Source: Candidatus Methanomethylicia archaeon
Lineage (GTDB): Archaea; Thermoproteota; Methanomethylicia; CALHIW01
Reading direction: 5' to 3'
DNA length: 64,000 nucleotides
Assembly: GCA_038845975.1 (NCBI GenBank)
Contig: JAWBQF010000002.1
Span: forward strand, 32,001-96,000
The notes beneath the pieces were generated by a model. That model was not told the DNA's origin. It was given only the letters and a program-made list of their open reading frames with translations, and ran no database searches. Below are positions 1 to 64,000 of the stretch, one piece after another. The position numbers and the translations under genes are program-made. Positions within the stretch are counted from its first letter, which is position 1. The number at the start of each line of letters is the position of its first letter.

Positions 1-975
1 AGTATTCCTACTTATTGCCTGCGCTGAAACAGATCTGGCCCATATGAGTTCAGGATTACTGCTTGAAGAATACTTAATATGGATTGGAAACATTACATAC
101 CATAATGCATTGTATACTAGGGAGGTCATAATGTGATAGGCAGCAGTAACGATGGCTGTTCCTTCAGCACCACCACAGTAACCACCAAGTAATGGTCCAC
201 AGTCAACACCTAAAACCATACCTAGAGTATTTGCTACACAAGCCCTATTTAAAAGATCAAAGTTTGTTTTAAGCTCTGCAATTGCACCTATCATAACACC
301 ATCGGATTTTCTTAATCCGAAGTCTGGATGGAGAGCTGAAATAAGTGAAACAGCTGTTGAAGCTGTTGCTATAGAATTCATTATTGGTAAGCCCGGTCTC
401 CCAGCTCTTCTTAATGCTTCTCTTGCAAGAACTACTGTCCTCATAGATCCAAGAACTTCTAAAGGGGAGCCCGGTCTTATCCTCATTCCATTAACTCTGG
501 TTAAAGCAGGAGTTGTTAAAGAGTTTATATATGGTATTCTACCATATCCCTCAACAAGCTTTAGAAATACATCATCAGACGATACTGCTACACCAGCTGC
601 ACCGAGGAAACACCATGGTGGATTAGGATCTTCAGGCTTTCTTGAAGTTAAAGCTTTACGATCTACTCCCTCTCCAAGTATTACTTGTGATGGAGATATT
701 CTTATCTTCTCTTTAACCTCACTCTCATCAAAGAATATTATTCGCTGAGTATCAATACAGTATGCACCTACCTCACAGAAAAACTCGAAGGCAGCTTTAA
801 AAACACTATCAGCAAGACCTGGATCACTAGGTACAGGTATATCCGGATCATAGCTTACACCATACTTCCTAATAACATCTTTAAGCTTTAATGTGAATAT
901 CTTTAAGTCGAAATCCTTCTCAGAACATATTTTCCCTACTGTAGCTCTCTCAATAACATCTAGAAGTGAAACCAT
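1..975 (-). CDS. mtmB: Monomethylamine methyltransferase MtmB-family protein without pyrrolysine (3' end runs off the window)
   Basis: Hand translation of segments from ATG 975 (not in ORF track): MVSLLDVIERATVGKICSEKDFDLK...AGRPGLPIMNS...ELKTNFD...PLLGGYCGGAEG, matching MtmB motifs; follows a corrinoid gene. Confidence 0.88.
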   Translation of the reverse strand, partial: MVSLLDVIERATVGKICSEKDFDLKIFTLKLKDVIRKYGVSYDPDIPVPSDPGLADSVFKAAFEFFCEVGAYCIDTQRIIFFDESEVKEKIRISPSQVILGEGVDRKALTSRKPEDPNPPWCFLGAAGVAVSSDDVFLKLVEGYGRIPYINSLTTPALTRVNGMRIRPGSPLEVLGSMRTVVLAREALRRAGRPGLPIMNSIATASTAVSLISALHPDFGLRKSDGVMIGAIAELKTNFDLLNRACVANTLGMVLGVDCGPLLGGYCGGAEGTAIVTAAYHIMTSLVYNALWYVMFPIHIKYSSSSNPELIWARSVSAQAISRNT

Positions 976-980
976 GAAGT

Positions 981-1625
981 TCACCGTCTCTCCTTAAGTG
1001 TTAATGCTACCTGTACAGCTTCAGAAGCTGTTTCAGCCCATCCATCAGCTCCAATCTCCTCAGCCCATTCTCTTGTTACAGGTCCCCCACCAACCATAAC
1101 AATATATTTATCCCTTTTTCCAAGAGCCTTTAAGTATTCAATAACATCTCTCTGCCCAATAATGGTTGAAGTCATGAGTGCAGAGATAGCAATAATATCT
1201 GCCTTAACCTCCTCAGCTTTTTCAATAAATCTTAATGGAGGAACATCTACTCCTAAATCATAAACATCAAATCCATAAGCTTTAAGAAGAGCAGCAACAA
1301 TATTCTTACCTATCTCATGTATATCCCCCTGAGCAGTTCCTATAACAACAACGCCTCTTCTAGAAACTACTCCTTTGGGAATAGCAGGTAGTAAAATATC
1401 TAATCCAGCCTTAATAGCATCAGCAGCCATAATAAGCTCAGCTAGATAAATTTCTAACCTATCAAATTTATCACCAATAATCCTAGCTCCTACAGCTAAA
1501 CCCTTCTCAATAGCTTCTAGAGGATCTAAACCTTTAGCAATAACTTCATTAGCATACTTAACAACAGCATCAACATCATAGGATACAACAGCATCACGTA
1601 GTTTAGCGTATAGATCTTCACTCAT
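981..1625 (-). CDS. Methyltransferase cognate corrinoid protein (MtmC/MttC-like)
   Basis: B12 motif GDIHEIGKNIV, SALMT, VGGGP; likely start MSEDLY at 1625. Confidence 0.92.
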   Translation of the reverse strand: MSEDLYAKLRDAVVSYDVDAVVKYANEVIAKGLDPLEAIEKGLAVGARIIGDKFDRLEIYLAELIMAADAIKAGLDILLPAIPKGVVSRRGVVVIGTAQGDIHEIGKNIVAALLKAYGFDVYDLGVDVPPLRFIEKAEEVKADIIAISALMTSTIIGQRDVIEYLKALGKRDKYIVMVGGGPVTREWAEEIGADGWAETASEAVQVALTLKERR

Positions 1626-1763
1626 ATAATCACAGCAATTAAAGTTAAAAATCAAATATTTAAACTTTTTCCAAAAATGAAATCATAAATAGGAAATAGT
1701 TTAAATAAAAATGTTTAAAACATTGATTTATTTAAAATTCAAGTATAGAAATTAAGTAAATAG

Positions 1764-3059
1764 TTAGATTATGAATATTTCTTTATCGATATTTCTATTT
1801 ACTATGCTTAAGTCGCTTACTTTAAACTTTTCACCACCATATAGTTCAGCATACTCTCTATTTAAGCATGTTGCTGCTGTTATTCTTCCTAATGCATCGG
1901 CTTTCGATAATCCATTACCACTCGTACCACCAACAACAGTTATATTGCTTTCCTTATGAACTATCGGTAATCCATCAATTGAGATATCATAATATCCTGC
2001 ATGTGAATTTGACGGATAGACATTTATAAACTGTGGAAAATACTTTACTAGTACTTGGTAGATTCCATATTTATAGAAGTTTTCCTCTGCTGGTGGATCA
2101 TCCTCCACTACTCCATAAGCTCTACCTAAATGATCTGAGCAACCTATCCAATACGCTAACTCGCCAATATCTGGCTTCATCCATAGCCATGATTCTCCTC
2201 TCACATATATGAATAAGAATGGAGCTGCATTAAGCTTATTAAAGCCCTTAGCAAACATTACCTGTTTTAACGGTTCAGTGTTTGCTTTAACTATGAATAC
2301 TTGCCTCTTCTTAGGTTTAAAATGACAATCAATACCTATTGAATCAAGGATTTGGGGTGCCCATGCACTTGCAGCTACAACAATTTCATTAGCCTCAATA
2401 AATCCCTTATCTGTTAAAGCCCCCTTAGCTATAACTTCCTGCCAGATGTGTGGTTCATTAGGTATGTTAAACTCTATTCTTGGACCAGTAATTATTCTAC
2501 TAGTAAAAGTATTATAGAGTATTTTACCATTCATTCTTATAAATTCCATCTCATAAAATTTAACCATGTTCTCCTGACGCCAATACCCAGCATTTGGGAA
2601 CATTAAGCCAACATCAATATTTCTAAGATTCATAGATTTAGCCTCTTCATCCAATACATTAACATTTACATTAAGATTCCTAGCTAAATCCTCTTTTGAG
2701 TATATTCGGTATTTAACGCCCATAGAATCCATTTTATTAAGAGCTGGTTTAGCAGTCTCGTAAAGCCCATTATCCATCATGAAGAGATAGCCAACCCACT
2801 TCATTCCAAGATCAATTTTAAGATCTTCCTGAATATGTCTATAAAACATTATTGAACTTCTACCAAGAGAGAGATTTGTTTTAGAAGTCCAAACATCAAG
2901 TCTAAATCCACCAGGAGCCTTCCCGGTTTCACCTTGACCCGGGGAAGACTTCTTCTCAACTACAATAACATTAAGTTTAGGGTCTAACATCTTTAAATGG
3001 TAAGCTGTAGAAAGCCCAACAATACCAGCACCAATAATTAAAACATCATATTTAACCAT
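1764..3059 (-). CDS. FAD-dependent amino-acid oxidoreductase (DAO / sarcosine oxidase beta / dye-linked proline dehydrogenase family)
   Basis: N-terminal IIGAGIVG, C-terminal AGYYD..DGLP and GGTSGNGL. Confidence 0.85.
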   Translation of the reverse strand: MVKYDVLIIGAGIVGLSTAYHLKMLDPKLNVIVVEKKSSPGQGETGKAPGGFRLDVWTSKTNLSLGRSSIMFYRHIQEDLKIDLGMKWVGYLFMMDNGLYETAKPALNKMDSMGVKYRIYSKEDLARNLNVNVNVLDEEAKSMNLRNIDVGLMFPNAGYWRQENMVKFYEMEFIRMNGKILYNTFTSRIITGPRIEFNIPNEPHIWQEVIAKGALTDKGFIEANEIVVAASAWAPQILDSIGIDCHFKPKKRQVFIVKANTEPLKQVMFAKGFNKLNAAPFLFIYVRGESWLWMKPDIGELAYWIGCSDHLGRAYGVVEDDPPAEENFYKYGIYQVLVKYFPQFINVYPSNSHAGYYDISIDGLPIVHKESNITVVGGTSGNGLSKADALGRITAATCLNREYAELYGGEKFKVSDLSIVNRNIDKEIFII

Positions 3060-3308
3060 ATCAGCCTAAAATTTAAGAAGATTTAAATCTTTCTACAAAA
3101 TGACTTTATGATCTTTAGATTTTAAAGCATATATTTAATGATTAAGTTCACAATACAACAAAATGATAAGTAACTTAAATAACAAATTAAATTTATTCAT
3201 TATTATAACAGTACTTCTTCATGAAGTTCAGCTTTAAGAGAATTACTTCAAATATTTAATTGTTTCATATGTTTAAGAATGAGTCTACTGATAAAATACT
3301 TACTTAAT

Positions 3309-3824
3309 CTACTTAGGTATTAAACTAATAACTTTATCCAGAACTATTTTAAACCAAACTGTATATTTATTAGGGTTTTGCTTTATATCCTCTTTTAAAT
3401 CATTTATACTTATCCATTTCCAATCTTCAACCTCATTACGATTTGGATTGATTTCACCATCATATTTCCCAATGAAAACATGGTCAAGCTCATACTCAGT
3501 AAACTCATTGTTAAGATCTGCTTTATATATGAAGTAGAAAACTCTCTTTAAATCACAGTCAAAACCCATTTCCTCCTTTAACCTTCTATGAACAGCTTGC
3601 TCTAATGATTCTCCAGGCTTAGGGTGACTACAGCAGGCATTCGACCATAACCCTCCGGAGTGATATTTATTTCTCGCTCTTTTTTGAAGTAGCATTTCCC
3701 CTCTTGAATTAAATATGAAAATAGAGAATGCCCTATGCAGTTTTCCTTCTTTATGGGCTTTTATCTTCTCTTCAACTCCTATCTCATTATCATCCTCATC
3801 AACAAGAACTACCTCTTCATTCAT
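3309..3824 (-). CDS. idi: Isopentenyl-diphosphate delta-isomerase, type 1 (Nudix fold)
   Basis: LHRAFS, LLQKRA..KY, WSNACCSHP, RRLKEEMG, EYELDHVF motifs; start placed at MNEE after GGTGA. Confidence 0.9.
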   Translation of the reverse strand: MNEEVVLVDEDDNEIGVEEKIKAHKEGKLHRAFSIFIFNSRGEMLLQKRARNKYHSGGLWSNACCSHPKPGESLEQAVHRRLKEEMGFDCDLKRVFYFIYKADLNNEFTEYELDHVFIGKYDGEINPNRNEVEDWKWISINDLKEDIKQNPNKYTVWFKIVLDKVISLIPK

Positions 3825-4230
3825 CAATTTCACCATTAACATCAGGTACCTCATTTAGTGAAACGTAAGTATATTTAAAAATTACTATCTAATACTTAGA
3901 TATAACAGCTTAACCTATATGCTTAGCTTATTAAACTACTAATACTCTTTACTAAGATTTCGCGGTTAGTATTCGTGGGTTATTTTAGGTTTCCATTATT
4001 ACTTATTGAATTATCTTCTTGATTTATACGTGTTGAATGTTTTTTATGTATGGATTTATATTGTCTCTAAATATTCTCTATGAAGTTATGATCTAGGCAT
4101 TGATACTTCATTCTTAGAGTTGTATTGATTTCTAATCTATTTACTTTAGTAATGATTCATGTATTTACGAATATACTTACTTTTAGCCTACAGTATATGG
4201 TTTTTCAATGGATGGTAATTTATAGAAGTA

Positions 4231-4845
4231 TTATAGCCTTGTGTATACCTCTATTCCTAGTTTTTTAGAGGCTTCTAATGCTTTCTCCTCTATATATGGT
4301 GTTATTATTAATAGCCTATCTGGTTTTCTACCTGTCTTTTCATAATATATTTCAGCCTTCCTCTTAAACTGGATTATATCTGATGACCTTATATGTGATG
4401 ATATTTCAATCAATATTATTCTTTCATCCTTTATAGCAATATCAACCTCAATATCGCTTGGATATCCGTATACTCTACCTGAATCATCATAGCCTCTCCA
4501 TCTTTCAACTCTAAATCCAAACTCTCTCTCCACTAAGCCTCTTAAACCCTCTCTAAATGCTTCCTCAATCATAATTCCCCATCTAGCTCCTAGAGCGGAG
4601 ATACGTTTATCAATAAGTTCAAAACCCCTTAACATATCCTCCCTAAGCTTTACAAGATCTTTTCTAAGCTTTACAAGATCTTTTCTAAGCTTTACAAGTT
4701 CTACTTCATGTTTATCAAGCCTCTTAAGTATTTCCTCTAACCCTACTAGACCTGCCACTGCATACCTGAACTCCTCATCCTCTTTTAGTAGCTTTAGTAT
4801 ACTAGCTTTTAACTCCTCAATCTCCACTACATATACACCATTCAT
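4231..4845 (-). CDS. DUF3782-type coiled-coil + PD-(D/E)XK-like protein
   Basis: DEEFRYAVAGL, ALGARWG, EVDI..IEI motifs; heptad repeats. Confidence 0.8.
   Translation of the reverse strand: MNGVYVVEIEELKASILKLLKEDEEFRYAVAGLVGLEEILKRLDKHEVELVKLRKDLVKLRKDLVKLREDMLRGFELIDKRISALGARWGIMIEEAFREGLRGLVEREFGFRVERWRGYDDSGRVYGYPSDIEVDIAIKDERIILIEISSHIRSSDIIQFKRKAEIYYEKTGRKPDRLLIITPYIEEKALEASKKLGIEVYTRL
4643..4698. repeat. 21-bp tandem repeat (2.7 copies) encoding LVKLRKD heptads
   Basis: ctaagctttacaagatctttt twice, then ctaagctttacaag. Confidence 0.9.
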
Positions 4846-4888
4846 AATTATATGACTATACTAATTAAAGATTTCGATTATTACATGA

Positions 4889-4946
4889 GATACTGTTAAG
4901 TTAAGTTTAATCTCTACAAGTTACTATATGCTAACTTAATAGTATC
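4889..4946. mobile_element. 58-bp mini element bounded by IS6-like inverted repeats
   Basis: gatactgttaagtta ... taacttaatagtatc; ends resemble the TIR gatactgtcaagtt at 24667/25324. Confidence 0.55.
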
Positions 4947-5002
4947 GAACTTGCTAGGAAAAGCTTATATTATCTCAGTAGTTTAGTTTATGGTGTTAAT
5001 TA

Positions 5003-5959
5003 TTGATTTTGCTAAACGATAGGGATGTTGAAAGAATTTTAAGCATGAGGGAATGTATAGAGGTTGTTGAGGAGGCCTTTAAGAGTTTAGGGTTAGGTAA
5101 TGCTATAATGCCTTTGAGAACCATGATTCCTATCGAGGAATTTAATGGAGTAATTTTAATTATGCCATCATATATAAAGGGCTTAAACGCTTTAGCAACG
5201 AAAATAGTTACATTCTATCCAGATAATGTTAAGTTTAAACTACCTGTTATTAATGCACATGTAATTGTAAATAATCCTAAAACAGGAATTGTTGAGGCTG
5301 TTATTGAGGCAAACTATTTAACGGCTATGAGGACAGGAGCAGTAAGCGGAGTTGCAACTAAATATCTTGCAAGAGAAAATGCTAAAACATTAGCTATTAT
5401 AGGATGTGGAGTACAAGCAAGAACACAGCTATGGGCTGTAATTACAGTTAGAAATATTAAAGAGGTTAAAGCCTACGATATAGACGAGAGGAGAAAGGAG
5501 GAGTTTGTAAGAGAGATGAAGGAAAGATTTCAGCTTGAAATTACATCTACAGAAAACGCTAAAGAAGCGGTGGAGGAGGCAGATATAATAGTAACTGCAA
5601 CGACATCAAGTACTCCTGTTATAAATTATGAATGGATTAAACCTGGAACCCATATAAACGCTATAGGTGCCTTTAGGCCAGATATGAGGGAAATAGATAG
5701 TAAAACAATTCTAAATGCAAAGGTAGTAGTAGATTTAAGAGAAGCAGCTCTAAAAGAAGCTGGAGATATAATAATTCCAATTCAGGAAGGATTGATAAGT
5801 AGAGAACATATATATGCTGAGCTTAGTGAACTGATTCTCAATAGGAAACCAGGCAGAAAATCAGAAAGCGAAATTACACTATTTAAAAGTGTAGGATTAG
5901 CAATACAGGATTCATCAGTTGCAACATATATACTAAACAAGATTAGAAAACAGCTATAA
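5003..5959 (+). CDS. Ornithine cyclodeaminase / mu-crystallin family protein
   Basis: LTAMRTGA, IIGCGVQA, HINAIGA, LFKSVGLAIQD. Confidence 0.9.
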   Translation: MILLNDRDVERILSMRECIEVVEEAFKSLGLGNAIMPLRTMIPIEEFNGVILIMPSYIKGLNALATKIVTFYPDNVKFKLPVINAHVIVNNPKTGIVEAVIEANYLTAMRTGAVSGVATKYLARENAKTLAIIGCGVQARTQLWAVITVRNIKEVKAYDIDERRKEEFVREMKERFQLEITSTENAKEAVEEADIIVTATTSSTPVINYEWIKPGTHINAIGAFRPDMREIDSKTILNAKVVVDLREAALKEAGDIIIPIQEGLISREHIYAELSELILNRKPGRKSESEITLFKSVGLAIQDSSVATYILNKIRKQL

Positions 5960-6276
5960 CATAGATTTAAAGAGATGTAATAAACTCATTAAATATTTGT
6001 TTCATTTAGTCAATAACATGGTAATCAGCATTGAATAAGTATAGATTTTTAAAGTGGATATAAGGCGGATGAATATGTAACTACATATTTAAACTTATTT
6101 AGATAAAAGCTCCATTACCCAAAACCTAAATTAACTTCTAATACGTAGAGGAAGAAATTAAAATCTGTGAATTACACAATGGTAATACCATTAGTGAAAA
6201 ACTAAATACATAAAAATATTGATGAAGTATACTCTACGTGATATTTAGTATTAGCTAATTTACTGTAAGGATTTAT

Positions 6277-6507
6277 TTATTCTTTCTTTTTCTTCTTGAT
6301 TTTTACTGTAGTTTCAGCTACATCTTCCGTTATAGCATATAGCATATCAACTAGAATTGGAGCTATAGTGGAGAATACCTTATATCTCTCCTCCCTATTA
6401 AGCTCTGAAAACTGCTGATCTACCTCCTCCCAGATAGCTCTAAACATAGAAACCATATCCCCAACTACACTTCTTAAACCCTCAACTTCTCCACTAGAAA
6501 ATGACAT
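6277..6507 (-). CDS. Small hypothetical protein with Lys-rich C-terminus
   Basis: 76-aa ORF with GAGGT and TATA-like elements upstream; no family recognised. Confidence 0.6.
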   Translation of the reverse strand: MSFSSGEVEGLRSVVGDMVSMFRAIWEEVDQQFSELNREERYKVFSTIAPILVDMLYAITEDVAETTVKIKKKKKE

Positions 6508-6568
6508 TACTATATAACCTCGTAGTTAAAGAGATATACTTGGCTTTATACTTTTCGATAAACATATA

Positions 6569-7603
6569 GGTTCTGTCGGATAAGAAGTGGGCTAGTAATT
6601 TAATGTTATGAATATTCCAGCCAGTTAATAGATTGGATAGTTAAGTATTTAGGAGGTTGATGAGCTTAAAGTTAAGGTATTCTTGTTTGGCTGATATCGA
6701 ACTCATTGCAAAACCTTAGGTATATCATTCACTATATACTGAAACGGCTTGACTTTAAAATCTTAAGATCAGGAGGACTTCACTCCCTTTTTAATTTATT
6801 TGGTTGTTGCTATCGGATAAGGGTATGGATTGAAATAATTAATCTTTTCTAGTTTTTGCTCTTCTCTTACTGTATTCATTGAGCTGTTGGTTATTTAGCC
6901 CATCTCTTGCTCTTTGTTTCCTCGGCTCAGAAAGTCATAGTAGAACTTAAGCTCTTAGAAGCTCTTAGATGATTTAAAGCTAGGCTTTTCTCTCTCAGCT
7001 TTCTAAGAGTATTTTAAGTTGATGTTGTGGGAGAATATGCCTGTTCTATGCTTCAAGTAAGCGAAGATCCTTCCACGAAGCTTCCCTCCATTTGTTTGAT
7101 TCTCTTGTTCCAATCCTAGCTGCTCAACCCCTTCCTTAAGCCAACACTCCCTATCCCTTATTATCCTTGGCTTGTTTAGACATTTATTAAGCACTTCTTG
7201 AAGGAAAATTCTAGTTACTAAAGAACTCCTAGCAGGATAAGCCCTTATCTCTACAAGCTCCTAGTATCCACGTCTATGGAAGCATAAACCCAAACCCCCA
7301 CCCTTAAGCTTAATGCAAGCCTCATTTATAGCTATGGTTAAATGCTTCTTTAATTTCCCCACTCCTTAGCTTCCAAAATAGCTCTAAACCCCAGCACCAC
7401 TCGTTTAGATTACTGGCAAATCCCACCAAAGCTCAAGAAGCCTAGAAGCTTTCTACAAGAGCTCAATATAAGCCAATCAAAAGCCTTCAGCTCAATTGGC
7501 TTTTTATTCCTTTAAAGATATTTAAGCTCCCAGTCCAACCTATTAACTGGGCTGGAACCTCTATATATTAATTACCCAGCCCAACTTTTATCCGGACAGA
7601 ACC
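6569..7603 (-). mobile_element. Decayed IS6-family insertion sequence
   Basis: Imperfect TIRs ggttctgtcggataag.. (6569) and ..ttatccggacagaacc (7603); frameshifted transposase fragments IAINEACIKL, WVYASIDVDTRELV, CLNKPRIIRD. Confidence 0.85.
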
Positions 7604-7935
7604 AAAACATTAAACCCTACAGTTATGGATGATGATACGTCTCTACCATCAATAATGATTGATGCGAAACAAGTATAGAATAAAACTTGAATTAGCAAGC
7701 CGATAATAGCGATTAGACAAACATATATCATATAAATTAGTGAAGCATAAAATGTAATGATATCGCTGAGATACGGTAATATTATCACCATAAACATTAT
7801 GATGCTGATAAATCCTGCTAATAAGCCTTGAACAATACTTAAACCTAAACATTTACTAAAATATCTCTTTACTCCTACAATCCAATCATATATATTTTTG
7901 ATACTATTAAGGCTTTGTAAATTTAGGCTATTCAT
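7604..7935 (-). pseudogene. Membrane-protein gene fragment truncated at the IS6 end
   Basis: Hydrophobic ORF 7588..7935 reads into the IS right TIR and stops inside it. Confidence 0.55.
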
Positions 7936-8363
7936 TGCATATACTTCTCATATCTAAAGTTCACAGAGCTACCGCTAATATGGGGAGATTTAAGCTTATC
8001 ACTATTGTTGTTAGGAGTAATAAACCATTTGAAGCTTTACTTAACATCTATTATTTTAGATTCAAGCTTAAAATTTACCTATTTATACTAATCAAATTCG
8101 CTAAGACATCTTAGGGCAGTAGAATTAACATCCTATAAAATCAACTATTAAACGGCTAAATACTTGCATATATGCCTGAACCATCTTTCAGACAAGAAAT
8201 ACTCTAAGAGGACCAATAAGCTTCTAAATAGAGGGATGAGGAGATCTAAATTATAAATAAGGTATAGAAAGATTTAAATCCTTAACAACCACAAAACTTC
8301 AGAATGGGTTATAGTTGTATAGGATGGACTCTTATCAAGTCTATAAATGTTGAATTCTTTAAA

Positions 8364-8537
8364 CTATTCTCCCCAGTCTTCCTCTTCAACTTCTGCAGGC
8401 TTAATTGAAACTTCACTATTGTTTATTGATTTTATTTCATATGATGAACCGCAATCCGGACATGTAATAATTTCACCTACTATAGCATCTATAGGCACTC
8501 TTATTTCACCATCACATATTGGGCATAAAGTCTTCAT
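8364..8537 (-). CDS. lysW: LysW/ArgW amino-group carrier protein
   Basis: CPIC..CPDC zinc ribbon and C-terminal EEDWGE; GGTAGGTGA before ATG 8537. Confidence 0.93.
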   Translation of the reverse strand: MKTLCPICDGEIRVPIDAIVGEIITCPDCGSSYEIKSINNSEVSIKPAEVEEEDWGE

Positions 8538-8965
8538 TGCATCACCTACCATGAGATGATTAATGCCTTTATTTAATTTTTCGTTTTAAAAATTACTTTA
8601 AGTCAGTTTTTATGTTGCAATTATAACTATATGTTAAGCCTATTATATTCTAGTCCTCATCAAACTTAAATTTCAACCCGCAATATTTTACATCTCTGAT
8701 AATAACAATAAAATAATTTCATCCATAGCCATATTTGAGGATGAAGTCTGTTTTTACCACTCAATTTTTACTACACATTTTTGTACTTGCTAAATGTAAA
8801 GTAAAAATTAAAAGTTAGCTATACTATTTGGTTCTTATGTGAAGAATTGTTAAATACATAAGATTTATTTTTAGATATTATCTTGATAACCTCTGAAACT
8901 TCTTGAAATGATATTTATCCACCATGAAGGAGATTTGTAGCTTTTAGATTTACATCTTATGTTAG

Positions 8966-8991
8966 GGTATAGATTTAATTAAATCTATACC
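8966..8991. promoter_or_regulatory. Perfect 26-bp palindrome upstream of the glycosyltransferase
   Basis: ggtatagatttaattaaatctatacc equals its own reverse complement; function inferred only. Confidence 0.5.
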
Positions 8992-9043
8992 TTAAGATAT
9001 AAATGCATTACAAACAGTATAGTTTAATGTTATGGTGTAGAAT

Positions 9044-10141
9044 ATGCTTGTAAGCATATTCATTCCTATATATAGGGGTTCAAGAATACTAGATAAGGTA
9101 TTAAAGAGGTTAGTTAATCAGGATGTTGATAAGGAGATATTTGTAGTTATAGATAAGCCTTCGGAAAACTCTCTACATATTATTAAGGAGTTTGAAGATA
9201 GGGTTTACTTCATTATAAATATGAAGAGAATTGGTAAGGTTAATGCTTTAAATGAAGCTGTTAGAAGATCTAGAGGGGAAATACTTCTCTTCCTCGATGG
9301 AGATGTAGAAATACCTGAAGATCCTTACTTTCTTAGAATGATAATTAATGAGATGGAGGATGCCGATATACTGGATTTAAGAAAGGAAATTGTTAGAAGT
9401 TCATTCCTCTCAAGAATGATGTATTATGAATATATTGTAATGAATATCTATTCATGGCTATCTTCAAAGTTTACTGGAAAAACTCCAGCTATTAATGGTG
9501 CTGCATTCGCAATTAGAAGAAATGTTTTCAACTCTCTAAATGGCTTTAGAAGAGTTATAAGTGAGGATCTTGATATAGCTATAAGAGCATTTCTGAAAGG
9601 CTACAGGTTCAAGTATGCTGAGAAAGTTAAAGTATATAATCATGTCTACTTAAACTGGAAACTCTGGATTAGACAAAGGAAAAGATGGGCTATTGGATGG
9701 TTACTGTGGTTTAAGGAGTGGTGTATTGATTTAGCTAAGACATATCTTAAATATCCTAAATTACTTTTTCCATTAATAATCTTAATCCTTCCTACTTTCA
9801 TAGCTCTTCTAGGACTACTAGTACCAAATCAACTAGTACATGAACTACTTATAGCAATTATATTACTCTTCATAACCAAATACAGTAGTATACCTCCAAC
9901 AATACTATTAATGATCCCCAATATCAAGTTTATAAATGAATCCTCAATTTTACTTCTAAACCTATTATCAACGTCACTACTATACTTCATCCTATCAAGA
10001 AAACTTAAATTCAAGTTTAAGGTTTATGAGTTTATTGCTTACAGTCTTCTATATCTACCAGTATACATAGTAATCATAACGATATGTTTCATTCAAATAT
10101 TCATTCTTAGAGAAAAAGCTAGATTAAACTGGAAGGTTTAA
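9044..10141 (+). CDS. Membrane glycosyltransferase family 2
   Basis: FLDGD, SEDLD, QRKRW motifs; C-terminal TM helices. Confidence 0.9.
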   Translation: MLVSIFIPIYRGSRILDKVLKRLVNQDVDKEIFVVIDKPSENSLHIIKEFEDRVYFIINMKRIGKVNALNEAVRRSRGEILLFLDGDVEIPEDPYFLRMIINEMEDADILDLRKEIVRSSFLSRMMYYEYIVMNIYSWLSSKFTGKTPAINGAAFAIRRNVFNSLNGFRRVISEDLDIAIRAFLKGYRFKYAEKVKVYNHVYLNWKLWIRQRKRWAIGWLLWFKEWCIDLAKTYLKYPKLLFPLIILILPTFIALLGLLVPNQLVHELLIAIILLFITKYSSIPPTILLMIPNIKFINESSILLLNLLSTSLLYFILSRKLKFKFKVYEFIAYSLLYLPVYIVIITICFIQIFILREKARLNWKV

Positions 10142-10180
10142 CTATATGATTTTAGAATATTAATGGCTTAAGATTTAGAT

Positions 10181-11150
10181 TTAAAGCAGTTCAACCTCAA
10201 AGTCAATATTAAGTCTTCTAGCTTTCTCATAGACTAAAACTGCAGTAACTAGATCTTGAATTGCTAGGCCTGTAGAGTTGAAAACAGTTATTTCATCATT
10301 ACTAATTCTTCCATTTTTCTCCCTCCCAGCTATTATTTCTCCTAATTCAGCATAAATATTAGCTCTTGTAATTAATCCTTTAGATGATGAGACATTAACC
10401 TCATCTGAATGGCAGGCTTGCTCAAAATCATCAACAGCTATTTTTGCCATTTTAAAATTAATGGATCTAACTCTTCTTTTAACGATGCTCCTATCGCATT
10501 AATACGTATACCATCACTAACCCATTCATTTTTAACTATAGGTTGAGTTACAAGTGTAGTTGTAACAAGAATATCACAACCTACCACAACATCTCTAACC
10601 TCTTCCCTGACTAAAATGCTTAGGTTAAGGTAATTCCTTCCCTAAACTTTTCACACTCCTTTAGTGTTTTGCACAAACTCTAATCTCCTATATACTGAAT
10701 ACTTCATTTAAAGCTAGAAGCTGGGTTCTTGCTTGGGATCCAGCACCAATAATACCAATTATTTTAGAATTTATTCTTGCAAGATATTTTGCAGTAATTC
10801 CTCCAGCAGCATCTGTACGTATACTGGTAATCTATGTTCCATCCATTATTGCTAAAGGCTTACCAGTTTCAGGATCGATTAGTATTATTATCTCCATAAC
10901 AGTCGGTAATCCATGTTTTCAGGATTTCGAGGATGAACATTAACGATTTTTACACATCCAAATCCAAGATCAGATATGTAGTAGGGCATTGCTCTAAAAT
11001 CATCTTCTGGAAAAGTTACATAGAGTTTCGGAGGCGTTTGAACTCTTCCAAGACCCTTAGCTTTAAAGCAAATTCAACAGCATTCATTACTTCCTTCATT
11101 GAGGTAAATCCTTCAACATCTCTTCTGGGAATTAATAAAACCTTTACTTT
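10181..11150 (-). pseudogene. Alanine dehydrogenase / OCD-family pseudogene
   Basis: Fragments in several frames: [49 protein letters not shown]; stops and frameshifts; start approximate. Confidence 0.85.
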
Positions 11151-11303
11151 AACTACTGAACAACTATCTACTTTAAGTTATTAATATTACGCTGATAGAA
11201 TAATCTATATGGATCTTTAGATATGAAAAACACATGTAGTTGATGGTTAAGTATGGTTAAATGTTTAAGTATATGAAAGCTTAAACCTCTATTGGGAATC
11301 ATT

Positions 11304-12761
11304 CTACTGTAATTGTAGCCTTTTCCTCCTTTCTTCCTCTATTAGCTTCCTAATTTCGTTCTCTACGCCTTTATCTAGAGGTTCAGGCTGATGCTCCTTT
11401 AGTATTTTATTCACAGTTTCCCTTGCTTTCTCTCTTAAGCTTTTCTTTTCGTTAAGCCATCTACTTGTTGGTTTTCTATCTACAATCTTAGGCGGTCTAT
11501 ACTTACTGAGGTTTTTCAAGGTATGTTTACTTTTTAAGTAATGCCCTTCAGGTCCAGTTTCTTTAATTGCTTCAAACGCTAGCTCCTCCTCATTTACATC
11601 TATAGCTTTCAGGAATCTATCTACATAGGATACTATTTCACTATCTATAATTGCCTTTTCAAGGCTTACTATATCTACTCCAGGGCCCATCATTCCTCCC
11701 CCGGCATTCATTATTAGGTTACAGCCTGCAAGAGCAGTAGTAAGAAGAGACATACCTGCTTCAAATCCTGCCTGCATATCAACATCCTTAGATTCAGTTA
11801 CTCCAGCAGTACCTCTAGATGGAAATCCGTAAAATCTAGCTATTTGAATAGATGCAGCATTAAGAAGCATACCCTCAGGACAGCTGTAAACCATGGTTCC
11901 ATATCTCTGATCAAAGATTGCTGGTGCAGTACCATAAATAACTGGTGGTCTCCTACCCTTCTCAGATGCTGAATATGCAATAACAAAACTGCTTAGGATT
12001 TCTGCGTTTTGCTGTGCTAGAAATCCTGCTAGAGTTATTGGAGCTGTTGATCCGGACTGGGGGGCAGAGGCAATAAGTATTGGAAGACCAAGCTTTGCAA
12101 ATGCTAGAACTTGATGAAGTTGACTCTTAATATGACTTAATGGGCTTAACGGATTCTCCCATGCAATAACTATTGGCTTCTTCCTCAATTCATTAATTCC
12201 ACCAGTAAGAATTGAAGCTATCTTAACTATAACGTTTACATCCTCTTCACTAAGCATTGAGGTTGGCGCAATAGGTTTTACTGTATTTTTAAGCTTTACA
12301 AAATAGGTTTCTAGAAGCTGCATACTTGCAGGCACATCTACTGGAAAGCCTGGTCCAGCTATGAAATCTATAGAATCTAATGCATCGTAAAGCCTTACGA
12401 GAACCTCAATATCCTTCAGAGTTAAACCTCTTATATCCCCATTTAAATCCATTATCTTCAATGGTGCACCACCATCCAAATAGTTAACTACACCATCTTC
12501 AACAGCTATGCTTAACCCTCTACCATAATATGTAAATCTTGATGGAAGATTTCTTAAGGCCTCTTTTAGTAAATCTTCAGGAATTCTTACAGTCATCGAT
12601 GAATAATCTACTTCAGCTCCAATTTCATCAAGTTTTTTTAAAGCCTCTTCATGATTAACCTTAACCCCTATTTCTTCAAGTATCTTAAGTGTTACTACAT
12701 GAATCCTATAGATTTGATCTCTAGATAATACCTCAAGACACTTACTAATTCTACTAGGCAT
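11304..12761 (-). CDS. MttB-superfamily methyltransferase without pyrrolysine
   Basis: GSTAPITLAG..NAE, YGFP..GVTESK..DMQAG. Confidence 0.92.
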   Translation of the reverse strand: MPSRISKCLEVLSRDQIYRIHVVTLKILEEIGVKVNHEEALKKLDEIGAEVDYSSMTVRIPEDLLKEALRNLPSRFTYYGRGLSIAVEDGVVNYLDGGAPLKIMDLNGDIRGLTLKDIEVLVRLYDALDSIDFIAGPGFPVDVPASMQLLETYFVKLKNTVKPIAPTSMLSEEDVNVIVKIASILTGGINELRKKPIVIAWENPLSPLSHIKSQLHQVLAFAKLGLPILIASAPQSGSTAPITLAGFLAQQNAEILSSFVIAYSASEKGRRPPVIYGTAPAIFDQRYGTMVYSCPEGMLLNAASIQIARFYGFPSRGTAGVTESKDVDMQAGFEAGMSLLTTALAGCNLIMNAGGGMMGPGVDIVSLEKAIIDSEIVSYVDRFLKAIDVNEEELAFEAIKETGPEGHYLKSKHTLKNLSKYRPPKIVDRKPTSRWLNEKKSLREKARETVNKILKEHQPEPLDKGVENEIRKLIEEERRKRLQLQ

Positions 12762-13639
12762 ATAGCCACCAAGAGCTAAACAATGCCATTCTATATTAAC
12801 TTTTATGCTATACAGGTGTTAACTTTAACTTTATTTTGGAAGATTCTCCCTTATTTACGGTGAACTTATGGCTAAAGTTATTAGGTTTGTAGGAGATAAC
12901 TTGATTTACTTTAGCTTTATGGTGCTTATATATTTCTTTATCCAAGATGGTTTCGGATATTCTAAGCTTTATTATTATAGGAGTTATATATCTACATTAT
13001 GATTTATCTTAAGTTATTTGAGTTTGATAGGAGATGTTAAGATTGATGATTAATGATGCTATTATTGTAGATTCTATGAAGGAAATTGTTTATGTTGCTG
13101 AGCCATTATTGGAAGGATTTTATACATATGATTATGACGTTGTAAATATACTTAATCATTAACTTAAAGGATTAGAGTTATCTATGTTCTAATATAATTG
13201 TATTAGGTGATGAAGTTCATTATTATAAAGCACCATGTAAATACGAATTTAAACATTATATAGTTCAAGGTTAGAATTAATGGAGATAATAATACAATTA
13301 AGGATGGAACTAAGTTATTCAATAATTACATACCATGTATGAAGAATAAATTTAATAATGAATATGTATCCATCTTATGAAATCAATAGTATAACTAAAC
13401 GCGGATTACAATAAGATAAAGCTAAGAATTCATGGAAGATACAATACCAAAATAGAAATGAGAAACATGCTTAAATCAACAAAGCCACTAACAGCTACAA
13501 AATCTTATTAAAGAGCATATTATTTAATAGAGGGATGATGTAGTACTTGCTATGTTGTAGATTCATTCGTGGAAATAAATCTACGTTAAAGTAATTATTG
13601 TTTCTATATAAGATTTATTAGGTAGCCTATAATAGTAGA

Positions 13640-15076
13640 GTGGCGAGTTTGATGAGTCCTCCTTATGAAATATTTACAAATAGCCAACTATACAAACTAC
13701 ATTTAGCCTCTATAGAGATTTTAGAGAGAATTGGAGTTCAAATACCGTCTGAAGAAGCATTAAAATTGTGTGTAGATGCTGGAGCTGAAGTTGATTTTAA
13801 AAATAAGATTGTCAAGATACCTCAATATATAGTTGAAGAATGCATAAGGAAGACCCCACATAAAGTTACACTGTATAGTAGGGATTTAAAGCTGAAACTA
13901 GTCTTAGAAGAGGGAAATGTATACTTTGGAACTGTTGGGTTTGCTACAAGAATAATTGATATTAACACAGGACAGTACCGCTCACTTAATAGAGAGGATT
14001 TAGCTAAGCTGACAAGAGTTGCTGATGCATTGGAAAATATAGATTTCCAGCTTGTAATGGGTCAACCTATAGATGTACCGCTAGAAATAGCTGAACTATA
14101 TCAGTGGCTTATAGCCTTTGAAAACACTCGTAAACATATCGTATGTCAGGCACTTAACAAGAGAAATGCTGAAATAGCTGTAGAAATGGGGTCAATAATA
14201 ACTGGAGGTAGGGAGGAATTAAGAAGAAATCCAATTATGACTTTTATAATCTGTCTAAATAGTCCACTCATATTTGGGGATGGATTAACTGAAGCCTTAA
14301 TTGTAGCTTCCAGATATGGGGTACCTGTATGGGTTGAATCCGGACCATTAGCTGGAGCAAACTCACCAGTAACTCTAGCTGGAACAGTAGCTCTTAACAA
14401 TGCTGAAGTTCTTGCTGGGTTAGTTATTTCTAAGCTGGTTAATTCACAATCTCCATTCATATATGGAAGCTGGAGTAGATCAATAGACATGAGAACTGGA
14501 GGTGTTGTACTCGGAGGACCTGAATTTGCTTTAATGCGTATCTGTACAGCACAGCTAGCAAGATACTATCAAATCCCATCAGGTGGTGGAGGAATACTTT
14601 GTGACTCAAAAACCAGTGATGCGCAGGCAGGATATGAGAAAATGCTAACAGCAATTCTTCCAGCTATAGCTAGGCTAAACTTAGTATGCGGAATGGGGCT
14701 AGTCGGATCAGAGAATATTGCAAGCTTTGAACAGTTAGTTATAGATAATGAAGTTGCAGGAATGGTTAAAAGAGTATTAAACGGTATTAAGCTTGATGAT
14801 GATACGTTAGCTATAGATATAATTAAGGAGGTAGGTCATGAGGGAAGCTTCCTATCCAAGAAGCATACCTTAAAATTTGCTAAAATAGAACACTATATCC
14901 CTAAGATCTCAGATAGAAGTAGTCCAGATACTTGGATTCGAGCAGGTATGAAAAATACATCTCAAAGAGCAAGAGAACAAGCCTTAAAAATACTAAGTGA
15001 ATACAGTCCAATAAGCCTTCCAAAAGAAGTCTCAGAAAAGCTCCAAAGCTTAATATTAAAGCTAAAAACCAAATAA
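13640..15076 (+). CDS. MttB-superfamily methyltransferase without pyrrolysine
   Basis: GANSPVTLAG..NAE, DMRTG..GGPE, ILCDSK..DAQAG. Confidence 0.93.
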   Translation: MASLMSPPYEIFTNSQLYKLHLASIEILERIGVQIPSEEALKLCVDAGAEVDFKNKIVKIPQYIVEECIRKTPHKVTLYSRDLKLKLVLEEGNVYFGTVGFATRIIDINTGQYRSLNREDLAKLTRVADALENIDFQLVMGQPIDVPLEIAELYQWLIAFENTRKHIVCQALNKRNAEIAVEMGSIITGGREELRRNPIMTFIICLNSPLIFGDGLTEALIVASRYGVPVWVESGPLAGANSPVTLAGTVALNNAEVLAGLVISKLVNSQSPFIYGSWSRSIDMRTGGVVLGGPEFALMRICTAQLARYYQIPSGGGGILCDSKTSDAQAGYEKMLTAILPAIARLNLVCGMGLVGSENIASFEQLVIDNEVAGMVKRVLNGIKLDDDTLAIDIIKEVGHEGSFLSKKHTLKFAKIEHYIPKISDRSSPDTWIRAGMKNTSQRAREQALKILSEYSPISLPKEVSEKLQSLILKLKTK

Positions 15077-15154
15077 TTTTTACTACATCTTATCTTGTTA
15101 ATTTTATACATAAAACGTAGTTAATGATTTAAGTTATGGTAGGCTTAAATATAT

Positions 15155-16120
15155 TTAAACAGATTGTTTAGCAATTAGTATTCTTACGAGACCCCATAAT
15201 CCATTTCTAAGAAATTTTAGAAATATAAGAATTACAATTACAAGTATTAACTGTTGATTTGCACCTCCAAAAACTCTAATAACCTCTATTAATGGATAGA
15301 TTATAAAGGTACCTATAATAGGGCCGAAAAACGTGCCTAATCCACCCACAATTGTTGCAGCCATCACTGTAACCATCATAGTTGCAAAATCAGCAATTGC
15401 TGGGCTAACATAGCCCAGTAGATGTGAGTAGAAGGCTCCTGCTAATCCTATCCAGAAGCTACTAATTGTAAATAGTGATATTTTTAACCATGTAACATTT
15501 ACTCCAAGTGAAGCAAGCGCTATCTCATCATTACCCATAGCAGTAAGTAGAAGACCATATCTTGAATTAATAAGCTTGAAAGTTGATAATATACATATAA
15601 TTAGAATCAGTAGGCTTACATAGTAATAGTAGATTGGAGATGTAAATGATGATACTGGAAGAAGGAAAGATGTTGGAAAGCCTTTAAGTCCGCCTGTTAT
15701 ATAATATTCAGCAATCAATATTCTCTGAACAATTCCTGAGAAACCCCATGTTGCAAGAGCTAGATATATACCTTTAAGTCTTAGACAAATCCATCCTAGA
15801 ATAAAACCCATAGCAGCCGCATTAGCTGAACCGAAGAACATACCAATTAATGGTGGAAGTTGAGCCCAATTAACAAGCATTACTGAACTATAAGCACCAA
15901 CAGCAAGCAAACCTGTATGAGCAAAGGATAATAGGTTACCGTATCCAAGCAGTATATCCCAGTTAATTACAAGTACTGCGAAAAAGTTACACATAATTGC
16001 AACCCATATAAAGTATGGTCGGTCAACTAGTAGAAGTGGGTATAGAGTTAACATTATGAAGAATACTAGTATAACTTGATTTCTCCGATTTTTTACTATC
16101 TCCATTAATGAGGATTGCAT
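15155..16120 (-). CDS. livM: Liv-type ABC transporter permease (LivM-like)
   Basis: LSFAH, LRLKGIYLALAT, GGLGTFFGP; likely start 16120. Confidence 0.88.
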   Translation of the reverse strand: MQSSLMEIVKNRRNQVILVFFIMLTLYPLLLVDRPYFIWVAIMCNFFAVLVINWDILLGYGNLLSFAHTGLLAVGAYSSVMLVNWAQLPPLIGMFFGSANAAAMGFILGWICLRLKGIYLALATWGFSGIVQRILIAEYYITGGLKGFPTSFLLPVSSFTSPIYYYYVSLLILIICILSTFKLINSRYGLLLTAMGNDEIALASLGVNVTWLKISLFTISSFWIGLAGAFYSHLLGYVSPAIADFATMMVTVMAATIVGGLGTFFGPIIGTFIIYPLIEVIRVFGGANQQLILVIVILIFLKFLRNGLWGLVRILIAKQSV

Positions 16121-16121
16121 A

Positions 16122-16826
16122 CTACATTCCCAAATATTTCTCCTTAACACTTTTACTGTTAAGCAATTCATCACCAGTTCCCGTTAAAACTATTCTTCCA
16201 GTTTCAATTACATATGCTCTACTACTCATCTTCAATGCATGATGAATATGCTGCTCAGTTAGGAGAATTGTAACTCCCTCCTCATTTATTTTTCTTAACA
16301 CATCAAAAATCTGGATTACAATTTTAGGTGCAAGCCCTATAGATGGTTCATCAAGCATTAAAAGCTCAGGTCTTGACATTAATGCCCTACCTATGTTTAA
16401 CATTTGCTGCTCACCACCACTAAGAGTACCTGCCTTCTGGCTTCTTCTCTCCTTTAATCTCGGAAATAATTGATAAACCCACTCTAAACTATCCCTCCTC
16501 CTATTCCATGCTCTACGTATCTGAGCACCTACAAGTAGACATTCCTCAACTGTCATATATGGAAATATAGCTCTAGACTCAGGCACTAAAGCTAAACCTA
16601 AATCTACAATTTTAGCTGGTGGAAGCTTACTAATTTTAACATCTTTAAAGATAATATCTCCCCTAAATGGATGAAGTAGACCAATTATAGTATTTAGAGT
16701 TGTTGTCTTACCAGCTCCATTAGAGCCTATAAGTGACACAAACTCACCCTTACTAACTGTTAGTGAGAGACTACATAGAGCTCTGAAACCACCATAGTAA
16801 ACATCAATATCATTTACATTAAGCAT
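16122..16826 (-). CDS. livF: ABC ATP-binding protein (LivF-like)
   Basis: GSNGAGKTT, LSGGEQQ, LDEPS; start after GGTGGT. Confidence 0.92.
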   Translation of the reverse strand: MLNVNDIDVYYGGFRALCSLSLTVSKGEFVSLIGSNGAGKTTTLNTIIGLLHPFRGDIIFKDVKISKLPPAKIVDLGLALVPESRAIFPYMTVEECLLVGAQIRRAWNRRRDSLEWVYQLFPRLKERRSQKAGTLSGGEQQMLNIGRALMSRPELLMLDEPSIGLAPKIVIQIFDVLRKINEEGVTILLTEQHIHHALKMSSRAYVIETGRIVLTGTGDELLNSKSVKEKYLGM

Positions 16827-16836
16827 AGAAAACCAC

Positions 16837-17538
16837 CTATAAAATGTATTTTTCACCTAAATATGCCTTAATAACTTTTTCATCATTGGCAACTTCAATA
16901 GGCTTACCTTCAGCTATCTTTAGGCCTTCATGTAGAACATAGATGTAGTCAGCTGCCTTCATTATCGCTCTCATTACATGTTCAACCCATAGAATCGTTA
17001 AACCCTTCCCTCTTAGCTCCTTAATAACTTGTATAGTATTCTCTATTTCAACAGGATTTAAACCGGCCATAACTTCATCCAGCATAAGAATCTTAGGATT
17101 AGTAGCTAAAGCTCTAGCTAATTCAAGCATTCTCATTTGATGAGCTGTAAGATCTCTAGCTAAAACATCTCTCTTATCAAATAAACCCGTAACTCTTAAG
17201 CATTCAATAGCATAGGATTTATCTACTGTAGCTACCATAACGTTTTGAAGAACTGTAAGGCTAGGAAATGGGCGTGGTATTTGAAACGTTCTAGCAATAC
17301 CTAATTTACAGATTTGATAGTTTTTCAAGCCAGTAATATCCCTGCCATCGAAAAATATTCTTCCAGATGTAGGAGAATAAAAGCCAGCTATACAGTTTAT
17401 TAATGTAGTTTTACCTGATCCATTAGGTCCTATTAAGCCTACAATAAGTCCTTCATCAATATCTAAATCAACACCCTTTAAGGCCTCAAGACCTCCGAAA
17501 CGCTTCACAATCTTTTCACATCTCAGGAGAAGAGGCAA
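16837..17538 (-). CDS. livG: ABC ATP-binding protein (LivG-like)
   Basis: GPNGSGKTT, ARTFQ, LDEVMAG, VEH, AYLG. Confidence 0.92.
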   Translation of the reverse strand: MPLLLRCEKIVKRFGGLEALKGVDLDIDEGLIVGLIGPNGSGKTTLINCIAGFYSPTSGRIFFDGRDITGLKNYQICKLGIARTFQIPRPFPSLTVLQNVMVATVDKSYAIECLRVTGLFDKRDVLARDLTAHQMRMLELARALATNPKILMLDEVMAGLNPVEIENTIQVIKELRGKGLTILWVEHVMRAIMKAADYIYVLHEGLKIAEGKPIEVANDEKVIKAYLGEKYIL

Positions 17539-17547
17539 TTAAACCAC

Positions 17548-18426
17548 CTAAACCTTCTCACCAAATAAACCGGTAGGTCTAACTATAAGTGTGAAGAGAA
17601 GAATAAGATACATAGCTACATCAGCATATGACGGGGAAAAATAAGATGATATTAAGCTATGAGCTAAACCAACTATTAACGCACCTATAAATGCACCCTT
17701 TATAGATCCTAATCCACCTAACGTTATTATAACAAAGCTAAGTACGAGAGGAATAAAACCTACATTTGGCCAGATACCATAAACTGTTGAAAGTAAACCT
17801 CCTGAAAGACCTGCTAAAGCAGCTCCGGAACCATAAGCAAGTAAACGAGCTTTAGCATCATCAACTCCACTTATTACAGCACCACTAATATTCTGTGACA
17901 CAGCTCTCCAAGCCCTACCAGTTCTTGTCTTTGTTATAAAGTAGTGTAGACCAGCAAGGCTTATAACGGTAATCATCATGATCACCACTCTATTTAGGCT
18001 AAGTGTAAACGTCAGAAGCTGTATATTTCCAGTAATGAATGATGGTGCAGAATGATGGAAGGGACCAACAATCTCCTTAGCTAGGTTCTGTAAAAGAATA
18101 GATAGGGATAAAGTAGCTAGCATGGCATATTCAAATGGTCTCTCAATAGCTTTTGTGAATGAATCTTCAATAAATACCTTCTCAATAGCAACTCCAACCA
18201 AGAAACCAGCAATAATAGAGAAGGGTAAAGCAAGAAATGAATGTATATTTAGAAAACTGGATACGAGATAAATAGCATATCCACCAATCATGTAGAATTC
18301 TCCATGAGTAAAATTTGAAAGTTTCATAATGCTGAAAATAAGAGTTAAACCAATACTAATTAGGGCATAAATTAATCCTAAAACTAGACCATTTAAAATA
18401 GATTCTAAAAAAAGGGTTGGAATCAT
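17548..18426 (-). CDS. livH: ABC permease (LivH-like)
   Basis: NFTHGEF, GGLGSIKGA, RPTGLFG; likely start MIPT. Confidence 0.9.
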   Translation of the reverse strand: MIPTLFLESILNGLVLGLIYALISIGLTLIFSIMKLSNFTHGEFYMIGGYAIYLVSSFLNIHSFLALPFSIIAGFLVGVAIEKVFIEDSFTKAIERPFEYAMLATLSLSILLQNLAKEIVGPFHHSAPSFITGNIQLLTFTLSLNRVVIMMITVISLAGLHYFITKTRTGRAWRAVSQNISGAVISGVDDAKARLLAYGSGAALAGLSGGLLSTVYGIWPNVGFIPLVLSFVIITLGGLGSIKGAFIGALIVGLAHSLISSYFSPSYADVAMYLILLFTLIVRPTGLFGEKV

Positions 18427-18442
18427 TTTAGACTCCTCTGAA

Positions 18443-19687
18443 CTAGCCTGGTGATGGATAGATCTGTTTTGCCTTATAAGGTTCCTGGCCAACTTCTGTA
18501 AATTCAAAGACATATTGTATCATTCCTATCCATTGATGCCAGAGAGGTTGTTTAGGTGTTGGATCGTTAATGAATTTAACTTTTCCTGTTGTTCCTTCTA
18601 TTTCTATGTTTTCAATGTATTTAGCTAGAGTATCTGGATTTGTGGAGCCTGTTGCCTCAATAGCTTTACATAGAATTGTTAAACTATCCCAGTACCAGAA
18701 TAATGCGATAAATGGGTCTTTACCATACTTTTCCTTATATAATTTTAGAAAGTTTTCACCTATCTTTGTTAGCTTCATATGTGGCGAATAATATGATGGA
18801 AACATAACACCTACCCCTCCCTTACCCATAGCCTCCCAGAACGTTTTAGGATCATATGTAGGCCAATCGAAACCACAGAACATTTTAACTCCCATCTCAG
18901 GGAATCCAAGCTCAACATACTGCTTTGCTATAACATATACATGTGGAACATTAACCATAGGTATAAATACTTCAGGCTTAGGACTCATAGCCTTTATCTT
19001 ACTTAACTCTGGAGTATAGTCGGCTTTACCTAGTGCACATGTAGTAAACGTTACTTCTACATCTGGATATACGTCTTTCTTCCAGTATAGTATTGCATCC
19101 TTATAATTGAATCCTACAGGGGACTCCTCAATAAGCATTGCTATACGTTTCCAACCCATAGCCTTAAAGAATTCTAATGCATGTCTTGCAGTTAGCGAGC
19201 TGAAAACACCATTTCTAAATACATATTTATAGTGGTTTGCCGTTATTTCATCAGTCCAACTAAATGTACAGAACATTATTGTTGGGAATTTTTCTGTTGC
19301 TTCAGCAACTGGGAGTGCAACTAGACTCTCCCATGGACCTATTAATCCAGCTATTTTATCTTGAGTAACCATTCTTTGAAGATGTGAAATAGCAACACCA
19401 GGATCTAGTGTTTGATCAGCAACAACAAGCTCCAACTCCCTACCAGCAACCCCACCCTGCTTATTCATCCACTCAACAAAAAGCTGAGCAGTATTAAGAA
19501 TTTCTTTCCCAGAAATGTAGTCTGCTGGTGGTGATAGTGGTGTTATTACACCAATCTTTATTTTCTCCCTAGGTTTAGGTATAAGCGTAAAGTAAGCAAT
19601 AACAGCAATAGCAGCAACCACAATTACAGCTACTATAACAATAGCAAGAGTCTTAGATATAGCAGTCTTTGATACTATGTTGTTCAT
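18443..19687 (-). CDS. Liv-type ABC substrate-binding protein, N-terminally membrane-anchored
   Basis: TM anchor, IKIGVITPLS, GGVAGRELELVVAD; heads the liv operon. Confidence 0.9.
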   Translation of the reverse strand: MNNIVSKTAISKTLAIVIVAVIVVAAIAVIAYFTLIPKPREKIKIGVITPLSPPADYISGKEILNTAQLFVEWMNKQGGVAGRELELVVADQTLDPGVAISHLQRMVTQDKIAGLIGPWESLVALPVAEATEKFPTIMFCTFSWTDEITANHYKYVFRNGVFSSLTARHALEFFKAMGWKRIAMLIEESPVGFNYKDAILYWKKDVYPDVEVTFTTCALGKADYTPELSKIKAMSPKPEVFIPMVNVPHVYVIAKQYVELGFPEMGVKMFCGFDWPTYDPKTFWEAMGKGGVGVMFPSYYSPHMKLTKIGENFLKLYKEKYGKDPFIALFWYWDSLTILCKAIEATGSTNPDTLAKYIENIEIEGTTGKVKFINDPTPKQPLWHQWIGMIQYVFEFTEVGQEPYKAKQIYPSPG

Positions 19688-19998
19688 ACCCGTCCCAGCT
19701 TCTCCTAAGGACTTGGATATTTAAATGTTTCTACTAAAAACTTGGTACCTGTAACTTTAGAAATTTATTACTCCCATCACTTTAATATATTTCCATAATT
19801 CTACAGCATTTATTATGATTACTTATATTTAAAAAGCTAATAAACCATTTCAACTTAAACATAATATACTTCAAACATTATTGATTCCACATAGCCCTAT
19901 ATTCATCACAATCTTACCAATACATTTAAAAAATATTTAAAGTTAACAGAGTGCAGGCTTCGCTGTAGCAAAGTTTAATAGTTAACTGGTTCCTATTA

Positions 19999-21012
19999 AT
20001 GGGATGTAGTGTGATTAAAAGGATTATTGTAACTATTGATAGTCATACAGAAGGTGAGCCTACCAGAATCATTATTGGTGGGTTACCTAATATACCTGGG
20101 AAGACAATGGTAGAGAAGAAAAATTATTTTGAGAAGAATCTTGATTTTATTCGTACAGCTCTTATGCTTGAGCCTAGAGGACATAGGGATATGTTTGGGG
20201 CAATAATTACACCTCCTGTAAGCGATGAGGCGGATTTTGGAGTTTTATGGATAGATTGTAGTGAAGTAGCTGATATGTGCGGTCATGGAAGTTTAGGTGT
20301 TACAGCTGTAGCTGTTGAAACCGGAATGGTTAAGGTAACTGAACCCATTACTACAGTTATCTTTGATACTCCTGCTGGGCTAGTAACTGGATATGCATAT
20401 ATAGAGAATAATACTATTAAGTCAGTCTCAGTTCAGGGTGTACCGTCATTCCTCTATAAGGAGGAAGTAATCAACATTGAAGAAGTGGGAAAAATACCTG
20501 TTGAAATAGCATTTGGTGGGAACTTTTTCGCTATTGTAAACGCTAAGGATTTAGGGGTTAGAGTTAGTAAAGATAACATTCCAAAGCTAGTAGAGTATGG
20601 ATTAGCAATTAAGAATAAAATTAATAAGGAAGTGGAGATTCAACATCCTACAATACCTCATATAAAGTACGTTATAGGTACTAGAATTGTTGATGAGCCA
20701 ACACATCCTCAAGCTCATGTAAAGAATGTTGTGATATTTGGGGATGGACAAGTGGACCGATCACCCTGTGGAACAGGTACATGTGCACATACAGCACTCC
20801 TTTATACAAAAGAAGAAATAAAACTTAATGAAGAAATAATACATGAAAGCATAATAGGCACATTGTTTAAGGCAAAAGCAGTAAAGGAAGTATCGGTAGA
20901 AAAATATAAGGCAATAATTCCTGAATTCTCAGGAAGAGTATATATAACTGGAATACATACATTCATAATAGACCCCAATGACCCGATGAAATATGGATTT
21001 AAAGTATACTAA
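19999..21012 (+). CDS. Proline racemase family protein (Cys/Cys)
   Basis: DSHTEGEPTR, EPRGHRDMFG, MCGH, DRSPCGTG. Confidence 0.93.
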   Translation: MGCSVIKRIIVTIDSHTEGEPTRIIIGGLPNIPGKTMVEKKNYFEKNLDFIRTALMLEPRGHRDMFGAIITPPVSDEADFGVLWIDCSEVADMCGHGSLGVTAVAVETGMVKVTEPITTVIFDTPAGLVTGYAYIENNTIKSVSVQGVPSFLYKEEVINIEEVGKIPVEIAFGGNFFAIVNAKDLGVRVSKDNIPKLVEYGLAIKNKINKEVEIQHPTIPHIKYVIGTRIVDEPTHPQAHVKNVVIFGDGQVDRSPCGTGTCAHTALLYTKEEIKLNEEIIHESIIGTLFKAKAVKEVSVEKYKAIIPEFSGRVYITGIHTFIIDPNDPMKYGFKVY

Positions 21013-21688
21013 AAACCATTAATATTTTTAACTTTAATATGAAGTTATTTGCATGTTTACTTGAGTCTATAGAGAACTTCAAATTTTATTAGTTGTATAG
21101 AGGTTATTTTAGGCTTGTTATACATTTAGCTGCTTGTTAACTTAAGCCATCAGCTACATATACTTCCACATTTAAATTTCATAGAGTCTATTTAACGATA
21201 AGTGCTAAAGACTTCAGATATAGCTATAAACTACATTTAGAACCATCTTTATGGATAATCTGTAAAGAAAGACTCTATGTGCTGATATATATTACCTTTA
21301 CATTCATACCCAACATACGGATTGGTGAGAATTAGATCTAAATAGCTCAATATTCATTATGATACATTAAACTTCTTTTTGAACCCTCTTCAGGACATCT
21401 TAATAGTATCATTCTCAATATCTCTTCCATCATCATAACCTACTTAGAGCTGTATCCTAATTAATGAAAATGTAAAATTACTATTAGAATTCTCTTATAT
21501 TTCCAAACATTCTTTGTCTTTCTTATGAATGTATGGGAATGTTCTCCTATAACTTAAATGAAGAACCCTAAGTTTCATGAAGTAATTTAACAAGGAAATA
21601 TTATTGAAGACTTATACTAACAGCAATAATTACCTTCTAGATAAAGCAAAACATGTTATGAAGTTTGTATTTTATGTTTAAACTATGC

Positions 21689-23146
21689 TTAGGAACTCTT
21701 AACCATCTCCCTCTCAGCTTCTTTAACTATCTCTTCAAGTTTTCTTTTAATATCTAGCGGTAATGGTGTAGGTTCATGTTCAGCTAGGATCTTTCTAACA
21801 GCCTCCCTAGCTCTCTCACCTATATCTTTCCTACCTTTCCTCATCCATGCTTCAAGTTTACTTTTATCAAATATTTGAGCAGTATAAAGCTCTCTTAAAT
21901 GCTTTAAAGTATGTTTCTGTGAGAAGAAATGTCCATGAGGTCCAACACTCTTGATAATGTCAATAGCTAGTGTTTCATCATTAACAGTAACTCCCTTAAT
22001 TATGTTTAGAACGTTTTCAATAATTTCATCACATATTACAGCCATTTCAAGAGAACCAGCACTTCCACTTGCAAGATATCCGCAGTCATGTATTAATGTT
22101 ACTCCTACAAGCGCACTTATTAATAATAGCATTGTAGCTTCACAACCAGCTTGAGCATCTGGAACTTTTGAGTCAATAGCTCCGCCAAGCCCGAAGCATG
22201 GTAGATTATAGAATTCAGCTAATTGACCGTTTAAAACCCCAAATGTAAGAGCATTCTCTGGAGATGCATATGTTGCAGTTCCTGTTTTCTGATCCATAAC
22301 TACGCCCCAAGCTGCATATATTACTGGTGAATTAGGCTTAACAAGTTGAATAAGTGTTATTGATGCAAGTGCTTCAGCATTTGATACTGCTACGGCACCA
22401 GCTGGCGTTATAGGTCCTGTAGCACCTAGAATTGTTGCTGGACCCAGTGTAACAGGTATTCCTGCTCTTGCACATTCTATCATATTCTCATTTTCAAGGG
22501 TAAACTTTAATGGAGATACTGTTTCAGAGTAAATACTAAGTATTGGATTCCTTCTTAATTCATCTTCTCCACCAACAATTTCAGAAGCCATTCTGATAAC
22601 GTATCTTGTACATTTAGCAAATGGAGCTGAGTAAATAATTGGCTTTTCAGTATTGTTAAATAATGCTTCGAATTCATGTATGTATTCGACCTCGTAGGGT
22701 ACATCAAATGCTCCAGCAATATTCATTATAAATGACATATTTCGAAGAGCATTACCTAACTTAGCCATCTCCATAACATCTGTTTTACTAGGTCTTCTGA
22801 ATTCTCCTGTTCTCCAATCTCTTACGTATGGTACAGGAGTTCCCCCCATGCCGAAGTAAACTCTACCATTTTCAATAAGAATACTATACTTAGGATTTCT
22901 ACCATGAAGAATAAATTGCTTCTTAGATTTCTTAATGCATTCTTCAATTAGGTAACTTGGTATTCTAATTCTTTTCCCCTTAAAGTCAACATTAGCTCCA
23001 GCATCATTAAAAATCTTTAAAATCAATTCAGATTCTGAATGCATACCAGTATTCTCTAAAATTTCAAGCGATGCATTATGAATACTTGTAAGCTCATTCT
23101 TATTGAGAAATTTTAAAACTTGACATTTAGGACCTCTAATAACCAT
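21689..23146 (-). CDS. MttB-superfamily methyltransferase without pyrrolysine
   Basis: GATGPITPAG..NAE, GGAIDSKVPDAQAG. Confidence 0.93.
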   Translation of the reverse strand: MVIRGPKCQVLKFLNKNELTSIHNASLEILENTGMHSESELILKIFNDAGANVDFKGKRIRIPSYLIEECIKKSKKQFILHGRNPKYSILIENGRVYFGMGGTPVPYVRDWRTGEFRRPSKTDVMEMAKLGNALRNMSFIMNIAGAFDVPYEVEYIHEFEALFNNTEKPIIYSAPFAKCTRYVIRMASEIVGGEDELRRNPILSIYSETVSPLKFTLENENMIECARAGIPVTLGPATILGATGPITPAGAVAVSNAEALASITLIQLVKPNSPVIYAAWGVVMDQKTGTATYASPENALTFGVLNGQLAEFYNLPCFGLGGAIDSKVPDAQAGCEATMLLLISALVGVTLIHDCGYLASGSAGSLEMAVICDEIIENVLNIIKGVTVNDETLAIDIIKSVGPHGHFFSQKHTLKHLRELYTAQIFDKSKLEAWMRKGRKDIGERAREAVRKILAEHEPTPLPLDIKRKLEEIVKEAEREMVKSS

Positions 23147-23386
23147 TTAAACACCGATTGAGATAAATATCACAGTATATAAAGGTTATCATAATAAACA
23201 TTCTATAAAATTCATATAGCATTTATAGAATCCTAACTAAAATACTTGGAAAATTGAAACTATAAGGTACGAAGACAAATATTTAAACCATTAATAACAT
23301 GTTTAATCTGTTTACTAGTAGCTTAACTACAATCGGTAGTGAGACAGTAATTAATTTAATAGGAATCTTCAAAAAAAGGTAGTTGG

Positions 23387-24610
23387 TTAGCTAATTGGTG
23401 GATATATTTGCTTTGCAGCCATTGGGTCTTGATTTATCTCTGTGAATTCAAAGGTGAATTGAGTCATTCCTATCCATTGATGCCAGAGAGGTTGTTTAGG
23501 TGTTGGATCGTTAATAAGCTTAATGGTTCCTGTTGTTCCTTCTATTTCTATGTTTTCAATGTATTTAGCTAGAGTATCTGGATTTGTGGAGCCTGTTGCC
23601 TCAATAGCTTTACATAGAATTCTTAAGCAGTCCCAGTACCAATATAATGCGATAAATGGGTCTTTACCATACTTTTCCTTATATAACTTTCTAAACTCTT
23701 CCCCTGTTTTCGTTAGTTTCATATATGGTGAATAATAGGTTGGATACATTGAGCCTACACCACCTTTACCTACAGCCTCCCAGAATGATTTCGGATCCCA
23801 TGTTGGACAATCATTTCCAAAATAAATTTTAATGCCTAAATCTAGAAATCCAAGCTCTACAGCTTGTTTTGCTGCGACGAATGCATGTGGCACATTTAAA
23901 TGTATAACTAGAACATCTGGTTTAGGATCTAAAGCCTTAATTCTACTTAGCTCAGGTGTATAATCTGCTTTACCCATTGCTGCCGGTATAAATGTAAACT
24001 TTACTTCTGGAAATATTTTCTTAGCCCACTCTACTAAAGCATCCCTCTGACCAAAACCATATGGTGATTCCTCAACTAATACAGCAATATTCTTCCATTC
24101 TTTCCATTTGAAGAATTCAAGAGCCTGTCCAGCAATAAGTGAATTGTATACTCCAATTCTAAATACATATTTATAGTGGTTTGCCGTTATCTCATCAGCC
24201 CAACTGTATGTTACAAACATTATTGTTGGGAATTTTTCTGTTGCTTCAGCAACTGGGAGTGCAACTAGACTCTCCCATGGACCTATTAATCCAGCTATTT
24301 TATCTTGAGTAACCATTCTTTGAAGATGTGAAATAGCAACACCAGGATCTAGTGTTTGATCAGCAACAACAAGCTCCAACTCCCTACCAGCAACCCCACC
24401 CTGCTTATTCATCCACTCAACAAAAAGCTGAGCAGTTTCAAGTATAAGCTTTCCGGAAACATAGTCTGCTGGTGGTGATAGTGGTGTTATTACACCAATC
24501 TTTATTTTCTCCCTAGGTTTAGGTATAAGCGTAAAGTAAGCAATAACAGCAATAGCAGCAACCACAATTACAGCTACTATTATAGCACCAATAATTTTTG
24601 TACTAACCAT
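23387..24610 (-). CDS. Liv-type ABC substrate-binding protein, paralog of 18443..19687
   Basis: Long blocks identical to the other copy at a constant offset of 4944 bp. Confidence 0.9.
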   Translation of the reverse strand: MVSTKIIGAIIVAVIVVAAIAVIAYFTLIPKPREKIKIGVITPLSPPADYVSGKLILETAQLFVEWMNKQGGVAGRELELVVADQTLDPGVAISHLQRMVTQDKIAGLIGPWESLVALPVAEATEKFPTIMFVTYSWADEITANHYKYVFRIGVYNSLIAGQALEFFKWKEWKNIAVLVEESPYGFGQRDALVEWAKKIFPEVKFTFIPAAMGKADYTPELSRIKALDPKPDVLVIHLNVPHAFVAAKQAVELGFLDLGIKIYFGNDCPTWDPKSFWEAVGKGGVGSMYPTYYSPYMKLTKTGEEFRKLYKEKYGKDPFIALYWYWDCLRILCKAIEATGSTNPDTLAKYIENIEIEGTTGTIKLINDPTPKQPLWHQWIGMTQFTFEFTEINQDPMAAKQIYPPIS

Positions 24611-24666
24611 TCAAATCCCCATATTTAGGGGAAAGTACGTATATAAATTTTGCTACAGCTAATTGA

Positions 24667-25324
24667 GATACTGTCAAGTTATTTTGGGGGTTTGGGAAGC
24701 TGTTTTTGGAGGTCTATTAGGTGGTTTCTTAAAGCCTTTGAGGATAGTGGTTTGTTAGGATTGATAGGTTTTCGGATGTGGGTTAGGGCTGTTCTGCTAT
24801 ATGGTTGGCTTGAGCTATAGGGGATAATCTACGTTTTGGGGTTTGTGTGTAGCTACGAGGCTGTAGGGCTTGGGTTGGAAGCTGGAACGCGTAACGGTTA
24901 ACGTTGGAGTTAGGTGTATGGTAGTAGTTGGTGGGGTAGGATTAGGGCTTATGGAATGATGATGTGTATGGGCTGCTATAGATGTTTATACGTGTAACGT
25001 ATGGGCTTCATGGCGGAGAAGTATCCTCCATGAAGCCTTCATGAGGAGGGTTTTGGAGGCATGTATGAATAGCCATTATCCTCGTGGCCCCTATATCCTG
25101 AAGCCCTTCAGGCCTTAAATGGATTCATAGAACCTTCGGCGAGGGAAACGTATTGAACGATGGTTTAGAACAATGAAAGCTAGGACTAGAGCTTCTTTAA
25201 CAACTTCCAGTAAAGCCTATCTTCAAGATAAACTCTCCATAAGGCTCTTCATCCCATGTACAACTTCATAAGACCACATCAAACCCTAAAGAGACCACCA
25301 GCAAGCCAACAACTTGACAGTATC
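24667..25324 (+). mobile_element. Decayed IS6-family element with perfect 14-bp TIRs and 9-bp target-site duplication
   Basis: TIR gatactgtcaagtt / aacttgacagtatc; gctaattga at 24658-24666 and 25325-25333; fragments GLSYR, VWAAIDV, IERWFRTMKARTR, YNFIRPHQTL. Confidence 0.92.
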
Positions 25325-25623
25325 GCTAATTGATGTCTTATCAACTCTAGAATCTTTATTATTTCATCATTAATATATTTCTATAATTTTTATTATCTAA
25401 ATTCCTAATAACATTTATTATGATTGCTTAAATATCTTAAAAAGAAAATAAATCACTCCAACTTACCTAACGCATATCTATTATTAACATTATTGAGCTT
25501 ATGTTATTTTATATCCATTACAACTTATCAACAAACTAAATATAAACATCTAAAGTTGACAGGGTATATTCTTCTAAACGTAAACTTTAAATATTCAGCC
25601 TTATAGTTTTGGTGGTGTTGTTA

Positions 25624-26277
25624 ATGTCTACAAATCTTGTTAACGAGTTAAGGGAAGCAGTTTTAAGCTATGATCTAGATACGTTGATTAATGCTGTTAA
25701 GAAAAGCTTGGAGAAGGGAGTAAGTGCTATTGACGTTATTAATGCTTTAACTGTTGTTTTAAGGGAAGTGGGAGATAAGTTTCAAGCTGGTAGTCTATTT
25801 CTTGCTGAGCTTGTAGCAATAGCTGAGAACGTTAAGACAGCTATTTCTGAAGTTCTTGAGCCTGAACTTAAGAAGATAGGTGGTGAAAGAAAGTCTTTAG
25901 GTAAGGTTGTTATTGGAACTGTTCATGGAGATATTCATGATATAGGTAAGAATATTGTTGCATCAATGCTTTTCGCAGCTGGATTTGAAGTCTACGACTT
26001 AGGTAAGGATGTACCCGTAGAGGAGTTTGTAGGAAAGGCTAGAGAGGTTAATGCAGATATTATTGCTATGTCTGCTCTTCTAAGTACAACTCTACCAGTA
26101 CAGAGAGAAGTTATTGAGAGGTTAAGTAGAGAGGGATTGAAAGAAAAGATAAAAGTTATGGTTGGAGGGGCTCCAGTAACTAAGGAGTGGGCTGAAGAGA
26201 TTGGAGCTGATGGGTATGGTGAGGATGCAATAGAAGCTGTAAGGGTAGCTAAAACGTTATCAGGTGTAAGGGAGTAG
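25624..26277 (+). CDS. Methyltransferase cognate corrinoid protein (MttC-like)
   Basis: GDIHDIGKNIV, SALLSTT, VGGAP; directly upstream of an MttB homolog. Confidence 0.92.
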   Translation: MSTNLVNELREAVLSYDLDTLINAVKKSLEKGVSAIDVINALTVVLREVGDKFQAGSLFLAELVAIAENVKTAISEVLEPELKKIGGERKSLGKVVIGTVHGDIHDIGKNIVASMLFAAGFEVYDLGKDVPVEEFVGKAREVNADIIAMSALLSTTLPVQREVIERLSREGLKEKIKVMVGGAPVTKEWAEEIGADGYGEDAIEAVRVAKTLSGVRE

Positions 26278-26285
26278 GGGGAAAA

Positions 26286-27713
26286 TTGACTAGAGGATTA
26301 ACTGGTAGACAGTTAAAGTTTTTATCAGAAGAGGAAATTAGAAAAATACATGAAATATCTCTTAGAATACTTGAGGAAGTAGGTGTTAAATCAACTTCAA
26401 AAAGAATACTTGAAGTACTTAGTCGTTCAGGTATAGATGTAAATGTTGATAAGGGAATTGCTAGGATTTCGAGAAGCCATGTTGAGGAAGCTTTAAAGAA
26501 AGCCCCTAAAAGAATTGTTATATATGGACGTAGCCAGGAGAATGCAGTAATTCTTGAAAATGGACGTGTTTATTTCGGTCTTGGAGGTACGCCAACACCC
26601 TACATACTTGATGTAGAGAGTGGAGAATTTCGCAGACCAGGTGTAAGAGATGTAGCTGAAGCTACAAGACTTGGAGATTCATTATCTAATATAGACTTTA
26701 TAATGACAATAGCTGGAGCATTTGATGTACCGTATGAAGTGGAGTACCTATACGAGTGGAAAACCATACTAAGCAATACTAGTAAGCCTATAGTTTACCC
26801 AGCGCCTGGAATCATAAATGCTGAAAAAGTAGTTAGAATGGGTATAGCTATAGCTGGAAATGAGGATGAATTTAGAAGGAAGCCAATATTTGGAGTTTAT
26901 GTTGAAATGCCCTCACCACTTACATTACATGATGCAAACGAAAACATTATAGTTCTAGCTGAAAAAGAGGTCCCAATAGTAATTGGGCAAATGCCACAAC
27001 TTGGAGCTACAGCTCCAGTAACTTTTGCAGGTGCAGCTGCCTTAAGCAATGCTGAAAATCTAGCTGCCCTAACACTTACACAAATAATTAATCCTGGAGC
27101 TCCATTCATATATGGGGGATACGTAACATTAATGGATCAGAAAACGGGTAGATGTGCTTACGGTGCTCCTGAGTTTGCTATGGGTAATATTGTTGATTCA
27201 GCTCTTGCAACATACTATGGTCTTCCATGCTTTGGATGGGGTGGATGTAGTGATAGTAAGGAGCCTGATGTTCAGGCAGGAGTTGAAGTCATGATGAATT
27301 CTCTAGTAGCTGCACTTTCAGGAGTTAATCTTATTCATGATTTCGGCTATCTTGCAGGTGGAAGTGTTGGATCTATGGAAATGGCTGTAATAGGAAATGA
27401 AGTTGCTGGAATGATTAAGAGAATATTAATGGGAATAAAGGTGGATGATGAGGATCTAGCATTTAACGTAGTGAAAGATATTGGTCCAAGTGGACACTTT
27501 CTAAGCCATCCACATACATTAAAGCATCTTAGGAGCGAAATTTACATGCCTGAAATATTTAATAGGGATAGTGAAGCTAAATGGATTCGATCCGGAAAGC
27601 CTAGTGTTAGAAACAGTATTAAAAGAAGAGTTAGAGAGATATTGAAGACACATAATCCAGAACCTCTACCTGAAGATATTCAGAGAAAAATAGAGGAAAT
27701 AATAAGAAATTAA
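26286..27713 (+). CDS. MttB-superfamily methyltransferase without pyrrolysine
   Basis: GATAPVTFAG..NAE, GGCSDSKEPDVQAG; closest to 21689..23146 (shared GGTP.PY and AGAFDVPYEVEY). Confidence 0.93.
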   Translation: MTRGLTGRQLKFLSEEEIRKIHEISLRILEEVGVKSTSKRILEVLSRSGIDVNVDKGIARISRSHVEEALKKAPKRIVIYGRSQENAVILENGRVYFGLGGTPTPYILDVESGEFRRPGVRDVAEATRLGDSLSNIDFIMTIAGAFDVPYEVEYLYEWKTILSNTSKPIVYPAPGIINAEKVVRMGIAIAGNEDEFRRKPIFGVYVEMPSPLTLHDANENIIVLAEKEVPIVIGQMPQLGATAPVTFAGAAALSNAENLAALTLTQIINPGAPFIYGGYVTLMDQKTGRCAYGAPEFAMGNIVDSALATYYGLPCFGWGGCSDSKEPDVQAGVEVMMNSLVAALSGVNLIHDFGYLAGGSVGSMEMAVIGNEVAGMIKRILMGIKVDDEDLAFNVVKDIGPSGHFLSHPHTLKHLRSEIYMPEIFNRDSEAKWIRSGKPSVRNSIKRRVREILKTHNPEPLPEDIQRKIEEIIRN

Positions 27714-27714
27714 T

Positions 27715-29013
27715 TTATTTTTTTAATGTATAAGTTATTGAGGCGTAGGGAAGAGCTAATATTGCTGAGCTTTTACCGTGAATTTTCAACGCATCATTTA
27801 ATGCGTCCTCAACATTTATGAAGTGCTTCATTTTAAACGTTTTCAATTCACTACTTGAAAGATTATTGCTTACAACAGATACATTGAAGTGTCTAGTCAT
27901 CCATAGAAACTGGTAGCCAATACATGATTCAAAAGATGGAATTACATCTCTTTCAGTTAAATCCAAAACCTCCTCGGCATCCTCGTATTTAGTAAAGAAT
28001 TTCTTAAATTCATCAACTTCTGTTCCCTCATATATGCCCTTATAGCATGATGAAGCTAGAATTATTGATCCTCCATCCTTAACCAAATCTTCAACAGCAG
28101 CAAGCATACGTGAACCTGACTGATATAAGCTTACTTCATGACTAAACACACCTGGACTTGCAACTACAATATCAACTTTCCCCTCAATGGGCTCGCTTGA
28201 ACTTAAAACATTCTTAGCAAAAGCTTGAGCCTCATAAAATGTTTTAATAACATCTCCAACATAAACCCCAAGAATATTGCCTTTATGGTCTTGAATGACG
28301 TTAACTATTAAGTCTACGCCTACTCGTTGAGCATAATCATCTATATCCTGACGTACAATATTCCCCTCAATCAATCCAAACATGGCACCTCTTCTAGCCT
28401 TCCTTACATTCCTAACGAATAGTTTATGGTTTTCATGAATACTTTGCCTACTCGATATTCCGGGCATAACAGTCTTCCCACCGCCACTCCACCCTACAAG
28501 CATACATGGCCCAATAGTTCCAGCTATAATTTTAACATCAGCTTCAGCAAACATTTTATTAACCTGAATGGTTGTTCCAAGACTTGTAGCTCCAAGCTCA
28601 GTTAAGCTTGACTTATCGTATGGATCATTATTAATTACTTTAACCCTATCAACAACTTCTTCACCAAGTATTTTAATAATACTATCCCTACTTTCAGGAC
28701 TATGCATTCCAGTAGCTATTAATATAGTAATATCTCTACTCCATACACCTAAATTTTCAAGTTCTCTAATAACTGTTGAAGCTATTAAGCTACTTGGCGT
28801 AGGTCGAGTACTATCAGGAACAGCAATAGCAATCCTAGTACCAGACTTAACTATTCCGCTAAGCTGGTTCCGTACACCATTTATAATAATCCTTCTAACT
28901 TCATCATTACTTAATGCATAGCCAAATCTAGGCTTAACCTCCCTAATAGAGACATCTCTTAACTCTACACTAACTTCACATCCACCATATGGGAGGGTTA
29001 ATATATTTCTCAC
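27715..29013 (-). CDS. LarA (nickel-pincer lactate racemase, DUF2088) superfamily protein
   Basis: PDSTRP, ATGMH, SGGGK..PG, NH, LYQ motifs. Confidence 0.85.
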   Translation of the reverse strand: MRNILTLPYGGCEVSVELRDVSIREVKPRFGYALSNDEVRRIIINGVRNQLSGIVKSGTRIAIAVPDSTRPTPSSLIASTVIRELENLGVWSRDITILIATGMHSPESRDSIIKILGEEVVDRVKVINNDPYDKSSLTELGATSLGTTIQVNKMFAEADVKIIAGTIGPCMLVGWSGGGKTVMPGISSRQSIHENHKLFVRNVRKARRGAMFGLIEGNIVRQDIDDYAQRVGVDLIVNVIQDHKGNILGVYVGDVIKTFYEAQAFAKNVLSSSEPIEGKVDIVVASPGVFSHEVSLYQSGSRMLAAVEDLVKDGGSIILASSCYKGIYEGTEVDEFKKFFTKYEDAEEVLDLTERDVIPSFESCIGYQFLWMTRHFNVSVVSNNLSSSELKTFKMKHFINVEDALNDALKIHGKSSAILALPYASITYTLKK

Positions 29014-29590
29014 ATGTAGTGCTTTAAAGGGGAAATATAAACTTTACCCTAACATTAAAGTATCTTGCTAACTTCAGAAGTTTAATTGAGGTACTCTCAC
29101 TTTATTGAGTATAATTAGTAGTTATGGATTATTTAAGAAGTAAGATAATAGAGGTATTTAGTTTATAATTAGATATTAGGGAATAAGATAGTAGCTATGA
29201 TAGTCTAAACACTGAATATCAACAGTTTATTTATGAATTCATCTGAAAAACTTTTAAATATTGTTAAGACTTAATTTAGGTTAATAATTTAACCATACAA
29301 TTAATCATGGAGTTTTCAAATAGACTCGATGTTTAAATTATTGTTAAAAGTCAATATCCCTTATTAATATTGAATCACAGCATGGCTCTTAAAGCCTTTT
29401 AGAGAACTAGGATTACCATAATTAGAATTTCAGTGAGAATCATATATTCATTGTTTAAGTAAAGAACTAGGTTATTATTCAACTCATACAACATCAAATT
29501 CAATAAGCATATCCTAGATGATGAAGGAGCACTTGATTCTAGAATTTGCTTACTAAATTATACTACAATCACCTAAGAGGTGAGTTTAAG

Positions 29591-29973
29591 TTGCCTGAAC
29601 AAAATGAAATTTATATTAAGGCATCCACTAAATATAGAAGCAATTATGATAAGCTCCGAAATGACCAAGTTTATCAAGTATTTGTTTGATGAAGCTAATA
29701 GTTATTTAGCAAAAAGAGACTCCATTTAATCATCTGAGAAGTTATATAGGGTAGCTGAGAGAGAAGAACAATGGACAGTTATGCTTCTTGAAAAAGATGT
29801 TGGAAGACTTGTAGATAAAATTAGTATAGATGTTGAGCTTGGATAGGTACAGCAAATTATCTACATATATGTAGAGCATGCAAAATAAAACTTGATGTAG
29901 AAGATATCAAAAGAAGGGGCTGATAATGAAAAGACTTGTAGAACTAATAGAGAGATACTGAAATTCAATACTA
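29591..29973 (+). pseudogene. PaREP1-family pseudogene
   Basis: Fragments DEANSYLAKRDSI*SSEKLYRVAE, WTVMLLEK, ANYLHI with stops and frameshifts; limits approximate. Confidence 0.7.
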
Positions 29974-30407
29974 GTCTTCTTATTATTTACATAGTGAATT
30001 TAATTTAGCTCATGTTACGGCTTAACCTATATTATTTGATAGGAATTAACATGCTTAGTAGTACCATAATAAGCTACGGGTAGAACCGTAAAAATGTTAA
30101 CATCTTATTGTCTTAAAATACTTATATGAGCATAGCAGCTTAGTAATAGAGTCTTCTGTAGTACTTTGAATAATTGATAAATACATAAATTATCTATTAA
30201 AACTGTGTTACAACTTGATGAAGCTATGTAAAACATTATATGCCTAAAGGCTCTGTAAACTTTAGATATGAAAGTATAGGATGATAGCTCGATTTCGTAG
30301 AGTTACTTAATTCAGAATTGGAGCTCTATTCTTTTGCTAAGTTCCATTGTAAATTGAGGATAGATAGAGTTAAAAGTAGGCTTTACTACTAACTACAGGG
30401 TGGTATT

Positions 30408-30851
30408 ACGGCTTCAGTTAAGAAAATCAATGAAAAAACACAACAGTTAGTATCAGAGTATAATGCATTACAGCTTTTAATAGATAGATTACAGAAGCAG
30501 ATGGAAATTATAAATGCATCCATGTCTGATGTTCAGTCAGCACTGTCAGCTCTAGATGAGCTTAAAAAGCACTCTGAAGAAAATGAGATACTTGCTAATA
30601 TTGGTGCGGGAGTTCTTCTTAAAGTAAAATATATTCCAGGAACTAAGATTATAGTGCCTCTAAATCCAAGTACATATATAGAGACAACAATTGATGAAGC
30701 TAAAAACATTCTTGAAAGAAAAATGGAGAGACTTAACTCAGCACAAGTTGAAGTTAGAAAACAGTTAAGTCAAGCAGCTTCAAGACTAAGTGAAATAGAG
30801 CCAAAACTACGTACAATTCTTCAAGAGGAAACTACAGGAAGAGGAGGTTGA
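30408..30851 (+). CDS. pfdA: Prefoldin alpha subunit (start apparently ACG at 30408)
   Basis: Helix-hairpin-helix, EILANIGAGV..IIVPL..YIE..DEA; frame is open upstream of ATG 30501 and encodes the N-terminal helix. Confidence 0.82.
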   Translation, partial: TASVKKINEKTQQLVSEYNALQLLIDRLQKQMEIINASMSDVQSALSALDELKKHSEENEILANIGAGVLLKVKYIPGTKIIVPLNPSTYIETTIDEAKNILERKMERLNSAQVEVRKQLSQAASRLSEIEPKLRTILQEETTGRGG

Positions 30852-31817
30852 AGTACACTACTATACACTTGCAAATAATATAGCTACAATCATAATTACA
30901 GTCTCTTTCTCTAATAGTAATCCATTTTAAGGTGAAAAACAATCCAGCTATGGAAACAGATCTTAATAAATGTTCGTCACACAAATGGGAAAGTATGATG
31001 AAGCTATAAAAACATTCTAGAATCAATGTTTAATTTATAAACTAATAGATTTTGTCTTGTTAACTTAGCTATTAATTACATAATCTAAAGTTCACGGAAC
31101 AATAAATGGCTTTGTTAACTTAAGCATGTTTATTACCTCTATTTTTAGTATTGTATTTTCTATTAATTCTTAGCTTTACCTTCTTATCAATCCATATTCG
31201 TTTAGTAGTATACTATTAAGTATTAATACATGTTCATTATCGCATTTATCCTTCATACACAGTATGTAATTATTGAATATCTAGTTCTATCCTTAATGTA
31301 TAATCCCCTATTAATTCTATTAAGCTATACTATGTTTAATTAAGCATGATGCTTGTAGTAATGAGTATAATTTAATACAATTACATTAACCGTAGATAGC
31401 TTTAATCTTCTAGGAATGTTAGTGATGTAAGCATATTTACAGCATTACGGAGACATGTATAGAATGTAATTATCGAATCCTCCTTAATAATGGCTTAAAA
31501 TCAACATAACAATCTTCCTCATAAACCTACAATTATAATAGTATCATCAACCATAACAATCCTAACATATTTCTATCGAATTCAAAAAAGACTTAAACCT
31601 AATATAGATACATAACTTCTATTAACAGTAAAAACTTAGAATATCTAAAGCCATCCTAGACGAATGAAAATATGTAAGCACCATAAAAACTAAATTAAAT
31701 GTGGTTCTCTCCTTTTTCCGTTTGATACTATAAATAAGAGAGAACCTTAAATAAAGCTAAGGTTAACAAAGCCTGATAAATTTTGGAAAGACTTATATAT
31801 TTCGAAAATATAACACA

Positions 31818-32729
31818 GTGATAAAGGTGTCTACAGCAAATATTAAGTATGAAGATAAGGTTGAAATACTTAGTCATCCATGCCTCTCAGATAAGGCGCA
31901 TTTTAAGTATTCACGTGTCCACTTGCCTTTAGCTGTTAAGTGTAATATTCAATGTAATTATTGTAGAAGAGGAATTAATAAGAGTATTATTAGACCTGGA
32001 TTGACAGCTAGAATACTTAGTGTTAATGAGGCTGTAAGCTATGTTGATGAAATTGTGAAAAGAGATATTAGACTTAAAGTTATTGCTGTAGCTGGACCTG
32101 GTGAGCCGTTATACAATAGGGAGACTTTTAATACTTTAAAAATAATTCATGAAAAATATCCTGATAAGATTATTTGTATAGCTACAAATGGACTTTCCTT
32201 ACCTGAAAATATAGAAAGGCTTAAAAGCATTGGTGTAAAAACATTAACAATAACCATTAACACTATTAATCCTGAAGTTGCTTCTAAAATATATGAATAT
32301 GTAATTATTAACGGTAAAAGGAGGAATGATATTGAGGCATATAGGGTTTTCATATTAAACCAGCTTAGGGGATTAGAGGCGGCAGTTAATGCTGGAATAA
32401 CTGTTAAAGTAAATACGGTGTTAATACCTGAAGTAAACATGAATCATGTAGTTGAAGTAGCTAGAAAGACTGCTGAGCTTGGAGCATACATTCAAAACAT
32501 AATACCTCTAATTCCACTATATAGATTTAGAAGACTTAGAACACCAACATGTGGGGAGCTTAGATTAATTCGTGAAGAATGTGAGAAATATATTAGACAG
32601 TTTCGTCTATGTAAGATGTGTAGAGCTGATGCTTACGGTATACCTGGATTAGAAAGTAGCTACGTAAGCACACTATATAAGAACTACATGCTACTATTAC
32701 ATGCTGGATATAGATCATTCCACGGCTAA
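31818..32729 (+). CDS. nifB: NifB-like radical SAM protein, single domain (no NifX domain)
   Basis: HPC, CNIQCNYC, AGPGEPL, KVNTVLIP, CKMCRADA. Confidence 0.88.
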   Translation: MIKVSTANIKYEDKVEILSHPCLSDKAHFKYSRVHLPLAVKCNIQCNYCRRGINKSIIRPGLTARILSVNEAVSYVDEIVKRDIRLKVIAVAGPGEPLYNRETFNTLKIIHEKYPDKIICIATNGLSLPENIERLKSIGVKTLTITINTINPEVASKIYEYVIINGKRRNDIEAYRVFILNQLRGLEAAVNAGITVKVNTVLIPEVNMNHVVEVARKTAELGAYIQNIIPLIPLYRFRRLRTPTCGELRLIREECEKYIRQFRLCKMCRADAYGIPGLESSYVSTLYKNYMLLLHAGYRSFHG

Positions 32730-32864
32730 CTAATACTATAACTTAATATTAAACTTATAAAACAATGCTAGCAATCTATGGTTAGCTGAAGAAAATATTA
32801 AGTTTACTTTATGAAGATTTAGTATTAGTTTTCCTCCTCATATTTTTGTATGTATACTTGTATT

Positions 32865-34337
32865 TTAGCTAATTTGCTTAGTATTCGGGTTAAGTTTTCC
32901 CTTATATGGAAGAATGCAGCCCATACCTTTATTACCGCCTAGAGGATTCTGCGGGTTTCCAAATGCGTGCATGCATTTAGCCATTACAGCTGCTCCAAGT
33001 GCTAATCCATCTTCAACAAATACAACCATATCTTCAACTTTAAGGCTTTTATAAAGGTTTAAGTCATCAATGTATTTAAGGATAATTTTAGGTTTAAATC
33101 CTGTTATACCTGCTCTACCAGTAATTCCAATACTGTATTTTTCAGATATTATTCCACTAGATATTAGAATTTCAATTATTCTTTTTACAGCTATTGATTG
33201 AACGAAATCAAGAATTAATGGCATATTATTTGAGCCATAGTCTTCAATAAACTGTCTTCCAAGATCTCTAAGTTTAGGTATTTGATCACCATTATAACCA
33301 ATATCGCATCCAATAAGTAAAATATTTGCTTTAAAGGCAGCTGTTGAATTTATAGGTATCATTCCATATTTAAATACACCGGGAGGTATCTTTTCAATTC
33401 TAACATATTTATGTACTTCATTAGCTAGCTGTTCGGCAACTTCAAATTCTTCTATACTCTTAGCATTATGATGGGGGAATTCAATTACACTATCATATCC
33501 AGCTCCCTGAATAATGGAGTCACTAATAGCTCCACCTAGACCAGTTATGCTACCAATAGTTTCACCGTATGGTAGACAATCATTAATTACCCTACCTTTA
33601 AGAGTTGTTCCGAAATCCATTGTAATAACTGGATTCCTGAAATCAACATTAATCAATTTAGCACCTATCTTAATACCTGCTGTAGATAGTTCAGCCTCCA
33701 TTTCATTAGCCATTATTTCACTATAGGATTTAGGTGGTAGAGAACCGGCAATAGCTCCAGTAAATTGGGAGAGATTAAGTTTAGAGTATTCTCTAATGTT
33801 TAACGGTATATATTCCTTGGTAAGAGGAGCAATCATTCTTGATGGATGAATTTTAGCTTTTAAACATCCCTTAGCTAATGCCTTAATCATTCTACCAACT
33901 TCTTCAGGTGTATTGAAGCTTGATGTAACACCAGTAGATCTAACAACAAAGTGTATATCGTCAATACTTAAACCAGAACTAACTACTGTTTCAGTAATTA
34001 TATCTGCTATAAACTCAGCAATGGATTCTTCTGATAGTGGCTTACCCCATAGGGTTCTACTGAAAACATCTTCTCCAGCTTTAGGATTTCTAGCTTCCTT
34101 AGTTAACTTAACAGTTTTTCTAACGAGATATGTTCTACCAGTTTTTAAATCAGTAGCGGTTACAATACATTTAGTTGTAGTATTACCAAGTTCTACAGAT
34201 ACAACTATGAAGAGAGGGGGTTTGTATGTATTCTCTATACTTGATCTTTCTAGGCCTAAAATTTCACTAATACTATGGTATTTACTACGTGTAATTTTGG
34301 GATTGTATTTATCATATGGATTTCTTTTAAAAAACAA
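32865..34337 (-). CDS. Methanogenesis marker protein 14 (DUF2114)
   Basis: SVELGNTTTKCI, FVVRSTGV, NEMEAELSTAG, MDFGTTL, EDGLALGAAVMA; directly after mtrH. Confidence 0.88.
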   Translation of the reverse strand: MFFKRNPYDKYNPKITRSKYHSISEILGLERSSIENTYKPPLFIVVSVELGNTTTKCIVTATDLKTGRTYLVRKTVKLTKEARNPKAGEDVFSRTLWGKPLSEESIAEFIADIITETVVSSGLSIDDIHFVVRSTGVTSSFNTPEEVGRMIKALAKGCLKAKIHPSRMIAPLTKEYIPLNIREYSKLNLSQFTGAIAGSLPPKSYSEIMANEMEAELSTAGIKIGAKLINVDFRNPVITMDFGTTLKGRVINDCLPYGETIGSITGLGGAISDSIIQGAGYDSVIEFPHHNAKSIEEFEVAEQLANEVHKYVRIEKIPPGVFKYGMIPINSTAAFKANILLIGCDIGYNGDQIPKLRDLGRQFIEDYGSNNMPLILDFVQSIAVKRIIEILISSGIISEKYSIGITGRAGITGFKPKIILKYIDDLNLYKSLKVEDMVVFVEDGLALGAAVMAKCMHAFGNPQNPLGGNKGMGCILPYKGKLNPNTKQIS

Positions 34338-34346
34338 TACTATTCA

Positions 34347-35306
34347 CTACTTCAATAATACAAGTTTTCTGAATGGATGGTTTTCAATAGGTACTATATC
34401 TTCAAACTCGCTATGTACTGCTTCAGCAACTATGGAGTCAGCCATGGCAATAATTGGGAAGACTAGGGGAGCATTCTCAATAGGTCCATAGAGTATAAAG
34501 TTTCCACCGGTTAAAACCTGGAGAATATTGCTTGCTACATCGCATGTCTTAGCTATTTCCCTACCTTCAGAAATGGATTTTTTAACTTTTTTAAGCCACT
34601 CCCAGGCAGATACTGCGTTATGTATACCACTACCTACGGGAAGACCGAGTTTAGCTTTAATTACATAGGTTGACATTAGGGATGGCCCTGCACCGGAGCC
34701 TAATGGTAGAATAGCTACATCTATGAGTGGTTTAGATATCCCAGTTTCCTTAGCTATTTCCAGTAGTCCTCTAGACGTAACTCCTGGAATGCTCTTAGTT
34801 AATAAGTCAATTTTACCCTTAACAGTTATATCTTTAGGATTAAACGCAAGAATGATTGAGGCTTTAATTTTAAGACTATTTAAGGTTTTAATCTCTTCAT
34901 CTGTGATTGATGGATTAATAGAATTGTATATTACTTTATCAATTAATCCGATTTCAGCCGCATAATTTACTCCTTCAATTCTTGTTTTAGCATCTGTTGA
35001 ATCGACTAGAAATGGTGTTTTAGATATTGAAGATATGAAGTCTATATATTTCTTCATAGCTTCAGGAGATTCGGAGAAGACTTGTATAAGATGTGGATTA
35101 CCTGTAATATCGGATATTTCCTCCTGCTTCTTGATAAGTGATTCGGCTATAGCTTTATCGAAAATACCCTTTCTAGGATCTGAAACAATTTTATGACCTC
35201 CATAAAATATTGTACCAGCAAGAACTGTTGGATATTCTCCTGGTTGACCTCCAATTTTAACATTACCAATTTCAAAAACAGCCTGCTCCCTACTAAACTT
35301 AAACAT
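34347..35306 (-). CDS. mtrH: Tetrahydromethanopterin S-methyltransferase subunit H
   Basis: GGQPGEYPTVLAGTIFY, IYNSIN, GIHNAVSAWEWL, LYGPIE. Confidence 0.96.
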   Translation of the reverse strand: MFKFSREQAVFEIGNVKIGGQPGEYPTVLAGTIFYGGHKIVSDPRKGIFDKAIAESLIKKQEEISDITGNPHLIQVFSESPEAMKKYIDFISSISKTPFLVDSTDAKTRIEGVNYAAEIGLIDKVIYNSINPSITDEEIKTLNSLKIKASIILAFNPKDITVKGKIDLLTKSIPGVTSRGLLEIAKETGISKPLIDVAILPLGSGAGPSLMSTYVIKAKLGLPVGSGIHNAVSAWEWLKKVKKSISEGREIAKTCDVASNILQVLTGGNFILYGPIENAPLVFPIIAMADSIVAEAVHSEFEDIVPIENHPFRKLVLLK

Positions 35307-35314
35307 TAAACCAC

Positions 35315-35542
35315 CTAGATTAATCCTAATAAATACTTAAGGATAATAGTTATTATGAATCCAGATAATATACCATAAATAAAGCCAATATGCATCCCTA
35401 TCTTTAAACCTTCTCTTTGAGATATTTCACCTAAGACAAATTCTACACGTTCATCTATCATGTTTAACTTATCTATTAAAGCTTTAAACTCATCTATTGG
35501 AGCAACTGTAACAGGTATTGTTTGTATTTCATCTTTAACCAT
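35315..35542 (-). CDS. mtrG: Mtr subunit G
   Basis: IDERVEF..EISQREG..IG..YG plus TM helix; operon position. Confidence 0.9.
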   Translation of the reverse strand: MVKDEIQTIPVTVAPIDEFKALIDKLNMIDERVEFVLGEISQREGLKIGMHIGFIYGILSGFIITIILKYLLGLI

Positions 35543-35550
35543 TTAACCAC

Positions 35551-35754
35551 CTACAAGTAGTGAAGTATAAGCCCAAATAATATAAGTGAAATAGTAATAC
35601 CTACTACAAACCCCTTAACAATTCCTGCATAAAAACCGGAGGCAAACCTTGTTTCACGACCAATCATCATAATTCTAGTTTTAATATCTGATATTCTAGC
35701 CTCAATTATGGATGTTTCAGCAGTATATATTGATTTATCCAGTTTATTAGACAT
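35551..35754 (-). CDS. Small Mtr stalk subunit in the mtrF position; sequence resembles the C-terminal anchor of canonical MtrA
   Basis: ETSIIEARI..I.T..MIG...RF.SG.YAG.V.G plus TM helix. Confidence 0.8.
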   Translation of the reverse strand: MSNKLDKSIYTAETSIIEARISDIKTRIMMIGRETRFASGFYAGIVKGFVVGITISLILFGLILHYL

Positions 35755-35758
35755 TTCA

Positions 35759-36496
35759 TCACCATATTATCGTTAAGAGTAGGGTAATGTATAGTAGAAG
35801 GGAGATTAATATACCTATCGATACGCCTAAACCTCTTAAATAGGTAATAGCGCTTGTAAGTCTAAGTGTTCTACCTAGAATTTGAACTCTATACCTAATA
35901 TCTTCAAGAAGCTGCTGAGCATTATCGATTACTGGATTTATAGATCCAGCTAGTGGAATTCTTACAGTAATGGGTTTAGCTATAGCCTCCTCAACCTTAA
36001 TGATTAATGGATCAGCAGGATATGCACCTGGATTCCTTAAGGCAAGATCTTCTATTGTTTTCCTTATTATATTTAAATCCTCAACATTAATAAGATTTAC
36101 AAGCTCTACTTGACTTCTAAATCTCTCAATAGCTTCAGGAGTTAAATGTTCAACGAAAGGTATAGCACCAGGTGCATTTTTAATTTTCTTGCTTTCATCA
36201 ATACCGTTCCTCCATAAAGCCTCAATACTTCCACCAGTAACATGACCAGTAACTTCTACTCCACATATTACTAGAAACCTAATATTAGGGTTTGAAATAA
36301 TGTTTGCAATCATCTTCTCAATTCCAATATTTTCGGTTTTACATGGACCAGCTATTGCAACACCAGGTATTGAAGCTACCTTCTTTACAAGTGCTTCACT
36401 AGATAATAGACATACTGCAACAGGTGCTTTAGGATCTGAAACTATAAATTCACCAGTTACTATAGGCCATTCCTGAGCAGGTTCAACCTTACTCAT
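35759..36496 (-). CDS. mtrA: Mtr subunit A corrinoid domain with an MtrF-like C-terminal stalk
   Basis: GPCKTENIGIEK, SNPNIRF, EVTGHVTG (Co-ligating His); tail EDIRYRVQILGR..RL. Confidence 0.93.
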   Translation of the reverse strand: MSKVEPAQEWPIVTGEFIVSDPKAPVAVCLLSSEALVKKVASIPGVAIAGPCKTENIGIEKMIANIISNPNIRFLVICGVEVTGHVTGGSIEALWRNGIDESKKIKNAPGAIPFVEHLTPEAIERFRSQVELVNLINVEDLNIIRKTIEDLALRNPGAYPADPLIIKVEEAIAKPITVRIPLAGSINPVIDNAQQLLEDIRYRVQILGRTLRLTSAITYLRGLGVSIGILISLLLYITLLLTIIW

Positions 36497-36500
36497 ACAT

Positions 36501-36809
36501 TTACCCTCTTAAGGAGATAAATAGGATAATTAAGCTGAAAACAAGAGACCCAATAAGAAAGCCTAAAGCAATATTACTGAGTAAACCTATACTTCTATAT
36601 AGACCGTTTCTACCAGGTCTTGAGGATACTAGTGGAGATGATTTTGGATTAAGAGATAGGAGAAGTTCTCTTGATAGAAGGTCAAGCTCATCAATAATTT
36701 TGTATAAAGGAGATAAGTTTAAGTAGGCTACATCAGATCTAGATTCTCCAATAAGCTTATAATCTTCATCAAGTACTATATTTATTCTAGAAGATATCAA
36801 TATCGTCAT
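36501..36809 (-). CDS. mtrB: Mtr subunit B
   Basis: L..SLNP...S.PGR.G plus TM helix; ATGA overlap with mtrC. Confidence 0.88.
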   Translation of the reverse strand: MTILISSRINIVLDEDYKLIGESRSDVAYLNLSPLYKIIDELDLLSRELLLSLNPKSSPLVSSRPGRNGLYRSIGLLSNIALGFLIGSLVFSLIILFISLRG

Positions 36810-37624
36810 TCTAAACCACCTCTACCAGGTATACCTGTCCATAGAGTTGAAGCTGCTTCTCTTCTACATGCATTGTAGAGGCTTATTAATCCATAAATCC
36901 ATATTAATCCCCCAATAGCGATCATTATTATTGCCTCATTAACCATCCATGGCCTTCCAAGTATTCCAGCATTTCCAAGCCTTACAATACCGGATAAACA
37001 TATTGTTACACCGGAAGTTACAGTAGCTATTCTTAAAGTTCTACCCTGCCTTTCATCAGCACCTAAACCTGCATTAAATGGATGGAATATGGCTAATGTT
37101 GAAGCCCAATATATAGCTGCAATAAATCCAGTCCAAAATAATGCTTTAACAACATCATCATTTAAAAAACCATTAAAAACCATCGGTAATAAATCGGTTT
37201 TAGCAACCCCTACTACTAAACATGTAAGTGTTAGGTACCCAGCTAGGGATAACTCAGTAATTAGTCTTGGAAAGTGAGGTATTTTAAGTATTTTAAGCCT
37301 TGATATTATAACGCCAAATATAAAGCCTGTAGCTGCAGCTATTAATACACCTAGTATTGGGCTATACTTTAATCCTACAAGAGAGGAGAGAATACCTATA
37401 CTTACTGAGAGATTACCTATTGATGGAACACCCGTACCTAAACCATAGGATGCGATTCTCCTTACAGTATCAGCTCCCCAAATAATCGATGGAATAGCGA
37501 GTATTGCTGCTAGAGATGGTATACCTAGACATATACTGAGTAAACTTAAAACTATAGCTATAACTGCTAAATAGCTGGAGCTTACTGAAATCCTTTTCTC
37601 AGTTAATACACTAATATGAGTCAT
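36806..37624 (-). CDS. mtrC: Mtr subunit C
   Basis: WGADTVRRIASYGLGTGVPSIG, HPFNA..RTL. Confidence 0.95.
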   Translation of the reverse strand: MTHISVLTEKRISVSSSYLAVIAIVLSLLSICLGIPSLAAILAIPSIIWGADTVRRIASYGLGTGVPSIGNLSVSIGILSSLVGLKYSPILGVLIAAATGFIFGVIISRLKILKIPHFPRLITELSLAGYLTLTCLVVGVAKTDLLPMVFNGFLNDDVVKALFWTGFIAAIYWASTLAIFHPFNAGLGADERQGRTLRIATVTSGVTICLSGIVRLGNAGILGRPWMVNEAIIMIAIGGLIWIYGLISLYNACRREAASTLWTGIPGRGGLE

Positions 37625-37633
37625 AAAACCACC

Positions 37634-38389
37634 TTACAGTATAAACAATAATGTAATACATCCAAAAACTATTGATGCTAGAAAACATGCTAAAGCGGTT
37701 CTCGGAGTATTCTTAAATTTCGGATCCCACCATCCCTCTATAACACCTCTAATCGCATAAGCTGTAATGTTTGCATTGATTAGAAACATTCCAAGTGCTA
37801 TAGTAGCTGCAATAACAATACTTGAAAGAACATTACTACTAGATACTTCAATTAGCTGTGAAAATATAGCTTCTATAGATGGTGTTAAACCTAAGGCTTT
37901 AATTACTAATAGTCTAAATACCGGTATAAAAGTTAATGCTCCACCAAGCCCACCTAGAAAGGCTCCAATAATGCCACTTATAAAGCACGCTGTTGGAATA
38001 CCGTGACCAGTTGTACCTGGTGTAATGTAGATTTTAACATTTTCACCAGTTATTGGATCCTTCTCCCTCGTATATAATGCTGGAGGAACACCACGTCCAT
38101 AAACAGCTAGGAAGTTACATATTAACATTACTGTTGACATCATTATAGCTGAGCTTAAACCTGCATTAACCATAACTATTAATCCATTCTCTCTAAACAA
38201 TACTGCTGACATTAAAATGCCTGTAATTCCGGATCCTGTAAGCATCATTTCAGCGCCTGTAGCGATTCCAGTTGAGGTAAACATAGCTGCTGGAGCTCCA
38301 CCAATAGGTAGAAGCATAGTACCAATGGAGATTAAGATACCTGCAATAGCTATAGCTATTAGGATAATTATCAGTATGAGGAAATCCAT
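37634..38389 (-). CDS. mtrD: Mtr subunit D
   Basis: GGAPAAM, DPITG..YITPGTTGHGIPT, IEGWWDPKFK. Confidence 0.95.
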   Translation of the reverse strand: MDFLILIIILIAIAIAGILISIGTMLLPIGGAPAAMFTSTGIATGAEMMLTGSGITGILMSAVLFRENGLIVMVNAGLSSAIMMSTVMLICNFLAVYGRGVPPALYTREKDPITGENVKIYITPGTTGHGIPTACFISGIIGAFLGGLGGALTFIPVFRLLVIKALGLTPSIEAIFSQLIEVSSSNVLSSIVIAATIALGMFLINANITAYAIRGVIEGWWDPKFKNTPRTALACFLASIVFGCITLLFIL

Positions 38390-39336
38390 TACTTCCCACC
38401 TTCCAGCTTAATATTCTCCATGTATGGTCCAAACTTTCTACGAGCCCAAACCTCAATCCATCTATTAACTAGGAAAAGCATAAACACTATTACTAACCCT
38501 ATACATACATTTAAAAATACTTGCCCATATATATTACCTAGAAATATTCTAAAATTATCAAATAGTAGAATTAATCCGTAACATAAGCCAGCCATCATAC
38601 TACCATACTTAGTACAGAACCATACAGTATCAATACTATTCCTCCAGCCAAGTTCAGCTTTAATAGTTATATTTCCATAATACTTTGTAGATACACCCTC
38701 TCCATAAACTGTATGCTGGTAAAGTCTTTCACCACCATAGTGAGTATCACCTGTAGAAGATCCTATTGAACCGGAAATAATTCCAAGCATTAATGTAAGC
38801 ATTGGAATTGCTACTGGATAGCCTATATATCTACTAATATCAGCATTAAAGATAATGCTTGTTGAGGCTGTATACATTATATATGATATTGTTAAAATGG
38901 TTAGCGTAACCATGAAACCATGAGTACCTATCAACGGTAAGTGGCTTACTAGAACGTCAATATATATTGGCTGCCCAAATCTTCTCTGACTTGTTATTCT
39001 ACCTAGATAAGCTGTAGTAGCAAACGTCATATGGAATAGTGTTGTTAAACCACATGATAAAGGTATTGAAATTAATGGATGAATATTCCATCCAAGCCAT
39101 AAAGCTACAAAAATAGTTCCTGCAGTCATACACCACATACCATTCGATACAGGCTCCCCAGATATAGCCTTATTGAAAAATCTATGTATAGTACCTACTT
39201 GCGGTGCAAGCTGTACTTGAGAATTTGGATTACTTTGAGAACCTATATCGGATTCTGCATCCTCAAACCATCCAGCAATAGTAATTAAACCTACAATTAA
39301 TGCTAATACTCCAATAGCTATTAATATAGGCTCCAT
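38389..39336 (-). CDS. mtrE: Mtr subunit E
   Basis: ESDIGSQSNPNSQVQLA, NKAISGEP, SSTGDTHYG; TAATG overlap with mtrD. Confidence 0.96.
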   Translation of the reverse strand: MEPILIAIGVLALIVGLITIAGWFEDAESDIGSQSNPNSQVQLAPQVGTIHRFFNKAISGEPVSNGMWCMTAGTIFVALWLGWNIHPLISIPLSCGLTTLFHMTFATTAYLGRITSQRRFGQPIYIDVLVSHLPLIGTHGFMVTLTILTISYIMYTASTSIIFNADISRYIGYPVAIPMLTLMLGIISGSIGSSTGDTHYGGERLYQHTVYGEGVSTKYYGNITIKAELGWRNSIDTVWFCTKYGSMMAGLCYGLILLFDNFRIFLGNIYGQVFLNVCIGLVIVFMLFLVNRWIEVWARRKFGPYMENIKLEGGK

Positions 39337-39366
39337 AGCATCGCCTACATTCTAAAACCAGTAGAG

Positions 39367-39380
39367 TTATAAATCTTTCT
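39367..39380 (-). promoter_or_regulatory. BRE-TATA promoter of the mtr operon
   Basis: AGAAAGATTTATAA about 30 bp upstream of the mtrE start. Confidence 0.55.
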
Positions 39381-39504
39381 TAACATATAAGACTTCATAG
39401 CTACTATTTTATTCTCCTTAGGGCTTCTTGATAATGTATAATTGGATATTAGCATTACGATTTGTATACCCTAAAATTTAATAATAGGCTACTACAGCTA
39501 GTTT

Positions 39505-40647
39505 GTGGATGGATTAAGTCTATATAGGAATATAGTTGATCTATGTGTTAGCTGTAGATGTGGGAAATGCTTAGATTCATGTCCAATATATAGAGTTGTA
39601 AGAAGGGAGATGGTAAGCCCTAGAGGGAAGCTGAAAGTAATACATGCATACCTTAAAGGGGAAATTTCTCCTTCAGAAAGCTTACTGGAAAGCATAGCGT
39701 ACTGTACCTTATGTTTAGCCTGTGAAGTCAACTGCGGGATAAATAGGTTAACAAGCATGCATATAAGTATGAGTAGGATAATACCCTCCTTTAGATGGGA
39801 GCTTATAAAGAATGGTTATGAGCTTCCACAATATAAATCTATTATAGATGCAGTATGGAAGACTGATAATATATTTGGTGATGTTAACCATAAGTCTAAA
39901 CAGCAAATTCATAGTGGAGATGTTGAAGTTATTTATTGGTCTGGTTGTGTAGCATCAGTTAGGAGAAGAAATATAGATATATCGATAAGCAGTATTTTAA
40001 GTAAGCTTAAAGTAGATTTTAAATCATTAAATAATTTATGCTGTGGATACCCATTATATCAGATAGGTTACTGGAAGGATTTAGAGGCTATAATCGATAA
40101 AAACATGGAAGTCATTAGGAGACTGGATTCGAATACTGTGGTTAGTAGTTGTCCAGCATGCATAGGGTTTATTAGAGATTTTTATCCTAAAATAGTTGAG
40201 GGAAAACTACCGTTTAGGGTTAAGCATATTTCTGAAGTATTTCAAGAATATGTTGAAAGCGGAGATTTAAAGCTAAATTTTGAGGATAGAGATATAGCTG
40301 TAGCTTATCATGATCCATGCCATTTAGCTAGATACTTAAATATTTATGATCAGCCTAGAAATATCTTAAAGAATATGAATATCAATCTTATAGAAATGGA
40401 GAAGAACAAGTTAGAAACTGAATGCTGTGGTGGTGGGGTTAGGTTAGTATTACCTGAATTATCAACAACAATCGCAGCTCAAAGAATTCTTACAATACCT
40501 AAGAATACAAATTACCTATTAACATCATGTCCAACATGTACGATAAATCTAGGTGATGGAGTAACTATTGCTAAGGTGCTTTACGATTTTAATACTGACG
40601 TTAAGGTTATGGATTTAGCTGAATTTATTTGTCAATTCATAAAGTAA
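39505..40647 (+). CDS. HdrD/GlcF-like Fe-S protein (two [4Fe-4S] motifs + two CCG domains)
   Basis: C..C.CGKC...CP, CTLCLAC...C, CCG..SSCPAC, YHDPC..CCGGG..TSCPTC. Confidence 0.9.
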   Translation: MDGLSLYRNIVDLCVSCRCGKCLDSCPIYRVVRREMVSPRGKLKVIHAYLKGEISPSESLLESIAYCTLCLACEVNCGINRLTSMHISMSRIIPSFRWELIKNGYELPQYKSIIDAVWKTDNIFGDVNHKSKQQIHSGDVEVIYWSGCVASVRRRNIDISISSILSKLKVDFKSLNNLCCGYPLYQIGYWKDLEAIIDKNMEVIRRLDSNTVVSSCPACIGFIRDFYPKIVEGKLPFRVKHISEVFQEYVESGDLKLNFEDRDIAVAYHDPCHLARYLNIYDQPRNILKNMNINLIEMEKNKLETECCGGGVRLVLPELSTTIAAQRILTIPKNTNYLLTSCPTCTINLGDGVTIAKVLYDFNTDVKVMDLAEFICQFIK

Positions 40648-40650
40648 AGT

Positions 40651-42057
40651 TTAGAAAAATATTCCAGGATTTAAGATGCCCCTCGGATCCAAAATATTCT
40701 TAATTTTCTTTAAGATTTCATAGCCGTATCCTAACTCCATAGGTATCATGTCCTTAGCATCTATTTTTACACCCATAGAGTGAGATATTGAGCCTCCAAG
40801 CTCTAAACCTACTTTAAGCATTTCTCTTATAGCTTTAATATAAATAGGATACTTCTCCCTATTTTCCTCATCAACCCTATAGAAGAAGTCAATATACATT
40901 GGATCAAGCTTTAATATAAGAGCACCAAGAGGCTCAACATCATATGTTTTAAGGATACTGTAGAGTTTATCTAATGCCTTCTTTACGTTTATTAATGGTA
41001 TAGCTATATCTATACATCCCCAGCCACCCTTACCTGTTGCTGCTAGAGCTGAGTAAAAATCTGAAGTATAGCCTGAAATATATTGAACAACTTCACCACT
41101 ACATATTTCCCCACCGAGACTTAGACATATCTTTAAAACCTCATTTCTAAGTAAGCTGTAGATTTCACTATTGTATCCTATGATATCTACTAATACAAGT
41201 ATGTTTGATAATGGTATTTTAGATCCGTAAACCATTCTCCTATGTTGATTAACTGCAACTTCATCCCAGACTGTAAAACAAGCTATAGGTAGATTTTTCT
41301 TCTTTATTTCATTAGCTAATTTAAGTGCATCATCAATACTGTTAAAAGCTATTAGAATACTATCCTTAACATTAGGCTTAGGATATATTCTTAATGTTGC
41401 CTCTGTTATTATTCCAAGTGTTCCACATGTACCTATAAATAGCCACTTCAAGTTAAAGCTTGAAGATGACTTCCTAATCTTACCTGAAGTTCCTCCACCA
41501 ACATTAAGAATATTTCCAGTAGGTAAAACTACTTTAAGACTTGAAATACGGTCACCAATAGATCCGTAAACCATTTGCAATCCATCAACTCCACAGTAGG
41601 CTATAGAGCCACCAATTGTAGCAGCATATCTACTTGCTGGAAAATGTGGAGGTATATAGCCCTTCCTTTCAAGTTCATATGCTAGTCTAGCACATGTTAT
41701 TCCGGCTTCACATGTTACATACATATTCTCCTCATCAATTTCAATAATTCTATCCATTTTCCTCAAGTCAATAACTATACCGCCATATCTTGGAATTGCG
41801 CAACCACTTATCCCTGTAAGCCCACCTACAGGTGTTATTGGAATTAACTTCTCATTAGCTAGCTTAACAATCTCACTAATCTGAGCAGTATTTTCAGGAT
41901 AGACAATTAATTCAGGAGGCTTAAACCTAGGATATGGCTTATAGAAGTCTTTAACATAACATAATAAATGAAAACTCTCCCTTAAAACATTTTCTTCACC
42001 TACAATTCCAGCAATTCTCCTAATAGCCTCCTCATCTACACGATTATAATACTCCAC
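40651..42057 (-). CDS. FAD-linked oxidoreductase (GlcD / VAO-type fold)
   Basis: GGLTG..G, ATIGG, GTCGTLGIITEA, DPRGILNPG. Confidence 0.88.
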   Translation of the reverse strand: MEYYNRVDEEAIRRIAGIVGEENVLRESFHLLCYVKDFYKPYPRFKPPELIVYPENTAQISEIVKLANEKLIPITPVGGLTGISGCAIPRYGGIVIDLRKMDRIIEIDEENMYVTCEAGITCARLAYELERKGYIPPHFPASRYAATIGGSIAYCGVDGLQMVYGSIGDRISSLKVVLPTGNILNVGGGTSGKIRKSSSSFNLKWLFIGTCGTLGIITEATLRIYPKPNVKDSILIAFNSIDDALKLANEIKKKNLPIACFTVWDEVAVNQHRRMVYGSKIPLSNILVLVDIIGYNSEIYSLLRNEVLKICLSLGGEICSGEVVQYISGYTSDFYSALAATGKGGWGCIDIAIPLINVKKALDKLYSILKTYDVEPLGALILKLDPMYIDFFYRVDEENREKYPIYIKAIREMLKVGLELGGSISHSMGVKIDAKDMIPMELGYGYEILKKIKNILDPRGILNPGIFF

Positions 42058-42079
42058 TAAACCCCCTAAACATTTATTG

Positions 42080-43138
42080 TTACTTATATTCAGTAAAGTA
42101 TGGAATTACCTTTTCCGAAATTAGCTTTATAGATTCCTCTATTGATAGTCCTCCCTTAATAGTCATTATTCTAAACCCTATACATTTAGCTCCTACCTTA
42201 CGGTATTTTTCAACCCTCTCAATAAATTCATCTATACCTCCAACTAAAATTGTTTTCTCAACTATCTCTTCAGGTATAGAAGAAGCTGCTTTAACGAGTT
42301 CATCTCCTGTTTTGAATGGTTTATGTGCTAGTAGATATGTATAATCCGGAGTTTCTAGTTTATATCCATGTTCTTCAAGTATGCTTTTCTCAACGTATAG
42401 GTAGGCTTTACCTATATTTATAGCTGTTCTCCTTATGTTTGAATCCTCGGTTAAGCATGTATAGATCCATATAACAGTATCTATATTATCAGGATTTCTA
42501 CCATGTCTTAATGCACTTTCCCTAATTACCTCAATATATTTCCCGCATTTTTCAGGTAGAACAATCCATGAAAACCATCCATCAGCTAATTCACCTATAA
42601 GTTCTAATAGCTTCCTAGATTTAATAGCTCCAATATATATTAGTGGATGAGGTTTTCTAACATGTTTCTGATCAATAAATGCCTCGTTTAAACTATAGAA
42701 TTTACCTTTATAGTATGCTAGATTATCCCTACTTGACATCCATAGTAGCTTAACAACTTCAATATATTCTCTCAATCTAGTAATTCTATCTTTAGGTTTT
42801 TCAAATTCAAGACCGAAAGGTATAATATTCATAGCTTCCCCTGCACCTACAGCTAGAATAGCTCTTCCAGCTGATAATTCATCAAGTGTAGCAACTATTT
42901 GAGCTGTTTTAGCTGGAATTATATGATGTATATCTGCTACACCTGGACCTAGTAGAATCCTACTTGTATTTGAAGCTATAGCTCCTAAAGTAGTCCAACA
43001 GTCGATTCTCGCCCCGTTAATATCTGTAAGATGATCAGGTATGAAGACAGCATGGAAGCCATACTTTTCAGCTAGAATACCGCACTTAACAGCTCGATCA
43101 GCAGGATACATATCGCCAAGTATTACTGCAAACCTCAT
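42080..43138 (-). CDS. Luciferase-like (LLM) flavin/F420-dependent oxidoreductase
   Basis: PDH, ATLDELSAGRAILAVGAG, GELADGW. Confidence 0.88.
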   Translation of the reverse strand: MRFAVILGDMYPADRAVKCGILAEKYGFHAVFIPDHLTDINGARIDCWTTLGAIASNTSRILLGPGVADIHHIIPAKTAQIVATLDELSAGRAILAVGAGEAMNIIPFGLEFEKPKDRITRLREYIEVVKLLWMSSRDNLAYYKGKFYSLNEAFIDQKHVRKPHPLIYIGAIKSRKLLELIGELADGWFSWIVLPEKCGKYIEVIRESALRHGRNPDNIDTVIWIYTCLTEDSNIRRTAINIGKAYLYVEKSILEEHGYKLETPDYTYLLAHKPFKTGDELVKAASSIPEEIVEKTILVGGIDEFIERVEKYRKVGAKCIGFRIMTIKGGLSIEESIKLISEKVIPYFTEYK

Positions 43139-43858
43139 TTAACCACCAGTTAATAGGAGTTTACCGTAGCCTTTTATGTTAACTCCTCTAACTCCACATA
43201 GTCTTAAAATATTCCAGAATGTTGCTGAATTACTTGAGATTACTGGTTTCTTGTATGTTTCCTCAAATTCATCGATTAAACCCATAGTTTTTAAACCGGT
43301 ACAGCTAATAAATATTCCTTGAGCTTCTGGTGTATTTGCTTTCTCAATAAGTTGCTTAATTTCACTACTTTCTACAGCACACATAGCTTCACTACTTGTT
43401 AGTGATAGATAGGAATCCTTAACAACTTTTACTCCGAACTGTAGTAAATACTCAGATTCTTTTTCATTCAATTCCTTAGTATATGGAGTTACAAGAGATA
43501 TCTTATTTAAATTTAAGTATTTTAAGGTTTCTACAACTGACTTCATAGTACTTATAGTAGTAACATTAAGTTTACTTCTTATTCTCTCAAGTATTTCCTC
43601 CTCCCATTTAGGACCTAGTATAAATGTACCGCTAGTACAGTGGTAGACAACTAGATTAACTTTAGGAGGAATTCTACCAAGAACAAAATCCACTTCCTCA
43701 GACATTTTCATTAAATCCTCTTTACTAACCGATTTTAGAAATATTCTTGTAGTATAGAATGCAACCTCATATGGTGCTAGCTTATTAAATTCATACTCTG
43801 TAGTGTAGTCTTCATGTGGAACTATAAGACCTATTCTACCCCTAATACCGTAAAGCAC
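43139..43858 (-). CDS. Maleate isomerase / Asp-Glu racemase family protein
   Basis: RIGLIVP, YHCTSG, VTPY, FISCTGL, PVISSN. Confidence 0.88.
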   Translation of the reverse strand: MLYGIRGRIGLIVPHEDYTTEYEFNKLAPYEVAFYTTRIFLKSVSKEDLMKMSEEVDFVLGRIPPKVNLVVYHCTSGTFILGPKWEEEILERIRSKLNVTTISTMKSVVETLKYLNLNKISLVTPYTKELNEKESEYLLQFGVKVVKDSYLSLTSSEAMCAVESSEIKQLIEKANTPEAQGIFISCTGLKTMGLIDEFEETYKKPVISSNSATFWNILRLCGVRGVNIKGYGKLLLTGG

Positions 43859-45168
43859 TATTTCCCTACCTCTCTAACAAATTTCTCAGTTAAAGCTAGG
43901 AAGTAGTTTATATCTTCTTCACTATGTGCTATTGAAAATATGAAGTGAGCTGTAGCTGGTGATGAATATGCAATCCTATTATTTAACATAAAGTCGAAAA
44001 GTCTTCTAGTAAGTTCTCTATTTTTAGTTCTTTCAGCTGTTAACCCATTTATTGGTTTCTCTCTTGTGAAATGTATAGCAAATAATGATCCTACACCAGT
44101 AGTATATGCTTCAAAATTGTTTCTAGCAAATATATCGTTTAAACCATTAATAACCTTTTCTCCAAGTCTATCTAGATATGGATAGAACTGATCAGCTTTA
44201 CTTTCAAGTTCTGTTATTAATGTGTAGCCAGCCCTCATCGTTAATGCGTTTCCAACATATGTTCCACCATGAAATGATCTCTCCCAAAAGTTAGGTATCT
44301 TGATTTGGTCAAGTTTCTCCATGATTTCAGCTCTACCACATATTGCACCTGCACCTGGAAAGTATTGACCTCCTACAGCTTTACCTGTTGTAATTAGGTC
44401 AGGTTTAACATTATAGTAGTGCTGTCCACCTTTATAGAATCTAAACCCAGTTATAACTTCATCAAGTATTAGTAATATGTTTTTCTCACTACATAACTCT
44501 CTAAGACCTCTTAGAAACTCTCTATCAGCAGGTATGAAGCCTGCAGCACCCATTACAGGCTCTATAATAATGCATGCTAAATCCTTATCCTTAATTCTCT
44601 CACGTACACCATCTAAATCATTATATGGAAGTAGAACAATATCTCTAGTTAGGGATTCCGTTAATCCTGATGATGATGGTTTATCATATGGATAACCAAC
44701 TCCCTTATGTAGACCATCGTATCCACCATGCCATCCACCTTCAAACTTACCTACCATCACCCTTCCAGTATATGTTCTTGCAAGTCTTACTGCATACATG
44801 TTTGACTCAGTACCACTATTAGAGGGTCTAGCCATATCCATATCAAACCATCTACATACAGCTTCAGCCCACTTAATCTCCCATTCATTACACCATCCGA
44901 AGTGGACTCCATACTCTAACTGCTCCCTTACAGCTTTAATTATAGGTTCATAGTTATGACCTGTTACTATTGCCCCATGACCCATCCAGAAATCAATATA
45001 TTCATTACCATCAACATCCCAAATCCTACTACCCTTAGCCTTAACAACATAGAATGGATATGGGCTGAAATATCTTAAGCCGTAAGAAACACCGCCAGGT
45101 AGATACTTCCTCGCCTTCTCGAATAAATTTCTAGATTTAGATGTAGAATCTATATACATATTTAACAC
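43858..45168 (-). CDS. Class III PLP aminotransferase (glutamate-semialdehyde aminomutase-like)
   Basis: WDVDGNEYIDF, NSGTE, DEVITGFR, GKAVGG, HGGT. Confidence 0.9.
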   Translation of the reverse strand: MLNMYIDSTSKSRNLFEKARKYLPGGVSYGLRYFSPYPFYVVKAKGSRIWDVDGNEYIDFWMGHGAIVTGHNYEPIIKAVREQLEYGVHFGWCNEWEIKWAEAVCRWFDMDMARPSNSGTESNMYAVRLARTYTGRVMVGKFEGGWHGGYDGLHKGVGYPYDKPSSSGLTESLTRDIVLLPYNDLDGVRERIKDKDLACIIIEPVMGAAGFIPADREFLRGLRELCSEKNILLILDEVITGFRFYKGGQHYYNVKPDLITTGKAVGGQYFPGAGAICGRAEIMEKLDQIKIPNFWERSFHGGTYVGNALTMRAGYTLITELESKADQFYPYLDRLGEKVINGLNDIFARNNFEAYTTGVGSLFAIHFTREKPINGLTAERTKNRELTRRLFDFMLNNRIAYSSPATAHFIFSIAHSEEDINYFLALTEKFVREVGK

Positions 45169-46184
45169 CTAAATACACCTAGATATGATGACGGAATAGC
45201 TATATCCTTCATTGTTAATAAGCCTGGTGGGGCTTTTAAAACTCTTGGAATAACATTGATAATCATTGCTGCAGTAGCTATATCACCAGCTGTTCCATAC
45301 TCATTCCTCCATTTAAGAGGGGGCTCACCATTTATTACAACTTCATCGTAATCTGTACGTCCAACAGCTGCTAGAAGCTCAAGTTTTATAAACTCTTTAT
45401 TATTTACGTATCCTGTACCGTAACCTCTTATACCACATACCTGTCCAGGCTGAATCTTGAAGTATTGGGTTTCCATGTATTTATCAGCTACTATAGGTTC
45501 CTGACCTTCAATAATCTTATCTATTTTTAAATCGAGCATACATGAAATAAGCATTATCGACTCTGCATATCCTACATGAGCTGTTATTTCTCCTCTAGAT
45601 ATTTTCTCCTGGAATTCCTGTACTGTCATGCTTAAACCATATTTCTTCTGGAATGAATACCTCCTCTTAGAAGCATCAATAGACCTAACAATATGTATTC
45701 CCTCTACATCAATACATACTGAACTTAAAAATGCCGGTAATGTATCGAATATAAATCCTGGATTAACACCAGTACCAAGAATTCTAACACAGTATTTCTT
45801 AGCCATTTCATCTATTAGGGTAGCGAGTTCAGGATATCTATACCATGGATAGGCTAAAGTTTCAGATGTAGATATAACATTTACCCCAGCTCTAATACAT
45901 TTAACTATTTGAGGATATATTTTATCGAGATATGTAGCTGTTGAATGAAGAACTACGTGTGGCTTAGTCTTTAATAGGAGATTTAAAGAATCACTATCAT
46001 GAACTACATTTACGCCTAGCTGTTTACCTAAACCTATAACCTCACCTAGATCTCTACCAACCTTGTCAGGAGCTATATCAACTCCACCAACAATTTCAAC
46101 ATTTCTCTTCTTTAAGATACTTCTAGCTATTAAAGCACCAATAGGACCTAAACCATAAACAACAACACGAAAATTTTCCGACAT
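45162..46184 (-). CDS. 2,4-diaminopentanoate dehydrogenase (Ord)-like NAD(P)-dependent amine dehydrogenase
   Basis: YGLGPIG, GVNVISTSETLAYP, GTGVNPGFIFD, GDIATAA..N, PPGL. Confidence 0.82.
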   Translation of the reverse strand: MSENFRVVVYGLGPIGALIARSILKKRNVEIVGGVDIAPDKVGRDLGEVIGLGKQLGVNVVHDSDSLNLLLKTKPHVVLHSTATYLDKIYPQIVKCIRAGVNVISTSETLAYPWYRYPELATLIDEMAKKYCVRILGTGVNPGFIFDTLPAFLSSVCIDVEGIHIVRSIDASKRRYSFQKKYGLSMTVQEFQEKISRGEITAHVGYAESIMLISCMLDLKIDKIIEGQEPIVADKYMETQYFKIQPGQVCGIRGYGTGYVNNKEFIKLELLAAVGRTDYDEVVINGEPPLKWRNEYGTAGDIATAAMIINVIPRVLKAPPGLLTMKDIAIPSSYLGVFRC

Positions 46185-46709
46185 AGCAATTACTAGAGAT
46201 AAATGAGCTTAATAAACTTTTCCTAAAGATTCATTGTTATTTAAACTTAGATGTAATAAGTACATGTAATTGATGGCTTAAGTTTACGTTATTCTATATG
46301 AATTGAGGAAGTTAAAACTTATTTTTATTGCTCATGGGTAATAGTTTATCTATTTCCTCAATTACTCTTTAGTATAGAGCTATTAGTATATCTATATTAA
46401 AATTGATGAAAACCTTAAACATAATGTAAGCAATATCCATTATCAATAAGTCAGTAATAGTGTTTACTGAAGAATATACTAAATATTTTATGTATGGTTA
46501 AAATATATGCTTATTCTTAAACTAAGGTATTATTGAATTACTTTAATGATTTATGTAAACTTTACTCCATGAATTGACTGTAGAGTTTAATAAGCCATAC
46601 TGCTTTACCAAGTAATGTAGGTTAAGTCACAAAATTAACTATGTAGGTTTCAATAAAATGGATTTAATATGTTAAGCTACATATCTGAAACATAATGGTT
46701 AGCTTGCAG

Positions 46710-47738
46710 TTAACCACTTCTTAATAACTTTTCCAGTAGGATTTTATAGGCTGGTATTTGCCATGCCCAATACTTACCTATACCAAGCTCTAAATCTGGA
46801 GGAATTTCCTTATCTGCTATGCTTTTATTAGGCTTATAAATGATGAGGTTATGTTTAATCAATATGTTTCTAAGTTCAAGTGTTTGAGGTGTAACTCTAA
46901 GTGAGAATACGTCAGAATCCTCAATAGCATCTTTAAGAGAATCTTTAAGCCCCCTACCTATAATCTCTTCAACAGCTCTCCTTACAGTATGATATTCCAA
47001 AGTATTAAGCCAGTCCTCTATGCACCATCTATAAGTAGTAGCTAACTCAATAAGTCTCCCTGGATTACCTCCGAAAAGCCTCCATAAATAGTCCGGACTT
47101 ACTGATTCCGGTGGATTTAAATATTGAACTAGCTTCTCAAAATCTCCTATTGGAAGATTCCATATGAATCTTATATAACTATGTCTATGCCTAGAAACTA
47201 AGTCTAAGCTTTCGCCTTCAGAAGTTGTTACTATAAAGAGTAATGAGTTTAACTTATACTCCTCCATTATCTTCCATTGTAATTCGTAAAGCCACTTAAC
47301 ATAACGTTCCACATCGTCTAATCCAATAGCTTTAACCACATCATCCACAGCTATAAATACACTATATCCTTCAAGTTTCCTCCTATATATTTTATTGAAG
47401 ATTCTACTTATGAATAGAGATATAGATTTAGCTAAGGCAGAGCCTAAAGGTATTTGAAGCTCCTTAACTACCTCGTAAGCTACCTCAAGAATATCGGATG
47501 AAAATCTAGGAGTAAGAATAGCTTTCCCTATTTCCCTTCCTTCTAAAGCATCAATATATACTGATACTGCCTTTCCATCAGCAAGCCTACCTAATCTATT
47601 AGTAAACTCTTTAAGAAGTCTAGTTTTACCGCAGCCTTCAGGACCATAAATGTATAGTGGAGTAGCAGGTGTATGCTCAACAAAGCTTTTTAACACTCTA
47701 AATTCATCAATTCTATCCATAAAGGGAATTTCAATCAT
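46710..47738 (-). CDS. Archaeal ATPase family P-loop protein
   Basis: FMDR..E, YGPEGCGKT, TTSEG, GGNP, YWAWQIPAY. Confidence 0.85.
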   Translation of the reverse strand: MIEIPFMDRIDEFRVLKSFVEHTPATPLYIYGPEGCGKTRLLKEFTNRLGRLADGKAVSVYIDALEGREIGKAILTPRFSSDILEVAYEVVKELQIPLGSALAKSISLFISRIFNKIYRRKLEGYSVFIAVDDVVKAIGLDDVERYVKWLYELQWKIMEEYKLNSLLFIVTTSEGESLDLVSRHRHSYIRFIWNLPIGDFEKLVQYLNPPESVSPDYLWRLFGGNPGRLIELATTYRWCIEDWLNTLEYHTVRRAVEEIIGRGLKDSLKDAIEDSDVFSLRVTPQTLELRNILIKHNLIIYKPNKSIADKEIPPDLELGIGKYWAWQIPAYKILLEKLLRSG

Positions 47739-48245
47739 AATTTTAACTAGTATAAAAGGTAATAAGTTTTACCAACTTACTTATCCTTAACATTACATAT
47801 CAAGCTAGTAGAATTGTGAGTAGCGTGATGAATTTAGGATTTATATTATTAGGAATAATATAAAGGTTTACGTAATCATAAATGAAGTCTTACACAATAG
47901 TCATAAGTTCTACAATACATATAATTCAACCATTGATTAATTAACAATTCTGAAACTTACTCAAAATACTCAGAATCTTCTATTCTAGATCCCTCAAAGC
48001 CCAAGAGGCCATAAATAATCAATACATGCAGTAAATATAGAGTAGAATAGAGGGTTAAATTCATGCATATAATACATTATAACTGGATAAGCTGTATAAT
48101 CAAAATGAGTTTATTTAGGAAGTTAAAATTGGGTAGAGAAAATATCCTAAATAAGAAGAGATGATAAAATAATGTAAACATCTAAAGCTGGTAAAAATTA
48201 CCTAGTAAGCTTTACATATTATGTGCTATAATGATATAATTAAGA

Positions 48246-48770
48246 ATGGAAGGTAATAGGAGGCGAGGAATGGAGAGAGAGTTTCTCATTAACATTTACA
48301 ATGAACTTAAAAAATTAGAAGGTTTAGAAGCATTTAAAAATCTAAGATAAATGATGTCTGAAAACGATCTAAAAACATTATAGAGTCTAGTAAGAAATTT
48401 AGGGAGGAGTTTAGTTTTGAATGAGGATATTCAATGCAGAAGCTATTATTTAAATGCTGAGGATGAGTAAGTATGAGTATGGAAGTATATCAATTATAAC
48501 ACTAATTGAAATTTTGAGAGAAATAAAAGCTGGTAAGAGAGATGTAGTAAAAAGATTGTTAGAGAGAAGCTTTAACATTATATAGCTTGATAATGATATT
48601 ATTCGGATATATTGCCAGATTTATCAAGGCCTAAAAGAAAGGGAAGAAATAATTCTGGAGGCAGGTCTACTCATAGCAGCCACGACAACTTTAAAGGTTT
48701 CAGTCTCGTTTCTAACGATCCCCATCTTGAAAGAATCTCAAAGTTCGGGTTAAAACTAGTAAGGGGATAA
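48246..48770 (+). pseudogene. Decayed VapBC-type toxin-antitoxin pair (PIN domain)
   Basis: From about 48421: ISIITLIEILR..FNII*LD..LLIAAT..LVSNDPH with a stop and frameshift; broken short ORF upstream. Confidence 0.7.
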
Positions 48771-49232
48771 ATGTTAAACTGAAATTTAAAGGGAAAACAA
48801 GATGTGGAAAGTTAAAATTAATATTCAGTATATATGTCTTTAACCAATACTAAGGTAATATATTGAGGTTATGATGGTATGAACATTACATCTACCCTAA
48901 TGCCATCCAAGTACTTACCCTTATAAATACTGATTTAAGCTTAAAATTGATATGATAAAATACTGTTAAGGATAGCTAACTATTTGATGTTAACATACTA
49001 TACTAGGAAATACGGTGAAGAATATTTAGTAATGATCAGCGGTTTCCATGAAACAAGCATGGAGAGAATAAATAGTTATAACTCATAAATGAAGTTTACC
49101 TAGATAGAAGTGATTTGGTTAATAAAGCCACTTATGGAGTCCCGTAATTGTGAGCTACATATCTTTTATATTTTATAAGTTTATAAGCATTTACAGCCAT
49201 AAGATTTATTAATTGGAGCTTATCTAACCTTT

Positions 49233-50168
49233 ATGCCAGAATATAGATATGATTGGAAGGGTGAAAAGTGGGAGAAGGTTAAAGCTAGTAAGTGGCCTAT
49301 TATACTTATCGCTATCCTAATTATCTCTGTAGTGCTCGTAGCCTCCATAGCTAGTATGGTGATAATGATTAGTGCAGGTGAGGTTGTGGTTATTTCAGAC
49401 CCATTAACAAACACATTATCTGCTCCACGTAAGGGTCCAGCATACATTCTAAAAATGCCTTGGCAGGGGGTTATAAGGGATTTTCATACTATCGACTATG
49501 TATCTATGACAGCTGAAAAGGGAGCTGACTATTCGCCAGTTACAGTATTAACAAGAGATGGAGTTACTGTTTCCGTTGAGGTAACGTTTACGTATGAGAT
49601 TGAACCTGATAAATTCGATGTCTTAGCGAGGAATTATCCTAGAGTAGATTATGAAGAGGCAAGACTAGTACCATTAATGATGCAGGTAGTTAGAGACGTT
49701 ATATCTCAATACAGTACTGATGACTGTATTACTAAGCGTTCTGAAATTGCACGCTTAATTGAGCAGAGGTTTAGGGATGCTGTTTCCACAGATTTAACTC
49801 TTATCGCAATTAAGCTTCACGACGTTAATCTACGTGGAGTAACATTACCAAGCACTGTAGCTCAAGCAATAGAGAGAAAAATAGCTGCCCAGCAGGAAAT
49901 GCTTGCAGCTCAATATCAGAGGGAGAGGGAGATAACGTTAGCTAACGCTACAGCAATGAAACAGATAATCCAAGCAACAGCGGAAGCTGAAACATACAGA
50001 ATTAAGATCTCAGCATTATCATTGATACTTAGAGAACTTGTAAATGCAACAGGCGATTCCGAGCTTGCTAGACTATATATAATGATGGAATACTTAACTA
50101 GGCTCCAAAACGCAACACTCATAATTTCACCATCCTCCCCGATACCAACAATACCAATAATTAGATAG
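49233..50168 (+). CDS. SPFH / prohibitin (band 7) family membrane protein
   Basis: TM anchor, VLTRDG, VRDVISQY, LP..VAQAIE.K coiled coil. Confidence 0.88.
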   Translation: MPEYRYDWKGEKWEKVKASKWPIILIAILIISVVLVASIASMVIMISAGEVVVISDPLTNTLSAPRKGPAYILKMPWQGVIRDFHTIDYVSMTAEKGADYSPVTVLTRDGVTVSVEVTFTYEIEPDKFDVLARNYPRVDYEEARLVPLMMQVVRDVISQYSTDDCITKRSEIARLIEQRFRDAVSTDLTLIAIKLHDVNLRGVTLPSTVAQAIERKIAAQQEMLAAQYQREREITLANATAMKQIIQATAEAETYRIKISALSLILRELVNATGDSELARLYIMMEYLTRLQNATLIISPSSPIPTIPIIR

Positions 50169-50311
50169 AGAACCTAACCAATTCCAAACCTAAACTACAT
50201 GAAAACACTACAAATAACATTTAGAGGCTTTCCACAGCATTAAGAAATGAAGACTTAAACTATAAGCTTTATCCTAAATAGGTATATAAGGTTGTTACAG
50301 TTTAAGCTCCT

Positions 50312-51136
50312 ATGAATTTGTTAAGAGATAGTATAGACATGCATATACATTCAGCTCCGGATATCTTTAATAGGAAGATAGATGCTTTTGAGCTTGCCAT
50401 AAGAGCTAAAAAAGCCGGAATGAAAGCTATAGTTTTAAAATCCCATCATACCCCTACCACTATGCTTTCATGGGCTCTAAGTAGAATGATAAACGGTATT
50501 GGAATCTATGGTTCAGTAACTCTTAATACCCCATCAACTGGAGGAATTAATCCTGAAGCAGTAAATGTAGCGTTAAAGCTAGGTGCTAGAGTAGTCTGGA
50601 TGCCGACTATATCGGCATCTAACCATTTAGCTCATGAAGGAAAGAAGGGAGGCATAAAAATACTTAGAAACGGTGAGGTTATAGAGGAAGTTAAGGAAAT
50701 CCTAAATATAGTTGCTGAGGAAAATAGGGTAATAGCTACTGGACACTTATCAGTAGAGGAAACAGTAGCACTAGTAGATACTGCTAAAAGTATAGGGGTT
50801 AAAAAGCTAGTAGTAACTCATCCAGAACTACACATTATAAATATGCCACTAGAAATCCAGAAGGAACTAGCAGGAAAGGGAGCATATATAGAGTATTGCT
50901 GCTACCTAACCACAAGGTTAGGAGGATTAGTAGAAGCTAAACTTATAGTGGAACGAATAAAATCTATTGGAGCTGAACATTGCATCTTATCCTCAGATCT
51001 AGGTCAGCCTGAAAACCCATATCCAGATGAAGGATTTGAACAGTTCCTTAAAAAACTAAGGGAAGAAAGTATATCTATGGAAGAGCTGAGAGTAATGACC
51101 GTTACTAACCCTACTAGGCTCCTAGAATTAACCTAA
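50312..51136 (+). CDS. Amidohydrolase/PHP-like TIM-barrel metalloprotein (DUF6282-like)
   Basis: DMHIHSAPD, KSHH, WMPT, ATGH, THP, SSDLGQ. Confidence 0.8.
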   Translation: MNLLRDSIDMHIHSAPDIFNRKIDAFELAIRAKKAGMKAIVLKSHHTPTTMLSWALSRMINGIGIYGSVTLNTPSTGGINPEAVNVALKLGARVVWMPTISASNHLAHEGKKGGIKILRNGEVIEEVKEILNIVAEENRVIATGHLSVEETVALVDTAKSIGVKKLVVTHPELHIINMPLEIQKELAGKGAYIEYCCYLTTRLGGLVEAKLIVERIKSIGAEHCILSSDLGQPENPYPDEGFEQFLKKLREESISMEELRVMTVTNPTRLLELT

Positions 51137-51360
51137 CACCTTACAGTTAAAAGGGGATTCAACAACACCATAATATTTCTGAATCTTAGAAAGCTTATAT
51201 ACAGGTCGGTTAAATATTTAGTAAAGAGTATTCTTAATGGGGAAGTGTAAATTTCTTATTATTTCCTACCCTAACATGCACTAAATCCCTAAAACTAGCA
51301 GTAAAACAAGATTAGAACATGGAGGAAACAAGTTTAAGCTGCATAAAAAGTTATGGATTA

Positions 51361-52077
51361 TTAAAGATGCTCTCTAAGTAACTTCCCATATCCAGTTATT
51401 GATTCATGTATTCCAAGTTTTCTAAGTGTAGCCCACATTGTTGCTTGATTACTTGTAACTACAGGTCTTCCAAAGTCTTTTTCTACAAGCTCTATTACTT
51501 CAATGGTTCTAAAATTCGTGCAACTTACAAATATTCCTTCAGCCTCCTGGGTAAATATCTCCCTTACTAACTTATAAGCTGTAATGGGATTCTGCCTTCC
51601 TATTTCAGTATTTCTTCGAATATTTAATCCCTTGATATTAATAACTTTAAATCCTCTCCCTTCAAGAAACTCCTTCTCCTTAACATTTAGAGAGTCTATG
51701 TAGGGAGTTGCAACAATAATTTTCTTTATCTTAAGCTCTCTTAAGGCCTCAACAACAGCTGTAGCTGTAGCCACTACTGGTAAGCGAGATATCGATTCAA
51801 GTCTGCCTGCTAGCTTTAAATCGAAGTCCAAACCTCCAATAAGGCTTCCAGTAGTACATCCATAGACAAGTATATTTACATCAGCATCCATAAGCTCTCT
51901 AGCAGCTTTCTCAGAATATTTCTCCATTTCCATAAGTTCTTCAGGTATTGCTTCTACAAGACGCATCCTCGCAGTATGTATTGATACTCCTTCAGGAGCC
52001 ATTCTATAAAACTCCGATTCCATTGTTGTATTTGATGATGGAACCATTAGGCCGATTCTAGCCCTCCATCCATACAT
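51361..52077 (-). CDS. Maleate isomerase / Asp-Glu racemase family protein
   Basis: GLMVPSSN, YGCTTG, FVSCTNF, VTSNQA. Confidence 0.9.
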   Translation of the reverse strand: MYGWRARIGLMVPSSNTTMESEFYRMAPEGVSIHTARMRLVEAIPEELMEMEKYSEKAARELMDADVNILVYGCTTGSLIGGLDFDLKLAGRLESISRLPVVATATAVVEALRELKIKKIIVATPYIDSLNVKEKEFLEGRGFKVINIKGLNIRRNTEIGRQNPITAYKLVREIFTQEAEGIFVSCTNFRTIEVIELVEKDFGRPVVTSNQATMWATLRKLGIHESITGYGKLLREHL

Positions 52078-52081
52078 ATCA

Positions 52082-53545
52082 TCACCTAGATGAGAAATAC
52101 ATTTTTAAACACTCTTCTGGAGGCGGCTTCGTAACTGCTGAAATAATGATTGTCAACAGTATGGACACTAGAACACCAACTCCAAACGGCTGTATTCCAT
52201 ATATTCTTGTACCCCATAACATCTGCCAAACTGCAAATACAATAAGCCCACCGAAAACACCACTAATAACCCCCCATTTATTAACTCTCCTCCAGTAAAG
52301 CCCAATCATCATCGGTGCAAAATATAGAACACCGAGAATACCCCAGCAATAAGCTGAAAACTCAATAATTATAGGTAGTGGATATAGTGTTATTAGAGTA
52401 CAAATAATCACTATAACAACAGCAAGAATCCGCGCAACAGCTAACATCCCCCTTTCAGAGAGCTTCAAGTACCTCAGCATATCTATGAATACTATTGAAT
52501 TACATATTTGAACTTCACTATCAATGGTGGACATAGCAGCAGCAAGAAGACAAGCATAAAATAGACCTACAACTATTGAGGGAAAGTATTTTCCAAATAT
52601 GAGAGGCATAATATAGTCAACACTCATACCTTCAGGCATTGTAGGTATAAATATTCTTCCTGCTAATGCTGTAAATGCCATACACGTATATATAATGAAT
52701 AAAATAGGCCAAGCTATAACATACATTTTTAGAGATAAATCTATATTCCTAGCAGCTAGTATCCTCTGAGTATATCTAACATGAGCTGCAACTCCAGGAG
52801 CCCAGTTAAGCCATAGAAACAGCAATGAAATGAATGTATAAGTACCAATAGCAGATGTAAGTAGTCCGCTAGGTGTTGGAGATGCTCCTGGGGTTGGAGG
52901 AGTACTTATTCTTGAAACCATAGTGTAAAGATTTCCAATTCCACCAGTAGTAAGTAAAGCCCATACCCCACCAATTATCAACATCACTGTAAACATAATA
53001 CCTTGAAATATATCAGTATAAGCAACGGAATAGAGTCCACCAGCTATAACGTAAATCAGTATTATAATCATCGATAGAAAAACCCCCTCTTCATAAGCTC
53101 TACCTAAAGCCATACTCCACACAATACCTGTAGACTTTATCTGGACGATAAGTGAAACCATTAATGCTACGACTGTAAGTAAACCTACAAATACTTGGAA
53201 ACCATATGGAAGACCAAACCTAACCTTAAAGTATTCATGCGGAGATATAAGCTTAACCCTTCTGAGTTTTAAAGCTATAAACATACCCATGATACTTCCT
53301 GTAGCCCAAAATACTGGAAGCCAGAGGCCAGACCAGCCACTCCTATATACTAAGCCAGTAAACCCGAATACTGAAACAGCACTAAAATATGTTGCAAAAT
53401 ACGTAAATGTAAGTGGAATTAATCCAAGTCTATGGCCAGCTATTAAGTAATCCTTCGAAGACTTAACATATCTTGCAGCATAGAAACCAATAAGGAGTAC
53501 AATAACAATATAGCTAATCATTATACTTAATATCTCAATACTCAT
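52082..53545 (-). CDS. Sodium:solute symporter (SSS)
   Basis: GGLYSVAYTD..QG, AAAMSTIDS; start MSIE after GAGGTGA. Confidence 0.92.
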   Translation of the reverse strand: MSIEILSIMISYIVIVLLIGFYAARYVKSSKDYLIAGHRLGLIPLTFTYFATYFSAVSVFGFTGLVYRSGWSGLWLPVFWATGSIMGMFIALKLRRVKLISPHEYFKVRFGLPYGFQVFVGLLTVVALMVSLIVQIKSTGIVWSMALGRAYEEGVFLSMIIILIYVIAGGLYSVAYTDIFQGIMFTVMLIIGGVWALLTTGGIGNLYTMVSRISTPPTPGASPTPSGLLTSAIGTYTFISLLFLWLNWAPGVAAHVRYTQRILAARNIDLSLKMYVIAWPILFIIYTCMAFTALAGRIFIPTMPEGMSVDYIMPLIFGKYFPSIVVGLFYACLLAAAMSTIDSEVQICNSIVFIDMLRYLKLSERGMLAVARILAVVIVIICTLITLYPLPIIIEFSAYCWGILGVLYFAPMMIGLYWRRVNKWGVISGVFGGLIVFAVWQMLWGTRIYGIQPFGVGVLVSILLTIIISAVTKPPPEECLKMYFSSR

Positions 53546-53546
53546 A

Positions 53547-53663
53547 CTATTCACCTCTAATAAGCTCGCCAAATCTCTTTCTAATTATATAGTATATAGG
53601 GATTGGAACAATGCAACATATAAGGAAAAATATCATTAAAGCTATGAAGTCTCCCATTCTTAA
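53547..53663 (-). CDS. Small single-TM protein preceding the symporter (29-38 aa, below ORF-track cutoff)
   Basis: Open frame LEWGDFIALMIFFLICCIVPIPIYYIIRKRFGELIRGE*; stop ends 1 nt before the symporter ATG. Confidence 0.6.
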   Translation of the reverse strand, partial: LRMGDFIALMIFFLICCIVPIPIYYIIRKRFGELIRGE

Positions 53664-53942
53664 CTACACCTCTAATATAGACTTTAGAGTTTTACTTAAA
53701 CTTTTCGCTATTTTACTTTGTGACCCAATCTTAAAGTTTGTAGATTCAAGACATGAAGTATGAGGAAGTAAATATTTCTATATATTGTAATATTAATGAT
53801 GTAGATTACGAGAACGGATATCAAGCTATAAACTGTTATTCTATTTGTAGCTTAATCACAAGCATAAATAAAGGGCTTATAAGGTATTCGTGACAGTAGA
53901 TAGGTTTATATGGTGGGTAACTGTAAGCTAGATTGATTAGAT

Positions 53943-54728
53943 ATGTATTCTAGAGTTTGGCTTCATGAGATGACTTGGCCTGATGTTGAGGATGCTTTAT
54001 CTAAAGGTAGAGATGTTGTTATTATTCCTATTGGTAGTGTTGAGCAGCATGGACGTCACTTACCGCTGGGTTCAGATAGCTATGTAGCTATAGCTTTAGC
54101 TGAAGATGCTGCATTAATGACTGGAGCTATAGTTACTCCACCTATATGGTTTGGATGGAGTCCTCATCATATGGCTTTACCTGGAACTATAAGTATAAGA
54201 CCTGAAGTACTTATTGAGTTTCTCCATGATGTTTTATCATCTCTTATAGAGCATGGATTTAGAAAGTTTATAATTGTTAATGGTCATAGAATTGTTAACA
54301 TACCCTGGATGCAGATAGCTGCTGAAAGAGTTCAGAAAGAGTATGGTGTTAAAATCGTTATTTTCGATCCTGCATATATGAGCAGGGAGGTTTCTGATAA
54401 GCTTGGATTTGGTCCTGTAGGGCATGCTGAGGAAATAGAGACCTCACACATACTATTCAAGCTTCCAAATCTAGTACGTATGGAGGAGGCTAAGAACTAT
54501 ATACCGCCTGAAAAAGTACTCTACCATGTTGATCCTAGAGTAAATAGAGATACGTTATGCTATATTCCAAGTAGAAGAGAGGATGTTAAGAAGCTTAAAG
54601 ATATTTCAGGTGGAGCCGTTGGAAAACCTACTGAGGCATCTATTGAAAAGGGTAGGAAATATCATGAATATCTTGTTTCAAGACTTATAGAAGTTATAAA
54701 TATGCTTAAGGGTGCTGGTAATGTTTAG
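53943..54728 (+). CDS. Creatininase family amidohydrolase
   Basis: GSVEQHGRHLPLGSD, NGH, HA..ETS. Confidence 0.9.
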   Translation: MYSRVWLHEMTWPDVEDALSKGRDVVIIPIGSVEQHGRHLPLGSDSYVAIALAEDAALMTGAIVTPPIWFGWSPHHMALPGTISIRPEVLIEFLHDVLSSLIEHGFRKFIIVNGHRIVNIPWMQIAAERVQKEYGVKIVIFDPAYMSREVSDKLGFGPVGHAEEIETSHILFKLPNLVRMEEAKNYIPPEKVLYHVDPRVNRDTLCYIPSRREDVKKLKDISGGAVGKPTEASIEKGRKYHEYLVSRLIEVINMLKGAGNV

Positions 54729-56805
54729 GATTGGTATAGATATTGGAGGGACATTTACGGATCTAGTTGCAATAAATGATGAAACAGGAGAACTTATAAA
54801 TATTAAGGTTCCAACAACACCTAGAAACCCAGTTACTGGAGTTATAGATGCATTCAACAAATTCTTTAAGATGGAGAAAAATCCAAATATAGAAATATTA
54901 ATTCACGCAACAACAATAGCTACAAATGCTCTTCTAGGTCAGGCTGAACTAAATCTACCTAAAGCTGCATTAATAACTACATTTGGATTTAAGGATATAG
55001 TTGAGATTGGTAGACAGAGAAGAGCTGAACTATACAATTTATTCTTCCAGAAGCCTAAACAGCTTATTCCACGTAAGTATAGATTTGAAGTTAGGGAGAG
55101 AATAGATGCATACGGCAATGTAGTTACTTCACTTAATGTTGAGGATGTTAAACACATTATTGATAAGATTAAAAGCGAGGATATCGAGGCTGTAGCTATA
55201 TGCTTCCTAAACTCCTATATTAATCCAATTCATGAGATTAAGGTTAAGGAGATGATTTTAGAGACACTACCACATTTAAACATTTCATGTTCATCAGAAG
55301 TTGTAAAGGAATATAGAGAATATGAAAGATTTAGTACTGCAATTGTAAATGTTTTATTAATTCCTATAGTATCTAGATATCTAGGAATGCTTAGCAATGA
55401 GTTAAGGAGGATAAATGTTTCAGCTCCCCTCTTCGTTATGCAGTCTAGTGGTGGAATGGCTTCAGTAGAGTATGCATCAATGAAGCCTGTAGCAATTATT
55501 GAATCTGGACCAGCAGCAGGAGTTGTTGCATCATCCTTCTATGCTGAGGTATTAGGAGTTGAGAACATAATAAGTTTTGATATGGGTGGAACAACAGCTA
55601 AAGCTGGAAGTATTAGGAGAGGAATTATAGAGACGACGTTAGAATATGAGGTTGCTGGACGTGTACATAAGGGACGTATGGTTAAGGGAAGCGGATACCC
55701 AGTAAGAGGATGTTTCATAGATTTAGCTGAATGTAGTGCTGGAGGAGGGACAATAGCATGGGTTGATGAAGCTGGAGCATTAAGAGTTGGACCTATAAGT
55801 GCTGGTGCATATCCTGGACCGGCATGCTATGGTTTAGGTGGAAAGAAGCCGACAATTACCGATGCTAATCTAATTCTTGGAAGACTTAACCAGAAATACC
55901 TGTTAAATGGTGAAATGCCTATAAGCATAGATCTATCTAAAAGAGCTATAGAGGAGGAAATTTGTAATAAGCTAAACATATCCATTACTGAAGCTGCTTC
56001 AGGTATTGTAAGAATTATAAATTCAGAAATGGCTAAAATCATTCGTATAGTATCAGTAGAGAGAGGATACGATCCTAGAGAATTTACAATTATTGGGTTT
56101 GGAGGAGCAGGGCCAATGCATGTCTGTGCTCTAGCTGAGGACATAGGGGTAAAGTCAATAGTTATACCTCCAAATCCAGGATTATTCTCAGCTCTCGGAC
56201 TTCTTGTCTCAGACTTCAAATATGAGATTACAGAAGCTGTTATGTCTAAAGCCGATCTAGAAATAGCTAGCAAGCTAGAAAACATATTTAAAAGACTTGA
56301 GGAGAGAGGTTTAGAAACATTAACATCATTCTTTAAAGGAGATATAGCTGTAAATAGATATTTAGATATGAGATATATAGGTCAATCCTACGAGCTTATA
56401 ATACCAACTACAAAACCAGTAAGAAATGAAACAATCATAGAAGCCTTAAAATACTTCCACGATAGACATGAAGAGGCTTACGGATACTCGGCAAGAGAAA
56501 GTGAGGATGTTGAGATAGTGAATGCTAGAGTTGTAGTTACTGGAATTGTTAAGAAGCCTAAGTTTAAGATTATAGATAAAGGTGAAGAAGAACCACCTAT
56601 TGAGAGTATAATTGAGAATAGAAGAGTATTCTTTGAGGAGGTAAACGACTATATTAACTGTAAAGTATTTAGGAGGGAAAAGCTTAAAGATGGAAACATT
56701 ATTAATGGACCTGCTATTATTGAGCAGTATGATGCCACAACAATAATATATCCTAAATGGACTGCTGAAATAGACCGTTATGGTAATATACTAATGAGGT
56801 GTTAA
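54721..56805 (+). CDS. Hydantoinase/oxoprolinase subunit A (ATP-binding)
   Basis: GIDIGGTFTD, HATTIATNA, ESGPAAG, FDMGGTT. Confidence 0.93.
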   Translation: MFRIGIDIGGTFTDLVAINDETGELINIKVPTTPRNPVTGVIDAFNKFFKMEKNPNIEILIHATTIATNALLGQAELNLPKAALITTFGFKDIVEIGRQRRAELYNLFFQKPKQLIPRKYRFEVRERIDAYGNVVTSLNVEDVKHIIDKIKSEDIEAVAICFLNSYINPIHEIKVKEMILETLPHLNISCSSEVVKEYREYERFSTAIVNVLLIPIVSRYLGMLSNELRRINVSAPLFVMQSSGGMASVEYASMKPVAIIESGPAAGVVASSFYAEVLGVENIISFDMGGTTAKAGSIRRGIIETTLEYEVAGRVHKGRMVKGSGYPVRGCFIDLAECSAGGGTIAWVDEAGALRVGPISAGAYPGPACYGLGGKKPTITDANLILGRLNQKYLLNGEMPISIDLSKRAIEEEICNKLNISITEAASGIVRIINSEMAKIIRIVSVERGYDPREFTIIGFGGAGPMHVCALAEDIGVKSIVIPPNPGLFSALGLLVSDFKYEITEAVMSKADLEIASKLENIFKRLEERGLETLTSFFKGDIAVNRYLDMRYIGQSYELIIPTTKPVRNETIIEALKYFHDRHEEAYGYSARESEDVEIVNARVVVTGIVKKPKFKIIDKGEEEPPIESIIENRRVFFEEVNDYINCKVFRREKLKDGNIINGPAIIEQYDATTIIYPKWTAEIDRYGNILMRC

Positions 56806-56806
56806 A

Positions 56807-58531
56807 ATGGTAGACGTAGTAACTGTTGAAGTTATAAGAGGAGCATTAATATATGCAGCTGAGGAAATGGGTATTTCACTAAGAAATTCGTCATATTCAC
56901 CGAACATTAAGGAGAGAATGGATCACTCCTGTGCTATCTTCAATCCAGATCTAAAACTTATAGCTCAAGCTGAACATATACCAGCACATTTAGGATCCAT
57001 GCCTTACGGTGTAAGGAGAGGAGTTGAAACATATGAAGGGGAGCTTAAAGATGGAGATATACTTCTCTATAATGATCCATATATTAGTGGAACACATCTA
57101 CCAGATATAACTCTTGTAGCGCCTGTATACTTCAATAACAGTATTATTGCTTATGTAGCTAATAAAGCCCATCATTCAGACGTTGGAGGTAAAGCTCCTG
57201 GAAGTATGCCTGGAGATGCTTCAGAGCTATTCCAGGAGGGAGTAATTATACCACCAGTAAAATTCGTTAAGAATGGAGAGGTAGATAATGAAATTCTTAA
57301 AATCATTCTAAGTAATGTTCGTGAACCCTATATAAGAAAGGGGGATTTAAGAGCACAGGTAGCTGCAAATATGCTTGGAATACGTAGAATTAGAGAAATA
57401 TGCTCTAAATATGGAGTTAAAACATTTAATGAAGCTATCGATAAGATAATAGAGTATTCAGAACGTAGATTAAGAAGGGAAATAGCGAAAATACCTAAAG
57501 GAATATATGAAGCTGAAGACTGGATGGAGAGTATAGGGGTTAGAGAGGAGAAAGCAAGAATAAAGGTTAAGATTAAAGTGGAGGAGGATAAAGTAGGATT
57601 CGATTATACAGGTACAAGCCAACAGGTAGATGGACCTATAAATGCAGCCTATGGGGTAGCAGTAGCAGGAATATACTACACATTACTTTGTGTTACAGAT
57701 CCTGAAATACCAATGAATGAGGGATGCTTTAATCCAGTATCAATACACATACCTGAAGGAACAATACTAAACCCTAAAAAACCAGCTCCAGTAAGTGGTG
57801 GAAATACTGAAACATCCCAGAGAAATGTAGACACATTACTAAAAGCATTCTCCAAGGCAATACCGAATAAGGTATGTGCAGCATGCACTGGATCAATGAA
57901 TAACGTAGCTTTCGGAGGAATTGATGAATATGGAAGGACATGGGCATTCTACGAGACAATAGCTGGAGGCTATGGCGGGAGATATGGGCTTGACGGAGTT
58001 GATGCTATACATACCCACATGACGAACACGATGAATACACCTATAGAAGCTATTGAGAGAAACTATCCAGTACTCTTCCTAAAGTATGAAGTTAGAGAAG
58101 GAGGATGTGGAGCAGGTAAATGGAGAGGTGGATGTGGAGTTGAAAGAGCATGGAAACTCTTAGCACCATTAGCAACCCTATCAATAGTTTCAGAGAGGCA
58201 TGAAATACCTCCATGGGGTCTCCTTGGAGGAAAAGATGGAAAAACAGGGGAAGCATTCATAATTAAAGCTAATGGTGAAGTAGTAAAGCTAAAATCAAAG
58301 CAAACAGTTAGAATGGAGAAGGAAGATATATTCATAATAAGAACAGCTGGCGGTGGAGGATATGGAGACCCGTTAGAAAGAGATCCTGAACAAGTCCTCA
58401 TAGACCTAGAAAATAAATACATAACACCAGAGCAGGCAATTAGAGATTATGGTGTAGTAATTATAGATGGAAAAATAGACTATGAGGAAACATATAGGCT
58501 AAGAAGAAAACTAAGAGTAGATAAAAAATAA
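56807..58531 (+). CDS. Hydantoinase/oxoprolinase subunit B
   Basis: SPNIKERMD, NDPY..GTHLPD, AHHSDVGG, NTPIE, GGGGYGDP. Confidence 0.93.
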   Translation: MVDVVTVEVIRGALIYAAEEMGISLRNSSYSPNIKERMDHSCAIFNPDLKLIAQAEHIPAHLGSMPYGVRRGVETYEGELKDGDILLYNDPYISGTHLPDITLVAPVYFNNSIIAYVANKAHHSDVGGKAPGSMPGDASELFQEGVIIPPVKFVKNGEVDNEILKIILSNVREPYIRKGDLRAQVAANMLGIRRIREICSKYGVKTFNEAIDKIIEYSERRLRREIAKIPKGIYEAEDWMESIGVREEKARIKVKIKVEEDKVGFDYTGTSQQVDGPINAAYGVAVAGIYYTLLCVTDPEIPMNEGCFNPVSIHIPEGTILNPKKPAPVSGGNTETSQRNVDTLLKAFSKAIPNKVCAACTGSMNNVAFGGIDEYGRTWAFYETIAGGYGGRYGLDGVDAIHTHMTNTMNTPIEAIERNYPVLFLKYEVREGGCGAGKWRGGCGVERAWKLLAPLATLSIVSERHEIPPWGLLGGKDGKTGEAFIIKANGEVVKLKSKQTVRMEKEDIFIIRTAGGGGYGDPLERDPEQVLIDLENKYITPEQAIRDYGVVIIDGKIDYEETYRLRRKLRVDKK

Positions 58532-58532
58532 T

Positions 58533-60056
58533 TTATTTTTTATAGATTTCCTCCTCTAGCAGCTTATGAAACTTCTCTATTTTCTCCGGTGAGGGAGGCT
58601 TAGTAAATAGACTAACAATAAATGTAATTACTATATTTATCAGGAATGCAATCATACCTCCATGAAATCCAAAGGGTCTATACAGCCAAGCTGGAAGACC
58701 TAATCTCCCAGTAAACTCAGTAACTATCACTATTATTGAGCCGATAATAATCCCAGTAATTACAGCTGCTTTAGTTACCTTAAATCTTCTTGTAGGATAT
58801 ATAGCTCCTATTGTTGCTGGAAGTAATTGTAGAGTTCCAGCTCCTGCAAATGCAACTATGTCAAATATTATTCCAGGTCTATATATAGCAAGCCATGCTG
58901 AAAGTATGAAGGCAATAGCTATAAATATCCTACCAATATTTATTAGTGTTTTATCTGATGCTTTAGGATTAATTTTCTGATAAATATCTCTAGTTAAAAC
59001 AAGACTGAAAGCATGGAATTGACTATCCATAGTTGACATAGCTGCAGCTGCAGCACCAGCTAATAATACTCCTGTAAACCATGGTGGGGCAAACTTTGTA
59101 AGCATTGCAGGCAGCGTTGCATCTACTGTTCCATATGTTTTAACAATTTCAGGCATTAATCCCTTAACTACAGCTGCAGCCGCTGTAAATCCAATGAGAG
59201 CTGCAGGAATATATATAAACATTAAGTATAGAGGTGTTGTTGCACCAAGCCACTTCAACGTTTTCGGATCACGAGCAGTATAGTATCTAACCCATAAGTG
59301 TGGCTGTAATACAATCCCGAAGGAGAAGACAAACGTCATACTTAACCAGTACGTGTAAGGTACATTAATGGTTAAAAGTGTTGGTTTTTCAGTAGCTAAG
59401 ATACTAAATACTTCAGCTATCCCACCCTTAAATACCGTAAATGCTAAGAATAATCCAGCCACCCATAAAGCAACAAACATCCATATTCCTTGGAAAACAT
59501 CAGTCCAATATACAGCTCTTAAACCACCTGTCAAGCAGTATAGAGCTGTAAAAAGGCTTAAAGCTATCATTCCATAAGTATAGGGGATAACATTTTCACT
59601 AGCAACACTTATAATGTATCCTAAACCCATAGCCTGCACTACTATGTATGGTACTAGAAATATAGCCATGATTATAGCTACGAGAAAACCTATAAAGCGG
59701 CTATCATAGAAGTCGGAGAGTAGATCGCTTGGAGTCATATAGCCATACTTCTTCCCAAGTATCCAGAACCTATAACCTAATATATATGAGCATAAACCTG
59801 TGAGGAAGGTCCATGTACCAGCATCCCAGAAAAACACTCCAGTACCATAAAAAGTACCACAAGACGTAAGTATAGCATATGCGCTATGATATGTAGCTAC
59901 AATAGTTAGGTAAAGCACAAAGAAGCCTGCAAGACGACTTATAAGAAAATAATCCTCAATATTTACTCTCAATCTCCTAAATGCTAAAACTCCAAGCATC
60001 CCTACAAGGATAATGTAGGCAAGTATTATTGATGTGGATATAATCCATGCCTCCAT
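58533..60056 (-). CDS. Sodium:solute symporter (PutP/PanF-like)
   Basis: GGLRAVYWTD..QG, AAAMSTMDS; start MEAW after AGGTGA. Confidence 0.92.
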   Translation of the reverse strand: MEAWIISTSIILAYIILVGMLGVLAFRRLRVNIEDYFLISRLAGFFVLYLTIVATYHSAYAILTSCGTFYGTGVFFWDAGTWTFLTGLCSYILGYRFWILGKKYGYMTPSDLLSDFYDSRFIGFLVAIIMAIFLVPYIVVQAMGLGYIISVASENVIPYTYGMIALSLFTALYCLTGGLRAVYWTDVFQGIWMFVALWVAGLFLAFTVFKGGIAEVFSILATEKPTLLTINVPYTYWLSMTFVFSFGIVLQPHLWVRYYTARDPKTLKWLGATTPLYLMFIYIPAALIGFTAAAAVVKGLMPEIVKTYGTVDATLPAMLTKFAPPWFTGVLLAGAAAAAMSTMDSQFHAFSLVLTRDIYQKINPKASDKTLINIGRIFIAIAFILSAWLAIYRPGIIFDIVAFAGAGTLQLLPATIGAIYPTRRFKVTKAAVITGIIIGSIIVIVTEFTGRLGLPAWLYRPFGFHGGMIAFLINIVITFIVSLFTKPPSPEKIEKFHKLLEEEIYKK

Positions 60057-60064
60057 AATCTCAC

Positions 60065-60292
60065 CTAGGGCCTCCAGACAAATAAAGCTGTAACTATAAC
60101 TCCAATAGCCATCAGTACATACCAGAATGTTAGCCAAAAGTATATGAATGGGAATCCGCTGATGAAAGGCTCGATTCTATTAGCCCAGCTTAATACAGGC
60201 CATTCAACCATTATGAAGCATATGAGGACCCATAATAGCATTACTAAGCCCTTCAAAGTTCTCGGAAATAAGTGTGTTCTTTCTGCACACAC
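60065..60292 (-). CDS. Small membrane protein (DUF3311-like) paired with the symporter
   Basis: WP..WANRIEPFISGFPFIYFW; immediately upstream of the SSS gene. Confidence 0.82.
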   Translation of the reverse strand: MCAERTHLFPRTLKGLVMLLWVLICFIMVEWPVLSWANRIEPFISGFPFIYFWLTFWYVLMAIGVIVTALFVWRP

Positions 60293-60843
60293 AAAATCTA
60301 AATATACTACTAATATTTAAATCTTATTAGGAAGCTAAGAGAATTCATATAGGTCTGGTTTTATCAGTCCTAGAAACTCCCATTCTCTACATGTAAATGT
60401 ATTTGCAGCTTAAGCCCATACGTAAGCAACCTCCTTGATAAGGCTTAAAACAACATACATAATCCTACCATCTATGTTAGCAGCATCATAAACAATACAA
60501 TTCTAACCTCTCCTCTACTAAGCTCATAATAAAGAGTAAATATATTCTCCCCCAACAAACTTAACAGTTTAACCATTGTTTCACCATAGGCAAGGAGAGA
60601 GTATCAAATAGAGCTAGAGTTTACAAGGCTTTTTAAAGATTAATTTCGGTTTTGATTATATATTTAGTAATAAAGGACTCTAGATATGTGTACATAGCAA
60701 TACCTTAATTAGTAGCATATGAATATTCATAAATAAAATCGATAAATTAATAATTCAGCTTAATAGACTGGAACCTACACAATATTTATAATATGGGATT
60801 TTTATTAGAATTTTCTTAAATAAAGAGGTAAAAAATGGTAGTA

Positions 60844-62232
60844 TTATTTTAGTTCAGGAGGTATTTCAAGTTTTGCTTCTGCATATTCTTTAGGCCATAT
60901 TACAGTGCTTTTTCCACCTTTCCATTGTAGAAGTGGGAAGAAGAAGTGGTCTTTATCAACGAAGACCTCCATATAATGTACAGTGCCCGTTGGTCCTGGA
61001 GTTTCAACTTCTTTGTTAAACTTAATCCCCATGAATAGCCCACGATAATCCATTCCTAGTAATGTATCTCTTAACTTATCAGGATTTAATGTGCCTGCCT
61101 TATTTAAACCTTCTATTAACATACAGAAATTGTCATGAGCCCAGTATCCGGAAACAACTACTGATGGCTCGTAACCATATTTAGCCTTAAACTTTGATAA
61201 CCAATCTTTCTGCTCCTTGGTTAATGCTACACAACCATCCATGCTAAGTACATAGTCTGAAGCCTCTTTAAGAGTTGGATACCACTCATCAGGTGAGAAC
61301 CATCCTATACCGAATACTCCTTTAAATGCTTTGATTTTCATCTCGTATGCTTGCTTTAGAAATGCGTTCATACTTGGTAGGCTTGTAGATACGATATAGA
61401 CAAGGCTTACATCAGCGTCCTTGTATTTCGATATGAATGGTGTAAACTCGGTTTCTGGTGGGGAGAGAGTGAAAACATCATAGTAAACAACAGTCCAACC
61501 ATATTTTTCAAGAGCTGCCTTTAAAGCATCTCCCATACCTCTACCATAGTCTGTTTCCTCAACAATTACCGCTGCCTTCTTATTCCTTAATGTATACCCT
61601 ATATCCTTTATAACTTCTTCGAAAGCTGGTACAAATAGGCTTCCATAGAGAGGTGGACATGGCCAGCTCTTAAACCAATACTTGCTTTCAGGAGGATTCT
61701 TTATTCTCTCATAGCATAGGAATTGAGTTTCACCCACATCTCCAAAATGTATTTTTCCATATTTAGTAGATATCTTATATAATGCCATAGCAACTGAGCT
61801 ATGCCAATTCCACCCAAGTATATCAACCCCCAGCCTTACTATAGCATCCTCATATGCTTTAACAGCTTCAGCAGGATCCGACTTACTATCAAGCCATATA
61901 AGCTCTATATCTCTAAGCTTTCCATCAACTAGAATAGGAATTTTTCCTGCAGCTTTAAGCTCTGCATAGGTAAACTCTATAGCATCCTTAAACTCCTTAC
62001 CAGTTCTAGCAGCAGGACCAGTTAATGGGGGAATAAATGCTATCTTGATAGGGGGACCGACAGGAGTAGTAACAGGAGTAGGAGATGTAGGGGATGTAGG
62101 AGTAGTAACAGGAGTAGGAGTGGTTGGTTTAGGAGCTGTAGCAAAGTAGTATGCTAAGGCTGCAATAATTATTATTATAACAATTGCTATAGCTATATAT
62201 GGTACCTTCCCAGAGGATTTACCTCTACTCAT
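60844..62232 (-). CDS. Liv-type ABC substrate-binding protein with Pro/Thr linker
   Basis: TM anchor, PTTPTPVTTPTSPTSPTPVTTP linker, PLTGPAA..G, EETDYG. Confidence 0.88.
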   Translation of the reverse strand: MSRGKSSGKVPYIAIAIVIIIIIAALAYYFATAPKPTTPTPVTTPTSPTSPTPVTTPVGPPIKIAFIPPLTGPAARTGKEFKDAIEFTYAELKAAGKIPILVDGKLRDIELIWLDSKSDPAEAVKAYEDAIVRLGVDILGWNWHSSVAMALYKISTKYGKIHFGDVGETQFLCYERIKNPPESKYWFKSWPCPPLYGSLFVPAFEEVIKDIGYTLRNKKAAVIVEETDYGRGMGDALKAALEKYGWTVVYYDVFTLSPPETEFTPFISKYKDADVSLVYIVSTSLPSMNAFLKQAYEMKIKAFKGVFGIGWFSPDEWYPTLKEASDYVLSMDGCVALTKEQKDWLSKFKAKYGYEPSVVVSGYWAHDNFCMLIEGLNKAGTLNPDKLRDTLLGMDYRGLFMGIKFNKEVETPGPTGTVHYMEVFVDKDHFFFPLLQWKGGKSTVIWPKEYAEAKLEIPPELK

Positions 62233-62286
62233 AAGAGTCCATACTTAAGTACAAAACTAACTTATAAATCTATCCACTGAAATTAT

Positions 62287-63035
62287 GTGTCCTGTCAACT
62301 TTAGATGTTTACACCATTTTTATTATCTCTCTTGTTAGAATTCTTTATTTTACCTATATCTCTAATTTTTCATTTCCCACATGGTGTCTGATTGTTTATT
62401 GATACATGTGATCTTATTCAGTTGTAGTATACTACGCAACATAAAATTAATCTCCTAGCATATTCTAATGGCTTTCCACATTTACTGCATGTATTGATCA
62501 TTCTTCTATTAAAATCTCTATAATGTTTCATTAGTTCTCTTAAGAATTTTGCATTTATCAACTTAATAATCTCTTAATCCATTAGCCTTAGCTGCATAGC
62601 ATTTTAAATAATCATTAATAACTATTTTAACACCGTATTTTTCCTTAAAATCCTTAGAAACTTACGGGCATTAAAATCGATATGTGAAAATGATGGGTGA
62701 ATATATACTATTCTTCTACACTCTCAAATGCAAACCATATTCATACAATGAATGTACCTATCTTAATAGTGTATTCATTAACATATATCTTCCTAACATG
62801 ACTAAATAGAATAATTGATATTAAATTATAATCTACGAATTCACCTACATACTCATAACTATGATCAATAGCTAAAAGTCTATTTGCCCTCTTAAACAAC
62901 AACCATAGAAATAGATTAATGGCATAAAGTACAAATATAAATGGTATTCCTACCTACTAAAGAATCCATAACTACAAACCGTATCAGCATATGATAAGAA
63001 CACTCCTACTTAAAACCTTGAAGTTGGCAGGACAC
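62287..63035 (-). mobile_element. Heavily decayed IS6-family element
   Basis: TIRs gtgtcctgtcaactt / aagttggcaggacac (1 mismatch); minus-strand fragments EYTIKIG..IWFAFE and YYN*IRSH.SI..QTP. Confidence 0.75.
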
Positions 63036-63096
63036 ATCTTATTAAGCATAAAGTATAAATATCTCCTCAAAACTTAGAGGTGAGGTGTGATATGAG

Positions 63097-63984
63097 TTGA
63101 TTACTCCGATGGATATTGTGTTGACCTTAATTAGAGGATCTTTGTATGTACTTGTTTCAGCAAGTTTGGCTTTGCTTTTCGGGATAATATCTGTAGCAAG
63201 CTTTATGCATGGAGACTTTGCAATGCTTGGAGGATATGTATCATTCTTTCTGCTAGTTAGCTTGGGATTGGATCCTATTTTGGCTCTAGTAATAACAGGG
63301 GTTTTAATGTTTTTTTTAGGATGTACTATTGAGAAAGCTTTATTATTACCACTACGTAAAACTAGTGGGAAGTTATGGATGTTTAATACATTTGTGTTAA
63401 CACTTGGAATTTCCCAAGTATTTCAGAATGGAGCTCTTGCTGTTTTCGGACCTATATTTTATGGTGTTAGAAGTCTCTGGGCTGGAGAGGTAAGCATTTT
63501 TGGAGTATCTATATCTATAGATCGCTTAATTATACTGGTTTTAAGCATTACGATAATAGCTGGTTTATGGGCTTTTCTAAAGTATACGAGGATAGGTAGA
63601 GCTATTTTAGCTACTGGAATGAATGAGGAGGCAGCATCCATTTATGGAGTTAATGTTAATAACATATATACATTAACATTTGGTATATCAGCATTACTCT
63701 CCGGTATTGCAGGAGTATTCTATATGGCTTTATTTACAACATATCCATTAATGGGGGTAAGCTACAATTTAAAGGCATGGATTGTTGTATTGATAGCTGG
63801 TTTAGGAAATATAAAGGGAGCAATATACTGTAGCTTCCTATTAGCATTTATTGAGATAGTAGCTACGAAAACCCTAGCAGCTGGATGGCAGAATGTTTTA
63901 CCAGTTATATTTGTTATACTTGTATTGCTGTTTAAGCCGACAGGTATTTTTGGAACAGAGGTTAAGGGAATATGGGAAAGATAG
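63097..63984 (+). CDS. livH: ABC permease (LivH-like)
   Basis: SFMHGDF, TRIGRAI, AGLGNIKGA, KPTGIFG; the next gene probably starts at overlapping ATG 63972. Confidence 0.88.
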   Translation: MITPMDIVLTLIRGSLYVLVSASLALLFGIISVASFMHGDFAMLGGYVSFFLLVSLGLDPILALVITGVLMFFLGCTIEKALLLPLRKTSGKLWMFNTFVLTLGISQVFQNGALAVFGPIFYGVRSLWAGEVSIFGVSISIDRLIILVLSITIIAGLWAFLKYTRIGRAILATGMNEEAASIYGVNVNNIYTLTFGISALLSGIAGVFYMALFTTYPLMGVSYNLKAWIVVLIAGLGNIKGAIYCSFLLAFIEIVATKTLAAGWQNVLPVIFVILVLLFKPTGIFGTEVKGIWER

Positions 63985-64000
63985 CGATCTCTAAAGGGAG

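Follow-up and report, generated by a model that had tools for sequence, protein, structure and literature searches.

The window analysed here is a stretch of 64,000 nucleotides from a Candidatus Methanomethylicia archaeon (assembly GCA_038845975.1, contig JAWBQF010000002.1, forward-strand positions 32,001-96,000); all gene coordinates given below are positions within it. Its minus strand carries a tightly packed cluster of eight genes in the order mtrE-D-C-B-A-(67 aa)-G-H. In methanogenesis, Mtr catalyses the step that conserves energy by pumping sodium; in the ANME-1 methane oxidisers this step is reversed. Six of the genes could be assigned unambiguously with Pfam, namely mtrE (38389-39336, 315 aa, 323 bits), mtrD (37634-38389, 251 aa, 218.4 bits), mtrC (36806-37624, 272 aa, 159.1 bits), the stalk-helix gene mtrB (36501-36809, 102 aa, 60.1 bits, and 62.5 bits on TIGR04166), the stalk-helix gene mtrG (35315-35542, 75 aa, 67.2 bits, and 61.3 bits on TIGR01149) and mtrH (34347-35306, 319 aa, 416.4 bits). 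Between mtrB and mtrG lie the two open reading frames to which a sequence-only reading of this DNA had drawn attention, and both are present with the sequences it quoted: mtrA (35759-36496, 245 aa) and, in the mtrF slot, a gene of 67 codons (35551-35754, 67 aa). The latter starts 4 nt past the mtrA stop codon, and the Shine-Dalgarno-like GGTGA ahead of its ATG would act as the ribosome-binding site. The genome represents a separate family within its class and amounts to 2.77 Mb on 76 contigs (93% complete). Within this assembly we found a single MtrA head, the operon's own; McrA and McrB were not found in the genome.

The 245-aa protein comprises a corrinoid head, a linker and a membrane anchor, all encoded on the minus strand. 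The head (residues 1-171, 35984-36496) is matched by Pfam MtrA (PF04208) over residues 3-171 with 229.4 bits and retains the cobalt-ligating histidine, His85 in the motif GHVTG, which is invariant in a 16-row alignment. The alignment places the linker at residues 172-184 (35945-35983), and the remaining residues 185-245 with the stop codon (35759-35944) form an anchor of the F type: the second Pfam match of the protein is MtrF, covering residues 185-237 (44.6 bits, E 9e-12, cut-off 22). Scored alone, the tail (residues 176-245, P0137) passed the MtrF model TIGR02507 (37.0 bits, cut-off 25), reached 50.1 bits on the MtrF model NF009776, short of its cut-off of 64, and gave no match at E<=1 to the mtrA model TIGR01111. 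Among PDB chains it retrieved MtrF chains only (8q3v_F, 29.6 bits; 9qtp_P, 25.5 bits). Further, it carries the MtrF signature DIxYRxQ..GR together with the kink glycines of MtrF, the counterparts of G28 and G44 being G208 and G224 in the numbering of the 245-aa protein. The signatures that the sequence-only reading gave for MtrF and for the MtrA anchor agree with our own consensus lines for canonical MtrF and for canonical A tails. A homologue search with the 70-aa tail among small proteins yielded one candidate, P0138, which is a 58-aa fragment of an MtrA tail from the same clade.

The canonical gene order and gene sizes, and the fact that the full-length mtrA model TIGR01111 aligns over residues 2-239 of the 245-aa protein, would be compatible with an ordinary operon, in which MtrA bears a divergent anchor of its own, the next gene is a divergent MtrF and the cross-resemblance is noise among short paralogous helices. 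However, the protein scores 244.8 bits on this equivalog model, just under the cut-off of 249.15, which is the effect expected of a foreign tail.

The 67-aa protein, whose start corresponds roughly to the acidic linker of canonical MtrA, resembles the C-terminal anchor of MtrA (MtrAc). On TIGR01111 it matched positions 185-238, the C-terminal 54 positions of the model, with 45.5 bits (E 6.5e-12). On the MtrF models it obtained 32.9 bits with NF009776 (cut-off 64) and 24.7 bits with TIGR02507 (cut-off 25), missing both cut-offs, and 31.1 bits with Pfam MtrF, passing the loose cut-off of 22. That the Pfam MtrF model also accepts this protein shows the A and F anchors to be clear homologues whose distinction is in part ambiguous; the libraries searched held no curated stand-alone model of the MtrAc segment. 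Against the PDB, the best matches were residues 184-235 of Methanothermobacter marburgensis MtrA (8q3v_A, 36.1 bits) and residues 185-237 of Methanosarcina mazei MtrA (9qtq_A, 35 bits), and the MtrF chains of the two species scored lower (22.5 and 18.8 bits, respectively). Thus, when the tail and the small protein are scored separately, as the sequence-only reading had suggested, the tail comes out as F and the 67-aa protein as A. Both resemblances go far beyond what chance would give.

Operons of this kind are already in print under another interpretation. In Mei et al. 2023 (PNAS Nexus, PMC9982363), an mtr type 'EDCB[AF]FGH', in which an [AF] fusion is the operon's only mtrA, is described for the TACK clade, Methanoliparia and ANME-1, so the suggestion that the architecture is undescribed is not supported. 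As worded there, mtrA lost its own anchor and acquired a duplicate of mtrF by fusion, and the gene that follows is mtrF; the trees in that paper omit F and G as too short (PMC9982363). Read in this way, the small gene would be the original mtrF and the stalk would contain two F-type helices and no A-type helix. The small gene does occupy the F slot and does pass the Pfam MtrF cut-off, as this interpretation would have it, but the A-anchor models outscore every F model on it and the solved MtrA chains rank above the MtrF chains.

The two helices were also compared with models built from operons of canonical methanogens. For this, 88 sources were assembled (the window and L007-L093), consisting of 80 loci named from species-representative genomes, seven loci from the window's own class and the window itself, and the last 62 residues of each head-bearing ORF and of each ORF between mtrA and mtrH were taken as helices. 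Operon rows were obtained from 71 of the 88; the other 17 gave no usable row, with the head on the other strand (L010), heads lacking an anchor or mtrG out of reach. HMMs trained separately on Methanobacteriaceae-type (14 loci), Methanothrix-type (5 loci) and Methanomicrobiales (9 loci) operons split A tails from MtrF across orders: the Methanobacteria-trained models, for example, gave 47.1 (A) vs 19.8 (F) bits on Methanothrix A tails and 5.1 (A) vs 51.0 (F) bits on Methanothrix MtrF. With the models of the three orders, the tail of the 245-aa protein scored 30.6, 32.1 and 37.3 bits as F and 5.4, 2.3 and 4.1 bits as A, and the 67-aa protein scored 52.2, 49.5 and 42.1 bits as A and 27.9, 23.3 and 13.3 bits as F. 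The score gap, 20-35 bits with each model and opposite in sign between the two genes, was seen with three independently trained pairs of models and speaks against noise in an ordinary operon.

The same reciprocal pattern was seen across the surveyed loci. An F-type tail is present in 26 of the 71 loci (five from the window's own class, 13 from ANME-1/Methanophagales, two from Methanoliparia and six from otherwise-labelled MAGs) and an A-type tail in 45, a count that is partly built in for the three training groups and whose independent part is the cross-order scores and the remaining ('other') rows. All 26 loci with an F-type tail have the swapped layout, and an A-type small ORF was called in 25 of them, a reciprocity that an ordinary operon does not lead one to expect; the exception, L026, is an ORF-calling miss in which an overlapping frame was picked by the ORF caller. 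The small ORF is F-type in 42 of the 45 loci with an A-type tail; of the others, a Methanocella locus has its F on a second head, and in two (L041 and L055) A is followed directly by G. The kin locus L010, read by eye, has the swapped layout too and is the sixth such kin locus. Of the best 120 MtrA homologues from a search of 5.8 billion proteins, the tail is F-type in 56, A-type in 62 and of neither type in two. In the swapped type, the alignment shows the conserved KVEE, next an IPLA-P motif and after it the F signature; the junctions would lie within the linker, which is less acidic than its canonical counterpart. Just upstream of the linker, inside the head part, RNPGAYPADP (residues 154-163 of the 245-aa protein) occupies in the alignment the place of the KDPGA Connectase motif of canonical MtrA. 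Connectase (PF09894) was not found in the window's genome or in any of the five kin genomes searched, and Connectase as the explanation of a mobile head was dropped, given this result and a small protein without a PGA acceptor start.

Searches that started from the small gene led to MtrA as well. A phmmer search with the 67-aa ORF against 1.84 billion cluster representatives returned 16 matches: four small proteins of 67-72 aa that are kin of the small ORF, 11 whole or fragmentary proteins with a canonical MtrA anchor at their end and one unrelated 1184-aa protein; canonical MtrF was not among the 16. Five of the 11 have a Pfam MtrA head, six have C-terminal matches to TIGR01111 of 52-125 bits (two of these six also with a head), and two are chimeric-looking proteins with a Methanobrevibacter-type MtrA tail at their end. 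A model of 21 small ORFs, applied to the whole genomes of three canonical methanogens, had its best match in each at the C-terminus of MtrA (Methanoregula, 55.6 bits in a frame of 246 aa; Methanothrix, 49.4 bits, 242 aa; Methanobacterium, 48.8 bits, 239 aa), and MtrF appeared as a second match in one of the three genomes only (33.7 bits). If the small gene were the original mtrF, one would not expect it to retrieve, outside its own kin and apart from the one unrelated protein, only MtrA C-termini, nor its family to find MtrA first in three canonical genomes.

The small gene was found in 11 of 401 sampled genomes of the window's phylum, with all strong matches in short frames (66-152 aa); seven of the 11 genomes also had a second match listed, which was weaker and fell on the upstream fused tail. 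In the phylum of the ANME-1 locus, 220 of 401 sampled genomes had a match. In 54 of the 401 it was strong (at least 104 bits), and the frame then always measured 62-144 aa; among the weaker matches listed (43-65 bits), most frames were about 240-308 aa long, and the few short ones (84-129 aa) lay in some cases at a contig start. We take these 54 genomes, and the 11 of the window's phylum, to share the layout. The swapped layout is a clade-wide and partly published feature, and the locus is ordinary within its clade. The sequence-only reading had taken the architecture to be possibly undescribed and had named beforehand its being common in described genomes as what would count against it; the survey shows the layout to be common in public genomes, and the claim of novelty is not supported.

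In a tree of 128 non-redundant A, F and G helices, the G helices form a starred group of their own, and the window's tail lies in a starred 50-row set (SH-aLRT 98) in which 30 rows are small ORFs, 19 are fused tails and one is the Methanocella A-F tail. A first AU test on these 128 rows, with a MAFFT-auto alignment that included G and a quick tree, did not reject a topology in which all small ORFs form one clade (delta lnL 10.2, p-AU 0.338), which leaves positional orthology, and with it an ordinary operon, standing in that test. For an A/F-only set, 89 rows aligned with L-INS-i were thinned to 34 by a 62% identity filter within groups, and two spurious overlapping ORFs (L008_small_2166 and L026_small_3588) were kept out of the trees. 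The unconstrained 34-row tree has the swap topology, with support of 99/99 for the branch that divides A from F. Under LG+G4, positional orthology was 37.9 lnL worse (p-AU 0.0017) and the lineage-duplication topology, in which the two helices of each lineage are joined, 38.4 lnL worse (p-AU 0.0007); under LG+C20+G4 on the same trees the p-AU values were 0.0056 and 0.020, and after addition of 30 G rows the single clade of all small ORFs was rejected with p-AU 0.009 (LG+G4) and 0.007 (C20), in constrained tests whose groups were named after the HMM results were known and whose data are only about 60 columns. In the tree with G rows, SH-aLRT/UFBoot support was modest for the A-type split (87.5/64), 85.1/97 for the F-type split and 100/100 for G.

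With positional orthology rejected in three later tests and set against the bit-score separation and the reciprocal pattern, we give hardly any credence to an ordinary operon with two divergent helices. The account in which mtrA exchanged its anchor for a duplicate of mtrF, which calls for the small ORFs and the fused tails to be joined, is very improbable given the rejection of that topology under both substitution models and the matches of the small gene to MtrA. Overall, the comparisons give good support, at the level of sequence, to the 67-aa gene as an orthologue of the MtrA C-terminal anchor and not a second or duplicate mtrF. Every sequence test agrees with the arrangement originally proposed, namely the head on an F-type helix, an A-type helix as its own 67-aa gene, and B and G present, and the exchange is evident in orthology, gene order and distribution alike. 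In a head-domain tree (36 rows), a branch with SH-aLRT 91 sets the 16 F-anchored heads apart from the others, which fits one origin of the layout. In both the A and the F subtrees of the 34-row tree, the deepest split divides the two layouts, as would be compatible with an exchange in either direction.

We compared the locus with the known systems that it most resembles. It is a member of the TACK-type EDCB[AF]FGH operons, with which it shares the gene order (a single F-anchored mtrA, the small gene, then G and H) and the grouping of its head with those of TACK, ANME-1 and Methanoliparia, and departs from the naming of Mei et al. 2023 in that the small gene tests as an MtrA anchor and not as mtrF (PMC9982363). 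Like the canonical Mtr of M. marburgensis (8Q3V) and M. mazei (9QTQ and related entries), it has eight subunits, the histidine ligand in the head and four single-helix stalk subunits with the A-type and F-type signatures kept; unlike them, it has the head on the F-type helix, an inverted order of the helix-coding segments and a headless A-type helix. Fusions of an MtrA head to another stalk helix are also known as MtrA-2, A-F in Methanococcales and Methanocella arvoryzae and A-G in Methanomicrobiales, and according to Wang et al. 2015 (PMC4632066) they are always second copies beside an intact, anchored mtrA-1. We found the same in nine of nine Methanomicrobiales loci and in one Methanocella locus, as the sequence-only reading had stated of such fusions elsewhere, whereas the window's fusion is the only mtrA and its A anchor is a separate gene. 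MtrA paralogues with A, F or G anchors are also mentioned in a paper on Connectase (PMC7980362). A homologous corrinoid head occurs, too, in Mtx-like anchorless MtrA homologues paired with MtrH-like genes, which differ in having no membrane helix and in lying outside the mtr operon, such as the 211-aa head that adjoins an MtrH-like gene in the kin locus L012. A literature search, mostly outside the subscription journals, found no account in which the small gene is an A anchor. Both the fusion and the lineages in which it occurs are already on record, and what seems to be new beyond print is the identity of the small gene as the A anchor together with the reading of the stalk core as headless.

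In both solved complexes, the B12 head hangs from the central MtrA helix. The four stalk subunits of M. marburgensis Mtr are single long helices, of which MtrAc (residues 178-238) forms a three-helix core on the threefold axis with layers at P185, A188, A192, N196, T199 and M203, and MtrF lies outside with MtrB, in contact with helices I and VI of MtrE; a short beta-sheet joins the N-terminal segments of MtrA and MtrF, and His84 is the ligand in the MtrA head (PMC10998594). In M. mazei, a vestibule is closed at the membrane border by three copies of MtrA Phe210 (PMC12774963). The core layers align to A12, S15, A19, D23, T26 and M30 of the 67-aa protein, three of the six being identical and the others small or conservative, and the counterpart of Phe210 is F37, a residue that hardly varies within the 21-row small-ORF family. 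A homotrimer prediction for three copies of the 67-aa protein with the 21-row alignment, run without controls, scored 0.02 vs a mark of 0.42, a result that weighs neither for nor against a trimer.

From the core-layer residues and the Phe seal in the small protein, and from the MtrF signature and kink glycines in the tail, we infer the places of the two helices in the complex, and, with them, stoichiometry and function. The cobamide head and the MtrF-type helix would be translated as one chain and the MtrAc orthologue made separately from the next gene. The 67-aa protein would then take the core position of the stalk, headless, and the B12 head would swing from the peripheral F position beside MtrB and MtrE. 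The tether point would shift little, as the N-terminus of MtrAc neighbours that of MtrF at the cytoplasmic end of the stalk, and this proximity may be why the exchange is tolerated. A single transposition of the F-coding segment to between the head and the anchor, or the reverse, could have produced the observed gene order.

An alternative placement, in which the orthology is as described and the helices have left their ancestral places, for example with the F-type helix in the core or with another packing of the stalk, would draw on the solved Mtr structures being of the canonical and not the swapped type, and on the linker of the swapped type, with its IPLA motif and lower acidity, being unlike the canonical one. 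We consider such a rearrangement unlikely, for the core-layer positions and the Phe seal are kept in the small ORF and the F kink glycines in the tail, and conservation of the small-ORF family extends over TACK, ANME-1 and Methanoliparia (six invariant and eight nearly invariant columns in 21 rows).

We thus think it probable that the eight-gene cluster, as an mtr operon of the TACK type, specifies a complete Mtr in which none of the four single-helix stalk subunits is missing and in which the roles of two helices are exchanged relative to the solved euryarchaeal complexes, with the cobamide head on the MtrF-type helix and the MtrAc orthologue as the next gene. For the TACK/ANME-1/Methanoliparia type of Mtr as a whole, we lean slightly towards the view that the printed 'mtrF' is an orthologue of the MtrA anchor, that the core is a trimer of a free peptide of about 65-72 residues, that the head sits on the peripheral F helix and that the attachment point of the head has not been fixed in the evolution of Mtr. 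Possibly, the two deepest Mtr lineages each acquired their tether on their own, by joining a soluble head to a different stalk helix. If the head is indeed carried by the peripheral F helix, with a headless A peptide building the core, across a whole deep branch of Mtr that includes ANME-1, models in which the head shuttles between MtrH and MtrE would need to allow another tether point. The small gene, given as F in NCBI and Pfam, would then be misnamed in annotations, and concatenated phylogenies that pair MtrA and MtrF by position would mix non-orthologous helices.

Immediately 3' of mtrH, the last gene of the mtr operon, lies a gene for a DUF2114 protein (32865-34337, minus strand), and a radical SAM protein is encoded on the plus strand at 31818-32729, also as a neighbour of the operon. 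Upstream of the operon, a CCG/4Fe-4S protein (39505-40647, plus strand) adjoins a FAD-linked oxidase (40651-42057, minus strand).

Our survey of mtr loci from other genomes also turned up several unusual arrangements. In two loci from MAGs labelled 'Methanobacteriota archaeon', an mtrA with an A-type tail is followed directly by mtrG, leaving the F slot without a gene (L041:2995-3975 and L055:2983-3972); the A tails of these two mtrA genes score unusually high on the G model as well. A Methanobacteriaceae MAG (L058:160-1017) carries an MtrB-like ORF and then a 183-aa MtrA head without an anchor, and this pair does not lie within a normal mtr operon. Among individual proteins, one 245-aa MtrA homologue (P0038) ends in a helix that the A models and the F models both fail to fit, and three cluster representatives matched by the 67-aa ORF (P0125, P0126, and P0127) join a Methanobrevibacter-type MtrA anchor to unrelated N-terminal sequence and are probably chimeras arising from assembly or gene calling.

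Whereas canonical MtrA has KDPGA at the Connectase motif site, the window MtrA reads RNPGAYPADP there (residues 154-163; window positions 36009-36038). Among the 56 MtrA homologues with F-type tails, the replacement of D by N at this site is shared only by the three closest relatives of the window MtrA. Connectase itself (PF09894) was found neither in the host genome nor in any of the five kin genomes.

Neither McrA (PF02249) nor McrB (PF02241) was found in the host genome, which is 93% complete and in which the mtr operon is complete. McrA is present in three of the five kin genomes of family f5. A preprint (bioRxiv 10.1101/2021.08.02.454722) reports Mtr without Mcr in some Bathyarchaeota and related lineages.
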